64,000 nt of DNA, from NCBI GenBank assembly GCA_025451775.1, contig JANWJU010000131.1, positions 1,421 to 65,420 of the forward strand, in the 5' to 3' direction. A model generated the notes under the pieces. It made no database searches and was not told the origin of the DNA. It saw only the letters and a program-made list of their open reading frames with translations. A program made the translations under genes and the position numbers. The stretch comes from Terriglobales bacterium. Lineage in GTDB: Bacteria > Acidobacteriota > Terriglobia > Terriglobales > SCQP01. Shown one piece after another: positions 1 through 64,000 of this stretch (positions are counted from its first letter, which is position 1; each line of letters starts with the position of its first letter).

Positions 1-864
1 CAACGTCAGCAGCCCCGCGGCCACGGCGTTAAACACTTTGCGCCGCCGGTGGATGATGCCCACCGGCCGGAACAGCTCCGCCGGCTTCAGGTTCAGCACC
101 GCCAACCGCCGCTGCTGCAACTCCTCGCGCAGCACCCGCCGCGGCATGATGCTCACCCCCGCGCCGTGCGCCACCGCTTCCTTGATCATTTGCAAATTAT
201 CGAAGCGCAGCGAGGTGTGCACGCTCACCTTGTGCTCGCGGAAATAGCGGTCAATCTGCGCCTGGATGGGCAAATCCTGATCGAAGCCAATGAACACCTC
301 GCCGTTCAACCGCTCCGCCATGACGGCATGCGCGTGCGCCAGCGGATGCTGCGGCGCTACCGCGACCACCATCTCCTCCAGCCGCCAGGGCAGCGCCACC
401 ACGTCCTTGGTCGATTCGGCATAGCTCACCAGGCCGATGTCGGCTTCATCCTCGCCCACCGCCTCATACACCCGCTCCGGCCGTAAATACGCCACCCGCA
501 GCTCGCCCTGCGGAAAGCGTTGCGCAAACGCCGCCTCGATCTCCGCCATCTCCGACAGCCCCACCGAGTAGATCGCCGCCAGCCGCACCACGCCGTTGGC
601 CTGCTGCTTCAGCAGCTCGATCGAGGCCAGCATCTCGTCCTGCCGCCGCAGCGTCTCGCGGCAGTAATCGACGTAGAGCTTGCCCGCCGGCGTCAGGCTC
701 AGCGGACGCCGGCGGCGGTCGAACAGCTCCACCCCCATCTCCCGCTCCCGCTCTTGAATCTGCTGGCTGGCCGCGGATTGGCTGATGCCGTTGAGGCGGG
801 CCGCCTTGCTGATGCTGCGGTGATGCGCCGCGTCCCGAATCAAGCGATGGCAGTCGGTGCTCAC
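1..864 (-). CDS. LysR-family transcriptional regulator; C-terminus runs off the window; GltC-like by position
   Basis: Own translation of the minus strand from GTG at 864: VSTDCHRLIRDAAHHRSISKAARLNGISQSAASQQIQEREREMGVELFDRRRRPLSLTPAGK... This gives an N-terminal HTH followed by a LysR substrate-binding-like region (..VRLAAIYSVG..IGLVSY..). It is not in the ORF track because it has no stop in the window. It is divergent from gltB. Confidence 0.8.
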   Translation of the reverse strand, partial: MSTDCHRLIRDAAHHRSISKAARLNGISQSAASQQIQEREREMGVELFDRRRRPLSLTPAGKLYVDYCRETLRRQDEMLASIELLKQQANGVVRLAAIYSVGLSEMAEIEAAFAQRFPQGELRVAYLRPERVYEAVGEDEADIGLVSYAESTKDVVALPWRLEEMVVAVAPQHPLAHAHAVMAERLNGEVFIGFDQDLPIQAQIDRYFREHKVSVHTSLRFDNLQMIKEAVAHGAGVSIMPRRVLREELQQRRLAVLNLKPAELFRPVGIIHRRRKVFNAVAAGLLTL

Positions 865-889
865 GGCTCCACTCTAGCATAAGTAAAAC

Positions 890-944
890 CGATAGGATAA
901 ATTTATCGATTCACATTGACGAATACTGCCGGACCCGCCATACT
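890..944 (+). promoter_or_regulatory. Putative gltB promoter with an upstream LysR-type dyad
   Basis: Dyad CGATA-N9-TATCG at 890-908 satisfies T-N11-A (T893/A905). It is followed by TTGACG (916-921), a 17-nt spacer and CATACT (939-944), about 45 nt upstream of the gltB ATG. This is the most AT-rich patch of the intergenic region. Confidence 0.4.
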
Positions 945-992
945 GGATGCCAACACCCGGCCGCAGCCGCCGGGTGAGAGAGGCACCGCGAC

Positions 993-5597
<4,605 letters not shown>

Positions 5598-5600
5598 TCC

Positions 5601-7025
<1,425 letters not shown>

Positions 7026-7055
7026 AGCCCGGCAACCCAATTCAACCCGTGTTCG

Positions 7056-7126
7056 GCGAAGTGGCTCGCCACCCGAGGCGCGCTTGCACCAGCGCTGAGC
7101 GGCCGAGGTGGCTCGCCACTTTTCGC
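7056..7126. repeat. Two direct copies of GTGGCTCGCCAC within a larger imperfect hairpin, downstream of gltD
   Basis: GTGGCTCGCCAC occurs at 7061-7072 and 7108-7119. The flanks gcgaa / ttttcgc are complementary. The 19-mer at 7108-7126 is the exact reverse complement of 31228-31246. Confidence 0.6.
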
Positions 7127-7269
7127 TGGGTCGCTCCCGCGATGCTCGCACGGTGAGCATCGCTCGCTTGAGGGTGGGCTTCAATTGGCGGTAGGGGATG
7201 CCCGCTCTGCTCGTGGCATCGCCAATCTGCCTCCAGAGGCCGAGAAGGTCCGCCGCCTCTGGCAACCAC

Positions 7270-7992
7270 TCAGCCGACTCGGGGCGTCGCCGGAAAGGCG
7301 CGCACCGTCAGCCGGCCCTCCTGGGCATAGATCACGTTGGCGTCGGCGAATCCAGCCCAACGCAGCACCGCGGCCAAGCCGGCGGCGGTTGGGAACCAGT
7401 AATTGGTGGGATCGTTATCGCGGCCGTGGGCGAACTCCCAAAACGCGCGCGCCAAGCCTTCCGGGTGCACACAGAAGGCGGTCTCGATCAGGCAGCACTC
7501 GCGCGTCACGGCGGCGAGGCGGCGAAGCGCGTCCACCGGATCGGTGAGGTGATAGAGGACGCCGAAAAAGAACACATAATCGAAGCGGCCGTGGCGGGCG
7601 GGATCGAGTTCGTGCACGCTGCCGGACCGGTACTCGACCTGCGAACCCAAGCGGCGGTGGGCAAATTCGAAGCCGGCCGTGCCGCCCCAATGGCCGCCAT
7701 TTTCACCGGTCGTATCCATGGCGGTGACGCGCGCGCCGCGCCGCTCGGCCTCGAAGGAAAACAACCCGTCCCAGGCCCCGATGTCGAGTACGGTCTTGCC
7801 GGTCAGGTCCTCGGGCACGCCAAAACGCGCGGTCGCATCGGCAGCGGTGTGAGAGCACTTGCCCGGCGTCACCACGCCCGGGGCGAGCTGGATTTGGTGA
7901 AACCAGCGGATGGCGCGCATCGCCTCGAGTTCGGCGGCTGTCATGGGCGGCAGCGGGGCGGGAGTAGGCGCGGGAGTAGAAGAGGAAGACAT
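7270..7992 (-). CDS. Class I SAM-dependent methyltransferase (copy 1 of a tandem pair)
   Basis: 240 aa with motif I VLDIGAWDG and FFFGVLYHL. The N-terminal RWFHxIxLxPGxxTPG motif resembles CmoB/DUF1698-type methyltransferases. Confidence 0.85.
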   Translation of the reverse strand: MSSSSTPAPTPAPLPPMTAAELEAMRAIRWFHQIQLAPGVVTPGKCSHTAADATARFGVPEDLTGKTVLDIGAWDGLFSFEAERRGARVTAMDTTGENGGHWGGTAGFEFAHRRLGSQVEYRSGSVHELDPARHGRFDYVFFFGVLYHLTDPVDALRRLAAVTRECCLIETAFCVHPEGLARAFWEFAHGRDNDPTNYWFPTAAGLAAVLRWAGFADANVIYAQEGRLTVRAFPATPRVG

Positions 7993-8077
7993 TGCAGCCG
8001 GGCAGGCAACGCCCCGTCCACCCTATGTGGCGGACGGGGACTCCGACAAGTGATTGAGGAGATACCTGGCCCCTCGC

Positions 8078-8785
8078 CTAGGCAGCCGGCGCGGCCGGGA
8101 AGGCGCGCACCGTGAGCCGCCCCTCCTGGGCGTAGAGCACGTTGGCTTCGGCAAAGCCGGCGAGGCGGAGCACGGCGGCCAAGCCCGCGACGGTCGGGTA
8201 CCAGTAGTTGGTGGGATCGTTGTCGCGGCCGTGGGCGAACTCCCAAAAGGCGCGCTTCATGCCTTCCGGGTGCACACAGAAGGCCGTCTCGATCAGGCAG
8301 CACTCGCCGGTGATGGCGGCGAGGCGGCGGAGCGCGTCCACCGGATCGGTGAGGTGGTAGAGGACGCCGAAGAAGAAAACGTAGTCGAAGCGGCCGTGGC
8401 GGGCGGGATCGAGTTCGTGCACGCTGCCGGGCCGGAACTCGACTTGCGAACCCAAGCGGCGGCGGGCGAATTCGAAGCCGGCCGTGCCGCCCCAATTGCC
8501 GCCATTTTCAAACGTCGTGTCCATGGCGGTCACGCGGGCGCCACGGCGCTCGGCCTCGAAGGAAAACAGCCCGTCCCAGGCGCCGATATCGAGCACGGTC
8601 TTGCCGCTCAGGTCTTCGGGAAGGCCAAAGCGCGCGGTCGCTTCGGCGGCGGTGTGCGGGCACTCGCCTGGCGTCATCACGCCGGGGGCGAGTTCGATGC
8701 GGTGAAACCAGCGGATGGCGCGCATGGCCTCAAGTTCGGCCGCCGTCATGGGCGGCTGCGGAGCAGGAGCGGGAGTTGGGGACAT
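8078..8785 (-). CDS. Class I SAM-dependent methyltransferase (copy 2 of the tandem pair)
   Basis: Paralog of 7270-7992. The start is set at the internal ATG (8785, MSPTPAPAP..) by alignment with copy 1. The longer track ORF (to 8986) would overlap nusB. Confidence 0.85.
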   Translation of the reverse strand: MSPTPAPAPQPPMTAAELEAMRAIRWFHRIELAPGVMTPGECPHTAAEATARFGLPEDLSGKTVLDIGAWDGLFSFEAERRGARVTAMDTTFENGGNWGGTAGFEFARRRLGSQVEFRPGSVHELDPARHGRFDYVFFFGVLYHLTDPVDALRRLAAITGECCLIETAFCVHPEGMKRAFWEFAHGRDNDPTNYWYPTVAGLAAVLRLAGFAEANVLYAQEGRLTVRAFPAAPAA

Positions 8786-8882
8786 GGATCTCCGGAACTG
8801 CACTCGTGGGGTGGACACGATCACGCTACCCGGCAGGCAGAGCCGGGGGCAAGTGACGGCCCAGATACCTGCCTCCAATCGC

Positions 8883-9320
8883 CTAAGCGACGGGGGCGGC
8901 CCGCAGCTCGTCGGCGATCGATTCCAGCACCCCGCGCAGAAAGCGTTGCGCCTCGGGCTGGGAGAAGCGGCGCGCCAACTGCGCACAGGCTTGGATCGCC
9001 TCCGCCCACGCCGGCTCCGGCTCCAGCAGCAGCTCGGCGCACGCCAGCTTCAGCAGGCTGCGGTCGATGAGGCTGATGCGCTCCAGCTTCCAGCCCCGGG
9101 AGTAGCGGCGGATCAAGTCCTCGATCCGCTCCCGCTGCCGCACGGCGGCGCCGATCAGTATGCCGGCGCGCTCCCGCACCGCCGGGGCGAGCGGATGCGC
9201 CGCCACGTACCAGCGCTCAATCTGGGCCGCATCCTGGCCGCCCAACTCCAGCGCATACAGCATCTGCAGCGCGGCTTCCCGCGCCGCCATGGCAGGCTCA
9301 TGGCGCGCGGCCGGGCTCAT
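8883..9320 (-). CDS. nusB: Transcription antitermination factor NusB
   Basis: ..AAREAALQMLYALELGG.. and ..IDRSLLKLACAELL.. are typical NusB. The start at 9320 makes an ATGA overlap with the upstream stop. An alternative ATG lies at 9290. Confidence 0.85.
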   Translation of the reverse strand: MSPAARHEPAMAAREAALQMLYALELGGQDAAQIERWYVAAHPLAPAVRERAGILIGAAVRQRERIEDLIRRYSRGWKLERISLIDRSLLKLACAELLLEPEPAWAEAIQACAQLARRFSQPEAQRFLRGVLESIADELRAAPVA

Positions 9321-9742
9321 GAGGCCGCCGCCTCCAGCACGATCTCGTGGCTGATGCGGACCGTGGGGCTGAGCATGAGATAGACGCTGCAATATTTGGT
9401 TTGCGAGAGCATGACGGCGCGCTCAGCCGCCTCCGGCTGCAGGTTCGTGCCGGCGATGCGGTAGACGAGATGAATCTTCGTATACACGGCCGGCGCCTCC
9501 GGCGCGCGCTCGCCGCGGGCGGTGACCTCCAACCGTGTCAAGCCCTGCCGCGCCTTGTTCAGGACGATGGCGACATCGGTCGCCGAGCAGGCGCACAGGC
9601 TGCGCAACACCATCTCCATCGGGCCCGGCGCGGTGTTCGTGCTCCGGTCGGAATCGAGCGTCAGCGCATGTCCGCTGGATCCGTTGGTGGCAAACCGCAG
9701 CTCGCCCACCCATTGGGCATTCGCTTCAACTGTTTCGCTCAT
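9317..9742 (-). CDS. OsmC family peroxiredoxin-like protein
   Basis: 141 aa with the paired Cys pattern (..LRSLCACSATD.. and ..SQTKYCSVY..) characteristic of OsmC/Ohr-fold proteins. Confidence 0.8.
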   Translation of the reverse strand: MSETVEANAQWVGELRFATNGSSGHALTLDSDRSTNTAPGPMEMVLRSLCACSATDVAIVLNKARQGLTRLEVTARGERAPEAPAVYTKIHLVYRIAGTNLQPEAAERAVMLSQTKYCSVYLMLSPTVRISHEIVLEAAAS

Positions 9743-9791
9743 TTGTTCCGCTCATCTGTTTCGCTCATATGGCTCACCCCTCCATTATCGG

Positions 9792-11243
9792 CTATCGGCG
9801 GTTATCCGAGCCCGGCTCGGGATGAATCGTCACCCGCGACAGCTGGGGCAGCTTGCGCTTGACCTGTGCCTCCAGGCGGGTCACGAGCTCATGCACCTCG
9901 CCCACCGGCAGCTCGTCGCGGAAGCTGCAGTGGCAGCTCAGCGACAGATGCCCATGGCTGCGGCGCAGTTGAATGTCGTGGCAGTCGATCATCTGCGGCC
10001 AGCGGCGGGCGATCTGTTTGAGCTTCGCCGCCACGCTATGGGTATCGAGCAGGTTGGCGGCGTTCACCTGCGCCAGCTCGGGTTCGATATGAGTCACAAT
10101 TTCCCGGATCGCCGGGATCTGTCCACGCATCTCAGCTTCCAACTGGCTGACGCGGTCATGCGCCTCCGCCAGCGGCATCGCGGCCTGCAGTTCCAAGTGA
10201 AACTCCACATCCAAACCCGCGCCCAAGTCGTAAATCGACAGATCATGGATGCTCAAGTTGTGCCGGCGCGCGATGGCTTGCACCTGCTCAAACACCCCCG
10301 GCGGCGCTTGCCGCCGCGCCGCGGCATCGATGGTCTCGATCACCACATCGGCCTCGGGCAGGCGGCGATGGATGCGCTCGGCCACCTCCTGGCGCACCAC
10401 CCCGATCCGTTCCAGGGTCGAGGCCGGCTCCAGCCCCAACTGCAGATCGACAAAGTAGCGGCTGCCGGCACGGCGCAACCGCAAACGGTCCAATGCGCTC
10501 ACCCCTTCCACGCCGCTGAGCGCTTCCCGCAGATCGCGCACCAGCGTCGGCGGCGCCTCGTCCAGCAGCACGCCCGCTGTGCGCCGGCCCAATCGCACCG
10601 CCAGCCCGATCATGGCCAAGGCTACGACCACCGCTGCCACCAGATCGGCGCGGGCCAGCACCGCGATCTGCCAGCGGTGGCCGATGGCGACCAGCGCCAA
10701 CCCAATCAGCACCGCCACGCTGGTGGCCAGGTCGCTGGAAAAGTTCAGCGCATCCGCCGCCAGCGCATCGCTCGAGAACTCCACCGCCGCCCGGCGCAAC
10801 ATCGCCGCCCGGCGCCAGTCCACCGCAATCGAGGTGAACATCACCGCGAACGCCCAGAAATCGATGTGCACCCGCGCCGCGCTGCCGCCCACCCACTCCC
10901 GAACGGCGGTCGTGCCGATGACCAGCGCCGTCCCCACCAGCAGCACCGTCTCCAGAAAGGCGGAAAAACTTTCGAACTTGCCATGGCCAAACGGGTGGTT
11001 GGCGTCGGCCGGGCGGGCGGCGATGCGCAACGAGGCCCACGTCAGCAGCGTGGCCACCAGGTCCAACCCGGAGTGGGCCGCCTCGGCCAAAATCCCCAGG
11101 CTGCCGGTGTGCACCCCCACCGCCAGCTTGAACGCCAGGATCCCGATGGCGGCGCCGATTGAAATCAGCGCCACCCGCTGTTTGCGGCTCTCGACCCGGG
11201 CGGCGACTGGGGTGGACGTGAGCATAAACGGCACCGGAGGCAA
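9792..11243 (-). CDS. Cation diffusion facilitator (CDF) family transporter with an extended C-terminus
   Basis: The TM domain carries HSGLD and FSSDLATS metal-site motifs. It is followed by three successive CTD-like modules ending ..VVIETID, ..VTHIEPE and ..VTIHPEP. Confidence 0.85.
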   Translation of the reverse strand: MPPVPFMLTSTPVAARVESRKQRVALISIGAAIGILAFKLAVGVHTGSLGILAEAAHSGLDLVATLLTWASLRIAARPADANHPFGHGKFESFSAFLETVLLVGTALVIGTTAVREWVGGSAARVHIDFWAFAVMFTSIAVDWRRAAMLRRAAVEFSSDALAADALNFSSDLATSVAVLIGLALVAIGHRWQIAVLARADLVAAVVVALAMIGLAVRLGRRTAGVLLDEAPPTLVRDLREALSGVEGVSALDRLRLRRAGSRYFVDLQLGLEPASTLERIGVVRQEVAERIHRRLPEADVVIETIDAAARRQAPPGVFEQVQAIARRHNLSIHDLSIYDLGAGLDVEFHLELQAAMPLAEAHDRVSQLEAEMRGQIPAIREIVTHIEPELAQVNAANLLDTHSVAAKLKQIARRWPQMIDCHDIQLRRSHGHLSLSCHCSFRDELPVGEVHELVTRLEAQVKRKLPQLSRVTIHPEPGSDNRR

Positions 11244-11343
11244 GGCAGCGGGTGCGGCCCTCCGGCCTCAGTGCTGGAAAGGCCTGGACACTCATCCTAA
11301 CCCGTCTCCGGCCCGGACTACCCTTCCCGCAGCCGGGGTGATA

Positions 11344-12462
11344 ATGTCGAAGTTAAGGTCTTCGGTGAAGGCGGCTATCGTTTTGCGCCGTAAATTCGGC
11401 TCGCTTCCGGTTGGGTTGCTGATCCTGGGCGTATTGGCCTGGTGGGGGGCCGTTCCGCGCGCTTTGAACGCCCAAGGCGTGCCGGCGGGCCCGCCCGTGC
11501 ATATTACCCCCGGCAGCGTGCCCAACCTTCCCGGCGGCGTCGCCCCCCACCCCGCTCCGCCGCCGCCCCCTCCAGCACCTAAAATCGCCCCGCCGGCACA
11601 CACCGGCCAGCTCCCGCAGATTCCCGAACTGACCGCCAACGTCAACCTGGTGCTGGTGCCGGTGGTGGTGACCGATCCGCTCAACCGCATGGTCACCGGA
11701 TTGGATAAGCAATTCTTCACCCTCAACGAAGACAACATTCCCCAGACCATCACCTCCTTTTCCAGCGAGGACGCCCCCATCTCCGTGGGGGTGGTGTTCG
11801 ACTCCAGCGGCAGCATGTCCGACAAAATTCAAAAATCCCGCGACGCCATGGTGCAGTTTTTCAAAACCGCCAACCCGCAGGACGAGTTCTTTTTGATCGA
11901 CTTCGCCGATCAGCCGCGGCTGCTGTGCAGCTTCACCAGCAACATCGATGAGGTGGAAAACAACGTGGCCATGATCCAACCCCAGGGCCGCACCGCCTTG
12001 CTCGATGCCGTCTATCTGGCCCTCGATCAGATGCGCCACGCCCAATACGAACGCAAGGCGCTGCTGATCATCTCCGACGGCGGCGACAATCACAGCCGCT
12101 ATTCCGAGCGCGACGTCGAGCGCGTGGTGCGCGAAGCCAACGTGCAAATCTACGGCATCGGGCTCTACGACGCTCCCTACGCCCGCGCCACCCCCGAGGA
12201 AATCAATGGCCCCGAGCTCATGGACAAGCTCACCGAATCCTCCGGCGGCAAGACCTTCGTCATCCACGACATCGATGAGCTCGCCGATACCGCCACCAAG
12301 ATCGGCATCGAGCTGAGGAACCAGTACGTGCTGGGCTACACCTCGTCCGATAAATCGCTCAATGGCAAGTGGCGCAAAATCGAGGTGAAATTGCATCCCC
12401 CGCCGGGCCTGCCGCCGTTGACCGTATCGGCCCGCACCGGCTACTACGGGCCGCATTTGTGA
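11344..12462 (+). CDS. Secreted vWA-domain protein (VWFA-related acidobacterial type)
   Basis: Start at ATG 11344 (MSKLRSSVKAAIVL.., signal-like). It has MIDAS VVFDSSGSM, TALLDA and ISDGGDN. The track ORF upstream extension is antisense to the CDF gene. Confidence 0.85.
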   Translation: MSKLRSSVKAAIVLRRKFGSLPVGLLILGVLAWWGAVPRALNAQGVPAGPPVHITPGSVPNLPGGVAPHPAPPPPPPAPKIAPPAHTGQLPQIPELTANVNLVLVPVVVTDPLNRMVTGLDKQFFTLNEDNIPQTITSFSSEDAPISVGVVFDSSGSMSDKIQKSRDAMVQFFKTANPQDEFFLIDFADQPRLLCSFTSNIDEVENNVAMIQPQGRTALLDAVYLALDQMRHAQYERKALLIISDGGDNHSRYSERDVERVVREANVQIYGIGLYDAPYARATPEEINGPELMDKLTESSGGKTFVIHDIDELADTATKIGIELRNQYVLGYTSSDKSLNGKWRKIEVKLHPPPGLPPLTVSARTGYYGPHL

Positions 12463-13436
12463 GGTACGCCCTCTATGCCGCCGCCCTGATCTGCGCGTTC
12501 GCCTGCGCCGCGCGCCCTCAGGAGCTGCAGCCGCGAACTGCCCCCGCAGCGCCCGCGACCCGCCAACGCGCCCCGCAAACACCGTTTGTCTTTCATGCCA
12601 ATGTCGGCGAGGTGCTGGTCAACGCCAGCGTGTTCGACAACAAGCACCATCCCGTCGAGGGGCTGCCAGAATCAGTTTTCTCCGTCTTCGAGAACGGGGT
12701 ACCGCAGCACATCGACTACTTTGTCCACGAGGACGCGCCCGTCTCGGTCGGCATCCTCATCGACAACAGCGGCAGCATGCGCGATAAGCGTCCCGAGGTG
12801 AACAAGGCGGCGCTCAACTTCGTCCACAGCAGCAATCCCCAGGACGAGGTCTTCATCGTCAACTTCAACGACGAGTACTACCTGGACGCCGGTTTCACCA
12901 ACAGCATCGCCAAACTCCAGCAGGGCCTGCAGCAGGTCGAATCCCGCGGCGGCACCGCCCTCTACGACGCCATCATCGCCTCGCTCGACTACCTCCAACA
13001 AAACGCCAAAAACCAGAAACGCGTTCTGCTGGTCATCACCGACGGCGATGACGACGCCAGCCGCTACACGCTCGAGCAAACCGTGCGCTTGGTCGAGGCC
13101 GAAAACCCGCCGCTCATCTACTGCATCGGCCTGATCGACTCCGATGACACGCGCTCGATGAAACGCGGCGCCGAGCGCACGCTCAACGCCCTCGCCGGCG
13201 CCAGCGGCGGCTTCGCCTACTTCCCCAAAACGCTGATCCAAGTCGGTGGCATCACCGACCAGGTCGCGCGGGAAATCCGCGAGCAGTACTCGATGTCCTA
13301 CCACTCCAATCAGACCGGAGTCGGGTTCCGCGCCATCCGCGTCGAGGTCAAGGACCCCAAACAAAAGCACCTCACCGTGCGCACCCGCAACGGCTACTAC
13401 CAGAGCCCGCCAGCCGCCGCCCAAAACGCGCCATAA
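12459..13436 (+). CDS. Secreted vWA-domain protein, paralog of the preceding gene
   Basis: GTG at 12459 overlaps the upstream stop (GTGA) and gives a signal-like N-terminus VRYALYAAALICAFACAA. It has MIDAS ILIDNSGSM, TALYDA and ITDGDDD. Confidence 0.8.
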   Translation: MRYALYAAALICAFACAARPQELQPRTAPAAPATRQRAPQTPFVFHANVGEVLVNASVFDNKHHPVEGLPESVFSVFENGVPQHIDYFVHEDAPVSVGILIDNSGSMRDKRPEVNKAALNFVHSSNPQDEVFIVNFNDEYYLDAGFTNSIAKLQQGLQQVESRGGTALYDAIIASLDYLQQNAKNQKRVLLVITDGDDDASRYTLEQTVRLVEAENPPLIYCIGLIDSDDTRSMKRGAERTLNALAGASGGFAYFPKTLIQVGGITDQVAREIREQYSMSYHSNQTGVGFRAIRVEVKDPKQKHLTVRTRNGYYQSPPAAAQNAP

Positions 13437-13484
13437 TAATGTAAGCGGCTGCGCTCAACTTTAGTCCCGCCGCTTGGACGTCTT

Positions 13485-14672
13485 ATGGTCCGCGCCTACT
13501 TCGACAACAACGCCAGCAGCCCCCTCATGCCCGAGGTGCTGGAGGCGATGCGGCCCACTTTGGAAGGCGCCCATGGTAATGCCAGCTCGATCCATCAGCG
13601 CGGGCAAGCCGCCAAGGCCGCCCTCGAACAGGCGCGCGCCAACGTCGCCAAGTTGATCGGCGCCGACGCCTCTGAGATCGTGTTTACCAGCGGCGGCACC
13701 GAGAGCAACAACTTGGCCATCCGGGGCATAGTAGGCGAGTGGCGCGCCTCCCATCCCAGTGCCACTGCCCTGCCTCACCTCATCACCTCCCGCATCGAGC
13801 ACCACTCGGTGTTGAACGTCTTCGAAGAGCTGGAGCGGCTCGGCCATCCGGTGACCTATCTGCGCGCGGCATCGGACGGGCGCATCGAGCCAGCCGAACT
13901 GCAACTTGCGCTGCGTCCAGACACCGGGTTGGTGTCGATCATGATGGCCAACAACGAGACCGGCGTTCTGCAACCGGTCGCCGAGTTCGCCGCCATGGCC
14001 CGCGCCGCCAAGGTCAAGTTCCACACCGACGCCATCCAAGCGGTAGCCAAGGTTCCCATCGACGTCAAGGCATTGGGGTGCGACCTGCTCAGCCTGAGTG
14101 GACACAAATTCCACGCTTGCCCGGGTGTGGGTGCGCTCTACGTGCGGCGCGGGGTCCGCATTCAAGCCATGCTGTACGGCGGGCGCCACGAGCGGGAGCG
14201 GCGGGCAGGCTCGGAGAACCTGCCGGGCATCGTCAGCCTCGGCGCCGCCGCGCGCCTGGATTTGGCCGACAACGCGCGCCTCGCGCAGTTGCGCGACCGG
14301 ATCGAGCAGACGATCCTGGCATCGGTTCCCCGCACCGGCGTTGCCGGAGCGGGACAGCCGCGCGTGCCTAATACGACCGATATCTACTTCGACGGCATCG
14401 AGGGCGAAGCCTTGGTCATCGCGCTCGACCTGCACGGTTTTTGCGTTTCGACCGGCGCCGCCTGCACCTCGGGCGCGGTCGAACCCTCACACGTACTGCT
14501 CGCCATGGGCTATCCCCGCGCCCGCGCCCGCGCCAGCCTGCGCTTCAGCTTGGGGCACCAGAACACTGCGGACGAAATCGACGCCTTGCTGGCCATACTC
14601 CCCGAACTCGTCCAAACCCAGCGCCGCTTGGTTCTGCCCGACGCCGCGCCCACCCTGGCGCGCCTGGCATGA
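13485..14672 (+). CDS. Cysteine desulfurase (NifS/IscS class)
   Basis: 395 aa with the PLP lysine motif SLSGHKF, active-site loop STGAACTSG and TSGGTESNN. Confidence 0.93.
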   Translation: MVRAYFDNNASSPLMPEVLEAMRPTLEGAHGNASSIHQRGQAAKAALEQARANVAKLIGADASEIVFTSGGTESNNLAIRGIVGEWRASHPSATALPHLITSRIEHHSVLNVFEELERLGHPVTYLRAASDGRIEPAELQLALRPDTGLVSIMMANNETGVLQPVAEFAAMARAAKVKFHTDAIQAVAKVPIDVKALGCDLLSLSGHKFHACPGVGALYVRRGVRIQAMLYGGRHERERRAGSENLPGIVSLGAAARLDLADNARLAQLRDRIEQTILASVPRTGVAGAGQPRVPNTTDIYFDGIEGEALVIALDLHGFCVSTGAACTSGAVEPSHVLLAMGYPRARARASLRFSLGHQNTADEIDALLAILPELVQTQRRLVLPDAAPTLARLA

Positions 14673-15766
14673 TCGCCGTTGCCATGTCCGGCGGGGTGGA
14701 CAGCTCGACGGTCGCAGCCATGCTGCACGCCGAGGGGGACGACGTCGTCGGCCTCACCATGCAGCTTTGGAATCAGCGCCGTCTGGCGGGCGCGCCCGGC
14801 ATGGGGGAGCGCCGAAGCGGGCGCTGTTGCTCGCTCGACGATGTCCACGACGCCCGTCGCGTGGCCGAGACGCTGGGCATCCCCTACTATGTCGTCAACT
14901 TTGAGGATCGCTTCGAACAGGACGTAGTACGCCCCTTCGCCGCCGCCTACGCCGCCGGCCGCACGCCCGTGCCGTGCAGCTTGTGCAACACGGCGGTCAA
15001 GTTCGACCAGCTCCTCGCCACCGCCCGGCAAATCGGGGCCGATAAAATCGCCACCGGCCATTACGCCCGCGTCAGCCACAACCCCCAGACCGGAGTGCAC
15101 GAGCTGCGCCGCGGCTTGGACGACTCCAAGGATCAGACATTTTTCCTCTGGGGTCTGACCCAGGAGCAGCTCAGCCGCGCCCTGTTCCCGCTCGGCGGCT
15201 TGACCAAGGCCGCAGTCCGCGCCCGAGCCGCTGGCTATGGGCTGCAGGTGGCCGACAAGCCCGACAGCCACGAGATCTGTTTCGTCCCCGGCAACGATTA
15301 CACCGCCTTTCTCGACGCCTACGCCGCCGAACAAGGCGCTCCCTCAACCCCGACTGCGGGCGAGATGGTCTCGACTGACGGCCGCGTCCTCGGCACCCAC
15401 CCTGGCGTGCAGCACTTCACCGTGGGTCAGCGCAAGGGCCTGGGTGTCACCGCACCCAACCCGCTCTATGTCTTGCAGACTGACGCCGCCACCCGGCGCG
15501 TCGTGGTCGGCGCTGATTCCGACCTCATGCGCCGCGAACTCGCCGCCAGCGCCTGCCATTGGATCGCCGGCGCTCCACCTGCAGCGCCCATCCGCGTTAC
15601 CGCCCGCATTCGCCATCGTCACCGCCCTGCCGCCGCCTGGGCCGAACCTCTCCCCAACACCCGCCTGAGGGTCACCTTCGACGCGCCCCAACGCGCCATC
15701 ACCCCCGGCCAGTCGGTGGTGCTCTACCAGGACGATCTCGTGCTCGGCGGGGCCTGGATCGACTAA
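14669..15766 (+). CDS. mnmA: tRNA 2-thiouridine(34) synthase MnmA
   Basis: Start MIAVAMSGGVDSS (PP-loop), then ..CCSLDD.., CNTAVKF and ATGHYAR. ATGA overlap with the desulfurase stop. Confidence 0.95.
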   Translation: MIAVAMSGGVDSSTVAAMLHAEGDDVVGLTMQLWNQRRLAGAPGMGERRSGRCCSLDDVHDARRVAETLGIPYYVVNFEDRFEQDVVRPFAAAYAAGRTPVPCSLCNTAVKFDQLLATARQIGADKIATGHYARVSHNPQTGVHELRRGLDDSKDQTFFLWGLTQEQLSRALFPLGGLTKAAVRARAAGYGLQVADKPDSHEICFVPGNDYTAFLDAYAAEQGAPSTPTAGEMVSTDGRVLGTHPGVQHFTVGQRKGLGVTAPNPLYVLQTDAATRRVVVGADSDLMRRELAASACHWIAGAPPAAPIRVTARIRHRHRPAAAWAEPLPNTRLRVTFDAPQRAITPGQSVVLYQDDLVLGGAWID

Positions 15767-15776
15767 GTCCGATCGA

Positions 15777-16514
15777 CTAAGACGGATCGAGCGAAGTCGC
15801 CGCGCTCCCGGCTCCCATCGTCCCCATCAGCCGTGGCAGCACCCGCTGCCGCATGCGGTGCGCGTAGGCCAGACTCCAGATGATCGTGACCACCGTCATC
15901 GATCCCAGCAATAGCGGCGAAATCACCAGCACCCACGCGGCCGCCACGGTGTCGATCAACGCCACCCGGATCACCAGCTCGCCCACGAAGACGATGCCCC
16001 AGATCGAAGTCACCAACCGGTTGCCGTGCCGCACTTCAGCCAGCGTCCACGATTCATCGAAGCGGCGTCGCTTGCCGGGATCGGGGCCGGCGATGAAATA
16101 TCGGCCAAAGTAAAACATCAGCGGCCGCGGCATGAGCAGCGAAACAAAGCACGCCGCGCCAAACGCACCGGTGAAGAGCGACTCGCGCAGCAGCAGCAGC
16201 TTCGGGCTTCCGCCCAGCACCAGCGCGCCCGCGTCCACCGCGATCCCCAGCAGCACCACCAGCGCAATGGGATCGAGCTGCCACTCCCGCGCCAATCCCC
16301 AAAGGCTCTCGCCCACCGGGAACAGCGTGGCAAAGATCAGCGCCGTCAGCTCCGATGGGGAGACGAACCGCTTCGAGAGCTGATACAGGACTACGGGGAC
16401 GACGGTGTTGAGGGCAATGCTCCAGAAAATCCCGTGCAGCAGGCGATCGCCGGAATCGGACGAGGCCGCCGGCGCTTGCAGCGGCGGCCTCAGTAGCTGC
16501 TGGCGCTGCCGCAT
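15777..16514 (-). CDS. Integral membrane protein, function unknown
   Basis: 245 aa with about 6 hydrophobic segments and high third-position GC in frame. No family recognised with confidence. Confidence 0.6.
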   Translation of the reverse strand: MRQRQQLLRPPLQAPAASSDSGDRLLHGIFWSIALNTVVPVVLYQLSKRFVSPSELTALIFATLFPVGESLWGLAREWQLDPIALVVLLGIAVDAGALVLGGSPKLLLLRESLFTGAFGAACFVSLLMPRPLMFYFGRYFIAGPDPGKRRRFDESWTLAEVRHGNRLVTSIWGIVFVGELVIRVALIDTVAAAWVLVISPLLLGSMTVVTIIWSLAYAHRMRQRVLPRLMGTMGAGSAATSLDPS

Positions 16515-17053
16515 GCGGCGCTTTCTCCGCCGGGCCGCTGGCTCAGCCGGTGCGCGCGGCGCACGCCCGCGGCCTCAAAACGCCGCCGCTCAGCCTCGGT
16601 CTCGGGGATGACCTGCGGCACCGCTTGCCGCCCTCCGTGCTCATCAACAGCTACGAACGTCAGATAGGCGGAGCTGGTATGCCGCCGCTCGCCATCCTGC
16701 ATCGATTCGGAGTAGACCTTGACGCCCACCTCCATCGAGGTGGTGAAAACGCGGTTGACGCTGGCCTTCAGGATGAGCAGCTCCCCTACCGTGACCGGGT
16801 GCCGGAAATCCATGTGGTCCACCGACGCCGTCACGCAGATGCGGCCGGCGTGACGACAGGCGGCGATGGCGCCGCACAGATCGACCAAGTGCATCACCTT
16901 GCCCCCCAGCACGTTGCCCATGGTGTTGGCGTCGTTGGGCAGCACCAGCTCGGTCATCTCCGCCTGGGAGACGCGCACCGGCCTGCCGGCGGGCGCGGCT
17001 AGCGAATCACGCGGCGACCCAGGGAGCGAAGAAGAAGGCGAGGCATCCGGCAT
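16490..17053 (-). CDS. Acyl-CoA thioesterase (hotdog fold, YciA-like)
   Basis: ..ELVLPNDANTMGNVLGGKVMHLVD..ASVDHMDFRHPV..GELL.. is typical of the family. The start is set at the internal ATG 17053, just after the stop of the upstream gene. Confidence 0.85.
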   Translation of the reverse strand: MPDASPSSSLPGSPRDSLAAPAGRPVRVSQAEMTELVLPNDANTMGNVLGGKVMHLVDLCGAIAACRHAGRICVTASVDHMDFRHPVTVGELLILKASVNRVFTTSMEVGVKVYSESMQDGERRHTSSAYLTFVAVDEHGGRQAVPQVIPETEAERRRFEAAGVRRAHRLSQRPGGESAACGSASSY

Positions 17054-17061
17054 GGCGCGCC

Positions 17062-17502
17062 TTAGGAGGAGGGATGGTTGGGGCGCACCGGAGTCTCTTT
17101 GCGTTTTTGGTACGACGCCAAGTAGCACTCGGCTTGCTTTTGCAGCACCGCGTCCGGATGGGGCTTCAACCACCGCCCCTGCTCCAGGTCGTATTGCAGC
17201 GTGCCATGCTCGCCGGGTGTGTGGTCGATCTCGCGCACGTAGTAGATCAGCACCATGCCATCGCGGTCACGGGCGATGCTGAAGCTATTTTTGTCGGCCT
17301 CGCGCTCGCTTGGCATCCAGGGGCATTTTTTCGCGTAGCCGAAATTGCACCACTGCTTCAGCATCTCCGGCGTGGGCGTCTCGCCTTGATGGCCAGGCGC
17401 GGTGCAGAACCCTTTCCAGGCATCCCCCAGCGGCAGGCGCGGGCGCGCGTGCCACGCCCATTCGGTGAACTCTTCCGTCGGCAGAAAAAAAGGACATGCC
17501 AT
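17062..17502 (-). CDS. Conserved hypothetical protein with 4 Cys
   Basis: 146 aa beginning MACPFFLPTEE... Coding-like codon bias. First gene of a three-gene minus-strand string ending at 15777. Confidence 0.6.
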   Translation of the reverse strand: MACPFFLPTEEFTEWAWHARPRLPLGDAWKGFCTAPGHQGETPTPEMLKQWCNFGYAKKCPWMPSEREADKNSFSIARDRDGMVLIYYVREIDHTPGEHGTLQYDLEQGRWLKPHPDAVLQKQAECYLASYQKRKETPVRPNHPSS

Positions 17503-17548
17503 AGCGAATCCGGATAAAGCCCTATATTATCAGGAAGGTTCGTGCACC

Positions 17549-17866
17549 ATGGCAACAAACCGGCGTGACGTCCTGGAGGAGTTCCTCCGCCAACATCCCG
17601 AGGACGCCTTCGCCCGCTACGGCCTGGCGATGGACCTGATGGGCGCCGGCGACAGCGCCGCGGCGCTGGAGCAGTTCCGCCTGCTGCGCGAGCGCCACCC
17701 CGACTACCTCGCCGCCTACCACCAGGCAGGCCAACTGCTCATCGCCCTGGAACGCCCCGCCGCGGCCCGGGTGTTGCTCGAGCAAGGCGTCGCGGCGGCG
17801 GGCACGCGCGGAGACACGCACGCCCAAGCCGAGATGCAGGGGCTGCTGGACGAGATCGACGGCTAA
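17549..17866 (+). CDS. Small TPR-like protein
   Basis: ATG 17549 is preceded by AGGAAGG. The 105-aa helical-repeat sequence reads ..DAFARYGLAMDLMGAGDSAAALEQF..PDYLAAYHQAGQLL... Confidence 0.6.
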   Translation: MATNRRDVLEEFLRQHPEDAFARYGLAMDLMGAGDSAAALEQFRLLRERHPDYLAAYHQAGQLLIALERPAAARVLLEQGVAAAGTRGDTHAQAEMQGLLDEIDG

Positions 17867-17929
17867 GGCGCGTCCCAGCCCCAACCAGCCTCCGCCTGAC
17901 TCACGTGGTCCTTTGGCCGCCGCCCGGCG

Positions 17930-18538
17930 CTACGCGGCCTCGGACTCATCGCCCACCAAAAATGACTGTTCGTGCCCGCAGTACACGCAGGTGCAGATGT
18001 GCACGCCCGTGATGTCGGCATGGGCCAGAGCCTCCGACGGCGGATGAAATGTTCGCAGGCACTCCGCGCAGGTCAGGTACAACCCATGGACAGGCCATTG
18101 TGCGATCCAGGGCAGGCGCCCGGGTAGCGAGATGGGCGCCGCGTGCCGCCGCAGCAGCCGTGCCACCGTGTCAAAAAGTTGCTGCACGGCCAACTCCTCG
18201 CGGTTGATGGCCGCATCCGCCGTCAGCGCATCCGATGGCAGGATATCGGCCGCGCTCACCGCCATGAGCGGCACCTGCGGAAACCGCTGCCGGATGATCG
18301 CCAGCAACTCCATGCCCGACATGCCGGGCATGCACAGATCACTGATCACCAGATCCGGTAGCGCGCGGCGCAAATAGGCCAGCGCCTTGAATCCGCCCTC
18401 GGCCACATGCACCACATAGCCCTCCCCGCGCAGCAGATCGGCGTACAGGCCGGCCAAGCTGACGTCATCGTCCACAAAGAGGATGCGGTAGGGGAACGGG
18501 CCCGATTCGTCGCCCTGAGATGGCATGAATACTCCCAA
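17930..18538 (-). CDS. Response regulator receiver domain fused to a C-terminal Cys-rich (zinc-ribbon-like) tail
   Basis: ILFVDDD.., ..DLVISDLCMPGMSG.. and ..LMAVSA.. are followed by ..TCAEC..(24 aa)..CTCVYCGH... An alternative start is ATG 18526. Confidence 0.8.
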   Translation of the reverse strand: MGVFMPSQGDESGPFPYRILFVDDDVSLAGLYADLLRGEGYVVHVAEGGFKALAYLRRALPDLVISDLCMPGMSGMELLAIIRQRFPQVPLMAVSAADILPSDALTADAAINREELAVQQLFDTVARLLRRHAAPISLPGRLPWIAQWPVHGLYLTCAECLRTFHPPSEALAHADITGVHICTCVYCGHEQSFLVGDESEAA

Positions 18539-18679
18539 CCGGATAGATTCCGTCGCTCATCTCAGCATGGCATCGTTCCCATGTACCATCAACCGCCCCG
18601 ATTGGCGTACAGCGCCGGAGTGGGGCTTAGGTACCTCCATGACGTGCCTGAGGCTCAGGCAGCCGGGCGCCCGCGCCCA

Positions 18680-21097
18680 TTAAGGCAGGGCGTCCTCGAC
18701 CTCGCGCAGCCAATCGGGGCGTTTCAGCACTTCCCGCGGCTTCGGCCCATCGGCGGGACCGACGATACCGTCGTTATACATGAGGTCAATGAGATGTGCG
18801 GCGCGGCCATAGCCGATGCGCAGCCGGCGCTGCAGCAGCGAGGTGCTCGCCTTGCCGTACTCCAGCACGACACGGATCGCATCTTCGAAAAGCGGATCGT
18901 TGTCGCCCGTATCGCCGCCGGCACCGCCCTCTGCCTCGCCGCCGGCGGCGTCCGATTCCTCCTTTGGTGCAGCCAGGAAGCTGTTGTCGAAGGTGGGCTG
19001 GCCTTGGCGCGCCCACGCCTCCACCACCGCCCCGATCTCCGGCTCGGTGACATAGGCGCCGTGCACGCGGTGGAAGCGCGACGTCCCCGGCGGCAGGAAC
19101 AGCATGTCGCCTTTACCCAACAGCAGCTCCGCCCCTTGCGAATCAAGGATCGTGCGTGAATCCACGCGCGTCGCCACGCGGAACGACATCCGCGCCGGAA
19201 AATTGGCCTTGATCAGCCCGGTGATCACGTCCACCGAGGGACGCTGGGTCGCCAGGATCAGATGCATGCCCACGGCCCGCGCCATCTGCGCCAGGCGCGT
19301 GATCGATTCCTCCACATTCTTGGCGTCGATGATCATCAGATCGGCGAGCTCGTCGATGATGATGACGATATAGGGCAGCGGGCGGTTCTCGTCCGTATCG
19401 GCGAGGTTGTCGAACAGTCCCGGCGTGCTGTTCTCGAACATGCGGTTGAACTGCGCGATGTTGCGCACTCCGCGGCTGGCCAACAACTTCAGCCGCCGCT
19501 CCATTTCCCGCGTGGCGTTGCGCAGCGCGTAGGCGGCGAGCTTGGGCTCGGTGATGATGGGGGTATAGAGATGCGGGATACCGTCGTACAAGCCCAGTTC
19601 CAGCCGCTTCGGGTCCACCAGAATCAGCCGTAACTGATCGGGAGTGGACTTGTACAGCAGCGAGGTGATCATGCTGTTGAGCGCCACGCTTTTGCCCGAA
19701 CCAGTCGAGCCGGCGATCAGCAGATGGGGCATGGCGGCCAAGTCGGTGACTACGATCTGCCCGTTGGCGTCCTTGCCCAACGCCATGGTGAGCGGCGACT
19801 TGGAACGCTGAAATTCGCTGGAAGCGATCACCTCGCGCAAGAAGATCGTCTCCCGGTGCGGGTTGGGCACCTCGATGCCCACCGTGCTTTTGCCGGGGAT
19901 GCGCTCGATATAGATGGATTCGGCCGCCAGTGCCAGGCAGAGGTCCTCGTTCAGCGCCGTGATGCGGTTATATTTGACCCCCGCCTGCGGCTTGAACTCG
20001 TAGGTGGTCACCACCGGGCCAGGGTTGATTTGCGTCACCTGGCCGCCGACGTTGAACTCTTCGCACTTGGCGGTGAGTCGCGCCGCCATGTCGCGCAGCT
20101 CCGCCTCCTCGACCCGGTTGCCGGGGCTGGGCTCCTGCAGCAGCGCGAGCGCGGGCGTGCGGAACTGGCCCGAGGAGATGCGCACCGGCTTCGGCTCCGG
20201 TTTAAGTTCCACCGGCGGCGCCACCTTGACCGCCAACGGCGCCGCCGCCATGGTGAGCGCCGGCGCGGGCGCGCTCTTATCTGGCAGACTCTCCAGCGCC
20301 CGCCGTGCCTGCACTGCCGCGCTCTCCGGTTCGGGGCGCCGCAGCCGGGCCGGAATAAACGCCGTCGGCACCATCACCGGCACCGCTGCCGCCTCCGCCG
20401 CTGCCTGCTCCCGTGCTTGAGCCGCGGCCGTCGCCCGTGCGCTTTGGTGCAGTTCCCGCCGTTGCTGCCGCGCTCGCCGCCACGTTGTCCAACCCGCCGT
20501 CATGGCGGCCCACCGGCGCGCCAGCGGCGCCACCAGCCGTTGCCACCGCGCCGCACACACCTCCGTCCACCAGGCCCGCAAGCGCGCCAGCGAGAAGGTG
20601 GTCGCCAAATACAGGCCGACCAGCAAGGCCGCCAGCGTGAGGAGATACGCCCCCGCCGGGTTAAACCACGCCGTCAGCGTCCCCGCGATCAGCGTACCCG
20701 CCGTCCCCTCCAGCGGCATACTGGATCGCCACAAAAAATGTTCCGGCACTTCGGCGATCAGCGTCGAAACCGCACCCATGGTGAGCAGCAGCCCGATGAC
20801 GTGGCTGAGGCGCGCCGCCGTCCCCGGGGCCCGAAACCACCGCATCGCCAGGCTGGCCAGGCCCACCACCAGCAAAAAGCTGGCGATCCCAATGACCTGG
20901 AACAGAACATCGGCGCACACCGCGCCCACCGGCCCCACCCAGTTCGCCGGCCGCGCCACCGCCGCCGCCGTGTCCCAGGAGGGATCGGCGGGATGGAAGC
21001 TGATGAGCGCCAGGCCCAACAACGTCGCCAGCACCAGAATCAGCAAGCCAATCAGCTCGTTGAAGCGCCGATTCGCCGTCGGATGCAGCAGGTTCAC
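18680..21097 (-). CDS. ftsK: DNA translocase FtsK/SpoIIIE
   Basis: N-terminal TM segments, an Ala/Pro-rich linker, a motor with Walker A GSTGSGKS, and a C-terminal gamma winged helix (..ASTSLLQRRLRIGYGRAAHLID..). The start is set at GTG 21097. The track start at 21250 would overlap uppP. Confidence 0.93.
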   Translation of the reverse strand: MNLLHPTANRRFNELIGLLILVLATLLGLALISFHPADPSWDTAAAVARPANWVGPVGAVCADVLFQVIGIASFLLVVGLASLAMRWFRAPGTAARLSHVIGLLLTMGAVSTLIAEVPEHFLWRSSMPLEGTAGTLIAGTLTAWFNPAGAYLLTLAALLVGLYLATTFSLARLRAWWTEVCAARWQRLVAPLARRWAAMTAGWTTWRRARQQRRELHQSARATAAAQAREQAAAEAAAVPVMVPTAFIPARLRRPEPESAAVQARRALESLPDKSAPAPALTMAAAPLAVKVAPPVELKPEPKPVRISSGQFRTPALALLQEPSPGNRVEEAELRDMAARLTAKCEEFNVGGQVTQINPGPVVTTYEFKPQAGVKYNRITALNEDLCLALAAESIYIERIPGKSTVGIEVPNPHRETIFLREVIASSEFQRSKSPLTMALGKDANGQIVVTDLAAMPHLLIAGSTGSGKSVALNSMITSLLYKSTPDQLRLILVDPKRLELGLYDGIPHLYTPIITEPKLAAYALRNATREMERRLKLLASRGVRNIAQFNRMFENSTPGLFDNLADTDENRPLPYIVIIIDELADLMIIDAKNVEESITRLAQMARAVGMHLILATQRPSVDVITGLIKANFPARMSFRVATRVDSRTILDSQGAELLLGKGDMLFLPPGTSRFHRVHGAYVTEPEIGAVVEAWARQGQPTFDNSFLAAPKEESDAAGGEAEGGAGGDTGDNDPLFEDAIRVVLEYGKASTSLLQRRLRIGYGRAAHLIDLMYNDGIVGPADGPKPREVLKRPDWLREVEDALP

Positions 21098-21212
21098 ACC
21101 ATCATGATACGTGCGCCGCCGCGCCCCCCGCCTAGGCCGAAATGCACCCCTGGGGTATCGAGCTGGGTACCCCTCAACCCCGCTATCTGTAATACTTTGG
21201 GGACGGCCTCTT

Positions 21213-22163
21213 ATGCTCACTGTCTGGCACGCCATCATTCTTGGGATCATTCAAGGGATCACCGAATTTTTCCCCGTCAGCAGCACCGCCCATCTCGTGC
21301 TCGTGCCCTGGATGCTGCACTGGCCCAGCGACGGCGGACTCACTTTTGACGTGGCGCTGCACGCGGGCACGCTGGCGGCTATCGTCGGTTTTTTCTTCAC
21401 CACCTGGGTGCGGATCATTCGCGCTGGTTTTGGCGCGGCCATCGACATCCACACCGGAGCGCCCATCGCCGGCGCCGCGCTGGCCTTCCAGCGCCGCCTG
21501 CTCTGGTTCCTGATCCTGGCCACCATCCCTGGCGGCGTGATTGGGCTCTTGTTCGAAAAGCAGATTGACACCACCTGGCGCAATCCGCTGATCATCGCCG
21601 CCAGCCTGATCGGCGTGGCCCTCGTCATGGGCTGGGCCGACACCCACTGCGCCGCGGCCCAGCCGCTGCTCTCCCGCGCCGCCGCCAGCCCTGGGGCTGG
21701 CGCCAGCAGCTTCAGCGCAGGAGGGCCGTCTGCGGCCACCCTGCACCGGCAAGCCAAGGACTTTGACCGCACCACCGCCTGGGAAGCGTGGTGGATCGGC
21801 TGTGCCCAAGCGGTGGCCGTCATCCCCGGCATCTCCCGCTCTGGCGCCACCATTACCGCGGGTCTGTTCGCCGGCATGACGCGCGAGGCGGCGGCACGCT
21901 TCTCGTTCCTGTTGGCCACGCCCATCATCGCCGGCGCCGTCCTCGACAAAGCTTGGGACGCCCATAAAACCGGCATCCCTGCCGCCATGCACGCCCCATT
22001 CCTCGCTGGCGTGCTCGCCTCCACGATCGTAGGCATCGTGTCGATCGGGCTGTTTATCCGCTTCTTGCGCTTTCAAACCCTGCGCTTCTTCGTCTGGTAC
22101 CGCATCATCCTCGGTCTGGCGGTGATCGCTCTATTCTTCTTCACCAATTTCCGCCAGTTCTAG
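21213..22163 (+). CDS. uppP: Undecaprenyl-diphosphate phosphatase
   Basis: MLTVWHAIILGIIQGITEFFPVSSTAHL.. and ..PGISRSGATITAG.. match the family. It carries an Ala/Ser/Gly-rich loop about 35 aa longer than in E. coli UppP. Confidence 0.93.
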   Translation: MLTVWHAIILGIIQGITEFFPVSSTAHLVLVPWMLHWPSDGGLTFDVALHAGTLAAIVGFFFTTWVRIIRAGFGAAIDIHTGAPIAGAALAFQRRLLWFLILATIPGGVIGLLFEKQIDTTWRNPLIIAASLIGVALVMGWADTHCAAAQPLLSRAAASPGAGASSFSAGGPSAATLHRQAKDFDRTTAWEAWWIGCAQAVAVIPGISRSGATITAGLFAGMTREAAARFSFLLATPIIAGAVLDKAWDAHKTGIPAAMHAPFLAGVLASTIVGIVSIGLFIRFLRFQTLRFFVWYRIILGLAVIALFFFTNFRQF

Positions 22164-22168
22164 CCGCC

Positions 22169-22516
22169 ATGACCGCGCAGGATTTTAGGCGCCTCGCTTT
22201 GAGCCTCCCGGGAGCCGAAGAGGGCTCCCACATGGGGGCGCAGGACTTCCGCGTCGGCGGCCATATCTTCGCCACCCTGGCGGCGGTGCGCCAAGGTTAC
22301 GGCAACCTCATGCTCACCGCTGAGCAACAAGCCGCCTTCGTCACCGAAATGCCGGAGTTGTTTCTACCCATCCCCGGCGGCTGGGGCCGGATGGGCGGCA
22401 CGCATCTCCGCCTCGCCGCGGCCGATGCCGCCACGCTGGCGGGCGCGCTGCGCGCCGCCTGGCAGACCCGTGTGGATAAGAACCTCGCCGCCCGGCGGCG
22501 CCGGAGCCGTTCCTAA
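22169..22516 (+). CDS. MmcQ/YjbR family protein
   Basis: 115 aa: ..LALSLPGAEEGSHMG..DFRVGGHIFATL.. is the typical family N-terminus. Confidence 0.7.
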   Translation: MTAQDFRRLALSLPGAEEGSHMGAQDFRVGGHIFATLAAVRQGYGNLMLTAEQQAAFVTEMPELFLPIPGGWGRMGGTHLRLAAADAATLAGALRAAWQTRVDKNLAARRRRSRS

Positions 22517-23497
22517 TTATTGTTTGGGGGTGGCGGGAGCCGCCGGGGCGGCGGGCGGGGCAGAACCCGCGGGTGCAGCCGCGGGCTCGGGACCAAAATA
22601 GCTGTCGCTGATCACCGGATGCGCGGCGGCGGTGATCTTGTCGATCTGGGCCTCCACCACCGGCGTGCTCAGCGCCTCGACAATCTGCGCCTTCACCTGC
22701 GGCAGCGGCTGCGGAGCGCGCGACTCGACCTCGACGATGTGATAGCCGAAGCGGGTGTGGATGGGATCGCTGATCTTGCCCACCGGCAGCGCCTTCACCG
22801 CCGTCTCGAACTCGGGCACGGTCTGTCCTGGCGCGATCACCCCCAACTCACCGCCCTGCGCCTTCGATCCGGGGTCATCGGAGTCCGTCTTCGCCAAGGC
22901 GGCGAAATCGGCCCCGTTCTTCAATTGGGTTTCGAGCTGCTGCACCTTGGCCAGCGCCGCCGCCTGCGTGCGCGGGTTGGGGCCGCCCGGCGTCTCCGCA
23001 TCCCCCACCAGGATGTGCCGCACCTTGGTCTGGACGTAATCCGATGTGTGGGCGTCATAGTAGGCCTGGATCTGGGCATCCGTCGGGGTTGCCGCTGCCT
23101 GCAGCTTGTCCACCAGCGCCTTGGCCAGCGCATTATCGCGGGTCAGCAGCATTTCGGCCTTGAACGCCGCATCCTGATCCAGTCCTTGCCGCTGCGCCGC
23201 GTCGACCAGCGCCAGCATCTTCGCCAGTTCATCGGCGACGGCGCGCTTGTTGGCCTCCATCTCGGCTTGATTCTGCGCCGGCGAGGACATCAGCAGCGCC
23301 TGAAACTCGCTGGCGTGCAACTGCGCTCCCCCCGCCGATATCACCACCGGATCGGAGGCGGCCGCTCCCATGGCGGCCGGCGTTGCGCTAGACCCAGTTT
23401 GCGAAGGCGTCTGTGCCAGCAGCCCGCTGCCGCAGCCCAGCAGTACCGCTGCGGCCACGATCACGCGGCTCACGCGGGGAAGAGAGGAAAAGCTCAT
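22517..23497 (-). CDS. Peptidyl-prolyl cis-trans isomerase (parvulin/SurA-PrsA-like), probable lipoprotein
   Basis: Lipobox-like LLGCGSG, then the parvulin domain ..VRHILVG.. and ..FGYHIVEV... Confidence 0.85.
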   Translation of the reverse strand: MSFSSLPRVSRVIVAAAVLLGCGSGLLAQTPSQTGSSATPAAMGAAASDPVVISAGGAQLHASEFQALLMSSPAQNQAEMEANKRAVADELAKMLALVDAAQRQGLDQDAAFKAEMLLTRDNALAKALVDKLQAAATPTDAQIQAYYDAHTSDYVQTKVRHILVGDAETPGGPNPRTQAAALAKVQQLETQLKNGADFAALAKTDSDDPGSKAQGGELGVIAPGQTVPEFETAVKALPVGKISDPIHTRFGYHIVEVESRAPQPLPQVKAQIVEALSTPVVEAQIDKITAAAHPVISDSYFGPEPAAAPAGSAPPAAPAAPATPKQ

Positions 23498-23596
23498 CTT
23501 TAGATTACATCACGATTCCATTGGCGCCGGGGCCGCGCCCGCGGGCGACCCCCTACTCTGCTAAGCTGTCGCAGTCATCATCCGGAAGGGGACACC

Positions 23597-24913
23597 GTGC
23601 GCCGCACTCATCGAATCCTCGCGTTCACCCTCGTCCTCGCCGGCGCCACCACCGCCGCCCTCGCGGCGCCCCCCACCTACCATATCTACGCCGGCAGCAC
23701 CCACGCCCACACCACCTTGACTTGGTCGCACGGCGCGCAGTACGCCACCGGCACCGGCTGCGCCGGCATCCTGGTTTACGCTGGCACGCCCCTCGGCGCC
23801 CCCCCGGGCCTATGGTCCGCCGGCTACGTCAAGAGCAAAAAGAACTGCCCCACCATCTACGTCATCAATGGATGGCAGTTCCCCAGCCCCAACGTCACCC
23901 TCAAGCCCGATTGGCAGAAGTTCCAGGGCCCGCCTGCCCTCCATTTCGCCGACGCCAAAGCCGCCGGCTACGATTTCTACGCCGTCACCGATCACTCCCA
24001 AGAGGCCGTGTTCAACCCCCAAACCGCGTCCAACCCCAATTGGATGATCACCAAGAAAGCGGCGGCCGCCGCCAGCGATGCCCACTTTGTCGGCCTCGCC
24101 GGCTTCGAGTACTCGGAAAATGATGGCCCCGGTGGCACCGGCCACCTCAACGTCTTCAACTCCGCCAGCATCACCAACGCCCTCCTCCCCGGCCACGATC
24201 TTCCCCATTTCTATCAATGGCTGGAAGCCGCCGCCCCCAACGGCTCGGGCCCCGTGCTGGCCAGCTTTAACCACCCCGGCCCCGAGCAGTACAACAATTG
24301 GGACTACCGCGACCCCAAGATCACCAACATCATCACCATGCTCGAGGTGATCAACTCCAACACAAACATCCATTACCAGGGCTTCATCAACGCCCTGGAT
24401 AAAGGCTGGAAAGTCTCGCCCGTCTCCGGCCTCGACAACCACGGCACCGGCGCCATCACCAAGGACACCTCCCGCACCTTCGTGCTCGCCACCAGCCTCA
24501 CCAAAGCGGCCATCCTGGATGCCATGCAGCACCGCCGCACCTACGCCTCCCTGGATCAGGACATCCAGTGCCGCTACACCGTCAACGGCGCCATCATGGG
24601 CTCGACACTCAATCGCCCCGCGACGCTCAAATTCCTAATCGCGATCAACGATCCCGACTCCACCAACCCCAAAGACAAAATTACCAAGCTCGATATCGTG
24701 ACCAACGGCGGCGTGGTCGTCGCGACTTACACCCCCCCGGTGCCGGCCTACAGCGTGCGCTGGAATCCAACCCTCCACAACTCCACCCGCACATTCTATT
24801 TTGTACGCGTCTGGAACGCCGGCGGCGGCGATGCTCCCGGCGCCGATCCAGCCAAGCCCATCGCCTGGCTGGCGCCGGTGTGGACGGGGGTCGGGGGCCC
24901 GGGCACCCACTAA
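23597..24913 (+). CDS. Secreted PHP-domain metallohydrolase-like protein
   Basis: GTG start with a signal peptide. His-rich PHP motifs (..AGSTHAHT.., ..YAVTDHS.., ..GFEYSEND..GTGHLNVF..). Confidence 0.7.
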   Translation: MRRTHRILAFTLVLAGATTAALAAPPTYHIYAGSTHAHTTLTWSHGAQYATGTGCAGILVYAGTPLGAPPGLWSAGYVKSKKNCPTIYVINGWQFPSPNVTLKPDWQKFQGPPALHFADAKAAGYDFYAVTDHSQEAVFNPQTASNPNWMITKKAAAAASDAHFVGLAGFEYSENDGPGGTGHLNVFNSASITNALLPGHDLPHFYQWLEAAAPNGSGPVLASFNHPGPEQYNNWDYRDPKITNIITMLEVINSNTNIHYQGFINALDKGWKVSPVSGLDNHGTGAITKDTSRTFVLATSLTKAAILDAMQHRRTYASLDQDIQCRYTVNGAIMGSTLNRPATLKFLIAINDPDSTNPKDKITKLDIVTNGGVVVATYTPPVPAYSVRWNPTLHNSTRTFYFVRVWNAGGGDAPGADPAKPIAWLAPVWTGVGGPGTH

Positions 24914-25281
24914 GAGCCGGCGCCGGGAATACAGGCTTCGGCAGCGGCCGCCACCAGCGGCAGCGGCCCGTCGGCGCGCACCAGCAGCGTGACTCCGCGC
25001 GCTTTGAGTTGCAGCCGCAGCTGCGCCTCCGGCTCCTGATGGCAGGCGATGGCCACCGGCAGCAGCGGGCAGACATGGCGCAGCCGGCGCATGAACTCCA
25101 GTTCGTCCATGCCCGTCAACGGCCACGCCATCCACAGCAGATCAAAAGCCAGCAGGCGGCTGAGGCGCAGCGCTTGGTGATTCCGCTGGCAGCACCGCAC
25201 CCGGTGGCCGCGCGCCGTGAGCGCTTGCGCCAGCTCCGCGGCCGAGGCAGCCTCCGCGTCCAGGATCAAAATTCGCGCCAT
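24910..25281 (-). CDS. Stand-alone receiver-like (CheY-fold) protein with a degenerate phosphorylation pocket
   Basis: Start at ATG 25281 (MARILILDAEAAS..). The beta3 region reads ..AFDLLWMAWPLTGMDE.., with Ala where the phospho-accepting Asp is expected. Confidence 0.6.
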   Translation of the reverse strand: MARILILDAEAASAAELAQALTARGHRVRCCQRNHQALRLSRLLAFDLLWMAWPLTGMDELEFMRRLRHVCPLLPVAIACHQEPEAQLRLQLKARGVTLLVRADGPLPLVAAAAEACIPGAGS

Positions 25282-25292
25282 AATGGCCGTTG

Positions 25293-26078
25293 ATGGTTCA
25301 GTTTCTCCCAGACTTGAGCTACGGCACCGCGCCGCGGCAAACCCTTGATGTCTACTTGCCCGACCGGCCCCAACCACGCTTGTTCGTCTTCATCCACGGT
25401 GGCGGCTGGCGTGGCGGCGATAAAGAACAATACCGCGCGCTGGGCGAACTGTTGAGCAATTTTGGCTACGCCGTGGCCCTGCCCAACCATCGCCTCGCGC
25501 CCGATCACCCCTACCCGGCGGCCGCCGCGGACGTCGCGCTGGCGCTGCAATGGGTGCTGCGTTACGCCGCCGAAAGCGGCATCCGCCGCGACGGCATCTT
25601 TCTCGCTGGCCACTCCTCGGGAGCGCATCTGGCGGCCTTGCTCGCCCTCCACCCGCGTTGGTTGCCGGAGGCCGGGATCCAGCGCGCCGCTATTGCCGGG
25701 GTCATCGGCATCAGCGGCATTTATGCGCTCGAGCCCTTCCGTGCCGCCGCACCCGCCGGCCCGGCCGGCCTCGCCGGCGATTACTTGCGGCCCGTTTTCG
25801 GCTCGGACCCGGAAACCTGGGCGGACGCCTCGCCGCTGCACTGGGCACACGGCGAGGCGCCGCCGTTTTTCCTGGCCTACGCCGAGCACGACTACCCCGG
25901 CGCCGCGGCGCAGGCGCAGGCCATGGCCTCGGCGCTGGAGCGCGCCGGCGGCGCTGCCCACCTCCTCGCCGTGCCCGGCCGCGACCACGTCACCATTTTG
26001 TCCGGGGTACGCTCCGTTCTCGACCCCCTCGCGGTGGGCCTGGCGCTGTTTTTGCGTACCGCGGGCACTCGCAGTTAA
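25293..26078 (+). CDS. Alpha/beta hydrolase (esterase/arylformamidase-like)
   Basis: ..FIHGGGWRGGD.. oxyanion motif and the nucleophile elbow GHSSGAH. ATG 25293; the track uses TTG 25290. Confidence 0.85.
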   Translation: MVQFLPDLSYGTAPRQTLDVYLPDRPQPRLFVFIHGGGWRGGDKEQYRALGELLSNFGYAVALPNHRLAPDHPYPAAAADVALALQWVLRYAAESGIRRDGIFLAGHSSGAHLAALLALHPRWLPEAGIQRAAIAGVIGISGIYALEPFRAAAPAGPAGLAGDYLRPVFGSDPETWADASPLHWAHGEAPPFFLAYAEHDYPGAAAQAQAMASALERAGGAAHLLAVPGRDHVTILSGVRSVLDPLAVGLALFLRTAGTRS

Positions 26079-26103
26079 GCATCGGCCACGGGCCCGCGCA
26101 ACT

Positions 26104-29394
<3,291 letters not shown>

Positions 29395-29415
29395 AGGGAA
29401 TCTATCGGAAAAACG

Positions 29416-30504
<1,089 letters not shown>

Positions 30505-30613
30505 CAGCGCCTTTTAGCCCTCCTGCAAGCTGATCCATGTGGCTGTGGTCGGCCTTCGCCTTTTGGATCAATCCATTTTAGCAGAACGGGACAACCGCGC
30601 ATCTAAACTGAAT

Positions 30614-31204
30614 ATGCAGAAATCCAACCACTCTCCCATCCCGCTCACGTCCACCACCGCCCAACATCCCGCCGATCCTCCTACCCGCCATGTCGACGCA
30701 CCCCCGCCGACATCCGCGCTGCCCCGCCGTGAAGAACTGGTCGCCGGCCTGAACCAGGACTTGGCGCGCGAGTACCAGGCGATCATTTCCTACGTGATCT
30801 ACTCCCAGGTTTTGCGCGGCGCCGAATTCATGAACATTGCCGCCGAACTGAAGAAACACGCCGCCGAGGAGCTGCAGCACGCCCTGATTGTGGCCAACCA
30901 GATCGATTACTTGGGCGGCACGCCTGCCACTGAACCGCAACCGGTCCGTACCTCAACCGAGGCACGGGCAATGCTGGAGTTTGATCTCGAGAACGAGACC
31001 GAAACGATCCGCCAGTACCGGGCGCGCGTGCTCCAGTGCGAGGCACTGGGTGAGTACGCCACCGGTGAGCACATCCGCGAGATTCTGGTCCAGGAGCAAG
31101 ACCACCTGATCGCGCTGGCAACGGCTCTGGGGCGGCCGGCGCCCGCCATCGCTCAGGAACCCGCCCCGCCCGCACATCGCTTCCCTAAGCCGGTGGCGGT
31201 GTAA
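30614..31204 (+). CDS. Ferritin-like (bacterioferritin/DPS superfamily) protein with a Pro-rich N-terminal extension
   Basis: ATG 30614. Di-iron-type pattern ..LAREYQAI..AAEELQHA..ENETETI..EQDHL... Confidence 0.75.
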   Translation: MQKSNHSPIPLTSTTAQHPADPPTRHVDAPPPTSALPRREELVAGLNQDLAREYQAIISYVIYSQVLRGAEFMNIAAELKKHAAEELQHALIVANQIDYLGGTPATEPQPVRTSTEARAMLEFDLENETETIRQYRARVLQCEALGEYATGEHIREILVQEQDHLIALATALGRPAPAIAQEPAPPAHRFPKPVAV

Positions 31205-31215
31205 ACGCGAGCTGC

Positions 31216-31244
31216 GGCTCGCCACTTGCGAAAAGTGGCGAGCC
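31216..31244. terminator. Perfect 12-bp hairpin between convergent genes
   Basis: GGCTCGCCACTT-gcgaa-AAGTGGCGAGCC lies between the ferritin-like stop (31204) and the AAA+ stop (31252). No clear U-tract. It shares the GTGGCGAGCCAC core with 7056-7126. Confidence 0.5.
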
Positions 31245-31251
31245 ACTGGGG

Positions 31252-32397
31252 TTATTTGGACTCGGCCGCCATCGGAAAATCGAAGCGCCGCGCCACCCGC
31301 CCCGGCGCCCGCGCAGCAGCTGGGCTCACCGGCAGATTGGGACGGAACATCGGGGTGAGCCCTTCGGCCTCGCGGGTGAACGACATGGTGTTGTGATCGG
31401 CGGCGAGATCAATGCGGATGACGTCCCCCAGCCGTACCTGACCGGTGGCAATGAGCTTGGCCAGTGGAAACACGATGTGGCGTTCAATCGCCCGCTTCAG
31501 GTGCCGCGCTCCGTAGCGCGGATTGTAGCCTTCCCGCGTCAGCCAGGTTTTCGCATCGCGCGTGCAGTTGAATAGAAATGGGTGCCCGCCGGTGGAGGAC
31601 AGAATCCGCTGCTGCACCATCCCCAGCTCGATGTCCAATATGGCATTGATCTCCTCGGGCCGCAGCGTGTGAAACACCACCGTGCGGTCGATCCGGTTCA
31701 TGAACTCCGGGGAGAACTTGTGCCGCGCCGCCGCCACCGCCACCCGGTCGACCTTTGCGTCCAGCCGCTCATCCAGCCGCACCGAGGGATGCACAAACCC
31801 GGTTGCGCCCAGCGTCAGCGTGTCCATCTCCGTGGCCCCCAGGTTGCTGGTCATGAAGATGATGGTCTGGGAAAAATCGACCCGGCGATTGTCCCCCAGC
31901 GTGAGCGTGGCTTTGTCCAAAATCCCCAGCAACAGCTGCCACAAGGCGTCGGAGGCCTTTTCGATCTCGTCAAACAGCAGCAGCGATAACCGCAGCCGAT
32001 CGGTGTGCCACTGCCCCAGCGCTTCCTGCGTCAACAGCGGATGCGTCTCCCGGTGTCCCAAATACCCCGGGGGAGAGCCGATCAGTTTGGCAATCTCGTG
32101 GCTGTGCTGGAACTCGGCGCAATCGATCTTGATGACCGCCCGCGCATCCCCAAACAGCGTCTCCGCCACCGCCTCCACCAGCCGCGTTTTCCCCGATCCA
32201 GTCGGACCCAACAACAGCAGGTTGGCGATCGGCCGCCCCGGCGGATGCAGACCGGCGAGAAACGTTTGGTACAGATCGACGATGCACCCCAACGCCCCAT
32301 CCTGACCAACGATTTTGCGCCGCAATGCCGCCTCGAACTGGCAGACATCGTCGCAACGCAGGGAGGGATCGAGTACTTCCGGGCAGCCCGTCTTCAT
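31252..32397 (-). CDS. Stand-alone Clp/Hsp100 D2-type AAA+ ATPase
   Basis: 381 aa with Walker A GPTGSGKT, Walker B LLLFDEIEKA, SPPGYLGH and a sensor/D2-small region ..PEFMNRIDRTVVFHTL..GARHLKRAIE... There is no N-domain, D1 or M-domain. Confidence 0.88.
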   Translation of the reverse strand: MKTGCPEVLDPSLRCDDVCQFEAALRRKIVGQDGALGCIVDLYQTFLAGLHPPGRPIANLLLLGPTGSGKTRLVEAVAETLFGDARAVIKIDCAEFQHSHEIAKLIGSPPGYLGHRETHPLLTQEALGQWHTDRLRLSLLLFDEIEKASDALWQLLLGILDKATLTLGDNRRVDFSQTIIFMTSNLGATEMDTLTLGATGFVHPSVRLDERLDAKVDRVAVAAARHKFSPEFMNRIDRTVVFHTLRPEEINAILDIELGMVQQRILSSTGGHPFLFNCTRDAKTWLTREGYNPRYGARHLKRAIERHIVFPLAKLIATGQVRLGDVIRIDLAADHNTMSFTREAEGLTPMFRPNLPVSPAAARAPGRVARRFDFPMAAESK

Positions 32398-32485
32398 CGT
32401 CGTGCGCTCTAGTTTTTCAGATGCCAGACTGGGCGACGGCGGCGACTTGGGCGCGATCGCGGCCCGGGCCGCGACCCGAATAGAA

Positions 32486-32962
32486 TCAATCCCCCGCGTC
32501 CCGCTGCGGTGTTTCAGAGTGGAGCGTCTCCCCGCCCGCCTTCCCCGACGCCGGCGGGCGCCGGAGCTTCGCCTCCAACTGCGTCCGCAGCGCCTCCATC
32601 CCCGCCAGCAACTCCTCGACCCGCGCCTCCGCTTCCTCCGGCGCCCGCTCCCGCCATTGCCGCCGCACCGATTCCAAATCCAGCTCCTCCAGGTCCTGCC
32701 GCAGCGTCCTCATCGCCCGCAGCAGCAACAGCGCCCCGTCCGGTTCGGCAAACGGTGACGTAAACGTCTCCGCCGCCCGCGCCCGTACCGCCTCCCAGTC
32801 GATCTGCAACTGCGGATGCGCCTGCCGCACCTGCTCCAAGATCTCGTCGCTCAACCGCGGCCGGTTCCCCAAGCACGCCAAATGCACCTGGCGCACATGC
32901 CCGTTCTCCCGCACGTTATGCACCAAGTAGAACGATTTCCCCTTTTTTCGCACGAACGCCAT
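32486..32962 (-). CDS. Hypothetical protein upstream of the AAA+ gene
   Basis: Start at ATG 32962 (MAFVRKKGKSFYLVHNVRENGHVRQVHLACLG..). The rest is charged and helical. No family recognised. Confidence 0.55.
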   Translation of the reverse strand: MAFVRKKGKSFYLVHNVRENGHVRQVHLACLGNRPRLSDEILEQVRQAHPQLQIDWEAVRARAAETFTSPFAEPDGALLLLRAMRTLRQDLEELDLESVRRQWRERAPEEAEARVEELLAGMEALRTQLEAKLRRPPASGKAGGETLHSETPQRDAGD

Positions 32963-33172
32963 GGTCCGCCCCTCCACTGCCCCGTGGTGGTACATTCCCC
33001 ACCACGTTGTAGGATGGACACCCGCCGGATTAGGGTTGTCCCGGCACCCCGCTCCCATTCCCAGGGCGCACTGCGTTTTCCAGTACTTACCGGTTACCAG
33101 CGCACGCCATTTTCTCCGGGGCTTGCGCCTCACATGCTACGATCAGGTGAGTTCCTCCCCCTTTGGCCTTTT

Positions 33173-34351
33173 ATGATCGGATCACGCTGTTTCCGCCTTT
33201 GGGCGGCGGTTTCCTGCGCCGCCACCTTGTCCTTGACCGGTCTTTTTGCCCAGGCTCCCGGCGCCCGTCACCCCACCCCGCGCAACCTTGAGATCCGCGC
33301 CATCTATTTCACCGGCCTGATGGCCGGCAGCCCCCACGGCCGCCAAATTGCCACTACTTGGCGCGCTGAGGGGGGCAACGCCGTCGTCTTCGACGTCAAA
33401 GATGCCGATGGCCCGGTCAGCTTCAACGCCAACCTCCCGCTCGCCAGCCATCTCAAGCACCCCGACATCAAGGACTTACCCGAATGGGTGACCTGGTTGC
33501 ACCGCAACGGCCTCTACGCCATCGCCCGCATCGCCGTTTTCAAGGATCAGCGCCTCGTGCACGACCACCCCGAACTCGCCGTCCGCTCCCGTTCCACCGG
33601 CGGCGTCTGGCTGGAAAACGGCAAGCCCGCTTGGACCGATCCCTCCCTCCCCGCCGTACAGACCTACAACATCCAGCTCGCCCTAGCCGCCGCCGCCGGC
33701 GGCGTTGACGAGATCCAGTTCGATTACATCCGCTTCCCCGTCGACGGCAACCAGAAAGACGCCCGATTCTCCTATCAGGCTACCCACCCGCAAACGCCTC
33801 GCGCCGACTTCATCAGCAACTTCCTCTACAAAGCCCAGCAGGCGCTCAAACCCTCCGGCGTCCACATCTCCATCGACGTCTATGGGGTCATGGCTTGGGC
33901 GCGCGCGGTCGACCTCAACGCCACCGGTCAGGACGTGGTCAGCCTCGCCTACTACTGCGACGTCATGTGCCCGATGATCTACCCCTCCCACTTCTTCGGC
34001 GATTTCGACGGTTATAAGGATCCGGGCGATGCCCCCGAACACTTCATCCAGGTTGGCATGGAACGCTTCAACGCCATTACCCAGGACACGGGTGTGATCA
34101 TTCGTCCGTGGTTACAGGCCTTCCGCTGGCGCACCTCCACCTTCGGGCCCGACTACGTCAAGATCCAGGTCGCCACCGAGCGCGCCCAGCATGGCGGCGG
34201 CTTCATGCTGTGGAACGCCAACAACGTCTACACCGCCCCCAATGAAGCCATGCCTGCCATGATGGCCGGCGGCTCCAAGTACTTCGCCGGCGGATTCCCC
34301 TACGCCGTCACCGCCCCATCCGTCACCACAGCGGAAAACGCGCGGCCATAA
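33173..34351 (+). CDS. Putative glycoside hydrolase-like protein (DUF4015-like), secreted
   Basis: ATG 33173 with a signal peptide. ..IRAIYFTG.., ..VVFDVKD.DG.., ..IARIAVFKD.. and ..EIQFDYIRFP.. match my recollection of this family. Confidence 0.7.
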   Translation: MIGSRCFRLWAAVSCAATLSLTGLFAQAPGARHPTPRNLEIRAIYFTGLMAGSPHGRQIATTWRAEGGNAVVFDVKDADGPVSFNANLPLASHLKHPDIKDLPEWVTWLHRNGLYAIARIAVFKDQRLVHDHPELAVRSRSTGGVWLENGKPAWTDPSLPAVQTYNIQLALAAAAGGVDEIQFDYIRFPVDGNQKDARFSYQATHPQTPRADFISNFLYKAQQALKPSGVHISIDVYGVMAWARAVDLNATGQDVVSLAYYCDVMCPMIYPSHFFGDFDGYKDPGDAPEHFIQVGMERFNAITQDTGVIIRPWLQAFRWRTSTFGPDYVKIQVATERAQHGGGFMLWNANNVYTAPNEAMPAMMAGGSKYFAGGFPYAVTAPSVTTAENARP

Positions 34352-34364
34352 CGGCCGCGCGTTT
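34336..34364. terminator. Bidirectional intrinsic terminator
   Basis: AAACGCGCGGCC-ataac-GGCCGCGCGTTT is a perfect 12-bp stem whose loop contains the plus-strand TAA stop. On the minus strand it lies 38 nt after the pnp stop and is followed by TTTTCC. Confidence 0.65.
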
Positions 34365-34401
34365 CACTTCACCCTAAATTAGAGCGTCGAGCGGAGGCCG
34401 C

Positions 34402-36642
<2,241 letters not shown>

Positions 36643-36739
36643 AATATCCTTCTCTCTTCTTCTTCTTCAATGGAAATGGTTCATTCGCGCCCGCGCGGCC
36701 GCGGCCGATCGCCAGCGGAGCTGGAGCGGAGGGGCGCGC

Positions 36740-37009
36740 CTACTTGCGCAGGCCCAGCTTCTGGATCAGCACCCGGTACCGCTCCGGATGCTCGCGCTTC
36801 AGGTAATCGAGCAGGCGGCGGCGCTTGCCCACCAGCAGCAACAGGCCGCGGCGGGAGTGGTGATCCTTGGCGTGGGTCTTGAAATGTTCGGTGAGGTAGG
36901 TGATGCGGTCGGTCAGCAGCGCCACCTGGACTTCCGGGGAACCGGTGTCGGAGTTGTGGATGCGGTAGGTGCCGACGATCGTAGTCTTGGCTTCAGGTGT
37001 AGTCGCCAT
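36740..37009 (-). CDS. rpsO: 30S ribosomal protein S15
   Basis: 89 aa: ..[35 protein letters not shown]... A possible extended -10 (TGCTAAAGT) lies on the minus strand at 37057-37065. Confidence 0.97.
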
Positions 37010-37090
37010 CTAGGGGCGGATCTCCTCTGTTCTGTGCGTTTCGATTGGAAGCCATTACTTTAGCACACCCCGCTGGGCGCGGCAGCCATT

Positions 37091-37114
37091 CCCCAGCGCC
37101 CTGCGGCGCTGGGG
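37091..37114 (-). terminator. Perfect 10-bp hairpin downstream of the HtrA-family gene
   Basis: CCCCAGCGCC-ctgc-GGCGCTGGGG lies 67 nt after the stop at 37181. There is no U-tract, so function as a terminator is uncertain. Confidence 0.4.
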
Positions 37115-37180
37115 GCCCGCGGGAGGCCATAAGAGGGCTGGCGGCTCCCGCTGGTCGCCGGACGGGCGTTACCGCAGCCG

Positions 37181-38797
37181 CTACTGGCTGTTGCTGCTTG
37201 AAGCCGCCGGATGCACGACCATATAGACCGCTCCACCGGCGCCGCCACCGGTCACCACGCGCAGCAGTACATCCTGATTGGGCGGAAGCTTTTGCAACTC
37301 CGTGGTCAGCGCTTCGGCGCTGGGCACGGGGACGCGGTTTACCTCGGTAATCACCATGCCCGGCTGCAGGGTGGCGTTGTAGGCGGGCCCACCGGGCGTC
37401 ACGGTGCGAATGAGCGCTCCCTGGATGTTGTCGGGGATCTGGAACTGGCGCCGCGTCGTCGGCGTCAGGTCGTCCGCATCCAGCCCCAGCCGCACGCCGG
37501 CGCCGGGGGCGTTCGCGTGGGAACGGCTGGCGGTCTGGGTCTGATCCTGCGGGGCAAGGCCCAACGTAACCGATAGCGTCATCGGCTTGCCGTCGCGCAT
37601 GATGCCCAGCTTCACCGTGGTGCCCGGCGCCACCGCTCCGGTTGCAAGCTGCAACCCGGTGGGATCGGCGACCGGCTGCCCGTTAAAGCTCGTGATCAGG
37701 TCGCCGTGCTGGAGCCCCCCCTTGGCGCCCGCCTCCCCGGGCGAGACTTGACTCACCAGCGCGCCTGTGGCCGTGGCCGGAAGATTGAAAAAGTGCGCCA
37801 TGTCCGGCGTCAGCGACACGATGGTGATGCCCAAAAATCCGCGCACCACCTTCCCCTTGGCAATCAATGTGGCCGTGATCGGCTTGGCGATCTCGCTGGG
37901 GATGGCGAAGGCTTCCCCGTTGAAGCTGCCCGTCGAGGTATAGATAAAAGCATTGACGCCAATTACCTCGCCTCGCGTGTTCACCAGCGGTCCGCCCGAG
38001 TTGCCGGGGTTGATGGCGGCATCGGTCTGAATGTAATCACCGGGCGCGCGCAGGTCGGTGCGGTCGCCCGCCAACCGGCCTTTGCCGCTCACGATCCCGC
38101 GCGTCATGGTGAACTCGAACTGGAAAGGGTTGCCGAAGGCGAAAACGTTGTCGCCCTGCTTGATCGCCTTCGAGTCGCCCCAGGGCAGATTGGGCAGTCC
38201 GGAGGCGTTGATCTTGATCACCGCCAGATCGGTGAGCGGATCGGTACCCACCACCTTGGCATCGTAAAAGGTGCGCTTGTCGTACAGCCCCACGGTGATG
38301 CTGGTCGCCCCGTCGACCACGTGATTATTGGTCACAATGAAACCGTCGGGGGAGATGATGATGCCGCTCCCCAAGCCCTGCTCATACTCCGGCCGGCGCG
38401 GCATCTGGCCAAATTGGCCAAAAAACTGGGAGAGCGGATTATCGGGCGGAAACGCCCCCTGCCCACCACCACCACCTTGGCCGCCGCCTTGGTCGCCCGA
38501 GTTGTCGCCAGGCATGCCCTCGTCACTACTGGTCGCGTGCGCGGTGACCGTCACCGTCACCACGGCGGGCGCGACATATTGAGCCAGCAGCTCCTGTTCC
38601 TTATCCAGCCCCGTCAAGGCCGCCACTTGGCTGGCCGGAATGGGGCCTTGGTTCGAGGTGGCCGCACCTTGAAAGGCCATCGCCGGGCTGCTGCGCGTGC
38701 GGTAAAACGCCATCGCCCCGGACACGCCCACCACCACCAGGATTACCGCCAGCGCGCGGCCACTTAGATAAAGACCGGAAAATCGAGACGACGGCAT
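37181..38797 (-). CDS. Do/DegP/HtrA-family serine protease with two PDZ domains
   Basis: 538 aa with an N-terminal anchor, catalytic motifs ..TNNHVV.., ..DLAV.. and ..GNSGGPL.., and two PDZ-like C-terminal modules. Confidence 0.93.
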   Translation of the reverse strand: MPSSRFSGLYLSGRALAVILVVVGVSGAMAFYRTRSSPAMAFQGAATSNQGPIPASQVAALTGLDKEQELLAQYVAPAVVTVTVTAHATSSDEGMPGDNSGDQGGGQGGGGGQGAFPPDNPLSQFFGQFGQMPRRPEYEQGLGSGIIISPDGFIVTNNHVVDGATSITVGLYDKRTFYDAKVVGTDPLTDLAVIKINASGLPNLPWGDSKAIKQGDNVFAFGNPFQFEFTMTRGIVSGKGRLAGDRTDLRAPGDYIQTDAAINPGNSGGPLVNTRGEVIGVNAFIYTSTGSFNGEAFAIPSEIAKPITATLIAKGKVVRGFLGITIVSLTPDMAHFFNLPATATGALVSQVSPGEAGAKGGLQHGDLITSFNGQPVADPTGLQLATGAVAPGTTVKLGIMRDGKPMTLSVTLGLAPQDQTQTASRSHANAPGAGVRLGLDADDLTPTTRRQFQIPDNIQGALIRTVTPGGPAYNATLQPGMVITEVNRVPVPSAEALTTELQKLPPNQDVLLRVVTGGGAGGAVYMVVHPAASSSNSQ

Positions 38798-38946
38798 AAC
38801 CTAGCTCCTTAGGGGGCAGACTTGGGACACGTTATATATATTGGACGCATTCTTGCCCCCACGGGTAGGCATTTTCCCCCGCCCCAGAGCAAGCCCGCGC
38901 CCATGCCTGCGCGCGCGAGCAGGGCATAGTGCACCCCGGCGGCGCC

Positions 38947-39156
38947 AGCCAGACACCCGCGCCCCTCTCTCCAGCGCGCCTCCGGCGCACGAGCGGGGCG
39001 CAGGCCCCGCGACGCGCCGGAGGCCAAGCGGGCGGCGTCACCGAAGACACCCGCGCCCCTGTCTCCGGCGCGCCTCCGGCGCACGAGCGGGGCGCAGGGG
39101 CCCCCGCGACGCGCCGGAGGGCAAGCGGGCGGCGTCAGCCGGGTGCCCGCGCTAAA
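38947..39156. repeat. Tandem pair (94-bp period) of a palindromic intergenic repeat, locus A
   Basis: Units are 38951-39044 and 39045-39138. Core hairpins CCGGCGCACGAGCGGGGCGCAGG(GG)CCCCGCGACGCGCCGG lie at 38982-39020 and 39076-39117. The shared tail is ..AAGCGGGCGGCG..AGCCGGGTGCCCGCGCTAAAT. Confidence 0.85.
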
Positions 39157-39165
39157 TAGAATGAA

Positions 39166-39174
39166 TGCTATACT
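39166..39174 (+). promoter_or_regulatory. Candidate extended -10 promoter for infC
   Basis: TGCTATACT (TGn + TATACT) lies about 40 nt upstream of the proposed ATC start. TAGAAT at 39157-39162 is an alternative -10. Confidence 0.35.
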
Positions 39175-39214
39175 GACCTGGAGTCAGCTTCATCCAGACG
39201 TTCAGGAGAACCCT

Positions 39215-39799
39215 ATCCGAGACTATCGCCCGCGTCGCATTCCGGAACCGCGCACCCGCATCAACGAACGTATCCGTGCCCGTGAAGTGCGCGTCATCGA
39301 TGAGATGGGCACCCAACTGGGGATTCTAACCCCACAAGAAGCGCTGACTTTGGCGCGCCAGCGTACGCTGGATCTGGTCGAGGTGGCTCCCAGTGCCGAG
39401 CCCCCGGTTTGCCGCATCATGGATTTCGGCAAATACCAGTACCAGATGGAGAAAAAGGCCCGGGAAGCGCGGAAAAATCAGAAGAACATCGTCATTAAAG
39501 AGGTCAAGTTCCGGCCCAACACTGACGACCACGATTACGAGTTCAAGAAAAACAATGCCCTGCGTTTTCTCGAGGATGGCGACAAAGTCAAGGCGGTGGT
39601 CCAGTTCCGCGGCCGCGAGATCACGCACAAGGAGCGGGGCTTCCAGTTGCTGAACAAGCTCTTGAAGGAGATGGAGTCCCAAGCGCAGATCGAGTTCCGG
39701 CCGCGCATGGAGGGCAACGCGCTCACCGCCATTCTCGCCCCCAAGAAAACTGCCGTCGATGCCAAGGCTGTCGTCGCGCGCAAGACTTCCGTCAGCTAG
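39215..39799 (+). CDS. infC: Translation initiation factor IF-3, probable non-canonical ATC start
   Basis: ..[51 protein letters not shown].. is unmistakable IF-3. AGGAGA (39204-39209) sits 5 nt before ATC 39215. The only upstream in-frame canonical starts (GTG 39143, ATG 39161) lack an SD and lie in or next to the repeat. Confidence 0.9.
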
Positions 39800-39830
39800 C
39801 AGCAACCTAGAAATTATCGGGTCCAGTAAC

Positions 39831-40025
39831 ATGCCGAAACTCAAAAGCCATCGTGGCGCCGCCAAGCGCTTCCATAAGACCGGGACCGGCAAGATCGTCC
39901 GCGGCCACTCCGGCTCCCGCCACATTCTGACCACCAAATCCCGCAAGCGTAAACGCAAGCTCGACCAGGATACGCTGATCAGCCCTGCCGATCAGCGCCG
40001 CGTCGGCCGCATGATCCCCTACTAG
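39831..40025 (+). CDS. rpmI: 50S ribosomal protein L35
   Basis: [34 protein letters not shown].. (64 aa). Confidence 0.96.
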
Positions 40026-40132
40026 GGGTCCCCTTGGGCCCTCGGCTGGGTTTCGGCCCGCCGGGGTGAGCTCACCGCCGCACTTGGCTCATCCTGCCAA
40101 GCCGGCGTTTTGTCAGAACGAAAGGACAACCA

Positions 40133-40513
40133 ATGCCCCGCGTCAAACGTGGTTCCAAGCGCAACGACAAGCGCAAAAAAATCCTTGGCCTCACCAAGGG
40201 CTTTTTCCTCACCAAAAGCAAGCTCTACCGCTCCGCCAAGGAAGCCAGCCAGCGCGCCCTCAAGTTCGCCTACAGCGGACGCAAGCAGCGCAAACGCCAG
40301 TTCCGCGAGCTGTGGATTATCCGCATCAGCGCCGCGGCGCGCCTCAACGGCGTCACCTATAGCCAGTTCATTCATGGTTTGACGCTGGCGGGCGTCGCGC
40401 TCGATCGCAAGGTACTCGCCGATATCGCCGTCCAGGATCCGGCCGGCTTCGCCCAGTTGGTCGAGCAGGCGAAAGACGCCCAGGCCAAGGCCGCGCTGCC
40501 GGTCTCGGCGTGA
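40133..40513 (+). CDS. rplT: 50S ribosomal protein L20
   Basis: [41 protein letters not shown].. (126 aa). Confidence 0.97.
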
Positions 40514-41607
40514 ACCCGGCGCCAGAGGCTGCGCTAGCCGCCGCCGTCCAACTCGCCTCCCAGCCCTGGAGCGCCGTCGCAGTCCGCCTCCCAGCGGGCG
40601 CCGACCTGTACGCGGATCCAGCCATCGGCCAGGTCTTTCTGCAGGCCTTGGCCGCGTCAAGCCGCGAAGTCTGGTTGGGGCGCAAGCTTGGCCTGCTGAC
40701 GCTGCTCAACGACAACTGGCTCAAACCCGCTCCGCGGGAGTGGAAAAAATCAGTAGGGGCGTTCCTCAATCAGCTCAAACGCGCCGCCGAGGCCCACTTC
40801 GACGCGCTCGAACAGCGCCAAACCGCTGCCGCCGTCGCCGCCAGACTGGCCAGCGAGCGCGTCGATGTCACCCTGCCCGGCCTGCCCACCGGCGCCGCCG
40901 GCCGGCATCCGGTGCTGCGCGTGCGCGACGAGATCGTCGATATCTTCCTCCGCCTCGGCTACACCGTCGCCGACGGTCCCGAAATCGAGACCACCTACTA
41001 CAACTTCGAAGCGCTCAACATCCCTGAAGGCCACCCCGCGCGCGAGGAGCAGGACACCCTCTATCTCGGCGGCAACCTCCTGCTGCGCACCCACACCTCG
41101 CCGGTGCAGATCCGCACCATGGAGCGGCAAGCGCCGCCGCTGCGCGTCCTTGTGCCCGGCAAAGTCTACCGCCGCGATGCCCCCGACGCCACCCACTCGC
41201 CCAACTTCCATCAAATCGAGGGCTTGGCGGTCGATTCCAACCTGCACTTCGGCGACCTGCGCGGCACGCTCGATCACTTCGCCCGCCAGTTCTTCGGCTC
41301 CGCCGTCCGCACCCGCCTGCGCCCATCGTACTTCCAGTTCACCGAGCCCAGCGCCGAACTCGACGTCAGTTGCATCTTCTGCGACGGCGCCGGCTGCCGC
41401 ACCTGCAAGCACAGCGGCTGGATCGAGGTCCTGGGCTGCGGCATGGTCGACCCAGCCGTGTTCGGCTTCGTCGGCTTTGACCCCGAAGCCGTCACCGGCT
41501 TCGCCTTCGGCATGGGCGTCGAGCGCCTGGCCATGATCCGGTACGAGGTGGACGATATCCAGCGCTTCTACTCCGGCGACATCCGCTTTCTGGAGCAGTT
41601 CCGGTGA
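40510..41607 (+). CDS. pheS: Phenylalanine--tRNA ligase alpha subunit
   Basis: GTG start overlapping the rplT stop (GTGA). Class II motifs ..[12 protein letters not shown].., ..[11 protein letters not shown].. and ..[13 protein letters not shown]... Confidence 0.96.
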
Positions 41608-41626
41608 CCCGCTCCCCGACCCAACA

Positions 41627-43624
41627 ATGAAAGTCTCCCTGCAATGGCTGCGGCAATTCGTGCCCATCACGCTGGAGCCGCCGGCGCTGGCCGAAGCCCT
41701 CTCCCTCGCCGGCTGCGCCGTCGAACGCACCGTCCGTGGCGACGGCGATTGGCTGTTTGAGCTCGAACTCACCAGCAACCGTCCCGACTGCCTCAGCCAC
41801 TATGGCGTGGCGCGCGAGATCGCCGCCATTACCGGCGCGCCGCTGGCGCCGATCGATCATGCAATCGAGGCTCCGGGACTGCCAACCGGGCCCGCGCTCG
41901 GCGTCCGCGTCGAAATCGATGCCCCCGCGGCCTGTGGACGCTACTGCCTGCTCGTACTCGAGGACGTCACCGTGGCCGCCTCTCCCGCCGCCATCGCCGC
42001 CCGCCTCAACCAGCTCGGCCATCGCGCCATCAACAACATCGCCGACCTCACCAACTTTACCCTGTGGGAGATGGGCCATCCCACCCACGCCTTCGACGCC
42101 GACCGGCTGCGCGGCGGCCTGCTCCGGGTGCGCTGGGCCCAGGCAGGTGAAACCCTGGTGACGCTCGATGAGGTCGAGCGCCAGCTTCACCCCGGCGACC
42201 TCATCATCGCCGACGCGGAGCGTCCGGTGGCGCTCGCGGGTGTCATGGGGGGACTGGAAACCGCCATCGGCCCCACCACCCGCCGCGTCGCACTCGAAGC
42301 CGCCTGGTTCGATCCGCTCACCGTGCGCCGCACCGCCCGCCGCCACGGCCTCCACACCGACGCCAGCCACCGCTTTGAACGCGGCGCCGACCCCGAAGCC
42401 CCACCCCTCGCCGCCCGCCTCATCGCGCAACGCGCTCAAGCCTATGGCGCCCGCCTGGCCGGCGGCCTCTCCGACGTTCGCGGCGAATTGCCGGATTCCC
42501 CCACCATCCCCCTGCGCCCCGCCACGCTGCACCGCATCCTGGGCGAGGCCATCGCCTCAAACGAGTCCGCACGCATCCTCGGCAGCTTGGGCTGCACGCC
42601 CGGCGCGAACGCCAACACTTGGCGGGCCCCCTCCTGGCGCCCCGACCTCAGCCGCGAAATCGATCTCGTCGAGGAGATTGCCCGCCTGCACGGCTACGCC
42701 AACTTCCCGGCACGCCTCCCTGCCTTCCAAGGCGCGGCCCAGCCACTCCCCGAAGCTGCACTGCGCGATCGCATCCGCCAGCAGTTGCGTGGCCGCGGTT
42801 TCGCCGAAGCCGTTACCATCAGCTTCGCCGACGCCGGCGAGTGCCGCGCCTTTGCCCCAGGCGCCGTTCCCGTGCAGGTCCTGAACCCGCTCAGCGAGGA
42901 GGCGGCCATCCTGCGCACATCGAGCCTGCCGCCGATGCTGCACTTGTTGAGGAACAACCTCAACCACCAAGCTGTCTCGCCCAAGCTCTTCGAGATCGGC
43001 AAACTCTACCAGCTCGAGGCGGATGCACCGCGGGAGAGCGCCGTGCTCAGCCTGGGCGCCAGCGCCGCCGAGATCGATTTTGCCGCCTTCAAAGGCGAGG
43101 TCGAGGCAGTGCTGGATTTATTCGACCTGATCGCCGCGCCCAGGCTGGAGTTCAAGCCCTCCGCGTTACCGTTCCTGCACCCAGGCCGGAGCGCGGTGTG
43201 TGCGCCGTTTGCGTTCTTTGGTCAGCTCCACCCTGAGACGGCCGCGGCGTGGAAGCTGCCGCCGGAAACCTGGGTCGCCGAAATCCAGCTTCAGCGCCTG
43301 TATCCCCTGGGCACACGGACAATTCGCTACCGCCCACCCTCCCGGTTTCCGGCCAGCGAACGCGATTTCTCCTTCATCTTCGCCGACACCGTCACTTGGG
43401 CCGACGTGCAAGCCGCCATCGGCCAAGCTCCCGCGATTCCGGCACTGACCAAAATCGCGCCTGCCGAAATCTTTCGCGGTGAGCACGTCGGTGCGGGACG
43501 CTACAGCCTCCTCGTCCGCGCCCGTTTCCAGCTTGACGGCCGCACCCTCCGCGACGAGGAAGTCCAAGCCGGAGCCGACGAGATCGTGCGCCGCCTCCAC
43601 GCCCTTGGCGGACAGCAGCGTTAA
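41627..43624 (+). CDS. pheT: Phenylalanine--tRNA ligase beta subunit (short form, 665 aa)
   Basis: The B1 start MKVSLQWLRQF.. runs directly into ..ELELTSNRPDCLSHYGVAREIA.. (B3/4). B5, a core domain and a C-terminal FDX-ACB domain are present. The OB-fold tRNA-binding domain seen in E. coli PheT appears absent. Confidence 0.95.
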   Translation: MKVSLQWLRQFVPITLEPPALAEALSLAGCAVERTVRGDGDWLFELELTSNRPDCLSHYGVAREIAAITGAPLAPIDHAIEAPGLPTGPALGVRVEIDAPAACGRYCLLVLEDVTVAASPAAIAARLNQLGHRAINNIADLTNFTLWEMGHPTHAFDADRLRGGLLRVRWAQAGETLVTLDEVERQLHPGDLIIADAERPVALAGVMGGLETAIGPTTRRVALEAAWFDPLTVRRTARRHGLHTDASHRFERGADPEAPPLAARLIAQRAQAYGARLAGGLSDVRGELPDSPTIPLRPATLHRILGEAIASNESARILGSLGCTPGANANTWRAPSWRPDLSREIDLVEEIARLHGYANFPARLPAFQGAAQPLPEAALRDRIRQQLRGRGFAEAVTISFADAGECRAFAPGAVPVQVLNPLSEEAAILRTSSLPPMLHLLRNNLNHQAVSPKLFEIGKLYQLEADAPRESAVLSLGASAAEIDFAAFKGEVEAVLDLFDLIAAPRLEFKPSALPFLHPGRSAVCAPFAFFGQLHPETAAAWKLPPETWVAEIQLQRLYPLGTRTIRYRPPSRFPASERDFSFIFADTVTWADVQAAIGQAPAIPALTKIAPAEIFRGEHVGAGRYSLLVRARFQLDGRTLRDEEVQAGADEIVRRLHALGGQQR

Positions 43625-43633
43625 AGCCGCCAC

Positions 43634-44053
43634 CTACGACGCCAGCTTGTGCTTCACCCACTCCGCATCGGCGCGCAGATGCCGCTTGGTGTGCTCAAAG
43701 CTGAGCAGCCCTCCCTGCAGCGCATGGGCCAGAGTGACGAGCAGCAGCAGTGCGATCACTCCATACCCCACGCCCACGATGAGCAACGCCCAGCGCCAAC
43801 TGTCCAGCCCGTACGCGATCGCCCCGATCAGCGCTCCGCTCAAAAACGCGAAGCTGAACAACCCCAACAGCGCCGCCGCGCCGCCCATCGCGGCCAAATA
43901 CCGCATCGAGCGGGACTTCTCCCCCACCTCGATGAGGAACATCCGCATCAGGTCCCGGACGTAGCCGGCGATCTCCTGCATCAACTCGCGCAGCATGTCG
44001 ATGGTGCTGGTCGAGGTACTGGCAGGGTTGTCTGGCATCCTGGCTTCCGTCAT
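43634..44053 (-). CDS. Holin-X / phage-holin-family-like small membrane protein
   Basis: 139 aa with two long hydrophobic helices flanked by charged termini (..RYLAAMGGAAALLGLFSFAFLSGALIGAIAYG..WRWALLIVGVGYGVIALLLLV..). Confidence 0.6.
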   Translation of the reverse strand: MTEARMPDNPASTSTSTIDMLRELMQEIAGYVRDLMRMFLIEVGEKSRSMRYLAAMGGAAALLGLFSFAFLSGALIGAIAYGLDSWRWALLIVGVGYGVIALLLLVTLAHALQGGLLSFEHTKRHLRADAEWVKHKLAS

Positions 44054-44076
44054 CGCTGCGGCCTCTGATAGTTTCT

Positions 44077-44379
44077 TTAACCCCGATGCCCGCTACCCGC
44101 CGCTTGTTGCAACCGCCCTGCGTTCAGCTCCGCCGCCCCACCGCCGCGCGGACGCAACGGCGCCCACCTCGCCCCGTTCACTCGAGCCAGCGACGGCTCG
44201 GTCGGCGGATACGGGTTCGGCATCGCCATCCACTCCGGCGGGACATGAGCAGCGAGGTAGGCGGCGAGGAGTTGCGCTTTCCAGCACCGCTGCCGGGCCA
44301 TGCGAGCGTCCGCCATCTTGAACCCCAACGATTGGATATAGGCGATCAGCGCCGTCACCTGCTGGTGGCTCGGCGCCAT
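44077..44379 (-). CDS. Small ORF, possible remnant of a c-type cytochrome gene
   Basis: Third-position GC is high in this frame. It begins MAPSHQQVTALIAYIQSLG (resembling the C-terminal helix of cytochrome c domains), then ..VPPEWMAMPNPYPPTEPSLAR.. (resembling the start of another). No CxxCH motif is present in any frame. Confidence 0.3.
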   Translation of the reverse strand: MAPSHQQVTALIAYIQSLGFKMADARMARQRCWKAQLLAAYLAAHVPPEWMAMPNPYPPTEPSLARVNGARWAPLRPRGGGAAELNAGRLQQAAGSGHRG

Positions 44380-44548
44380 GCCAGATACCGCCGGCGCACG
44401 AGCGGGGCGAAGGGGCCCCCGCGACGCGCCGGCGGCCAAGCGGGCGGCGAAGGAGCCGGCCCCCCCGCCGGCGCACGAGCGGGGCGAAGGGGCCCCCGCG
44501 ACGCGCCGGCGGGTGAGCGGGCGGCGAAGCCGGGTGCCCGCGTTAAAA
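44380..44548. repeat. Tandem pair (77-bp period) of the same palindromic repeat family, locus B
   Basis: Core hairpins CCGGCGCACGAGCGGGGCGAAGGGGCCCCCGCGACGCGCCGG lie at 44391-44432 and 44468-44509. The tail ..AGCGGGCGGCGAAGCCGGGTGCCCGCGTTAAAAT is nearly identical to that of locus A. Confidence 0.85.
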
Positions 44549-45255
44549 TGATCGTCACCATGCAACCGGCCGTGCACCGCCAACACAACAAGGGTTACTA
44601 CCGCGTCCTGCACGTCCCCATTTGGATTTGGGTCTTTTTCACCCTGCCGGGCGGGCTCACCGCCGAGCTCTACTACCACGGCTTCAATCGCCGCCATGCG
44701 ATCTGGCTGGCGCTGGTCGCCGCCGTCTGCATCTGGCGCGGCGCCCGCGGACGGCTCCCCGGCGCCGAGCCCCGTCCCTACATCACCCATTACGGCCTGA
44801 CCTGGCCCAACCTCGGCTACCGCGTCGCCTGCTACACCGCCGCCTGGATTGCGATCGTCGTGCCCTGGACGCTCAACGTCCTGGGCCTCGCCTACGCCAC
44901 CGCCGGCGGCCCCTGGATCCTGGAACGCCTCTATGGATGGCCTTACGACCTCTGCGCCCTCGCCGTCGTGGTCGTGGCCGCCGCCGACCGCCTGCCCCGC
45001 ACCCACCGCACCATCTACGGCGAGGGGGCCGAGCGCGCCTGGTTCTACGTCGGCGTTTGGACGGCGATCCTCTCCCAGCTCGCGGGCTGGGCCGTCTGGC
45101 GCCTCACCCCGCACGCCTCCGCCGCCCAGCGTCTGGGCACATTCCTAGCGGTCAGCGCCATCGTCTTCGCCCTGGGGTTCGCGGGCCGTCTGCCGCGCAC
45201 GCGCCGCTACTACGTTCAGCCCGGCGGCGACCTGCAAGCGGCCGCGGGAGAATAG
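44548..45255 (+). CDS. Integral membrane protein, function unknown
   Basis: ATG 44548 (alternative ATG 44560), about 6 hydrophobic segments. The track ORF upstream extension runs through the repeat element and is rejected. Confidence 0.6.
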   Translation: MIVTMQPAVHRQHNKGYYRVLHVPIWIWVFFTLPGGLTAELYYHGFNRRHAIWLALVAAVCIWRGARGRLPGAEPRPYITHYGLTWPNLGYRVACYTAAWIAIVVPWTLNVLGLAYATAGGPWILERLYGWPYDLCALAVVVVAAADRLPRTHRTIYGEGAERAWFYVGVWTAILSQLAGWAVWRLTPHASAAQRLGTFLAVSAIVFALGFAGRLPRTRRYYVQPGGDLQAAAGE

Positions 45256-45259
45256 AACT

Positions 45260-46342
45260 ATGCCCGCGATCGAAAGTACCCACCTGTTCACGCCGCTCAC
45301 GCTGCGCAGCCTCGAGCTGCGCAACCGCATCGTCGTTTCGCCGATGTGCCAGTACTCCTCCCCCGGCGGCTTCGCCACCGATTGGCATTTCGTGCATCTC
45401 GGCAGCCGCGCCGTGGGCGGCGCCGCCGTGGTCTTCACCGAAGCCACCGCCATCACCCAAGAAGGCCGCATCAGCCCCGGCGACCTCGGCCTCTGGAGCG
45501 ACGACCACATCCCCCCGCTCGCCCGCATCACGAGCTTCATCCGCGCCCACGGCGCCCTCGCCGGCATCCAGCTCGCCCACGCCGGCCGCAAGGCCGCCAC
45601 CGCCGCGCCCTGGATAGGAACACCGGGTGGCAAACCACTTCCTGAAGCCGAACGCTGGCCCATCGTCGCCCCCAGCCCCATCGCCTACAGCAGCGATCAC
45701 CAGATCCCGCACGCGCTCTCACTCGCCGAAATCCGCGGCGTCATCGACGCCTTCACCGCCGCCGCCCGCCGCGCCCGCCAAGCCGGATTCCAAATCCTCG
45801 AGCTGCACGCCGCCCACGGCTACCTCATCCACCAGTTCCTGTCACCCGTCAGCAACCACCGCACCGACCAATATGGAGGCAGCCTCGACAACCGTTGCCG
45901 CCTGCTCTGCGAGGTCGTCGAGGCGGTGCGCGCCATTTGGGATAGCGAGCTCCCCCTCTGGGTCCGCATCTCCGCATCGGACTGGACAGAAGGTGGCTGG
46001 ACGATTGACGACTCCGTCGCCCTCGCCCGCCGTCTAGGGCCTTTGGGCGTGGACGTGATCGATTGCAGCTCCGGCGGCAACGTTGCAACCGCCCAAGTCC
46101 CCGTCGGCCCCGGCTACCAAACCCCCTTCGCCGAACGCATCCGCCGCGACACCTCGATCCTCACCGCCGCCGTCGGCATGATCACCTCACCCGAGCAAGC
46201 CGACCACATCATCCGCACCGGCCAAGCCGACCTCGTCGTCCTCGCCCGCGAAATGCTCCGCCACCCCTACTGGCCCCTCGCCGCGGCCGGCCGGCTATGC
46301 CACCCCGCCCCCTGGCCCAACCAGTACCTCCGCGCCAAATAA
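45260..46342 (+). CDS. NADH:flavin oxidoreductase / NADPH dehydrogenase (Old Yellow Enzyme, NamA/YqjM-like)
   Basis: ..LRNRIVVSPMCQYSS..DWHFVHLGSRAVGG.. and ..ELHAAHGYLIHQFLSP..NHRTDQYGGSL... Confidence 0.92.
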   Translation: MPAIESTHLFTPLTLRSLELRNRIVVSPMCQYSSPGGFATDWHFVHLGSRAVGGAAVVFTEATAITQEGRISPGDLGLWSDDHIPPLARITSFIRAHGALAGIQLAHAGRKAATAAPWIGTPGGKPLPEAERWPIVAPSPIAYSSDHQIPHALSLAEIRGVIDAFTAAARRARQAGFQILELHAAHGYLIHQFLSPVSNHRTDQYGGSLDNRCRLLCEVVEAVRAIWDSELPLWVRISASDWTEGGWTIDDSVALARRLGPLGVDVIDCSSGGNVATAQVPVGPGYQTPFAERIRRDTSILTAAVGMITSPEQADHIIRTGQADLVVLAREMLRHPYWPLAAAGRLCHPAPWPNQYLRAK

Positions 46343-46615
46343 CGATTCGAACGACGCCCCCACCCCAGCCGGCCGCCCTGCGTAGCCTTGGCGAAGCAGG
46401 CCCTCTCGCCACGACCACAACTAGTCGGCAGTTGCAGCAGTACCAGCGCCAGGGTCAACCGCCGTACCCGGGCTTCGTCCAACTGAATCGGGCGTCCGAC
46501 TTCCCGGCGTCCGGCGTGACGATGTCGCCAGCGCCCCCGCGCGGTAGACTGAAGCTGTGATTCTTGAACGGCGCGCAGCCAAGGCGAGGGCTGCTCTCCA
46601 AACGGGAGGTGCGAT

Positions 46616-47395
46616 ATGGCGGACGGTTTTATCTGGTATGAACTCATGACCCATGACGTCGACAAGGCCGCCACTTTCTACAAGAAGGTGGCCGAATGGG
46701 ACATCAAGGACGCCGGCATGCCCGGTATCCGCTACATGATTTTCGGAAAAGACGGCAAGGACGTCGGCGGCATCATGTCGTGGGCGGAAGCTGGTGTGCC
46801 CGGGATGCCTTCCGAGTGGGTGGGGCACATCCACACAGCGAAGCTTGATAAAGAATTGAAAGCTGTGACCGCCGATGGCGGCGCCGTGATCCAGCCCGCG
46901 CAGAACATCCCCGGCGTGGGACGTTTCGCCGTTGTGCTCGACCCGCAAAAGGCGAAGTACCTGCTCTTTGAACCGGAGCGAAACGACACTCCGCCGCGTC
47001 TCGATCAGATGGCGGTGGGCAACGTGGGCTGGCATGAGCTGCTCACCGATGATCCAGCCCGAGCCTTCGATTATTACTCCGGGCACTACGGCTGGGAAAA
47101 GGATTATGCGCATGACATGGGAACCATGGGCACCTACCAAACGTTCCGGACCGACAAGCCCAGCTATACCGGAGGAATGATGGCTCGCAAGGGCCCGGGT
47201 ATGCCCGAAGGTATTCCGCCGCACTGGCAGTACTACATCACGGTCGGCGATATCGAAGCCGCACAGAAACGTGTGATCGAGGCCGGCGGTACAGTGCTTC
47301 TGCCTCCCATGGATGTACCCGGGGGCTCGCGCATTCTGCAGGCGCAGGATGACCAGGGCGGCCACTTTGCGCTGATGCAGGGGCCGAAGTCGTAA
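46616..47395 (+). CDS. VOC (glyoxalase/bleomycin-resistance fold) family protein, two-domain
   Basis: 259 aa with duplicated ..WYEL/WHELLT..GG.. modules typical of tandem VOC domains. Confidence 0.8.
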   Translation: MADGFIWYELMTHDVDKAATFYKKVAEWDIKDAGMPGIRYMIFGKDGKDVGGIMSWAEAGVPGMPSEWVGHIHTAKLDKELKAVTADGGAVIQPAQNIPGVGRFAVVLDPQKAKYLLFEPERNDTPPRLDQMAVGNVGWHELLTDDPARAFDYYSGHYGWEKDYAHDMGTMGTYQTFRTDKPSYTGGMMARKGPGMPEGIPPHWQYYITVGDIEAAQKRVIEAGGTVLLPPMDVPGGSRILQAQDDQGGHFALMQGPKS

Positions 47396-47521
47396 CCGCA
47401 GCGTAGGTCATGGATGGGCGCGGCGGTTCTACACCCGGAAGAAGCCGCACTGGGCCGGGCAGCACTCATTGCCGCACCCGCAACCGGCACGCCCTTTCCG
47501 GGCCCGCGTCGGGCGTCTCAC

Positions 47522-48631
47522 TCACGCCACCGGGTCCAGCACCAACTGCCACACCTGCATCCGCCGCGCGCGGAAGCCGGCGGCCGAGGCCAGCAGGTAG
47601 TACTGCCACATGCGGCAAAAGGCCAGACCGTACTTCCGCTGCCACTCCTCCCAGCGTCCGGCAAAGTTCGCGTGCCAGGCCATCAGCGTGCGGTCGTAAT
47701 CCGGGCCCCAGTCGCGCCACTCCAGCGGCAGGAAGTGGTCCTCCATCGCGGTGCCGAGCTGCTGGATCGAGGGTAGGTGCGAGTTGGGGAAGATGTACTT
47801 CTCGATCCAGGGGTCGGTGGCATGGACGGTGCGGTTCGAGCCAATCGTTGAGAGGTACATCCGCCCATCGGGCCGGAGCACCCGGCGCGCGACTTCGAAA
47901 AACGCGCGGTAGTTCTTGTACCCCACGTGCTCGAACATGCCCAGCGACACCACCCGGTCAAACCGTGCGTTCGCCTGGACCTCGCGGTAATCCTGCAGCT
48001 TGAGCTCGACCGGTAACCCGGCGCAGCGCTGCTCACCGAGTGCCCGCTGCTCCTGCGACAGCGTGATGCCATACACCTGCGCCCCGTACTTCTCGGCGGC
48101 GAACTGGGCAAAGCTTCCCCAGCCGCAACCAATATCCAGCACGCGCATGCCGGGCGCCAACTCCAGCTTGCGGCAGACCCAATCGAGTTTCGCCTCCTCG
48201 GCGGCATCCAGCGTGGCGGCCGCGCGCCAGTAGCCGGTGGTGTAAACCATCCGCCGCCCCAGCATCGCCTCGAAGATATCGTTGCCGGCATCGTAATGCC
48301 GCCGCGCCACCGCACTCGACCGCTTCCGGCTCTGGCGGTTGAACAGCGTGGCCCGCAGCCACAACCCGGCCGCCGCCCAGCTCCGCGCCGCTACCCGGTC
48401 CAGCCCCGCGCTCATGACCCGGTCGAAAAACTGGTCCAGGTGCGCACACTCCCACCATCCGTCCATATAGGATTCGCCCAACCCCAGCGAACCATCCCGC
48501 AGCACGCGTCCGTAAAATTTGGGGTTGCGGACAGTGATGTCCCAGGGCCGGCGCCCGTGAATGTCCACTCCGGCCCGCTCCAGCAGATGCCGTGCCCGGG
48601 TTTCCAGCGGATGCCCCATAACTGCGCCCAT
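47522..48631 (-). CDS. cfa: Cyclopropane-fatty-acyl-phospholipid synthase
   Basis: ..LGLGESYMDGWW.., SAM motif VLDIGCGWG and ..VSLGMFEHVG... Confidence 0.92.
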   Translation of the reverse strand: MGAVMGHPLETRARHLLERAGVDIHGRRPWDITVRNPKFYGRVLRDGSLGLGESYMDGWWECAHLDQFFDRVMSAGLDRVAARSWAAAGLWLRATLFNRQSRKRSSAVARRHYDAGNDIFEAMLGRRMVYTTGYWRAAATLDAAEEAKLDWVCRKLELAPGMRVLDIGCGWGSFAQFAAEKYGAQVYGITLSQEQRALGEQRCAGLPVELKLQDYREVQANARFDRVVSLGMFEHVGYKNYRAFFEVARRVLRPDGRMYLSTIGSNRTVHATDPWIEKYIFPNSHLPSIQQLGTAMEDHFLPLEWRDWGPDYDRTLMAWHANFAGRWEEWQRKYGLAFCRMWQYYLLASAAGFRARRMQVWQLVLDPVA

Positions 48632-48662
48632 TCTACCTTAGGCGCGGCGGCGGCAGCGGTGG

Positions 48663-48692
48663 TTGCTTTGCGCCCTTGTTCCGCCCTATACT
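48663..48692 (+). promoter_or_regulatory. Candidate sigma70-type promoter of the cys leader
   Basis: TTGCTT (48663-48668), an 18-nt spacer, then TATACT (48687-48692). The -10 ends 10 nt before the leader ATG, implying a very short or absent 5' UTR. Confidence 0.4.
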
Positions 48693-48702
48693 AAAGGCGT
48701 TC

Positions 48703-48789
48703 ATGAGCCTGAATCCTCTCATGCCTGTCTCCTGCCGCTGTCGCGCTTGTGCGTGTTGTCAGTCGGCGGAGGGGTGTGATCTGGGTTAG
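48703..48789 (+). CDS. Putative Cys-rich leader peptide (28 aa, 6 Cys)
   Basis: ATG AGC CTG AAT CCT CTC ATG CCT GTC TCC TGC CGC TGT CGC GCT TGT GCG TGT TGT CAG TCG GCG GAG GGG TGT GAT CTG GGT TAG translates to [28 protein letters not shown]. Five of the six Cys codons are TGT. The stop codon lies inside the antiterminator stem. Confidence 0.55.
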
Positions 48790-48826
48790 CGGCTCAACCA
48801 AGCTACACAGATTCCCACCCGCCGCC
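48764..48826 (+). promoter_or_regulatory. Putative antiterminator hairpin of the cys leader
   Basis: CGGCGG(48764-69)/CCGCCG(48821-26), GGGTG(48772-76)/CACCC(48816-20), ATCTG(48779-83)/CAGAT(48808-12) and GGTT(48784-87)/AACC(48796-99). Its 3' strand overlaps the terminator 5' arm. Confidence 0.5.
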
Positions 48827-48852
48827 GGCCTAGCACCGGCGGCGGGTTTTTT
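48818..48852 (+). terminator. Intrinsic terminator in the cysD leader
   Basis: CCCGCCGCCGG-cctagca-CCGGCGGCGGG is an 11-bp perfect GC-rich stem followed by TTTTTTATT. It ends 19 nt before the cysD ATG. Confidence 0.8.
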
Positions 48853-48871
48853 ATTGAGAAGAGAGCGAAAG

Positions 48872-49816
48872 ATGGCAACCAGTACGGTCATGGAATCGGC
48901 GGCGGCGGGGGCGGCGGACTCCGGCGCCCATCTGCGCATGCTCGAAGCCGAGAGCATCTACATCCTGCGCGAAACGGTGGCGACGGTCGCCCGGCCAGTG
49001 ATGTTGTACTCAGTGGGCAAGGACTCGACGGTCATGCTGCGCCTGGCGGAGAAGGCGTTTTATCCCGGCCCGATTCCCTTCCCCCTGATGCACATCGACA
49101 CCGGCTACAAGTTCGAGGAGATGATCACCTTCCGCGACGAGCAAGCCCGGCGCGTGGGCGCCCAACTCATCGTCCACACCAACTGGGCCGCCAAGCGCGA
49201 CGGCGCCCACCCCTCCAAGATCGGCACCAAGCGCTGCTGCGGATTGCTCAAGACGCAGGCACTGCTCGATGCCCTGGCCGAGAACGGCTTCGACGCAGCC
49301 TTCGGCGGCGCCCGCCGCGACGAGGAGAAATCCCGCGCCAAGGAGCGCATCTACTCCTTCCGCGACACCGCCGGGCAATGGGATCCGAAGAACCAGCGCC
49401 CCGAGCTCTGGAACCTCTACAACCCCCGCCACCACGACGGCGAGAGCCTGCGCATCTTCCCCCTCTCCAACTGGAGCGAGCTCGACATCTGGCGCTACAT
49501 CGAACGCGAAAGACTCCCCATCGTGCCCCTCTATCTCGCCCAGGAACGGGAGGTCATCCAGCGCGGCAAATCGTTGTTGCTGCCGGAGGAAAAGGGCGTG
49601 GATCCGCAGCCCGGCGAGACCCTCATCAAGGTGCAGTGCCGCATGCGCTCGCTCGGTTGCGCCCCCTGCACCGGGGCCATCCGCTCCAATGCCACCACGG
49701 TCTCGGACATCGTCCGCGAAATGGCTACCTTCCGGCGCTCGGAACGCGAGAACCGCGTCATCGACCACGACGAGGAAGGCTCGATGGAGATCAAAAAGCG
49801 CGAGGGGTACTTCTAA
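48872..49816 (+). CDS. cysD: Sulfate adenylyltransferase subunit 2
   Basis: ..[67 protein letters not shown] is near-collinear with E. coli CysD. Confidence 0.97.
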
Positions 49817-49820
49817 ACTC

Positions 49821-51518
49821 ATGGCCGCCACCGACCTACTCACGCCCACCGCTCTCGGCCTGCTCCGCTTCACCACCTGCGGCAGCGTTGACGACGGCAA
49901 ATCCACCCTCATCGGCCGTCTTCTCCACGACAGCAAATCCATCTACGAGGACCAGATCGAGTCGGTGCGCCGCCGTCCCGGCGGCGCCGCCGCGCAGGGG
50001 ACCGGCGGGCTGGACTTGGCGCTGCTCACCGATGGCCTGCGCGCCGAACGCGAGCAGGGCATCACCATCGATGTCGCCTACCGCTACTTCTCCACCCCCC
50101 GCCGCTCCTTCATCATCGCCGACACGCCCGGCCACGAGCAGTACACCCGCAACATGGCCACCGGCGCTTCCACCGCCGACGCCGCCATCGTGCTGCTCGA
50201 CGCCAGCAAAGGCGTGCTCACCCAATCCCGCCGCCACGCCCACATCGCCCGCCTGCTTGGCATCCCCTGCCTCATCGCCGCCGTCAACAAAATGGACCTC
50301 ATGGACTACCGCCAGGATGTCTTCGAGGCCATCGCCGCCGACTTCCGCGCCTTCGCCGCCCGCCTGGGCTGGCCCCGCGTCTACGCCCTGCCAGTGAGCG
50401 CGCTGGCCGGCGACAACGTCGTCAGCCGCAGCGACTCCATGCCCTGGTTCCAAGGCCCGCCCCTGCTCGAGTACCTGGAGACGGCGCCGCTCGCCGCCGC
50501 CAGCGCCGCCGCGGCCCCGTTCCGCTTTCCGGTGCAGTTGGTGCTGCGCAGTGCGAGCTCTGCCGACCGCGGCGAGTTCTTCCGGGGCTTCGCCGGCGAA
50601 GTGGTCAGTGGCACCGCCCGCCGCGGCGACCCGGTGCGCATCTTCAACGCCGGCACCGCCGACAAAAAGCTTGAGGCCCGCATCGACCGCATCGTCACCC
50701 TGGACGGCGACCTCGAGGCCGCCTCCGCCGGCAGCGCCGTCACCCTCACCCTCGATCGCGAATTGGACATCGGCCGCGGCGACATCCTCGCCCCCGCGGC
50801 CACCAGCGACGCCGCTGCCCTCACCACCGCCCGCCGCGTCCGCGCCCGCCTGGTCTGGATGGACACCACCGCCTCCCAGCCCGGCACCCTCTACTGGCTG
50901 CACCACTCCACCCGCGCCGTCCGCGCCCGCATCGCCCACATCGATCACCGCGTCGACGTCAACACCCTCGAACACCACCCTGCCACCCGCCTCAACGTCA
51001 ACGACATCGCCCAAGTCGAGATCGAGGCCCGCCTGCCGCTCAGCTTCGACCCCTACGAGCAGAACCGGCGCATGGGCGCCTTCATCCTGATTGATCCCGC
51101 CACCAACGCCACCGCCGCCGCCGGCATGATCGACGCCGCCGCCGACGAAGGCAGCGCCGGCGCCGCCCTCACCGAAGAGGATCGCCGCCGCCGCTGGGGC
51201 CATCCCGCCCTCGGCGTTTGGCTGGACGACCGCCTCGACCTCGCCGCCCAACTCGAACGCGCCCTCGATGCCCGCCTCTGGAACGCGGTGCGCGTCGATA
51301 CCTCGGCTTACGGCGCCGCGGAACTCGCCGCCATCGCCGCCGTGCTCCGCTCGGCTGGCGCGGTGGCCGTGTTCGCTGGATCTTCAACCGCCGGTTCCGC
51401 CGATGCCCGCAAGGCCGCCGCTTCCGCTTTTGCCAGCTCGGAATGGTTGACGCCAACCGGCGATTGCGATGCGATCCTCGCCGAACTCGAGGGCCGCGGC
51501 GAGCAGGAGGACCAGTGA
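49821..51518 (+). CDS. cysN: Sulfate adenylyltransferase subunit 1 (GTPase) with a degenerate APS-kinase-like C-terminal extension
   Basis: Motifs GSVDDGKSTLIGRL, DTPGHEQY and NKMD. It has about 125 residues beyond the usual CysN end. This tail aligns loosely to CysC, but DDRLD occupies the place of the P-loop. Confidence 0.93.
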   Translation: MAATDLLTPTALGLLRFTTCGSVDDGKSTLIGRLLHDSKSIYEDQIESVRRRPGGAAAQGTGGLDLALLTDGLRAEREQGITIDVAYRYFSTPRRSFIIADTPGHEQYTRNMATGASTADAAIVLLDASKGVLTQSRRHAHIARLLGIPCLIAAVNKMDLMDYRQDVFEAIAADFRAFAARLGWPRVYALPVSALAGDNVVSRSDSMPWFQGPPLLEYLETAPLAAASAAAAPFRFPVQLVLRSASSADRGEFFRGFAGEVVSGTARRGDPVRIFNAGTADKKLEARIDRIVTLDGDLEAASAGSAVTLTLDRELDIGRGDILAPAATSDAAALTTARRVRARLVWMDTTASQPGTLYWLHHSTRAVRARIAHIDHRVDVNTLEHHPATRLNVNDIAQVEIEARLPLSFDPYEQNRRMGAFILIDPATNATAAAGMIDAAADEGSAGAALTEEDRRRRWGHPALGVWLDDRLDLAAQLERALDARLWNAVRVDTSAYGAAELAAIAAVLRSAGAVAVFAGSSTAGSADARKAAASAFASSEWLTPTGDCDAILAELEGRGEQEDQ

Positions 51519-52267
51519 CCACGAACTCACACGGGAACGCAATGGACGCCACCTCACCCGAGCAGATCATCGCCGCCGTGCTCGCGGCCCACCCCGGCGA
51601 GCCCGCCTGCTTGACCTGCAGCTTCCAGATCGAGGACATGCTGGTGCTCGATCTGTTGCGTGCCCATCAGCCCGGTATCCCGGTGCTGTTTCTCGAAACC
51701 GGCTATCACTTTCCCGAGACCTACGCCTACCGCGACCGCATGACCGCACTCTGGCATTTGAACCTGGTCAACGTCATGCCCGATTACACCGTGGCCGAGC
51801 AGGAAGCCGAACACGGCCGGCTCTACCGCACGGACTCGAAACGCTGCTGCCAGCTCCGCAAGGTCGATCCCCTGATGCGCGCGCTGCGACCCTACCGGAC
51901 TTGGTTTACCGGCCTGCGCCGCGTCCAGTCGCCCAGCCGCAGGAACCTTGCCGTGAGCGAAATCCACGTTCTGCCCACCGGCGAAAGCCTGCGCAAGATC
52001 AGCCCGCTGGCGCTGTGGGATGACAAAGAGCTCTGGCGTGCCGCCCACGCCCGTGGCATCGAAGCCTTGCCGCTCTACGCCCAGGGCTATACCAGCATCG
52101 GCTGCGCGCCCTGCACCGCTATCCCCGCCGCCGGCGCCGATCCCCGCTCGGGACGTTGGGGCGGCGATCATCTCGAGTGCGGCATCCACACCGCCACCGT
52201 TGCGCGCGGCAGCGAATTGGGGGCTGCGTCCCCTCCCCGTGATCCTGGTAACGGAGCGCCTGAGTGA
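51515..52267 (+). CDS. cysH: Adenylyl-sulfate (APS) reductase-type CysH, thioredoxin-dependent
   Basis: ..KRCCQLRKV.., ..SIGCAPCT.. (the CC...CxxC Fe-S signature of APS reductases) and the C-terminal ECGIH. GTG 51515 overlaps the cysN stop. An alternative ATG lies at 51542. Confidence 0.9.
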   Translation: MTTNSHGNAMDATSPEQIIAAVLAAHPGEPACLTCSFQIEDMLVLDLLRAHQPGIPVLFLETGYHFPETYAYRDRMTALWHLNLVNVMPDYTVAEQEAEHGRLYRTDSKRCCQLRKVDPLMRALRPYRTWFTGLRRVQSPSRRNLAVSEIHVLPTGESLRKISPLALWDDKELWRAAHARGIEALPLYAQGYTSIGCAPCTAIPAAGADPRSGRWGGDHLECGIHTATVARGSELGAASPPRDPGNGAPE

Positions 52268-53097
52268 TCGAAATTGCCCTCGGTTTCGTGATCGCCCTCT
52301 CGGTCGGACTCACCGGCCTCGGCGGCGGCAGCTTCACCACGCCCTTGCTGGTCCTGTTTTTAGGTCTGCCCGCCGCCGCCGCCGTGGGCACGGCGCTGGC
52401 TTTTTCCGCCGTGCTGCGCCTGCTCGCCGCCCCCTTTCATCTGCTCGGCCACAACGTCCGCGCCCGCTGCTTCTGGCCGCTGGTCCTGGGCGGATTGCCC
52501 GGCTTGACGCTGGGCATCTATTTTCTGCGGGGCATGCGGGGCGCCGACTGGAGTCCCAAGCTGCTGATCGCCTTGGGCGTGCTGCTGGTCGGCACCGCCT
52601 GTGCCAGCCTCTTTGGCCCCCGCCATTCGCTCGATTCCACCCCCCGCCCGCAAGCACGTGAGAAGCGTAAATCGCACGCTTGGCTGGCGCTATTGGCGCT
52701 ACCGATTGGCATGGAGACCGGCTTCTCCTCGGCCGGCTCGGGCGCGCTGGGCGTGCTGGCCCTGCTCAACTTCTCTGACCTTACCGCCGCCGAGGCCGTG
52801 GGTACCGATCTCGTCTTCGGCAGCGTCCTCGCCGTCGCGGGCGCCGGTTGGTCGGCGGGTTTGGGCCTCACCGCCACCCACCTCCTCACCCGTCTGCTCA
52901 TGGGCGGCGTCCCAGGCGTGCTCATTGGATGCATGCTGGGCAAGCGTCTGCCCGCCCGCCGCCTGCGCGCCCTGGTCATGGGCGCCGTGCTGGTACTGGG
53001 CCTGGGCTTGGTGTGGAGCGGTATCCACAGCTTTGGCGCGCCGCCTGTTGCCCGCCGCACCGCCCCCGCCGGCGGTTTCGCCGCAACGATCCGTTAA
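52264..53097 (+). CDS. TauE/SafE (TSUP, DUF81) family anion permease
   Basis: GTG overlapping the cysH stop (GTGA). 277 aa, about 8 TM, ..GLTGLGGGSFTTPLLV... Confidence 0.85.
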   Translation: MIEIALGFVIALSVGLTGLGGGSFTTPLLVLFLGLPAAAAVGTALAFSAVLRLLAAPFHLLGHNVRARCFWPLVLGGLPGLTLGIYFLRGMRGADWSPKLLIALGVLLVGTACASLFGPRHSLDSTPRPQAREKRKSHAWLALLALPIGMETGFSSAGSGALGVLALLNFSDLTAAEAVGTDLVFGSVLAVAGAGWSAGLGLTATHLLTRLLMGGVPGVLIGCMLGKRLPARRLRALVMGAVLVLGLGLVWSGIHSFGAPPVARRTAPAGGFAATIR

Positions 53098-53174
53098 TGA
53101 GTCGCTGCCCGCGGGCGCGGCCGCCGCGCTCACGGCGAACCGCTCGTGTATCATGAGCCTGATTACCGGAGAAA

Positions 53175-54236
53175 ATGCTCATGAGTCTTCACTGTCTTCG
53201 CTACGCCTCTTTAATCGCCGCCGCTTGGGTCACCATGGCGGTGACGCCGCTCGGCGCGGGGCGGCTGGCGGCGCAATCGCCCGCTGCACCGTCCCCGGTC
53301 CCCGCTCCGGTTTTTCTCTGGCCCAATGGCGCGCCCGGCGCGCCCGCAACCTTGGCCGCGACGCCGCAGGATCAGCCCCGCCTTTATCCGTTCCTCCCGG
53401 CGGCGCGCACCACCACCGCCGCCGTGCTGATTATTCCTGGCGGCGGCTATAGCGGCGTCGCGCTCGACCTGGAAGGCTTCCAGTTCGCACGCTGGCTCAA
53501 CGCCCAGGGCATGGCCGCGTTCGTGCTCGACTATCGCGTCGCGCCTTACCGCTATCCGGTTGAAATCGAAGACGGCATGCAGGCCATGCACCTCATTCGC
53601 GCGCACGCCGCCGCCTACGGCATTGATCCCGCGCGCCTGGGCGTCTGGGGCTCCTCCGCCGGCGGACACTTGGCCTCGACGCTGGGTACGCATTGCGGCG
53701 CCGGTGCCGCACCGCTGCCGCAATTGGAATCACTCGATAACGCCGGCTGCCACCCCGATTTCATGATCCTCACCTACCCGGTCATCACCATGGAACTGCC
53801 GATGACCCATCACGGCTCCCGCAACAATCTTCTTGGTCCGACCCCTGACCCGGCGCTGGTGTCGGCCCTCTCCAACGAAACCCAGGTCACCGCGCAGACC
53901 CCGCCCACCTTCCTGGTGGCCACCACCGGCGACCCTGTCGTGCCCATCGGCAATAGCCTCGCCTTCTACCAGGCGCTGGTGCAGACCCACGTCCCTGCCG
54001 AGATGCACGTGTATGATTTCGCCCGCCACGGCTTCGGCCTCGCCGGCACCACGATTCCCTACTTGACCGATTGGACCGGCCTGCTGCGCAACTGGCTGGT
54101 TCACGTCGACGTGCTGCCCGCCGATGCACCGCCGCCACCTGCTCCGGTGGCCAACGCCAACCCCTCCTGGCCCGCCGGCTTTACCGGCCCCGGTCAGCCC
54201 CGGCCGCGCCGCAGACCCGCCGTTCCTAATAGCTAA
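53175..54236 (+). CDS. Secreted alpha/beta hydrolase (esterase)
   Basis: Signal peptide, ..IIPGGGYSG.. and the nucleophile elbow GSSAGGHL. Confidence 0.85.
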   Translation: MLMSLHCLRYASLIAAAWVTMAVTPLGAGRLAAQSPAAPSPVPAPVFLWPNGAPGAPATLAATPQDQPRLYPFLPAARTTTAAVLIIPGGGYSGVALDLEGFQFARWLNAQGMAAFVLDYRVAPYRYPVEIEDGMQAMHLIRAHAAAYGIDPARLGVWGSSAGGHLASTLGTHCGAGAAPLPQLESLDNAGCHPDFMILTYPVITMELPMTHHGSRNNLLGPTPDPALVSALSNETQVTAQTPPTFLVATTGDPVVPIGNSLAFYQALVQTHVPAEMHVYDFARHGFGLAGTTIPYLTDWTGLLRNWLVHVDVLPADAPPPPAPVANANPSWPAGFTGPGQPRPRRRPAVPNS

Positions 54237-54260
54237 GCGCTAACAGCTAATAGCTTTTCG

Positions 54261-57200
54261 CTATTTTCCATCCCCGCTCAGCCGGCGATAATAGGCTGCC
54301 ACGGCATCCTGATAGCCCGCCGGCGCCGCCTCCGGGACCGTATCGCGGATCTGCCCCGCGCTGCCGGTGTCGTCCAGCTGCTTCCGCACCTGCAGTTCGA
54401 GCGCGTCGGCGGTCGCCAGCAGCTGCTGCCGCGCCTGCTCCACCGCTTGCGGGTTGCCGGGGAAACGGCTGGGATCGAGCGCCTGCATCTGCTTGATGAA
54501 GGCGTCGATCTGTTTCTGCACGGTGGGGTCTTGGGGCAGGTCCGGACGCAGCCGGTTCAGCGCCTCCATATCCTGCTGGATCTCCCGCTGCGTGTCGGCG
54601 GGGTTGGGACCGGCCTGCGGCGCCACCGCCTGACCTTGGATCCGCGTGTTGCCGGTATCGTAGCCGCCGTAGTTGCCACCATTGCGGTTGCCGCCACCAG
54701 CCACGTCCCCGATCCGGCCATCGAGAATACCGCCGTTGCGCCCCAAGTTGCCGTTGGCGCCGGCGATGCGGTTGCCGACCGGGCCGGCGGTGGGATTTCC
54801 CTGCCGGTTGCCGTTGGCGGCGTTCGCACCACCCTGCCCGCCGTTGCGCCCTCCGCCTTGGCCACCACCTTGGCCACCGTTACGCCCGCCGCCACTCTGG
54901 CCGTTCTGCGCGCTCTGCTGGCCCTGGCCACTCTGCTGACCGGCCTGATTCCCAGCTCGGCTCCCGGCTTGGTTCCCACTTTGCCCCTGACCGCTCCGGC
55001 TCAGCCCGCCGGGTTGGAACTGCTGTCCCGCCGGTCCGGAGCGATTGCCCTGATTGCCTTGGTTGCCCGGCTGCCCCGGAGTACCACCGAGCGCGGCAAT
55101 CTGCTGCCGCAACCGCTCGATCTGCGACATGGCCCCGGCCAGCGCGGCGTTCGGCTGATTGGCCGCGCTCGGCGTGAGCGCCTGCTGGGCCTGCCGCAAT
55201 CCATTGGCCAGCGCCTGCAGGTCGCTACTGAGCGTGGTTTCGCTGTCCGGGCTGGCATCGCCGTTGCGCAGCCAGTCCGCGCTGCGCTGCAGCCGCGTGC
55301 CCAGATCCGAGCCGTCGGCGGCGGTGATGGCGTCCCGCAGCTTGGTGCTGGCCCCAGGTTGGGCTCCACTCAGGTCCCGCGCCGCGTTGCGCATCGCCGC
55401 CTCGAGTTGGTCGTAGGCATTCGAGACCTGCTGCCGCTGCTGCACCAGGCTGTCCACCTCCGCCGGGGTGGCTTGTTGCGTGCCCGCCGCATACTTCCGG
55501 ATCTGATCCGCCTGCTGCTTTTGCGTCTGCGCCAGTTGGCCGGCTTCGCCCGCCATCGCCGCCAAACGTTGGTCGGCGTTCTGCCCTTGCATGGCGGCCA
55601 AGGCTTGGCGCGCCTGCCGCAGCGCCGCCGCCGCCTGCGCGGCGTCAGCCGCCGCCTGCGCCGGACTCTGGTTTTGCTGCTCCGACCGCTGCATGGCGGC
55701 GTTCGCCTCCCGCAGCCGGTTCAGCGCCGCCTGCGCCGCTTGCTGTTCGGCCGAGGCCGCGCCCGCGGCTGATGCCGCCGAACTACCGCTGCGCCCACCG
55801 GCGCTCTGGGAACCGGAAGGCGATCCGCTCGACGAACTCGAGGCCGATGCAGACGAACTCTGTCCGCTCTGTCCGCTCTGTCCGCTCTGCCCGCTCTGCC
55901 CGCTCTGGCCGCTTTGGCTATTTTGCTGGTTGAGCATCGACTGCAACTGCTGCTGCAACTGCTCCGCTTCGCGCCGCAGCATATCCTGCTGCCAGCGCTG
56001 TTGCGCGCTCTGCGCCAGATTGTTCCGGTTCTGCGCCAACTGCTGCTGCCGCTGTTCCAGATCATCCAATTTCTTGAGCGTGTCGTTGATCGACTCGGAT
56101 TTCTGCTCCGACGCCGACGCCGTCTGCTGCGTCTCGTACTGGTTCTTCTGCGTATCGAGTTCCAGATCGAAGATGCTCGCCAGATCGCGCGCCGCGCTGC
56201 CTCCTCCTCCGCCGCCACCGCCGCGGGCGCCAAAGGCAACCTGGATCTTCAGGAACGTAGCCTCCGCCTGCAGCAGCGAGCGCAGCGCCTTCTCCTCGTT
56301 GGGAATCGCCGCGCTCCACTTCTCGCCCTTCAAGCTGGTTGCGGCCGGCGACATGGACGCTGCCGCCGCATCCATATCCTTCTGAAAATCGCTAAACGCC
56401 TGGTTCTCGTCCGTCAGCTCCCGCGACTGGATGCGCCCTGACAGCGAGACCGCCTGGTCGTGCAGCGTGGTCTGCGACTCCGACAACAGCCTCGAGGTAT
56501 CGGCCGCGAGCTTGTTCTTGGCCGCCGAGGGGGCGCTGTTGTCGCCCTGCTGCTTAAACGTACCGGCGATGATCTCCTTTTCCCGGTCAACAATCTGGGC
56601 TGCGGTGTTGCCCTGGCCTCCGCCGCCTCCGCCGCCCCCGCCGCCCGCCTGCTGCGATTGCGTGAAATCGCGCTCGAACGGATCCGCCTGGATGAACATC
56701 ATGTCCGAGCGTGCCGGTCCGCGCGCCGTATCCCCGTCGGCGGCGCTGGCGTAGACGCTGACCAGGTCGCCCGGCTTGGCGTGGAAGGACTCGAACGAGA
56801 TCACCGTCTGCCCATCGGCCTTCTTGGCCCCTTGTTGCGGCAGCAACGTGACCGTTTTATCCGGCCCGCCGTTGATGGAGTAGTGCAGCGCAAACTCTTT
56901 CAGCCCGAACTGATCACTCGCTTGGGCCGCGACCGTCACCTCTTCGATCGGGCTGGCGCGGTAGTCGCCTCGGGGACGCACCAACGCCACCTGCGGCGGC
57001 GCCGGCGGCGGCGCGGCCAGGAAATAATCCTCGGAAATGCGCGTGGGCTGGCTCGGATCTTCACCCGCAATCTGCGCGGCCACGTGATAGAGGCCGTCCT
57101 TCTCCATGTCGATGACGCCACGATATTGATTGCCGCCGAGCGGCGCCAGCTTGACCTGCTGCGGGTTGCCGGCGCCGTCGTCGACCACCAGCACGCCGCC

Positions 57201-58181
57201 GGTCAGCGGCTGATCGGTGGTGATGGTGAGCGCGGCGCGGGTGCCGGCCACGGCGCGCAAATCGCCGGCCTTGACGTCGGTCAGCGCCTTCATCCCCGTC
57301 CATGCCGGGTACTGATACGTCGCTTGGATCTGTTTCACCGCGGGCAAATCCCGCACCCGCAAGTGATAGGTCGGCGAGCGCAGCGCGCCCGCAACCACGT
57401 AGTAGTCAACGTCTTCAGGCAACCCCGCAAATAGATACTGATAGCCGCTCGCGCCCGGCGCCGGGTGCATGACGGCCGTCTGCCACCCGGCCGCGCTTTC
57501 ATAGCGGGCGTGAATCTCGACCTCGGGGGCGGTCATCCCCTTGGGCAGAGCGGTCACGGTGGCATCGCTGTGGCGGCGGATGAGGGCATTGCCGGGCGCC
57601 ACCGCCAGTGAATACATCGGCTGGGCGTGGGTGCGGGGTCCTGTCCACAGCAGCGCCGCGCCATAGCCCCAGTAGCCGGGGCCGGCCGCGATAATCCAGA
57701 CCAGCACCGCGGCACAGGCCACGGCTGTTCCCAGCGCACCATAGACCCAGTTGCTGGGCGCGAGGTCCTCGGGCGGCGCCTGCGCCGCCAGTTCCATCGT
57801 ATCGGCGGCGAGCAGCTCCTGGAACGGATCCTCGGGCGCGTGCGCATCCCGCTCGGTAAACGTCGTCAGGCGTTGGTTCAGATCGGGAAACTGCCGCTCC
57901 GCCCGCGCCACCGCGTGGGCCATGCCCCGGCGGCGGCTGAGGCGCCGCAATGGCCACGCCAGGCCCCAAGCTACGGCAGCCGCCAGCGCGGCGGTCAGCG
58001 CCCACCGGGCGCCCGTGATGCTGGCCGAGGAAAACGCATAACGGTTGGCGATGGCCACCAGCACCAAGGTCGCCGCCAATGCGGTAGCGGCGCACAGCGC
58101 CGCGCCACGACTAGCCGCGCCCAGCCTGAGCCGGCGCTGAAGCTGATGAATATAGGCTCGAAGCTCTTCCCGCGCGTTCAT
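54261..58181 (-). CDS. Large (about 1306 aa) membrane-anchored, Gln/Gly/Asn-rich low-complexity protein; last gene of the MoxR-DUF58-BatA operon
   Basis: Start at ATG 58181 (MNAREELRAYI..), 4 nt after the upstream stop. There are three N-terminal TM segments and a beta-rich middle. The long Q/A-rich coiled-coil-like and G/N/Q-rich tracts include runs of 9-11 Gly. Confidence 0.8.
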   Translation of the reverse strand: MNAREELRAYIHQLQRRLRLGAASRGAALCAATALAATLVLVAIANRYAFSSASITGARWALTAALAAAVAWGLAWPLRRLSRRRGMAHAVARAERQFPDLNQRLTTFTERDAHAPEDPFQELLAADTMELAAQAPPEDLAPSNWVYGALGTAVACAAVLVWIIAAGPGYWGYGAALLWTGPRTHAQPMYSLAVAPGNALIRRHSDATVTALPKGMTAPEVEIHARYESAAGWQTAVMHPAPGASGYQYLFAGLPEDVDYYVVAGALRSPTYHLRVRDLPAVKQIQATYQYPAWTGMKALTDVKAGDLRAVAGTRAALTITTDQPLTGGVLVVDDGAGNPQQVKLAPLGGNQYRGVIDMEKDGLYHVAAQIAGEDPSQPTRISEDYFLAAPPPAPPQVALVRPRGDYRASPIEEVTVAAQASDQFGLKEFALHYSINGGPDKTVTLLPQQGAKKADGQTVISFESFHAKPGDLVSVYASAADGDTARGPARSDMMFIQADPFERDFTQSQQAGGGGGGGGGGQGNTAAQIVDREKEIIAGTFKQQGDNSAPSAAKNKLAADTSRLLSESQTTLHDQAVSLSGRIQSRELTDENQAFSDFQKDMDAAAASMSPAATSLKGEKWSAAIPNEEKALRSLLQAEATFLKIQVAFGARGGGGGGGGSAARDLASIFDLELDTQKNQYETQQTASASEQKSESINDTLKKLDDLEQRQQQLAQNRNNLAQSAQQRWQQDMLRREAEQLQQQLQSMLNQQNSQSGQSGQSGQSGQSGQSGQSSSASASSSSSGSPSGSQSAGGRSGSSAASAAGAASAEQQAAQAALNRLREANAAMQRSEQQNQSPAQAAADAAQAAAALRQARQALAAMQGQNADQRLAAMAGEAGQLAQTQKQQADQIRKYAAGTQQATPAEVDSLVQQRQQVSNAYDQLEAAMRNAARDLSGAQPGASTKLRDAITAADGSDLGTRLQRSADWLRNGDASPDSETTLSSDLQALANGLRQAQQALTPSAANQPNAALAGAMSQIERLRQQIAALGGTPGQPGNQGNQGNRSGPAGQQFQPGGLSRSGQGQSGNQAGSRAGNQAGQQSGQGQQSAQNGQSGGGRNGGQGGGQGGGRNGGQGGANAANGNRQGNPTAGPVGNRIAGANGNLGRNGGILDGRIGDVAGGGNRNGGNYGGYDTGNTRIQGQAVAPQAGPNPADTQREIQQDMEALNRLRPDLPQDPTVQKQIDAFIKQMQALDPSRFPGNPQAVEQARQQLLATADALELQVRKQLDDTGSAGQIRDTVPEAAPAGYQDAVAAYYRRLSGDGK
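55860..55913. repeat. 9-bp tandem repeat x6 inside the large ORF
   Basis: CTGTCCGCT x3, CTGCCCGCT x2 and CTGGCCGCT x1 encode (SGQ)6 on the minus strand. Confidence 0.9.
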
Positions 58182-58185
58182 GCTG

Positions 58186-60288
58186 CTACCTCCCGGCAAC
58201 TCCCCTGCCCACCACCCCTCGTGCCACCCCCGCCGCCTGCAACGGCTCGCCCGCCGGCTCCTCGTCCCGACGCACCTTAAGATACCTGGCGGCCACAAAC
58301 GATTCGGTCGCCGCCGCCACTAGCATCAACAACAATATGTACCACCAAAGAGATACCGGCACACGGCTCGGAGCCGCCCCCGCGGCCGCGGCCGTGCTCC
58401 CCGCCAGCGGGCTGCCGTTCCCTGGCGTGCCCCGCCAAAGCGCCAGCGTCTCCTCGGGGATGGGGCTCAAATCCGACTCCCGGCGGTCGGGGTTCACCGC
58501 CACCACCTGCTGCCGTCCATCGGCCAGCTTGAGCTGATAGAAACCGGCTTCGCTCAAGGGCAGCGTTTGCGCGGTCAGAGCCTGCGCTAAACTCAGCGGC
58601 CGCCGCCCCTGCGGATCCGTCACCTGCACCGCGATCGCCGCCGCCGCCCCCTGCTCCTTGGCGGTGCGTAGTGTCAGATAACTGTCCACCGCCTGCGGAC
58701 CGGCTTCTTGGTTGCCCGCCAAGTACGAGGCCATCTCCCGCACAAACGGCACAAACGCGGCGTGCAACGGAAAATCGTTGGTGAGGTTGTCGAACCCGGA
58801 GGCGAAGACCACCACCCGCCCTTCCCCCACCTTGCGGTCCAGCAGCAACGGTGTCCCGTCGCTGAGCCGCGCGATGACGCGCGCATCTCCGGGCACGATG
58901 CGGGCGGCGTAGTAAAACTTCACCCCCGGCCAATTACCCAGCAGCGCCGTCGCCGGATACGCTGTGTCGGAATCCCCCACCGCCAGATACTGTTCGCCGT
59001 AATCCTCCGGCTGCGCCACCGTGCCGCCAAACACCGGCAACGCGCGCGTCGCCGTCCCGGCGGCGATCAGCAACCCGCCGCCGGTTTCCACATATTGGCG
59101 CAGCTCGCTGGCGAACTCGGCCGGCAGCGCGGTCGCATCCGCCAGCACCACCAGGGCGTACTGCGACGGCTGCCGCCCCACCACGCCCCCTTCGCTTACC
59201 GCATCGAGCACGAACGCCGATCCGGCACTCGCCTGCAGCGCCGCCCCGAAGTACAGCGGTGAGCGCGCATCGCTCGCGGCATGGACGAACAGCACATGCT
59301 GCGGATCGGCGCGCCGCACGCTAAATACGCCGCTGTTGTCCGCCGCAAAGCCGTCGTTCAAGCCCGCCGCCGGTTCCACGCGCACCGTGCCCTCCGACCA
59401 TCCGTAACCGAAAGCCACGCTATCGAAATCGGCGGTGGCGCTGCCCGATGCCGGCACCTGAACCGTCTGCCGCGCCACCACGTGCCCGTTGACCTCGAGT
59501 ACGACTGGAATGCTCGCCGCGGGTGTGTTGTAGCCGCGCACCACCGCCTCCACCCGCGCTGGCGGCGTATCCTTGGGCGATCCCCACAACTCCGTCGGCG
59601 CCTGAATGCTGGCCACGGTCCAGTTCGGCGGAGCGGTGGCGCCCACGACATTATGGGTGACCAGGGTGGTGTTGCCTGGCAGCATGAGATCAGCGAAGCT
59701 GGCAGGCATCCCGCTCATCTGCATGTCGCTGAAGAACTGCACCGTCACCGGCGTGCCGGACGCCGCCACACTTGCCTTCAATCCCCGTGCCAATTCCCCG
59801 AAATCCGCATGCGACCATCCTGGCTCGATGCCCGCGATGGCCGCCCGCAGCGCGGCCCGGTCCGTGCTCGGTTGGGTCAGCACCTCCAGCCGGTTGCCCA
59901 GCGCCATGACCTGCACCTTGCCCGTCAGCCCAACGAGCGTGGCCGCGGCTTGCCGTTGAGCGTCGGCGAGCCGGGTTCCCGCTTGCATGCTGAAGGAGTG
60001 GTCGATGACCAGCACCGTCAACCGGTCGCCGGTCACGCTCGCCGCCGGCCGTAGGATAAACGGGTCTGCGAAGGCGAATACCAACAGCGCCAACAGAGCC
60101 AGCCGCAGCACCAGCAGCCAAAGGTAGCGTAGCTTCCGGTGCCGCATCGAGGCCTGCGTCCGCGGCTCAAAAAACATCAGCGAGCTGAACTGCCGCGGAT
60201 TCGTGGTCTGCCGCCGCAGCAGGTGCAGATACAGCGGCGCCGCCACTCCGGCCAGCCCCAGCAGGAACCATGGCGCGAGAAATCCCAT
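58186..60288 (-). CDS. BatA-domain / vWA-like membrane protein
   Basis: MGFLAPWFLLGLAGVAAPLYLHLLRR.. is an N-terminal double-TM aerotolerance-regulator-type domain. ..LTVLVIDHSFSM.. is vWA-like. A C-terminal TM segment is present. Confidence 0.85.
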   Translation of the reverse strand: MGFLAPWFLLGLAGVAAPLYLHLLRRQTTNPRQFSSLMFFEPRTQASMRHRKLRYLWLLVLRLALLALLVFAFADPFILRPAASVTGDRLTVLVIDHSFSMQAGTRLADAQRQAAATLVGLTGKVQVMALGNRLEVLTQPSTDRAALRAAIAGIEPGWSHADFGELARGLKASVAASGTPVTVQFFSDMQMSGMPASFADLMLPGNTTLVTHNVVGATAPPNWTVASIQAPTELWGSPKDTPPARVEAVVRGYNTPAASIPVVLEVNGHVVARQTVQVPASGSATADFDSVAFGYGWSEGTVRVEPAAGLNDGFAADNSGVFSVRRADPQHVLFVHAASDARSPLYFGAALQASAGSAFVLDAVSEGGVVGRQPSQYALVVLADATALPAEFASELRQYVETGGGLLIAAGTATRALPVFGGTVAQPEDYGEQYLAVGDSDTAYPATALLGNWPGVKFYYAARIVPGDARVIARLSDGTPLLLDRKVGEGRVVVFASGFDNLTNDFPLHAAFVPFVREMASYLAGNQEAGPQAVDSYLTLRTAKEQGAAAAIAVQVTDPQGRRPLSLAQALTAQTLPLSEAGFYQLKLADGRQQVVAVNPDRRESDLSPIPEETLALWRGTPGNGSPLAGSTAAAAGAAPSRVPVSLWWYILLLMLVAAATESFVAARYLKVRRDEEPAGEPLQAAGVARGVVGRGVAGR

Positions 60289-61178
60289 CAGTTCCGCCCT
60301 TGCCGCAGCGTGAGGTATTCACGTAGTGCCAGGTCCAGCGGCCGATCCGCGGGCAGCAGAAAATAATCGAGGCCGGCGCCTTGGGCGCGCTGCCGCAGAT
60401 CGGTCACATGGGCATCGAGCTTGGCCCGGTACTCGTTGCGGGCGTACTCGGCGGTCACCTCGAAGCGCTGCCCGGTCTCCAGATCCACCAGCAACTCCGA
60501 GCCGTCCACATCCGGCCGCAGCTCGCGCGGGTCCAAAAGATGAAACAGCACGACCTCGTTGCCGTGAAACCGCAGCGGTTCGACCGCACGCACGATCGCC
60601 TCCGGCGGGGCGTAGAAGTCCGAGATGATCACCGCCAGGCCGCGCCGGTGCAGGAACTCCTGGAAGTGCGCCATGGGCTTGCCATAATCGGTGCGGGCGC
60701 GGGGCTTGGCCTGCTCCAGCGCCGCCATGAGCCGGGCCAACTGGCCGCTCCGCGTCGAGGGCCGGACGAAATCCCGCACCTCGTCATCGAACACGATCAA
60801 CCCGGCCGCGTCGCGTTGGTTGTGCAGCGCCAAATACAGCAGCGACGCCGCCAGATAGCGGGCGTAGTTCAGCTTGGAGCCGAAACTCATCGAGTTGCTG
60901 GCGTCCAGCAATACCGTCAACTGGCTGTTGGTCTCCCCTCGGTACCGCTTCAGGTATGCGCGCTCGGTGCGTGCATACACGTTCCAATCGACGTGCCGCA
61001 GGTCGTCCCCGGGCGAGTAGGCGCGGTACTCCGCGAACTCCTGGCTGAAGCCAAAGTCGGGAGAACGGTGCAGCCCGGCCACGAAGCCATCGACCACCGT
61101 GCGGGCGATCAGCTCCAGGTCGGCGATACCGGCCAGGACCGCCGGATCAAGAAACGACTGTTCGGCTCTGCTCGCCAT
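60288..61178 (-). CDS. DUF58 domain protein
   Basis: ..FGFSQEFAEYRAYSPGDDLRHVDWNVYARTERAYLKRYRGE..LLDASNSM... Confidence 0.9.
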   Translation of the reverse strand: MASRAEQSFLDPAVLAGIADLELIARTVVDGFVAGLHRSPDFGFSQEFAEYRAYSPGDDLRHVDWNVYARTERAYLKRYRGETNSQLTVLLDASNSMSFGSKLNYARYLAASLLYLALHNQRDAAGLIVFDDEVRDFVRPSTRSGQLARLMAALEQAKPRARTDYGKPMAHFQEFLHRRGLAVIISDFYAPPEAIVRAVEPLRFHGNEVVLFHLLDPRELRPDVDGSELLVDLETGQRFEVTAEYARNEYRAKLDAHVTDLRQRAQGAGLDYFLLPADRPLDLALREYLTLRQGRN

Positions 61179-62220
61179 AACCTTCCAGTAAGCGGCGCAG
61201 GATCTCGTCGCTATCGATGTGCTCGGACTCGGCGTGGAAATTCAACAGGATCCGGTGCCGCAACACCGGCGTGGCCATCGCCCGCACGTCTTCGTAGGCC
61301 ACGTGGTAACGTCCCCGCGCCAGCGCCCGCGCCTTGGACGCCAGGACGATGAACTGCGCCGCGCGCACGCTCGCCCCGAAGTTCACGTACTTCTTCACGT
61401 ACTCGGGGGCGTTCTCGCTGGTGCGCCGCGTCGCCCGCACCAAATCCACCACCGAACGCGCCACGGTGTCGGCAATCGGCACCATGCGCACGAGCTCTTG
61501 GAAATCGAGAATCTCCTCGGCGTTGGTGACCGCCTCCAACCGCACCATGCGCGTGGCGGTGGTCATATCCACTACCTTGGCTTCCTCCTCGGCGCTGAGG
61601 TAGTCGAGGATGGTATTGAACAAAAACCGGTCCAACTGCGCCTCCGGCAGCGGGTAGGTACCCTCCAGCTCGATCGGATTCTGGGTGGCGAGCACAAAGA
61701 AGGGCGAGGGCAGCGTGTAATGATTACCGCGCACGGTACAGCTGCGTTCCTGCATCGCTTCAAGAAGTGCCGATTGTGTCTTGGGCGGCGTGCGGTTGAT
61801 TTCGTCGGCAAGTAGCACGTTGCCGAAGATCGGTCCCTCGACGAACGTCCAGCGCCGGTGTCCGGTGGTGGGGTCCTCCTCGATGATGTCGGTGCCGGTG
61901 ATGTCGCTGGGCATCAGGTCGGGCGTGAACTGGATGCGCCGGAACGTCAGCCCCAGCGTCTCCGAGATGGTCCGCACCATCAGCGTTTTGGCGGTGCCGG
62001 GCAAGCCGGTGATCAGGCAGTGCCCGCCCACGAATAAGGCGATCAGGATCTGGTCCAGCGCCTCGTCCTGACCCACGATCACTTCCCGCACCTGGGCGAT
62101 GATGCGGTCCCGGGCGGCGTGGAAACGGGTAATGCGCTGGCGCAGTTCGGCGGAATCCGCGGAATTCAACGTCGCCAGTGTTGAAGCGGCGAGGGCAGGG
62201 TTGGTTTGGGTAGCACTCAT
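61147..62220 (-). CDS. MoxR-family AAA+ ATPase
   Basis: Start ATG 62220 (MSATQTN..). Walker A GLPGTAKT, Walker B LLADEINR and ..VLATQNPIELEGTYPLPEAQLDRF... Confidence 0.93.
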   Translation of the reverse strand: MSATQTNPALAASTLATLNSADSAELRQRITRFHAARDRIIAQVREVIVGQDEALDQILIALFVGGHCLITGLPGTAKTLMVRTISETLGLTFRRIQFTPDLMPSDITGTDIIEEDPTTGHRRWTFVEGPIFGNVLLADEINRTPPKTQSALLEAMQERSCTVRGNHYTLPSPFFVLATQNPIELEGTYPLPEAQLDRFLFNTILDYLSAEEEAKVVDMTTATRMVRLEAVTNAEEILDFQELVRMVPIADTVARSVVDLVRATRRTSENAPEYVKKYVNFGASVRAAQFIVLASKARALARGRYHVAYEDVRAMATPVLRHRILLNFHAESEHIDSDEILRRLLEGYGEQSRTVVS

Positions 62221-62236
62221 GAGAGACCTTTCGTGG

Positions 62237-64000
62237 TTATTTCGTGGCGGGCGCGGCTTTCTGGGCGGCGACAATCTGCACCAACAACTGCTGCGCCGGC
62301 TGAAAATCGTGGGCGGCGACCAGCGCATTGAGGACGTGATCCCGGGCGGCGCCGAGATCGCCGTCAGCGAACTCAGCCCGGGCCAGATCATATTGCGCGC
62401 CGGCCTGGTCCAAAGGGCGGAGATCCACCAGTGCCTGATACTCCCGCATCGCGCCCGGATAGTTCTTGGCTTCCATCCACAAATCTCCCAACTTCCGATG
62501 CACAACCGCATCGAGTGGATAGATATAGTTGATGCGGTCCAGCGCCGCCGCCGCCGCGGCGGGCTGGTGCTGGGCGATTTCGAGAGCGGCAAGTTGCTGC
62601 AACCGCTGCGGATCCATGCCGCCTTCGTGTTCGTAAGCGGTCAATATGGCGGCTTCCGCGGTGGTGTTGCCCTGTTTTTGGTAGGCATCGGCGAGAAATC
62701 CATAGGCGTTGGCATCCTCGATGTAATCCGGGTAGAGGCTGACCACCTGCTGGCCCACTTTCTCGATCTGGCTCAAATCCGGTTGCGGCGCCTGGGCCGC
62801 CGTCACCAACGCATGCAGTTGCGTGCGCCAGAGGGCAAAGTTGTCCACCTCGGCGCCAAGCCCCTTGGGACCCTTGAGAAGCCAAGCGTCAAACTGCGTG
62901 TCGAACGCCGCCGGCGTCATTCCCAGCGCTTGCTGGATGACGGCGGTGGTCGTCGTCGGCACGGCGAAATCATGCACCATCTCGGTGAGCTTCTCCGCTC
63001 CCCACCGCTCTTGGATGTAGTCGCAGATCCGTCCCGCTTGAAAGTAGGAAACGATCACTTCGTTGGGATAGGTCGGATGCATGAAGCCGCCATCCAAGCC
63101 GGCGACCGGAAGCAGCTTGTGGTCGCGGATCGCAACCAGCGTATCGGGCGTGACCCGGTCGCCCCACTCCGGGTTCGCCTGCGTCTCCTCGTGCACCGCC
63201 AACCCCTCGGCAAACCAGCGCGGAACCAGGTTATGCGTCGCCGTCAGTACGAAGACGTGATCCATCTCGTGCCGCAGCGTGCTCGCCCAGTTGAAATCCC
63301 CCGGCGGACGCGCCGAAGGACTATCCATGGTCACCACGTTCCCGAACGTCACCCCCAGCGCGCCCAGCCCCGGCAACCCCACGCTGCGCACCGCGAAGTC
63401 GGCGTGGTTGGGGTAGGCCTCAATCTGCACTTCGTAGGCGCCAGTGGGCGAAGTCTGCTCTGGCAGCGTCATGTGGTACTTGGCGCTGTAAGCGGTCATG
63501 GCATCCTGCGCCACCTTTTCGAGGTAGGGCGCCAGCACCGCCGCCTCTTTTTTATCCAGCTTCAACGCAATCGGCCCGTCGTGGATGATGGTGAAGTCCT
63601 TTTCCGTATCCAATAACCGCAGGCAGTTGACCGTGGCCGCATCCCGATAGCCGTTGTTATAGGCCAGCTCGAGTTGCTGCTCGGCCGCGTCGGCCTGCCC
63701 CAGCCGCATCAGGTTGACGCCCCACTCCGAGTGCGCCGACCACAGCGCCGGGTCCAGCGCCACCGCTTTTTGGTAGTACCCCATGGCGTCCTGGTAGCGC
63801 CGCTGCAGGACGAGCTGCTCAGCGATGATCGCCTGCGCCTCACCGTAATGCGGGTTGATCGCGATGACCCTGCCCAGCCACGCCGCCGGCGTTTGCCCGG
63901 CGATCACCGCCACCGCCGCATGCACCGCCATGGCGTCGAGGTCGTCGGGCTGAGCCTGCAAGGCCGCATCCGCCTCGGACTCCGCCGCCGCTGGTGTCGA
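62237..64000 (-). CDS. TPR-repeat protein with an HExxH metallopeptidase-like core; N-terminus off window
   Basis: The frame stays open to the window edge. It has ..LRHEMDHVFV.. followed by ..FAEGLAVHEE.., flanked by TPR-like repeats. Its stop is 16 nt upstream of the moxR start. Confidence 0.75.
   Translation of the reverse strand, partial: STPAAAESEADAALQAQPDDLDAMAVHAAVAVIAGQTPAAWLGRVIAINPHYGEAQAIIAEQLVLQRRYQDAMGYYQKAVALDPALWSAHSEWGVNLMRLGQADAAEQQLELAYNNGYRDAATVNCLRLLDTEKDFTIIHDGPIALKLDKKEAAVLAPYLEKVAQDAMTAYSAKYHMTLPEQTSPTGAYEVQIEAYPNHADFAVRSVGLPGLGALGVTFGNVVTMDSPSARPPGDFNWASTLRHEMDHVFVLTATHNLVPRWFAEGLAVHEETQANPEWGDRVTPDTLVAIRDHKLLPVAGLDGGFMHPTYPNEVIVSYFQAGRICDYIQERWGAEKLTEMVHDFAVPTTTTAVIQQALGMTPAAFDTQFDAWLLKGPKGLGAEVDNFALWRTQLHALVTAAQAPQPDLSQIEKVGQQVVSLYPDYIEDANAYGFLADAYQKQGNTTAEAAILTAYEHEGGMDPQRLQQLAALEIAQHQPAAAAAALDRINYIYPLDAVVHRKLGDLWMEAKNYPGAMREYQALVDLRPLDQAGAQYDLARAEFADGDLGAARDHVLNALVAAHDFQPAQQLLVQIVAAQKAAPATK

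Follow-up and report, generated by a model that had tools for sequence, protein, structure and literature searches.

A putative cysteine-specific transcription attenuator preceding the cysD-cysN-cysH-tauE operon of an acidobacterium

Introduction

Acidobacteriota are among the most abundant soil phyla. To our knowledge, however, the regulation of sulfur assimilation is essentially undescribed in them, and we know of no cysteine regulator described in Terriglobia-type members. The locus analyzed here, in a Terriglobales bacterium, raises the question of whether the short region in front of a sulfate-assimilation operon could itself sense the supply of cysteine. An earlier interpretation made from the letters alone (the sequence-only reading) had proposed for this region a Cys-codon-rich leader ORF followed by alternative antiterminator and terminator hairpins. 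Here, that proposal is followed by folding, by database searches, and by comparison with other cysD upstream regions. The window, i.e., the whole 64-kb stretch of DNA that was analyzed, has a G+C content of 66.5%.

Results

The operon and the leader ORF

The genes downstream of the leader are the following:

48872-49816, + strand: cysD, sulfate adenylyltransferase small subunit (NF003587, 444.6 bits)
49821-51518, + strand: cysN, sulfate adenylyltransferase large subunit, without an APS-kinase domain (also a public gene call)
51515-52267, + strand: cysH, APS/PAPS reductase (NF002537, 230 bits), with its start at GTG 51515 or ATG 51542
52264-53097, + strand: sulfite exporter-like membrane protein of the tauE/safE family (PF01925, 124 bits), the apparent end of a cysD-cysN-cysH-tauE operon

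Upstream of cysD, the 28-codon ORF with six Cys codons, five of them TGT, is present where the sequence-only reading had placed it:

48703-48789, + strand: leader ORF, 28 codons plus TAG (ATG at 48703, TAG at 48787-48789; read from the sequence)
48733-48759, + strand: putative sensor codons, five Cys in nine (TGC, then four TGT; codons 11-19)

The Cys codon at 48733 is TGC, and those at 48739, 48748, 48754, 48757, and 48775 are TGT, with C18 and C19 forming a consecutive pair upstream of cysDNH. TGT is the minor Cys codon of the window, with 44 occurrences against 229 of TGC in open frames of at least 350 codons, in agreement with its earlier description as non-preferred.

The ORF is not annotated as a gene in any public copy of the locus that was read. 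The public copies retrieved by an exact-protein look-up all have an identical leader, and a CysD scan of genomes and metagenomes gave a nearest relative of 74% identity and none closer. With identical copies on the one hand and relatives at 74% or below on the other, a fine-scale analysis of compensatory mutations in the stems of the window is impossible.

Two mutually exclusive folds ahead of cysD

The structural elements of the leader are the following:

48817-48853, + strand: intrinsic terminator (regions 3:4), 12-bp stem, 7-nt loop, and T6 (-27.4 kcal/mol)
48762-48829, + strand: predicted antiterminator hairpin (regions 2:3), 26 pairs (-36.5 kcal/mol, z = -4.05)
48704-48745, + strand: region 1, 5′ strand of the predicted intra-ORF hairpin (anti-antiterminator), from the minimum free energy (MFE) structure
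48762-48797, + strand: region 2, end of the ORF and stop codon, partner of region 1 or region 3 in the predicted folds

The terminator is by far the strongest terminator-like site between 47500 and 54500. Its stem (48817-48847) is composed of 11 G-C pairs and one A-U pair, one pair longer than the 11 bp initially reported, and is followed by the T6 run at 48848-48853. Only 18 nt separate this run from the cysD ATG (48872), which leaves no room for a separate cysD promoter 3′ of the terminator; therefore, cysD must be transcribed through it. The alternative hairpin proposed to exclude the terminator is also found and, in the predicted folds, excludes it, although it spans 48762-48829 instead of 48764-48826. 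In this fold, 48816-48829 takes up 11 of the 12 bases of the terminator 5′ arm, which pair with positions -24 to -12 relative to the ORF stop.

The MFE structure of the full leader (-78.2 kcal/mol, z = -3.6) combines the terminator with a long intra-ORF hairpin, 48704-48797. This 1:2 hairpin, missed in the sequence-only reading, is the element that completes, in the predicted folds, a four-region attenuator of the trp type. Moreover, masking the leader at successive ribosome positions indicates that the position of the ribosome would select the fold, as had been supposed. With the ribosome at C11 or C13, the antiterminator is obtained even in the full-length MFE structure, with 0 of 12 terminator pairs, and with the ribosome at C16 it is obtained in the nascent RNA. 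On the other hand, with the ribosome at the stop codon, the terminator forms completely (12/12) and the antiterminator does not (0/12), and in the unmasked leader, corresponding to no ribosome, the 1:2 hairpin and the terminator are both present. A ribosome halted at C18 or C19 would overlap part of region 2, and C25 lies inside it; therefore, not all six Cys codons can act as sensors.

Two exclusive folds and a terminator are also the architecture of a riboswitch expression platform, and the UGU triplets recur at codon-like spacing. Hence, an RNA switch binding a ligand or a protein (a new riboswitch, or a TRAP-like protein on the UGU repeats), with the ORF being incidental, has to be weighed. 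The Rfam search that had been suggested as a check, run at a permissive E-value, retrieved no family at its gathering score, the best matches reaching 14-20 bits against thresholds of 37-100. A known riboswitch, a T-box, or another Rfam cis-regulatory family was consequently rejected as an explanation of the leader, these sub-threshold matches being generic alignments to terminator hairpins. No aptamer-like core is conserved across the leader subfamilies described below, and such a switch would not need features that are conserved, namely the spacing between the start codon and the -10 element, the in-frame Cys codons, and a stop codon inside region 2. We consider this explanation very unlikely.

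Recurrence of the arrangement upstream of other cysD genes

A sample of 155 cysD upstream regions was analyzed, the ORF being sought within 350 nt upstream of cysD. A short ORF with at least four Cys in eight codons is found in 47 of the 155 regions, and one with at least three Cys in 74. In the first 80 regions, the stricter density is reached in 19 on the forward strand and in none of the 80 reverse complements, and among dinucleotide shuffles it is reached in 31 of 4000 (0.8%). An intrinsic terminator follows the ORF stop in 49 of the 155 regions, with a median distance from stop to terminator of 29 nt across leaders (27 in the window) and a median ORF length of 30 codons. The short ORF and its Cys codons, whose conservation upstream of cysD the sequence-only reading had put forward for examination, are thus conserved across many Acidobacteriota, as is the geometry, and a cultivable relative, Granulicella sp., is among those with this architecture. 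On the computational side, neither of the contrary findings named by that reading, a leader lacking such conservation and a confident Rfam match, was obtained.

The predicted folds recur as well. Among the 49 terminator-bearing leaders, the full MFE structure contains the terminator in 45 and the 1:2 pairing in 38. Folded without the 3′ arm of the terminator, 16 of the 17 leaders examined closely pair its 5′ arm with the final 4-29 nt of the ORF, and in most homologues the partner of this arm sits between -29 and 0 relative to the stop. In a five-member MAFFT alignment of the window subfamily, 54% of the antiterminator cells pair in the register of the window, a figure that does not clearly exceed shuffles. 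Because MAFFT leaves the helices unaligned and the members use registers of their own, column-wise pair counts were replaced by alignment-free tests, i.e., per-sequence folds and duplex energies of cognate versus non-cognate strands. The duplex between the last ~10 ORF codons and the terminator arm of the same leader has -15.8 kcal/mol, compared with -7.8 and -5.2 kcal/mol for the flanking blocks (Wilcoxon 9e-8). Also, cognate pairing of ORF tail and arm exceeds non-cognate pairing in 200,000 of 200,000 permutations (P<=5e-6) of a set of 43 non-redundant leaders, in a statistic that ignores phylogenetic relatedness within subfamilies. Finally, the RNAalifold consensus of a 17-member subfamily without the 3′ arm is exactly the helix between ORF tail and terminator arm, with one compensatory pair. 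What the sequences show across many genomes is the set of leader elements, the predicted exclusion of one fold by the other, and the extent to which the elements are conserved, co-vary, and keep their geometry.

These data bear on whether the arrangement could be a product of chance, that is, a G+C-rich intergenic region with TGT/TGC triplets beside an ordinary hairpin. Spurious ORFs and hairpins are common in G+C-rich sequence, and the window holds other short Cys-containing frames. However, a poly-Cys scan across the 64 kb revealed no second leader. Its only match that was read, at 281-424, was rejected as a leader, being TGC-only and inside a longer open frame, and none of the remaining short Cys-frame matches in the window adjoins a recognised sulfur gene. 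The fold z-scores of -3.6 and -4.05, the rarity of the Cys density in shuffles and reverse strands, and the recurrence in dozens of genomes stand against chance too. Judged on these comparisons, a chance origin is effectively refuted by the shuffles, the recurrence, and the cognate-pairing test.

The bias toward the minor codon generalises from the window to the homologous leaders, where the Cys codons are TGT:TGC = 277:81 (77% TGT), compared with 40:305 (12%) in the adjacent cysD genes (P = 7e-75). The leader peptides, on the other hand, are dissimilar outside the Cys run and the stretch encoding the antiterminator strand, and searches of Pfam and NCBIfam with four of them matched no family. 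Both observations are relevant to the possibility that the locus merely adjoins cysD and has a product with a function of its own, either a Cys-rich micropeptide (a metal- or redox-binding peptide or a RiPP-like precursor) or an independent small RNA. Small Cys-rich proteins do exist, trans functions are possible for attenuator RNAs and peptides (rnTrpL/peTrpL), and promoter-like elements together with the terminator lead one to expect a discrete transcript of ~150 nt. Against this stand the restriction of conservation to those two stretches, the lack of a matching family, and a codon preference opposite to that of the neighbouring genes. Moreover, the element accompanies cysD across lineages, and cysD lacks space for a promoter of its own 3′ of the terminator. 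This origin appears highly improbable.

A last alternative accepts that the leader ORF senses Cys-tRNA and places the output elsewhere, at translation, as in Ms5788A of Mycobacterium smegmatis, or at Rho-dependent termination, the hairpin and T-run being mainly a structural or stability element. The sole poly-Cys leader dissected experimentally does sequester a Shine-Dalgarno sequence (10.1101/834739). In addition, one subfamily of acidobacterial cysD leaders ('CCRLSNIFDGC') keeps the Cys ORF with no detectable terminator; because of these leaders, outputs other than a terminator probably exist in the phylum. In the window, however, the stem and T-run have the standard form of an intrinsic terminator (12 bp, 11 G-C, T6), and the cysD Shine-Dalgarno region (48856-48868) is unpaired in the MFE structure. 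Furthermore, the 49 homologous leaders retain stem and T-run, with the ORF tail complementary specifically to the terminator 5′ arm. A translational or Rho-dependent output is therefore unlikely for this leader, though less so than the other alternatives.

A candidate promoter next to the leader start codon

Two promoter-like elements precede the leader ORF:

48663-48668, + strand: candidate -35, TTGCTT, weak (3/6 match), with an 18-nt spacer to the -10
48687-48692, + strand: candidate -10, TATACT, 10 nt before the leader ATG (read from the sequence)

The TATACT hexamer lies as described in the sequence-only reading. A consensus promoter scan did not flag this promoter because its -35 matches at 3/6 positions; it is kept as a candidate because of the -10 spacing seen across genomes. 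In 55 of 74 leaders, an in-frame start is preceded at 3-13 nt by a -10-like hexamer, most often at 6-7 or 10 nt, against a background rate of 9% per ATG, and 26 homologous leaders have TTGnnn 16-19 nt from the -10. This spacing suggests leaderless translation across the leaders, and in the window the position of the candidate -10 implies a 5′ UTR of ~0-4 nt and a transcript without a Shine-Dalgarno sequence for the leader ORF. The proposed near-leaderless character of the ORF thus generalises to other leaders, but for the leader of the window true leaderless initiation is uncertain because of the weak -35 and a -10 gap of 10 nt rather than 6-7 nt. In Acidobacteria, 10-19% of genes are predicted to be leaderless (PMC3160421).

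Discussion

Proposed mechanism

The leader is very probably a Cys-specific, ribosome-mediated transcription attenuator of the trp/his/leu type controlling cysD-cysN-cysH-tauE, because dozens of related Acidobacteriota have the same arrangement; we assign this reading a probability of roughly 0.8. The transcription start, the translation of the ORF, the stalling, and the regulatory outcome are what we infer from the sequence and the predicted folds, in the following way. Transcription would start at or a few bases before the leader AUG, directed by TATACT (48687-48692), and the 28-codon ORF would be translated, leaderless or nearly so, before the polymerase has left the leader. With ample Cys-tRNA, the ribosome would reach the UAG at 48787 and cover region 2 (48762-48797), so that the 3:4 terminator (48817-48853) folds and transcription ends 18 nt before cysD. 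With no ribosome on the leader, regions 1 and 2 would pair, and the terminator would form too. When Cys-tRNA is scarce, the ribosome would stall at the first Cys codons (48733-48750) and occupy region 1, leaving region 2 to pair with the terminator 5′ arm in the antiterminator (48762-48829) and allowing read-through into cysD. The use of UGU, a minor, wobble-read codon, would probably sharpen the response.

Relation to known leader attenuators

The enterobacterial leaders trpL, hisL, leuL, thrL, ilvL, and pheL share with the window leader the clustering of end-product codons in a short ORF. The arrangement of a 1:2 hairpin and a 2:3 antiterminator that overlaps the 5′ arm of the 3:4 terminator is also common to both, as are the position of the terminator, immediately ahead of the first structural gene, and that of the stop codon, which lets a finishing ribosome block region 2. 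In leuL, rare CUA codons are used, which the minor sensor codon of the window leader resembles. However, the window leader would sense cysteine and control cysDNH-tauE in Acidobacteriota, its ORF is apparently leaderless or nearly so instead of Shine-Dalgarno-led, and no sequence similarity exists between them.

The mycobacterial Ms5788A leader and the 'Cys ribulon' (Canestrari et al. 2020, 10.1101/834739) resemble the window leader in being unannotated sORFs whose Cys codons are clustered or consecutive; they open their transcripts, as the window leader may also do. They lie upstream of operons of cysteine and sulfur metabolism and recur in many species, with the Cys tract alone conserved. 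In these sORFs, the sensor is the pausing of the ribosome at Cys codons, as is proposed for the window leader, and in the dissected case the control is translational, unmasking a downstream Shine-Dalgarno sequence without a terminator (10.1101/834739). In contrast, the window leader has a conserved strong terminator and an antiterminator, the cysD Shine-Dalgarno sequence is not sequestered, and it belongs to another phylum, with no homology.

Among earlier predictions of a transcription attenuator specific for cysteine, the nearest is uORFC-8-2, which precedes cysS in Rhodobacterales (Brewer et al. 2021, PMC8632094) and likewise has a uORF with Cys codons, two stems, and a terminal U-run. This alpha-proteobacterial element controls cysS and has two tandem Cys codons, mostly UGC, at about positions 14-15 (PMC8632094), whereas the window leader would control the cysD biosynthesis operon of an acidobacterium and has 5-6 Cys codons, mostly UGU. 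uORFC-8-2 is absent from the Rfam matches of the window leader. Short ORFs with Cys runs before cys operons were also predicted in Actinobacteria (Seliverstov et al. 2005, PMC1262725). In these candidates, the Cys runs lie near the stop codon, before cys operons in Mycobacterium and P. acnes and before cbs in B. longum, and the authors, who saw neither a terminator nor alternative hairpins, suggested a Rho-dependent mechanism (PMC1262725). The window leader, on the contrary, has all the elements of a classical attenuator.

In the literature searched, no description of a Cys leader attenuator was found for Acidobacteriota or for cysDNH. The sequence-only reading knew of none for Acidobacteriota or cysDN either, and mycobacterial poly-Cys uORFs are known as it stated, although the prior art is wider than it was aware of (PMC1262725, PMC8632094).

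Implications for Acidobacteriota

Taken jointly, these observations leave room for a broader reading, for which we see somewhat better than even odds: in Terriglobia-type Acidobacteriota, a family of leaderless leader ORFs rich in UGU would regulate the sulfate-assimilation genes and perhaps other sulfur genes as well. In most members the ORF would drive a terminator/antiterminator switch with a sensor tuned by the minor codon, which would then be the first cysteine attenuator of a biosynthetic operon to rely on a terminator, and a sister architecture that has lost the terminator would act differently. The leader offers a testable cis-regulatory mechanism found in dozens of genomes and MAGs. 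The contrast between 77% and 12% TGT is an unusually clean case, in nature, of a sensor ORF selected to use a minor codon that is decoded by wobble. Also, the leader matches no Pfam, NCBIfam, or Rfam model, and the 49 leaders collected could seed one. The attenuator reading, if true, would carry classical leader-peptide transcription attenuation over to cysteine biosynthesis and into a new phylum, and would link it with the leaderless poly-Cys sORFs hitherto reported only in mycobacteria.

Organization of the leader and the cysD operon

The intergenic region ahead of cysD contains a short open frame rich in Cys codons followed by a strong terminator-like hairpin, both of which had been pointed out in a sequence-only reading of the window and are recovered here among the following features.

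47522-48631, minus strand: cyclopropane-fatty-acid-synthase-like methyltransferase gene (PF02353)
48632-48871: intergenic region between the divergent methyltransferase gene and cysD
48663-48668: candidate -35, TTGCTT, weak, 18 nt upstream of TATACT
48687-48692: candidate -10, TATACT, ending 10 nt ahead of the leader ATG
48703-48789, plus strand: leader ORF of 28 codons, ATG 48703 to TAG 48787-48789, read directly
48817-48847: terminator-like site with T6 (12 pairs, 11 of them G-C, 7-nt loop), from a consensus scan
48872-49816, plus strand: cysD, ATG 48872
49821-51518, plus strand: cysN, without kinase domain
about 51515-52267, plus strand: cysH
52264-53097, plus strand: TauE/SafE-family membrane protein gene (tauE)

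The leader ORF has six Cys codons, five of them TGT, and five of the six cluster in codons 11-19 (48733-48759). In the consensus scan, which did not flag TTGCTT, the hairpin at 48817-48847 is much stronger than any other terminator-like site in 47500-54500. Its T-run ends only 18 nt ahead of the cysD ATG, a space in which a separate cysD promoter does not fit, and therefore cysD transcription must pass through the hairpin. Downstream, each stop codon overlaps the next start or, between cysD and cysN, lies 4 nt from it, indicating a cysD-cysN-cysH-tauE operon.

Besides the NCBI MAG GCA_036553825.1 (contig DATBOM010000081.1), five JGI metagenome assemblies (3300035174-3300035177 and 3300035697) contain the locus. 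These near-copies (L161-L166, equivalents of window 47372-51316) show 0-5 differences from the window in 2.6-3.9 kb, with an identical leader in all, and none carries a gene call for the leader ORF.

Regarding the neighboring genes, CysN has no fused APS-kinase (CysC) domain and extends about 100 residues at its C terminus past the CysN model (49821-51518). The reductase (51515-52267) scores best as a phosphoadenylyl-sulfate reductase and also matches the APS-reductase subfamily, below that subfamily's cutoff. The window operon contains no visible cysC, as would fit direct APS reduction. The 240-nt divergent region is common to the leader promoter and the methyltransferase gene (47522-48631, minus strand), and a G/C-rich stretch, GGCGCGGCGGCGGCAGCGGTGG, lies at 48641-48662, within the interval 48632-48702 between this gene and the leader ORF. 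Directly after the methyltransferase stop, a short minus-strand frame (47429-47521) has 4 Cys in 8 codons (…GCGCGNECCPAQCG…); having no association with sulfur genes, it is probably due to chance in DNA of 66% G+C.

Predicted folds of the window leader

The minimum free energy (MFE) structure of the leader (48695-48860; -78.2 kcal/mol, z = -3.6, equalled in 1 of 200 shuffles) combines a long intra-ORF hairpin at 48704-48797, between regions 1 (48704-48745) and 2 (48762-48797), with the terminator (48817-48853). Folded alone, 48760-48830 forms a 26-pair hairpin at 48762-48829 (-36.5 kcal/mol, z = -4.05, matched by none of 200 shuffles), the putative antiterminator. Its 3' strand is the terminator's 5' arm, so that both folds are mutually exclusive, in agreement with the sequence-only reading. 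The 1:2 hairpin, absent from that reading, completes in these predictions the four-region layout of a trp attenuator.

The effect of a ribosome was mimicked by setting a 31-nt stretch of the leader unpairable and refolding at each A-site position. The unmasked leader gives the 1:2 hairpin plus the terminator. With the A-site at Cys11 or Cys13, the antiterminator forms even in the full-length MFE (terminator, 0/12 pairs), and at Cys16 it reaches 11/12 in the nascent RNA, where the 3' arm is not yet made. In these folds, the proposed freeing of the antiterminator by a stall in the Cys cluster is reproduced for these three codons; at Cys18 or Cys19 the ribosome partly covers region 2. This suggests that the first three Cys codons are likely the effective sensors, whereas Cys25, within region 2, would probably be a by-product of the G/U-rich sequence of this region. 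At the stop codon the masked fold yields terminator 12/12 and antiterminator 0/12, which bears out in silico the idea that a finishing ribosome disrupts the antiterminator.

An Rfam 15 search of the window leader for a known riboswitch (E <= 10) returned only matches of 14-20 bits against thresholds of 37-100, all of them sRNA families aligned to the terminator. It is quite improbable that the leader is an RNA- or protein-binding switch whose ORF is incidental, as such a switch would have no need of a start in frame, of Cys codons or of a stop.

Putative cysteine leaders in related bacteria

CysD relatives were sampled from species-representative genomes (L001-L080) and metagenomes (L081-L160). 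The best are 72-74% identical to the window CysD, and nearly all are Acidobacteriota, including Acidiferrales, Korobacteraceae, Acidobacteriaceae, Terriglobus, Granulicella and Terracidiphilus. Each upstream region was scored by the maximum number of Cys codons per 8-codon window of any short ORF <=350 nt upstream of cysD. In the first 80 regions, a score of at least 4 occurs in 19 forward strands, in 0/80 reverse complements and in 31/4000 dinucleotide shuffles. Of 155 usable regions, 74 have a score of at least 3 and 47 one of at least 4. Chance is hardly conceivable given these shuffle and reverse-strand controls, the recurrence over 155 regions and the alignment-free duplex tests described below. 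Among 51 genome loci assigned to Acidobacteriota by record title, about 30 have a Cys leader ORF, and Bryobacterales- and Solibacter-type loci are mostly devoid of it.

The leader peptides fall into several mutually dissimilar subfamilies, and their conservation is limited to the Cys run and to the codons that make up the antiterminator strand. Four leader peptides gave no match in Pfam or NCBIfam. In the window's subfamily (with L001, L074, L082 and L083; pattern M.L.PLM...C.C.CC), the lower terminator stem ACCCGCC/GGCGGGT is invariant. Pair counts by column on a MAFFT alignment of these five members, in the register of the window, give 54% paired antiterminator cells, with no clear excess over shuffles.

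Preference for the minor codon is a general property of these leaders. TGT:TGC is 277:81 in the 74 leaders and 40:305 in cysD of the same loci (Fisher 7e-75; mean GC3 of these cysD genes, 0.73), extending to the whole class the earlier remark on a non-preferred codon; the window's long open frames have 44 TGT and 229 TGC. A functional micropeptide or independent sRNA is very unlikely, since the peptide is not conserved, the minor codon is preferred and promoter space ahead of cysD is too small.

A -10-like hexamer (A2, T6, at least 4/6 matches, ending 3-13 nt ahead of an in-frame start) precedes 55 of 74 leaders, against a background of 9% for each ATG, roughly 20% for a leader, and in 26 leaders TTGnnn lies 16-19 nt upstream as well. 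The gap to the start has two peaks, one at 6-7 nt with 28 leaders and one at 10 nt with 16, the window among the latter. This spacing suggests transcription starting at the start codon or a few bases ahead, with no Shine-Dalgarno (SD) sequence, consistent with the nearly leaderless ORF first proposed. Leaderless genes are predicted at 10-19% in three Acidobacteria (Zheng et al., PMC3160421).

Other poly-Cys ORFs were also observed. Zetaproteobacteria MAGs (L063:2259-2318, L066:2189-2311) share a conserved small ORF, M(A/V)PALC(S/N)GW(P/R)CCDSALC..., upstream of cysD, and a Solirubrobacterales MAG has a CCC-containing one (L078:2140-2226), possible cases of independent Cys leaders in further phyla. 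In L032, two more ORFs (182-229 and 301-420; MQTIFTKVACCCCLR and ...ACCCCCRCRALLLRG) precede an Alginate_exp-family outer-membrane porin gene (466-1971), itself upstream of the cysD leader, which hints at a regulon of several operons under Cys-leader control. Short TGT-rich examples away from the immediate cysD leader (L133:244-273 and L133:455-550, minus strand; L081:783-866; L006:5057-5137), with peptides including MCCRCCCRR and ...MCCMCICR, are in some cases aimed at divergent or downstream genes.

Terminators and alternative folds across leaders

An intrinsic terminator follows the ORF stop in 49 upstream regions. It is present in the full MFE of 45 of these leaders, and 38 show region 2 folded back onto a region 1 that lies close to the Cys cluster or upstream of it. 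In a detailed set of 17 leaders folded without the terminator's 3' arm, 16 have its 5' arm paired to the final 4-29 nt of the ORF. Alignment-free tests covered 43 non-redundant leaders. Here the mean duplex energy with the cognate terminator arm is -15.8 kcal/mol for the final 33 nt of the ORF, compared with -7.8 for the preceding 33 nt (Wilcoxon 9e-8) and -5.2 for post-stop sequence. Own arms exceed those of other leaders (-13.5) in 200,000/200,000 permutations, uncorrected for kinship within subfamilies; the same test on the first 17 leaders gave P = 2e-4. In the 17-member subfamily '...CCLCC..VSSGxGRLV', the RNAalifold consensus without the 3' arm is exactly this pairing, a helix of UCUGGC..GG..GG with CC..CCGCCAGA, and contains one compensatory C-G/U-A pair. 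The geometry is also kept, with a median ORF length of 30 codons (28 in the window) and a median stop-to-terminator distance of 29 nt (IQR 26-35; 27 in the window).

A second leader family, ...CC(C/R)LSNIFDGC... (L016, L019, L021, L024, L030, L032, L135, L143, L149, L152, L153 and L155; for example L032:2213-2320 and L024:2178-2321), has no intrinsic terminator after the ORF. Its conserved LSNIFDG codons fold on themselves as a perfect hairpin, CCUGUCGAAC-AUC-UUCGACGGG, and a downstream ACACCCG(CC) could alternatively pair with GACGGGUGU; the output may be translational. The same Cys sensor acting through a translational or Rho-dependent output may fit this family, although it is an unlikely account of the window leader, where a canonical terminator is present and the cysD SD is unpaired.

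A putative cysteine attenuator

The best explanation, with a probability of about 0.82, would be a cysteine-specific, ribosome-mediated transcription attenuator of cysDNH-tauE, a reading supported by strong comparative evidence. What the sequences show is the set of elements, with exclusivity as predicted by folding and with conservation, co-variation and a kept geometry across leaders; transcription start, translation, stalling, termination and physiological response are inferred from these. With ample Cys-tRNA, or an untranslated leader, transcription would end near 48853. If a ribosome stalled on Cys11-16, it would hold region 1, so that region 2 captures the terminator 5' arm and transcription reads through into the operon. 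The UGU bias would probably slow decoding and sharpen the response; minor sensor codons have a precedent in the rare CUA of the E. coli leu leader.

Leader-peptide attenuation is well established for trp, his, leu, thr, ilv and phe, and the window element would work alike, showing every sequence-level feature of the class. For cysteine, leader peptides without terminators were predicted ahead of actinobacterial cys operons (Seliverstov et al. 2005, PMC1262725), and an upstream two-Cys-codon uORF with a terminator at Rhodobacterales cysS (Brewer et al. 2021, PMC8632094). In M. smegmatis, leaderless poly-Cys sORFs attenuate translation via SD sequestration (Canestrari et al. 2020, 10.1101/834739), and a 2026 paper still calls the mycobacterial sORFs translational (PMC13236596). 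The window element resembles these in its sensor and probable leaderless start, but lacks their defining output, SD sequestration without terminator. It is thus placed with the leader-peptide attenuators, the novelty being the amino-acid/operon combination, the phylum and the leaderless, minor-codon flavor. A full-text literature search of incomplete coverage found no Acidobacteriota case and no terminator-based Cys leader at cysD; this is no more than an absence of evidence.

The element is unsurprising in principle, yet well supported and not described before. It would represent a regulatory element spanning much of an abundant, little-studied phylum, whose predictions are clean and directly testable.
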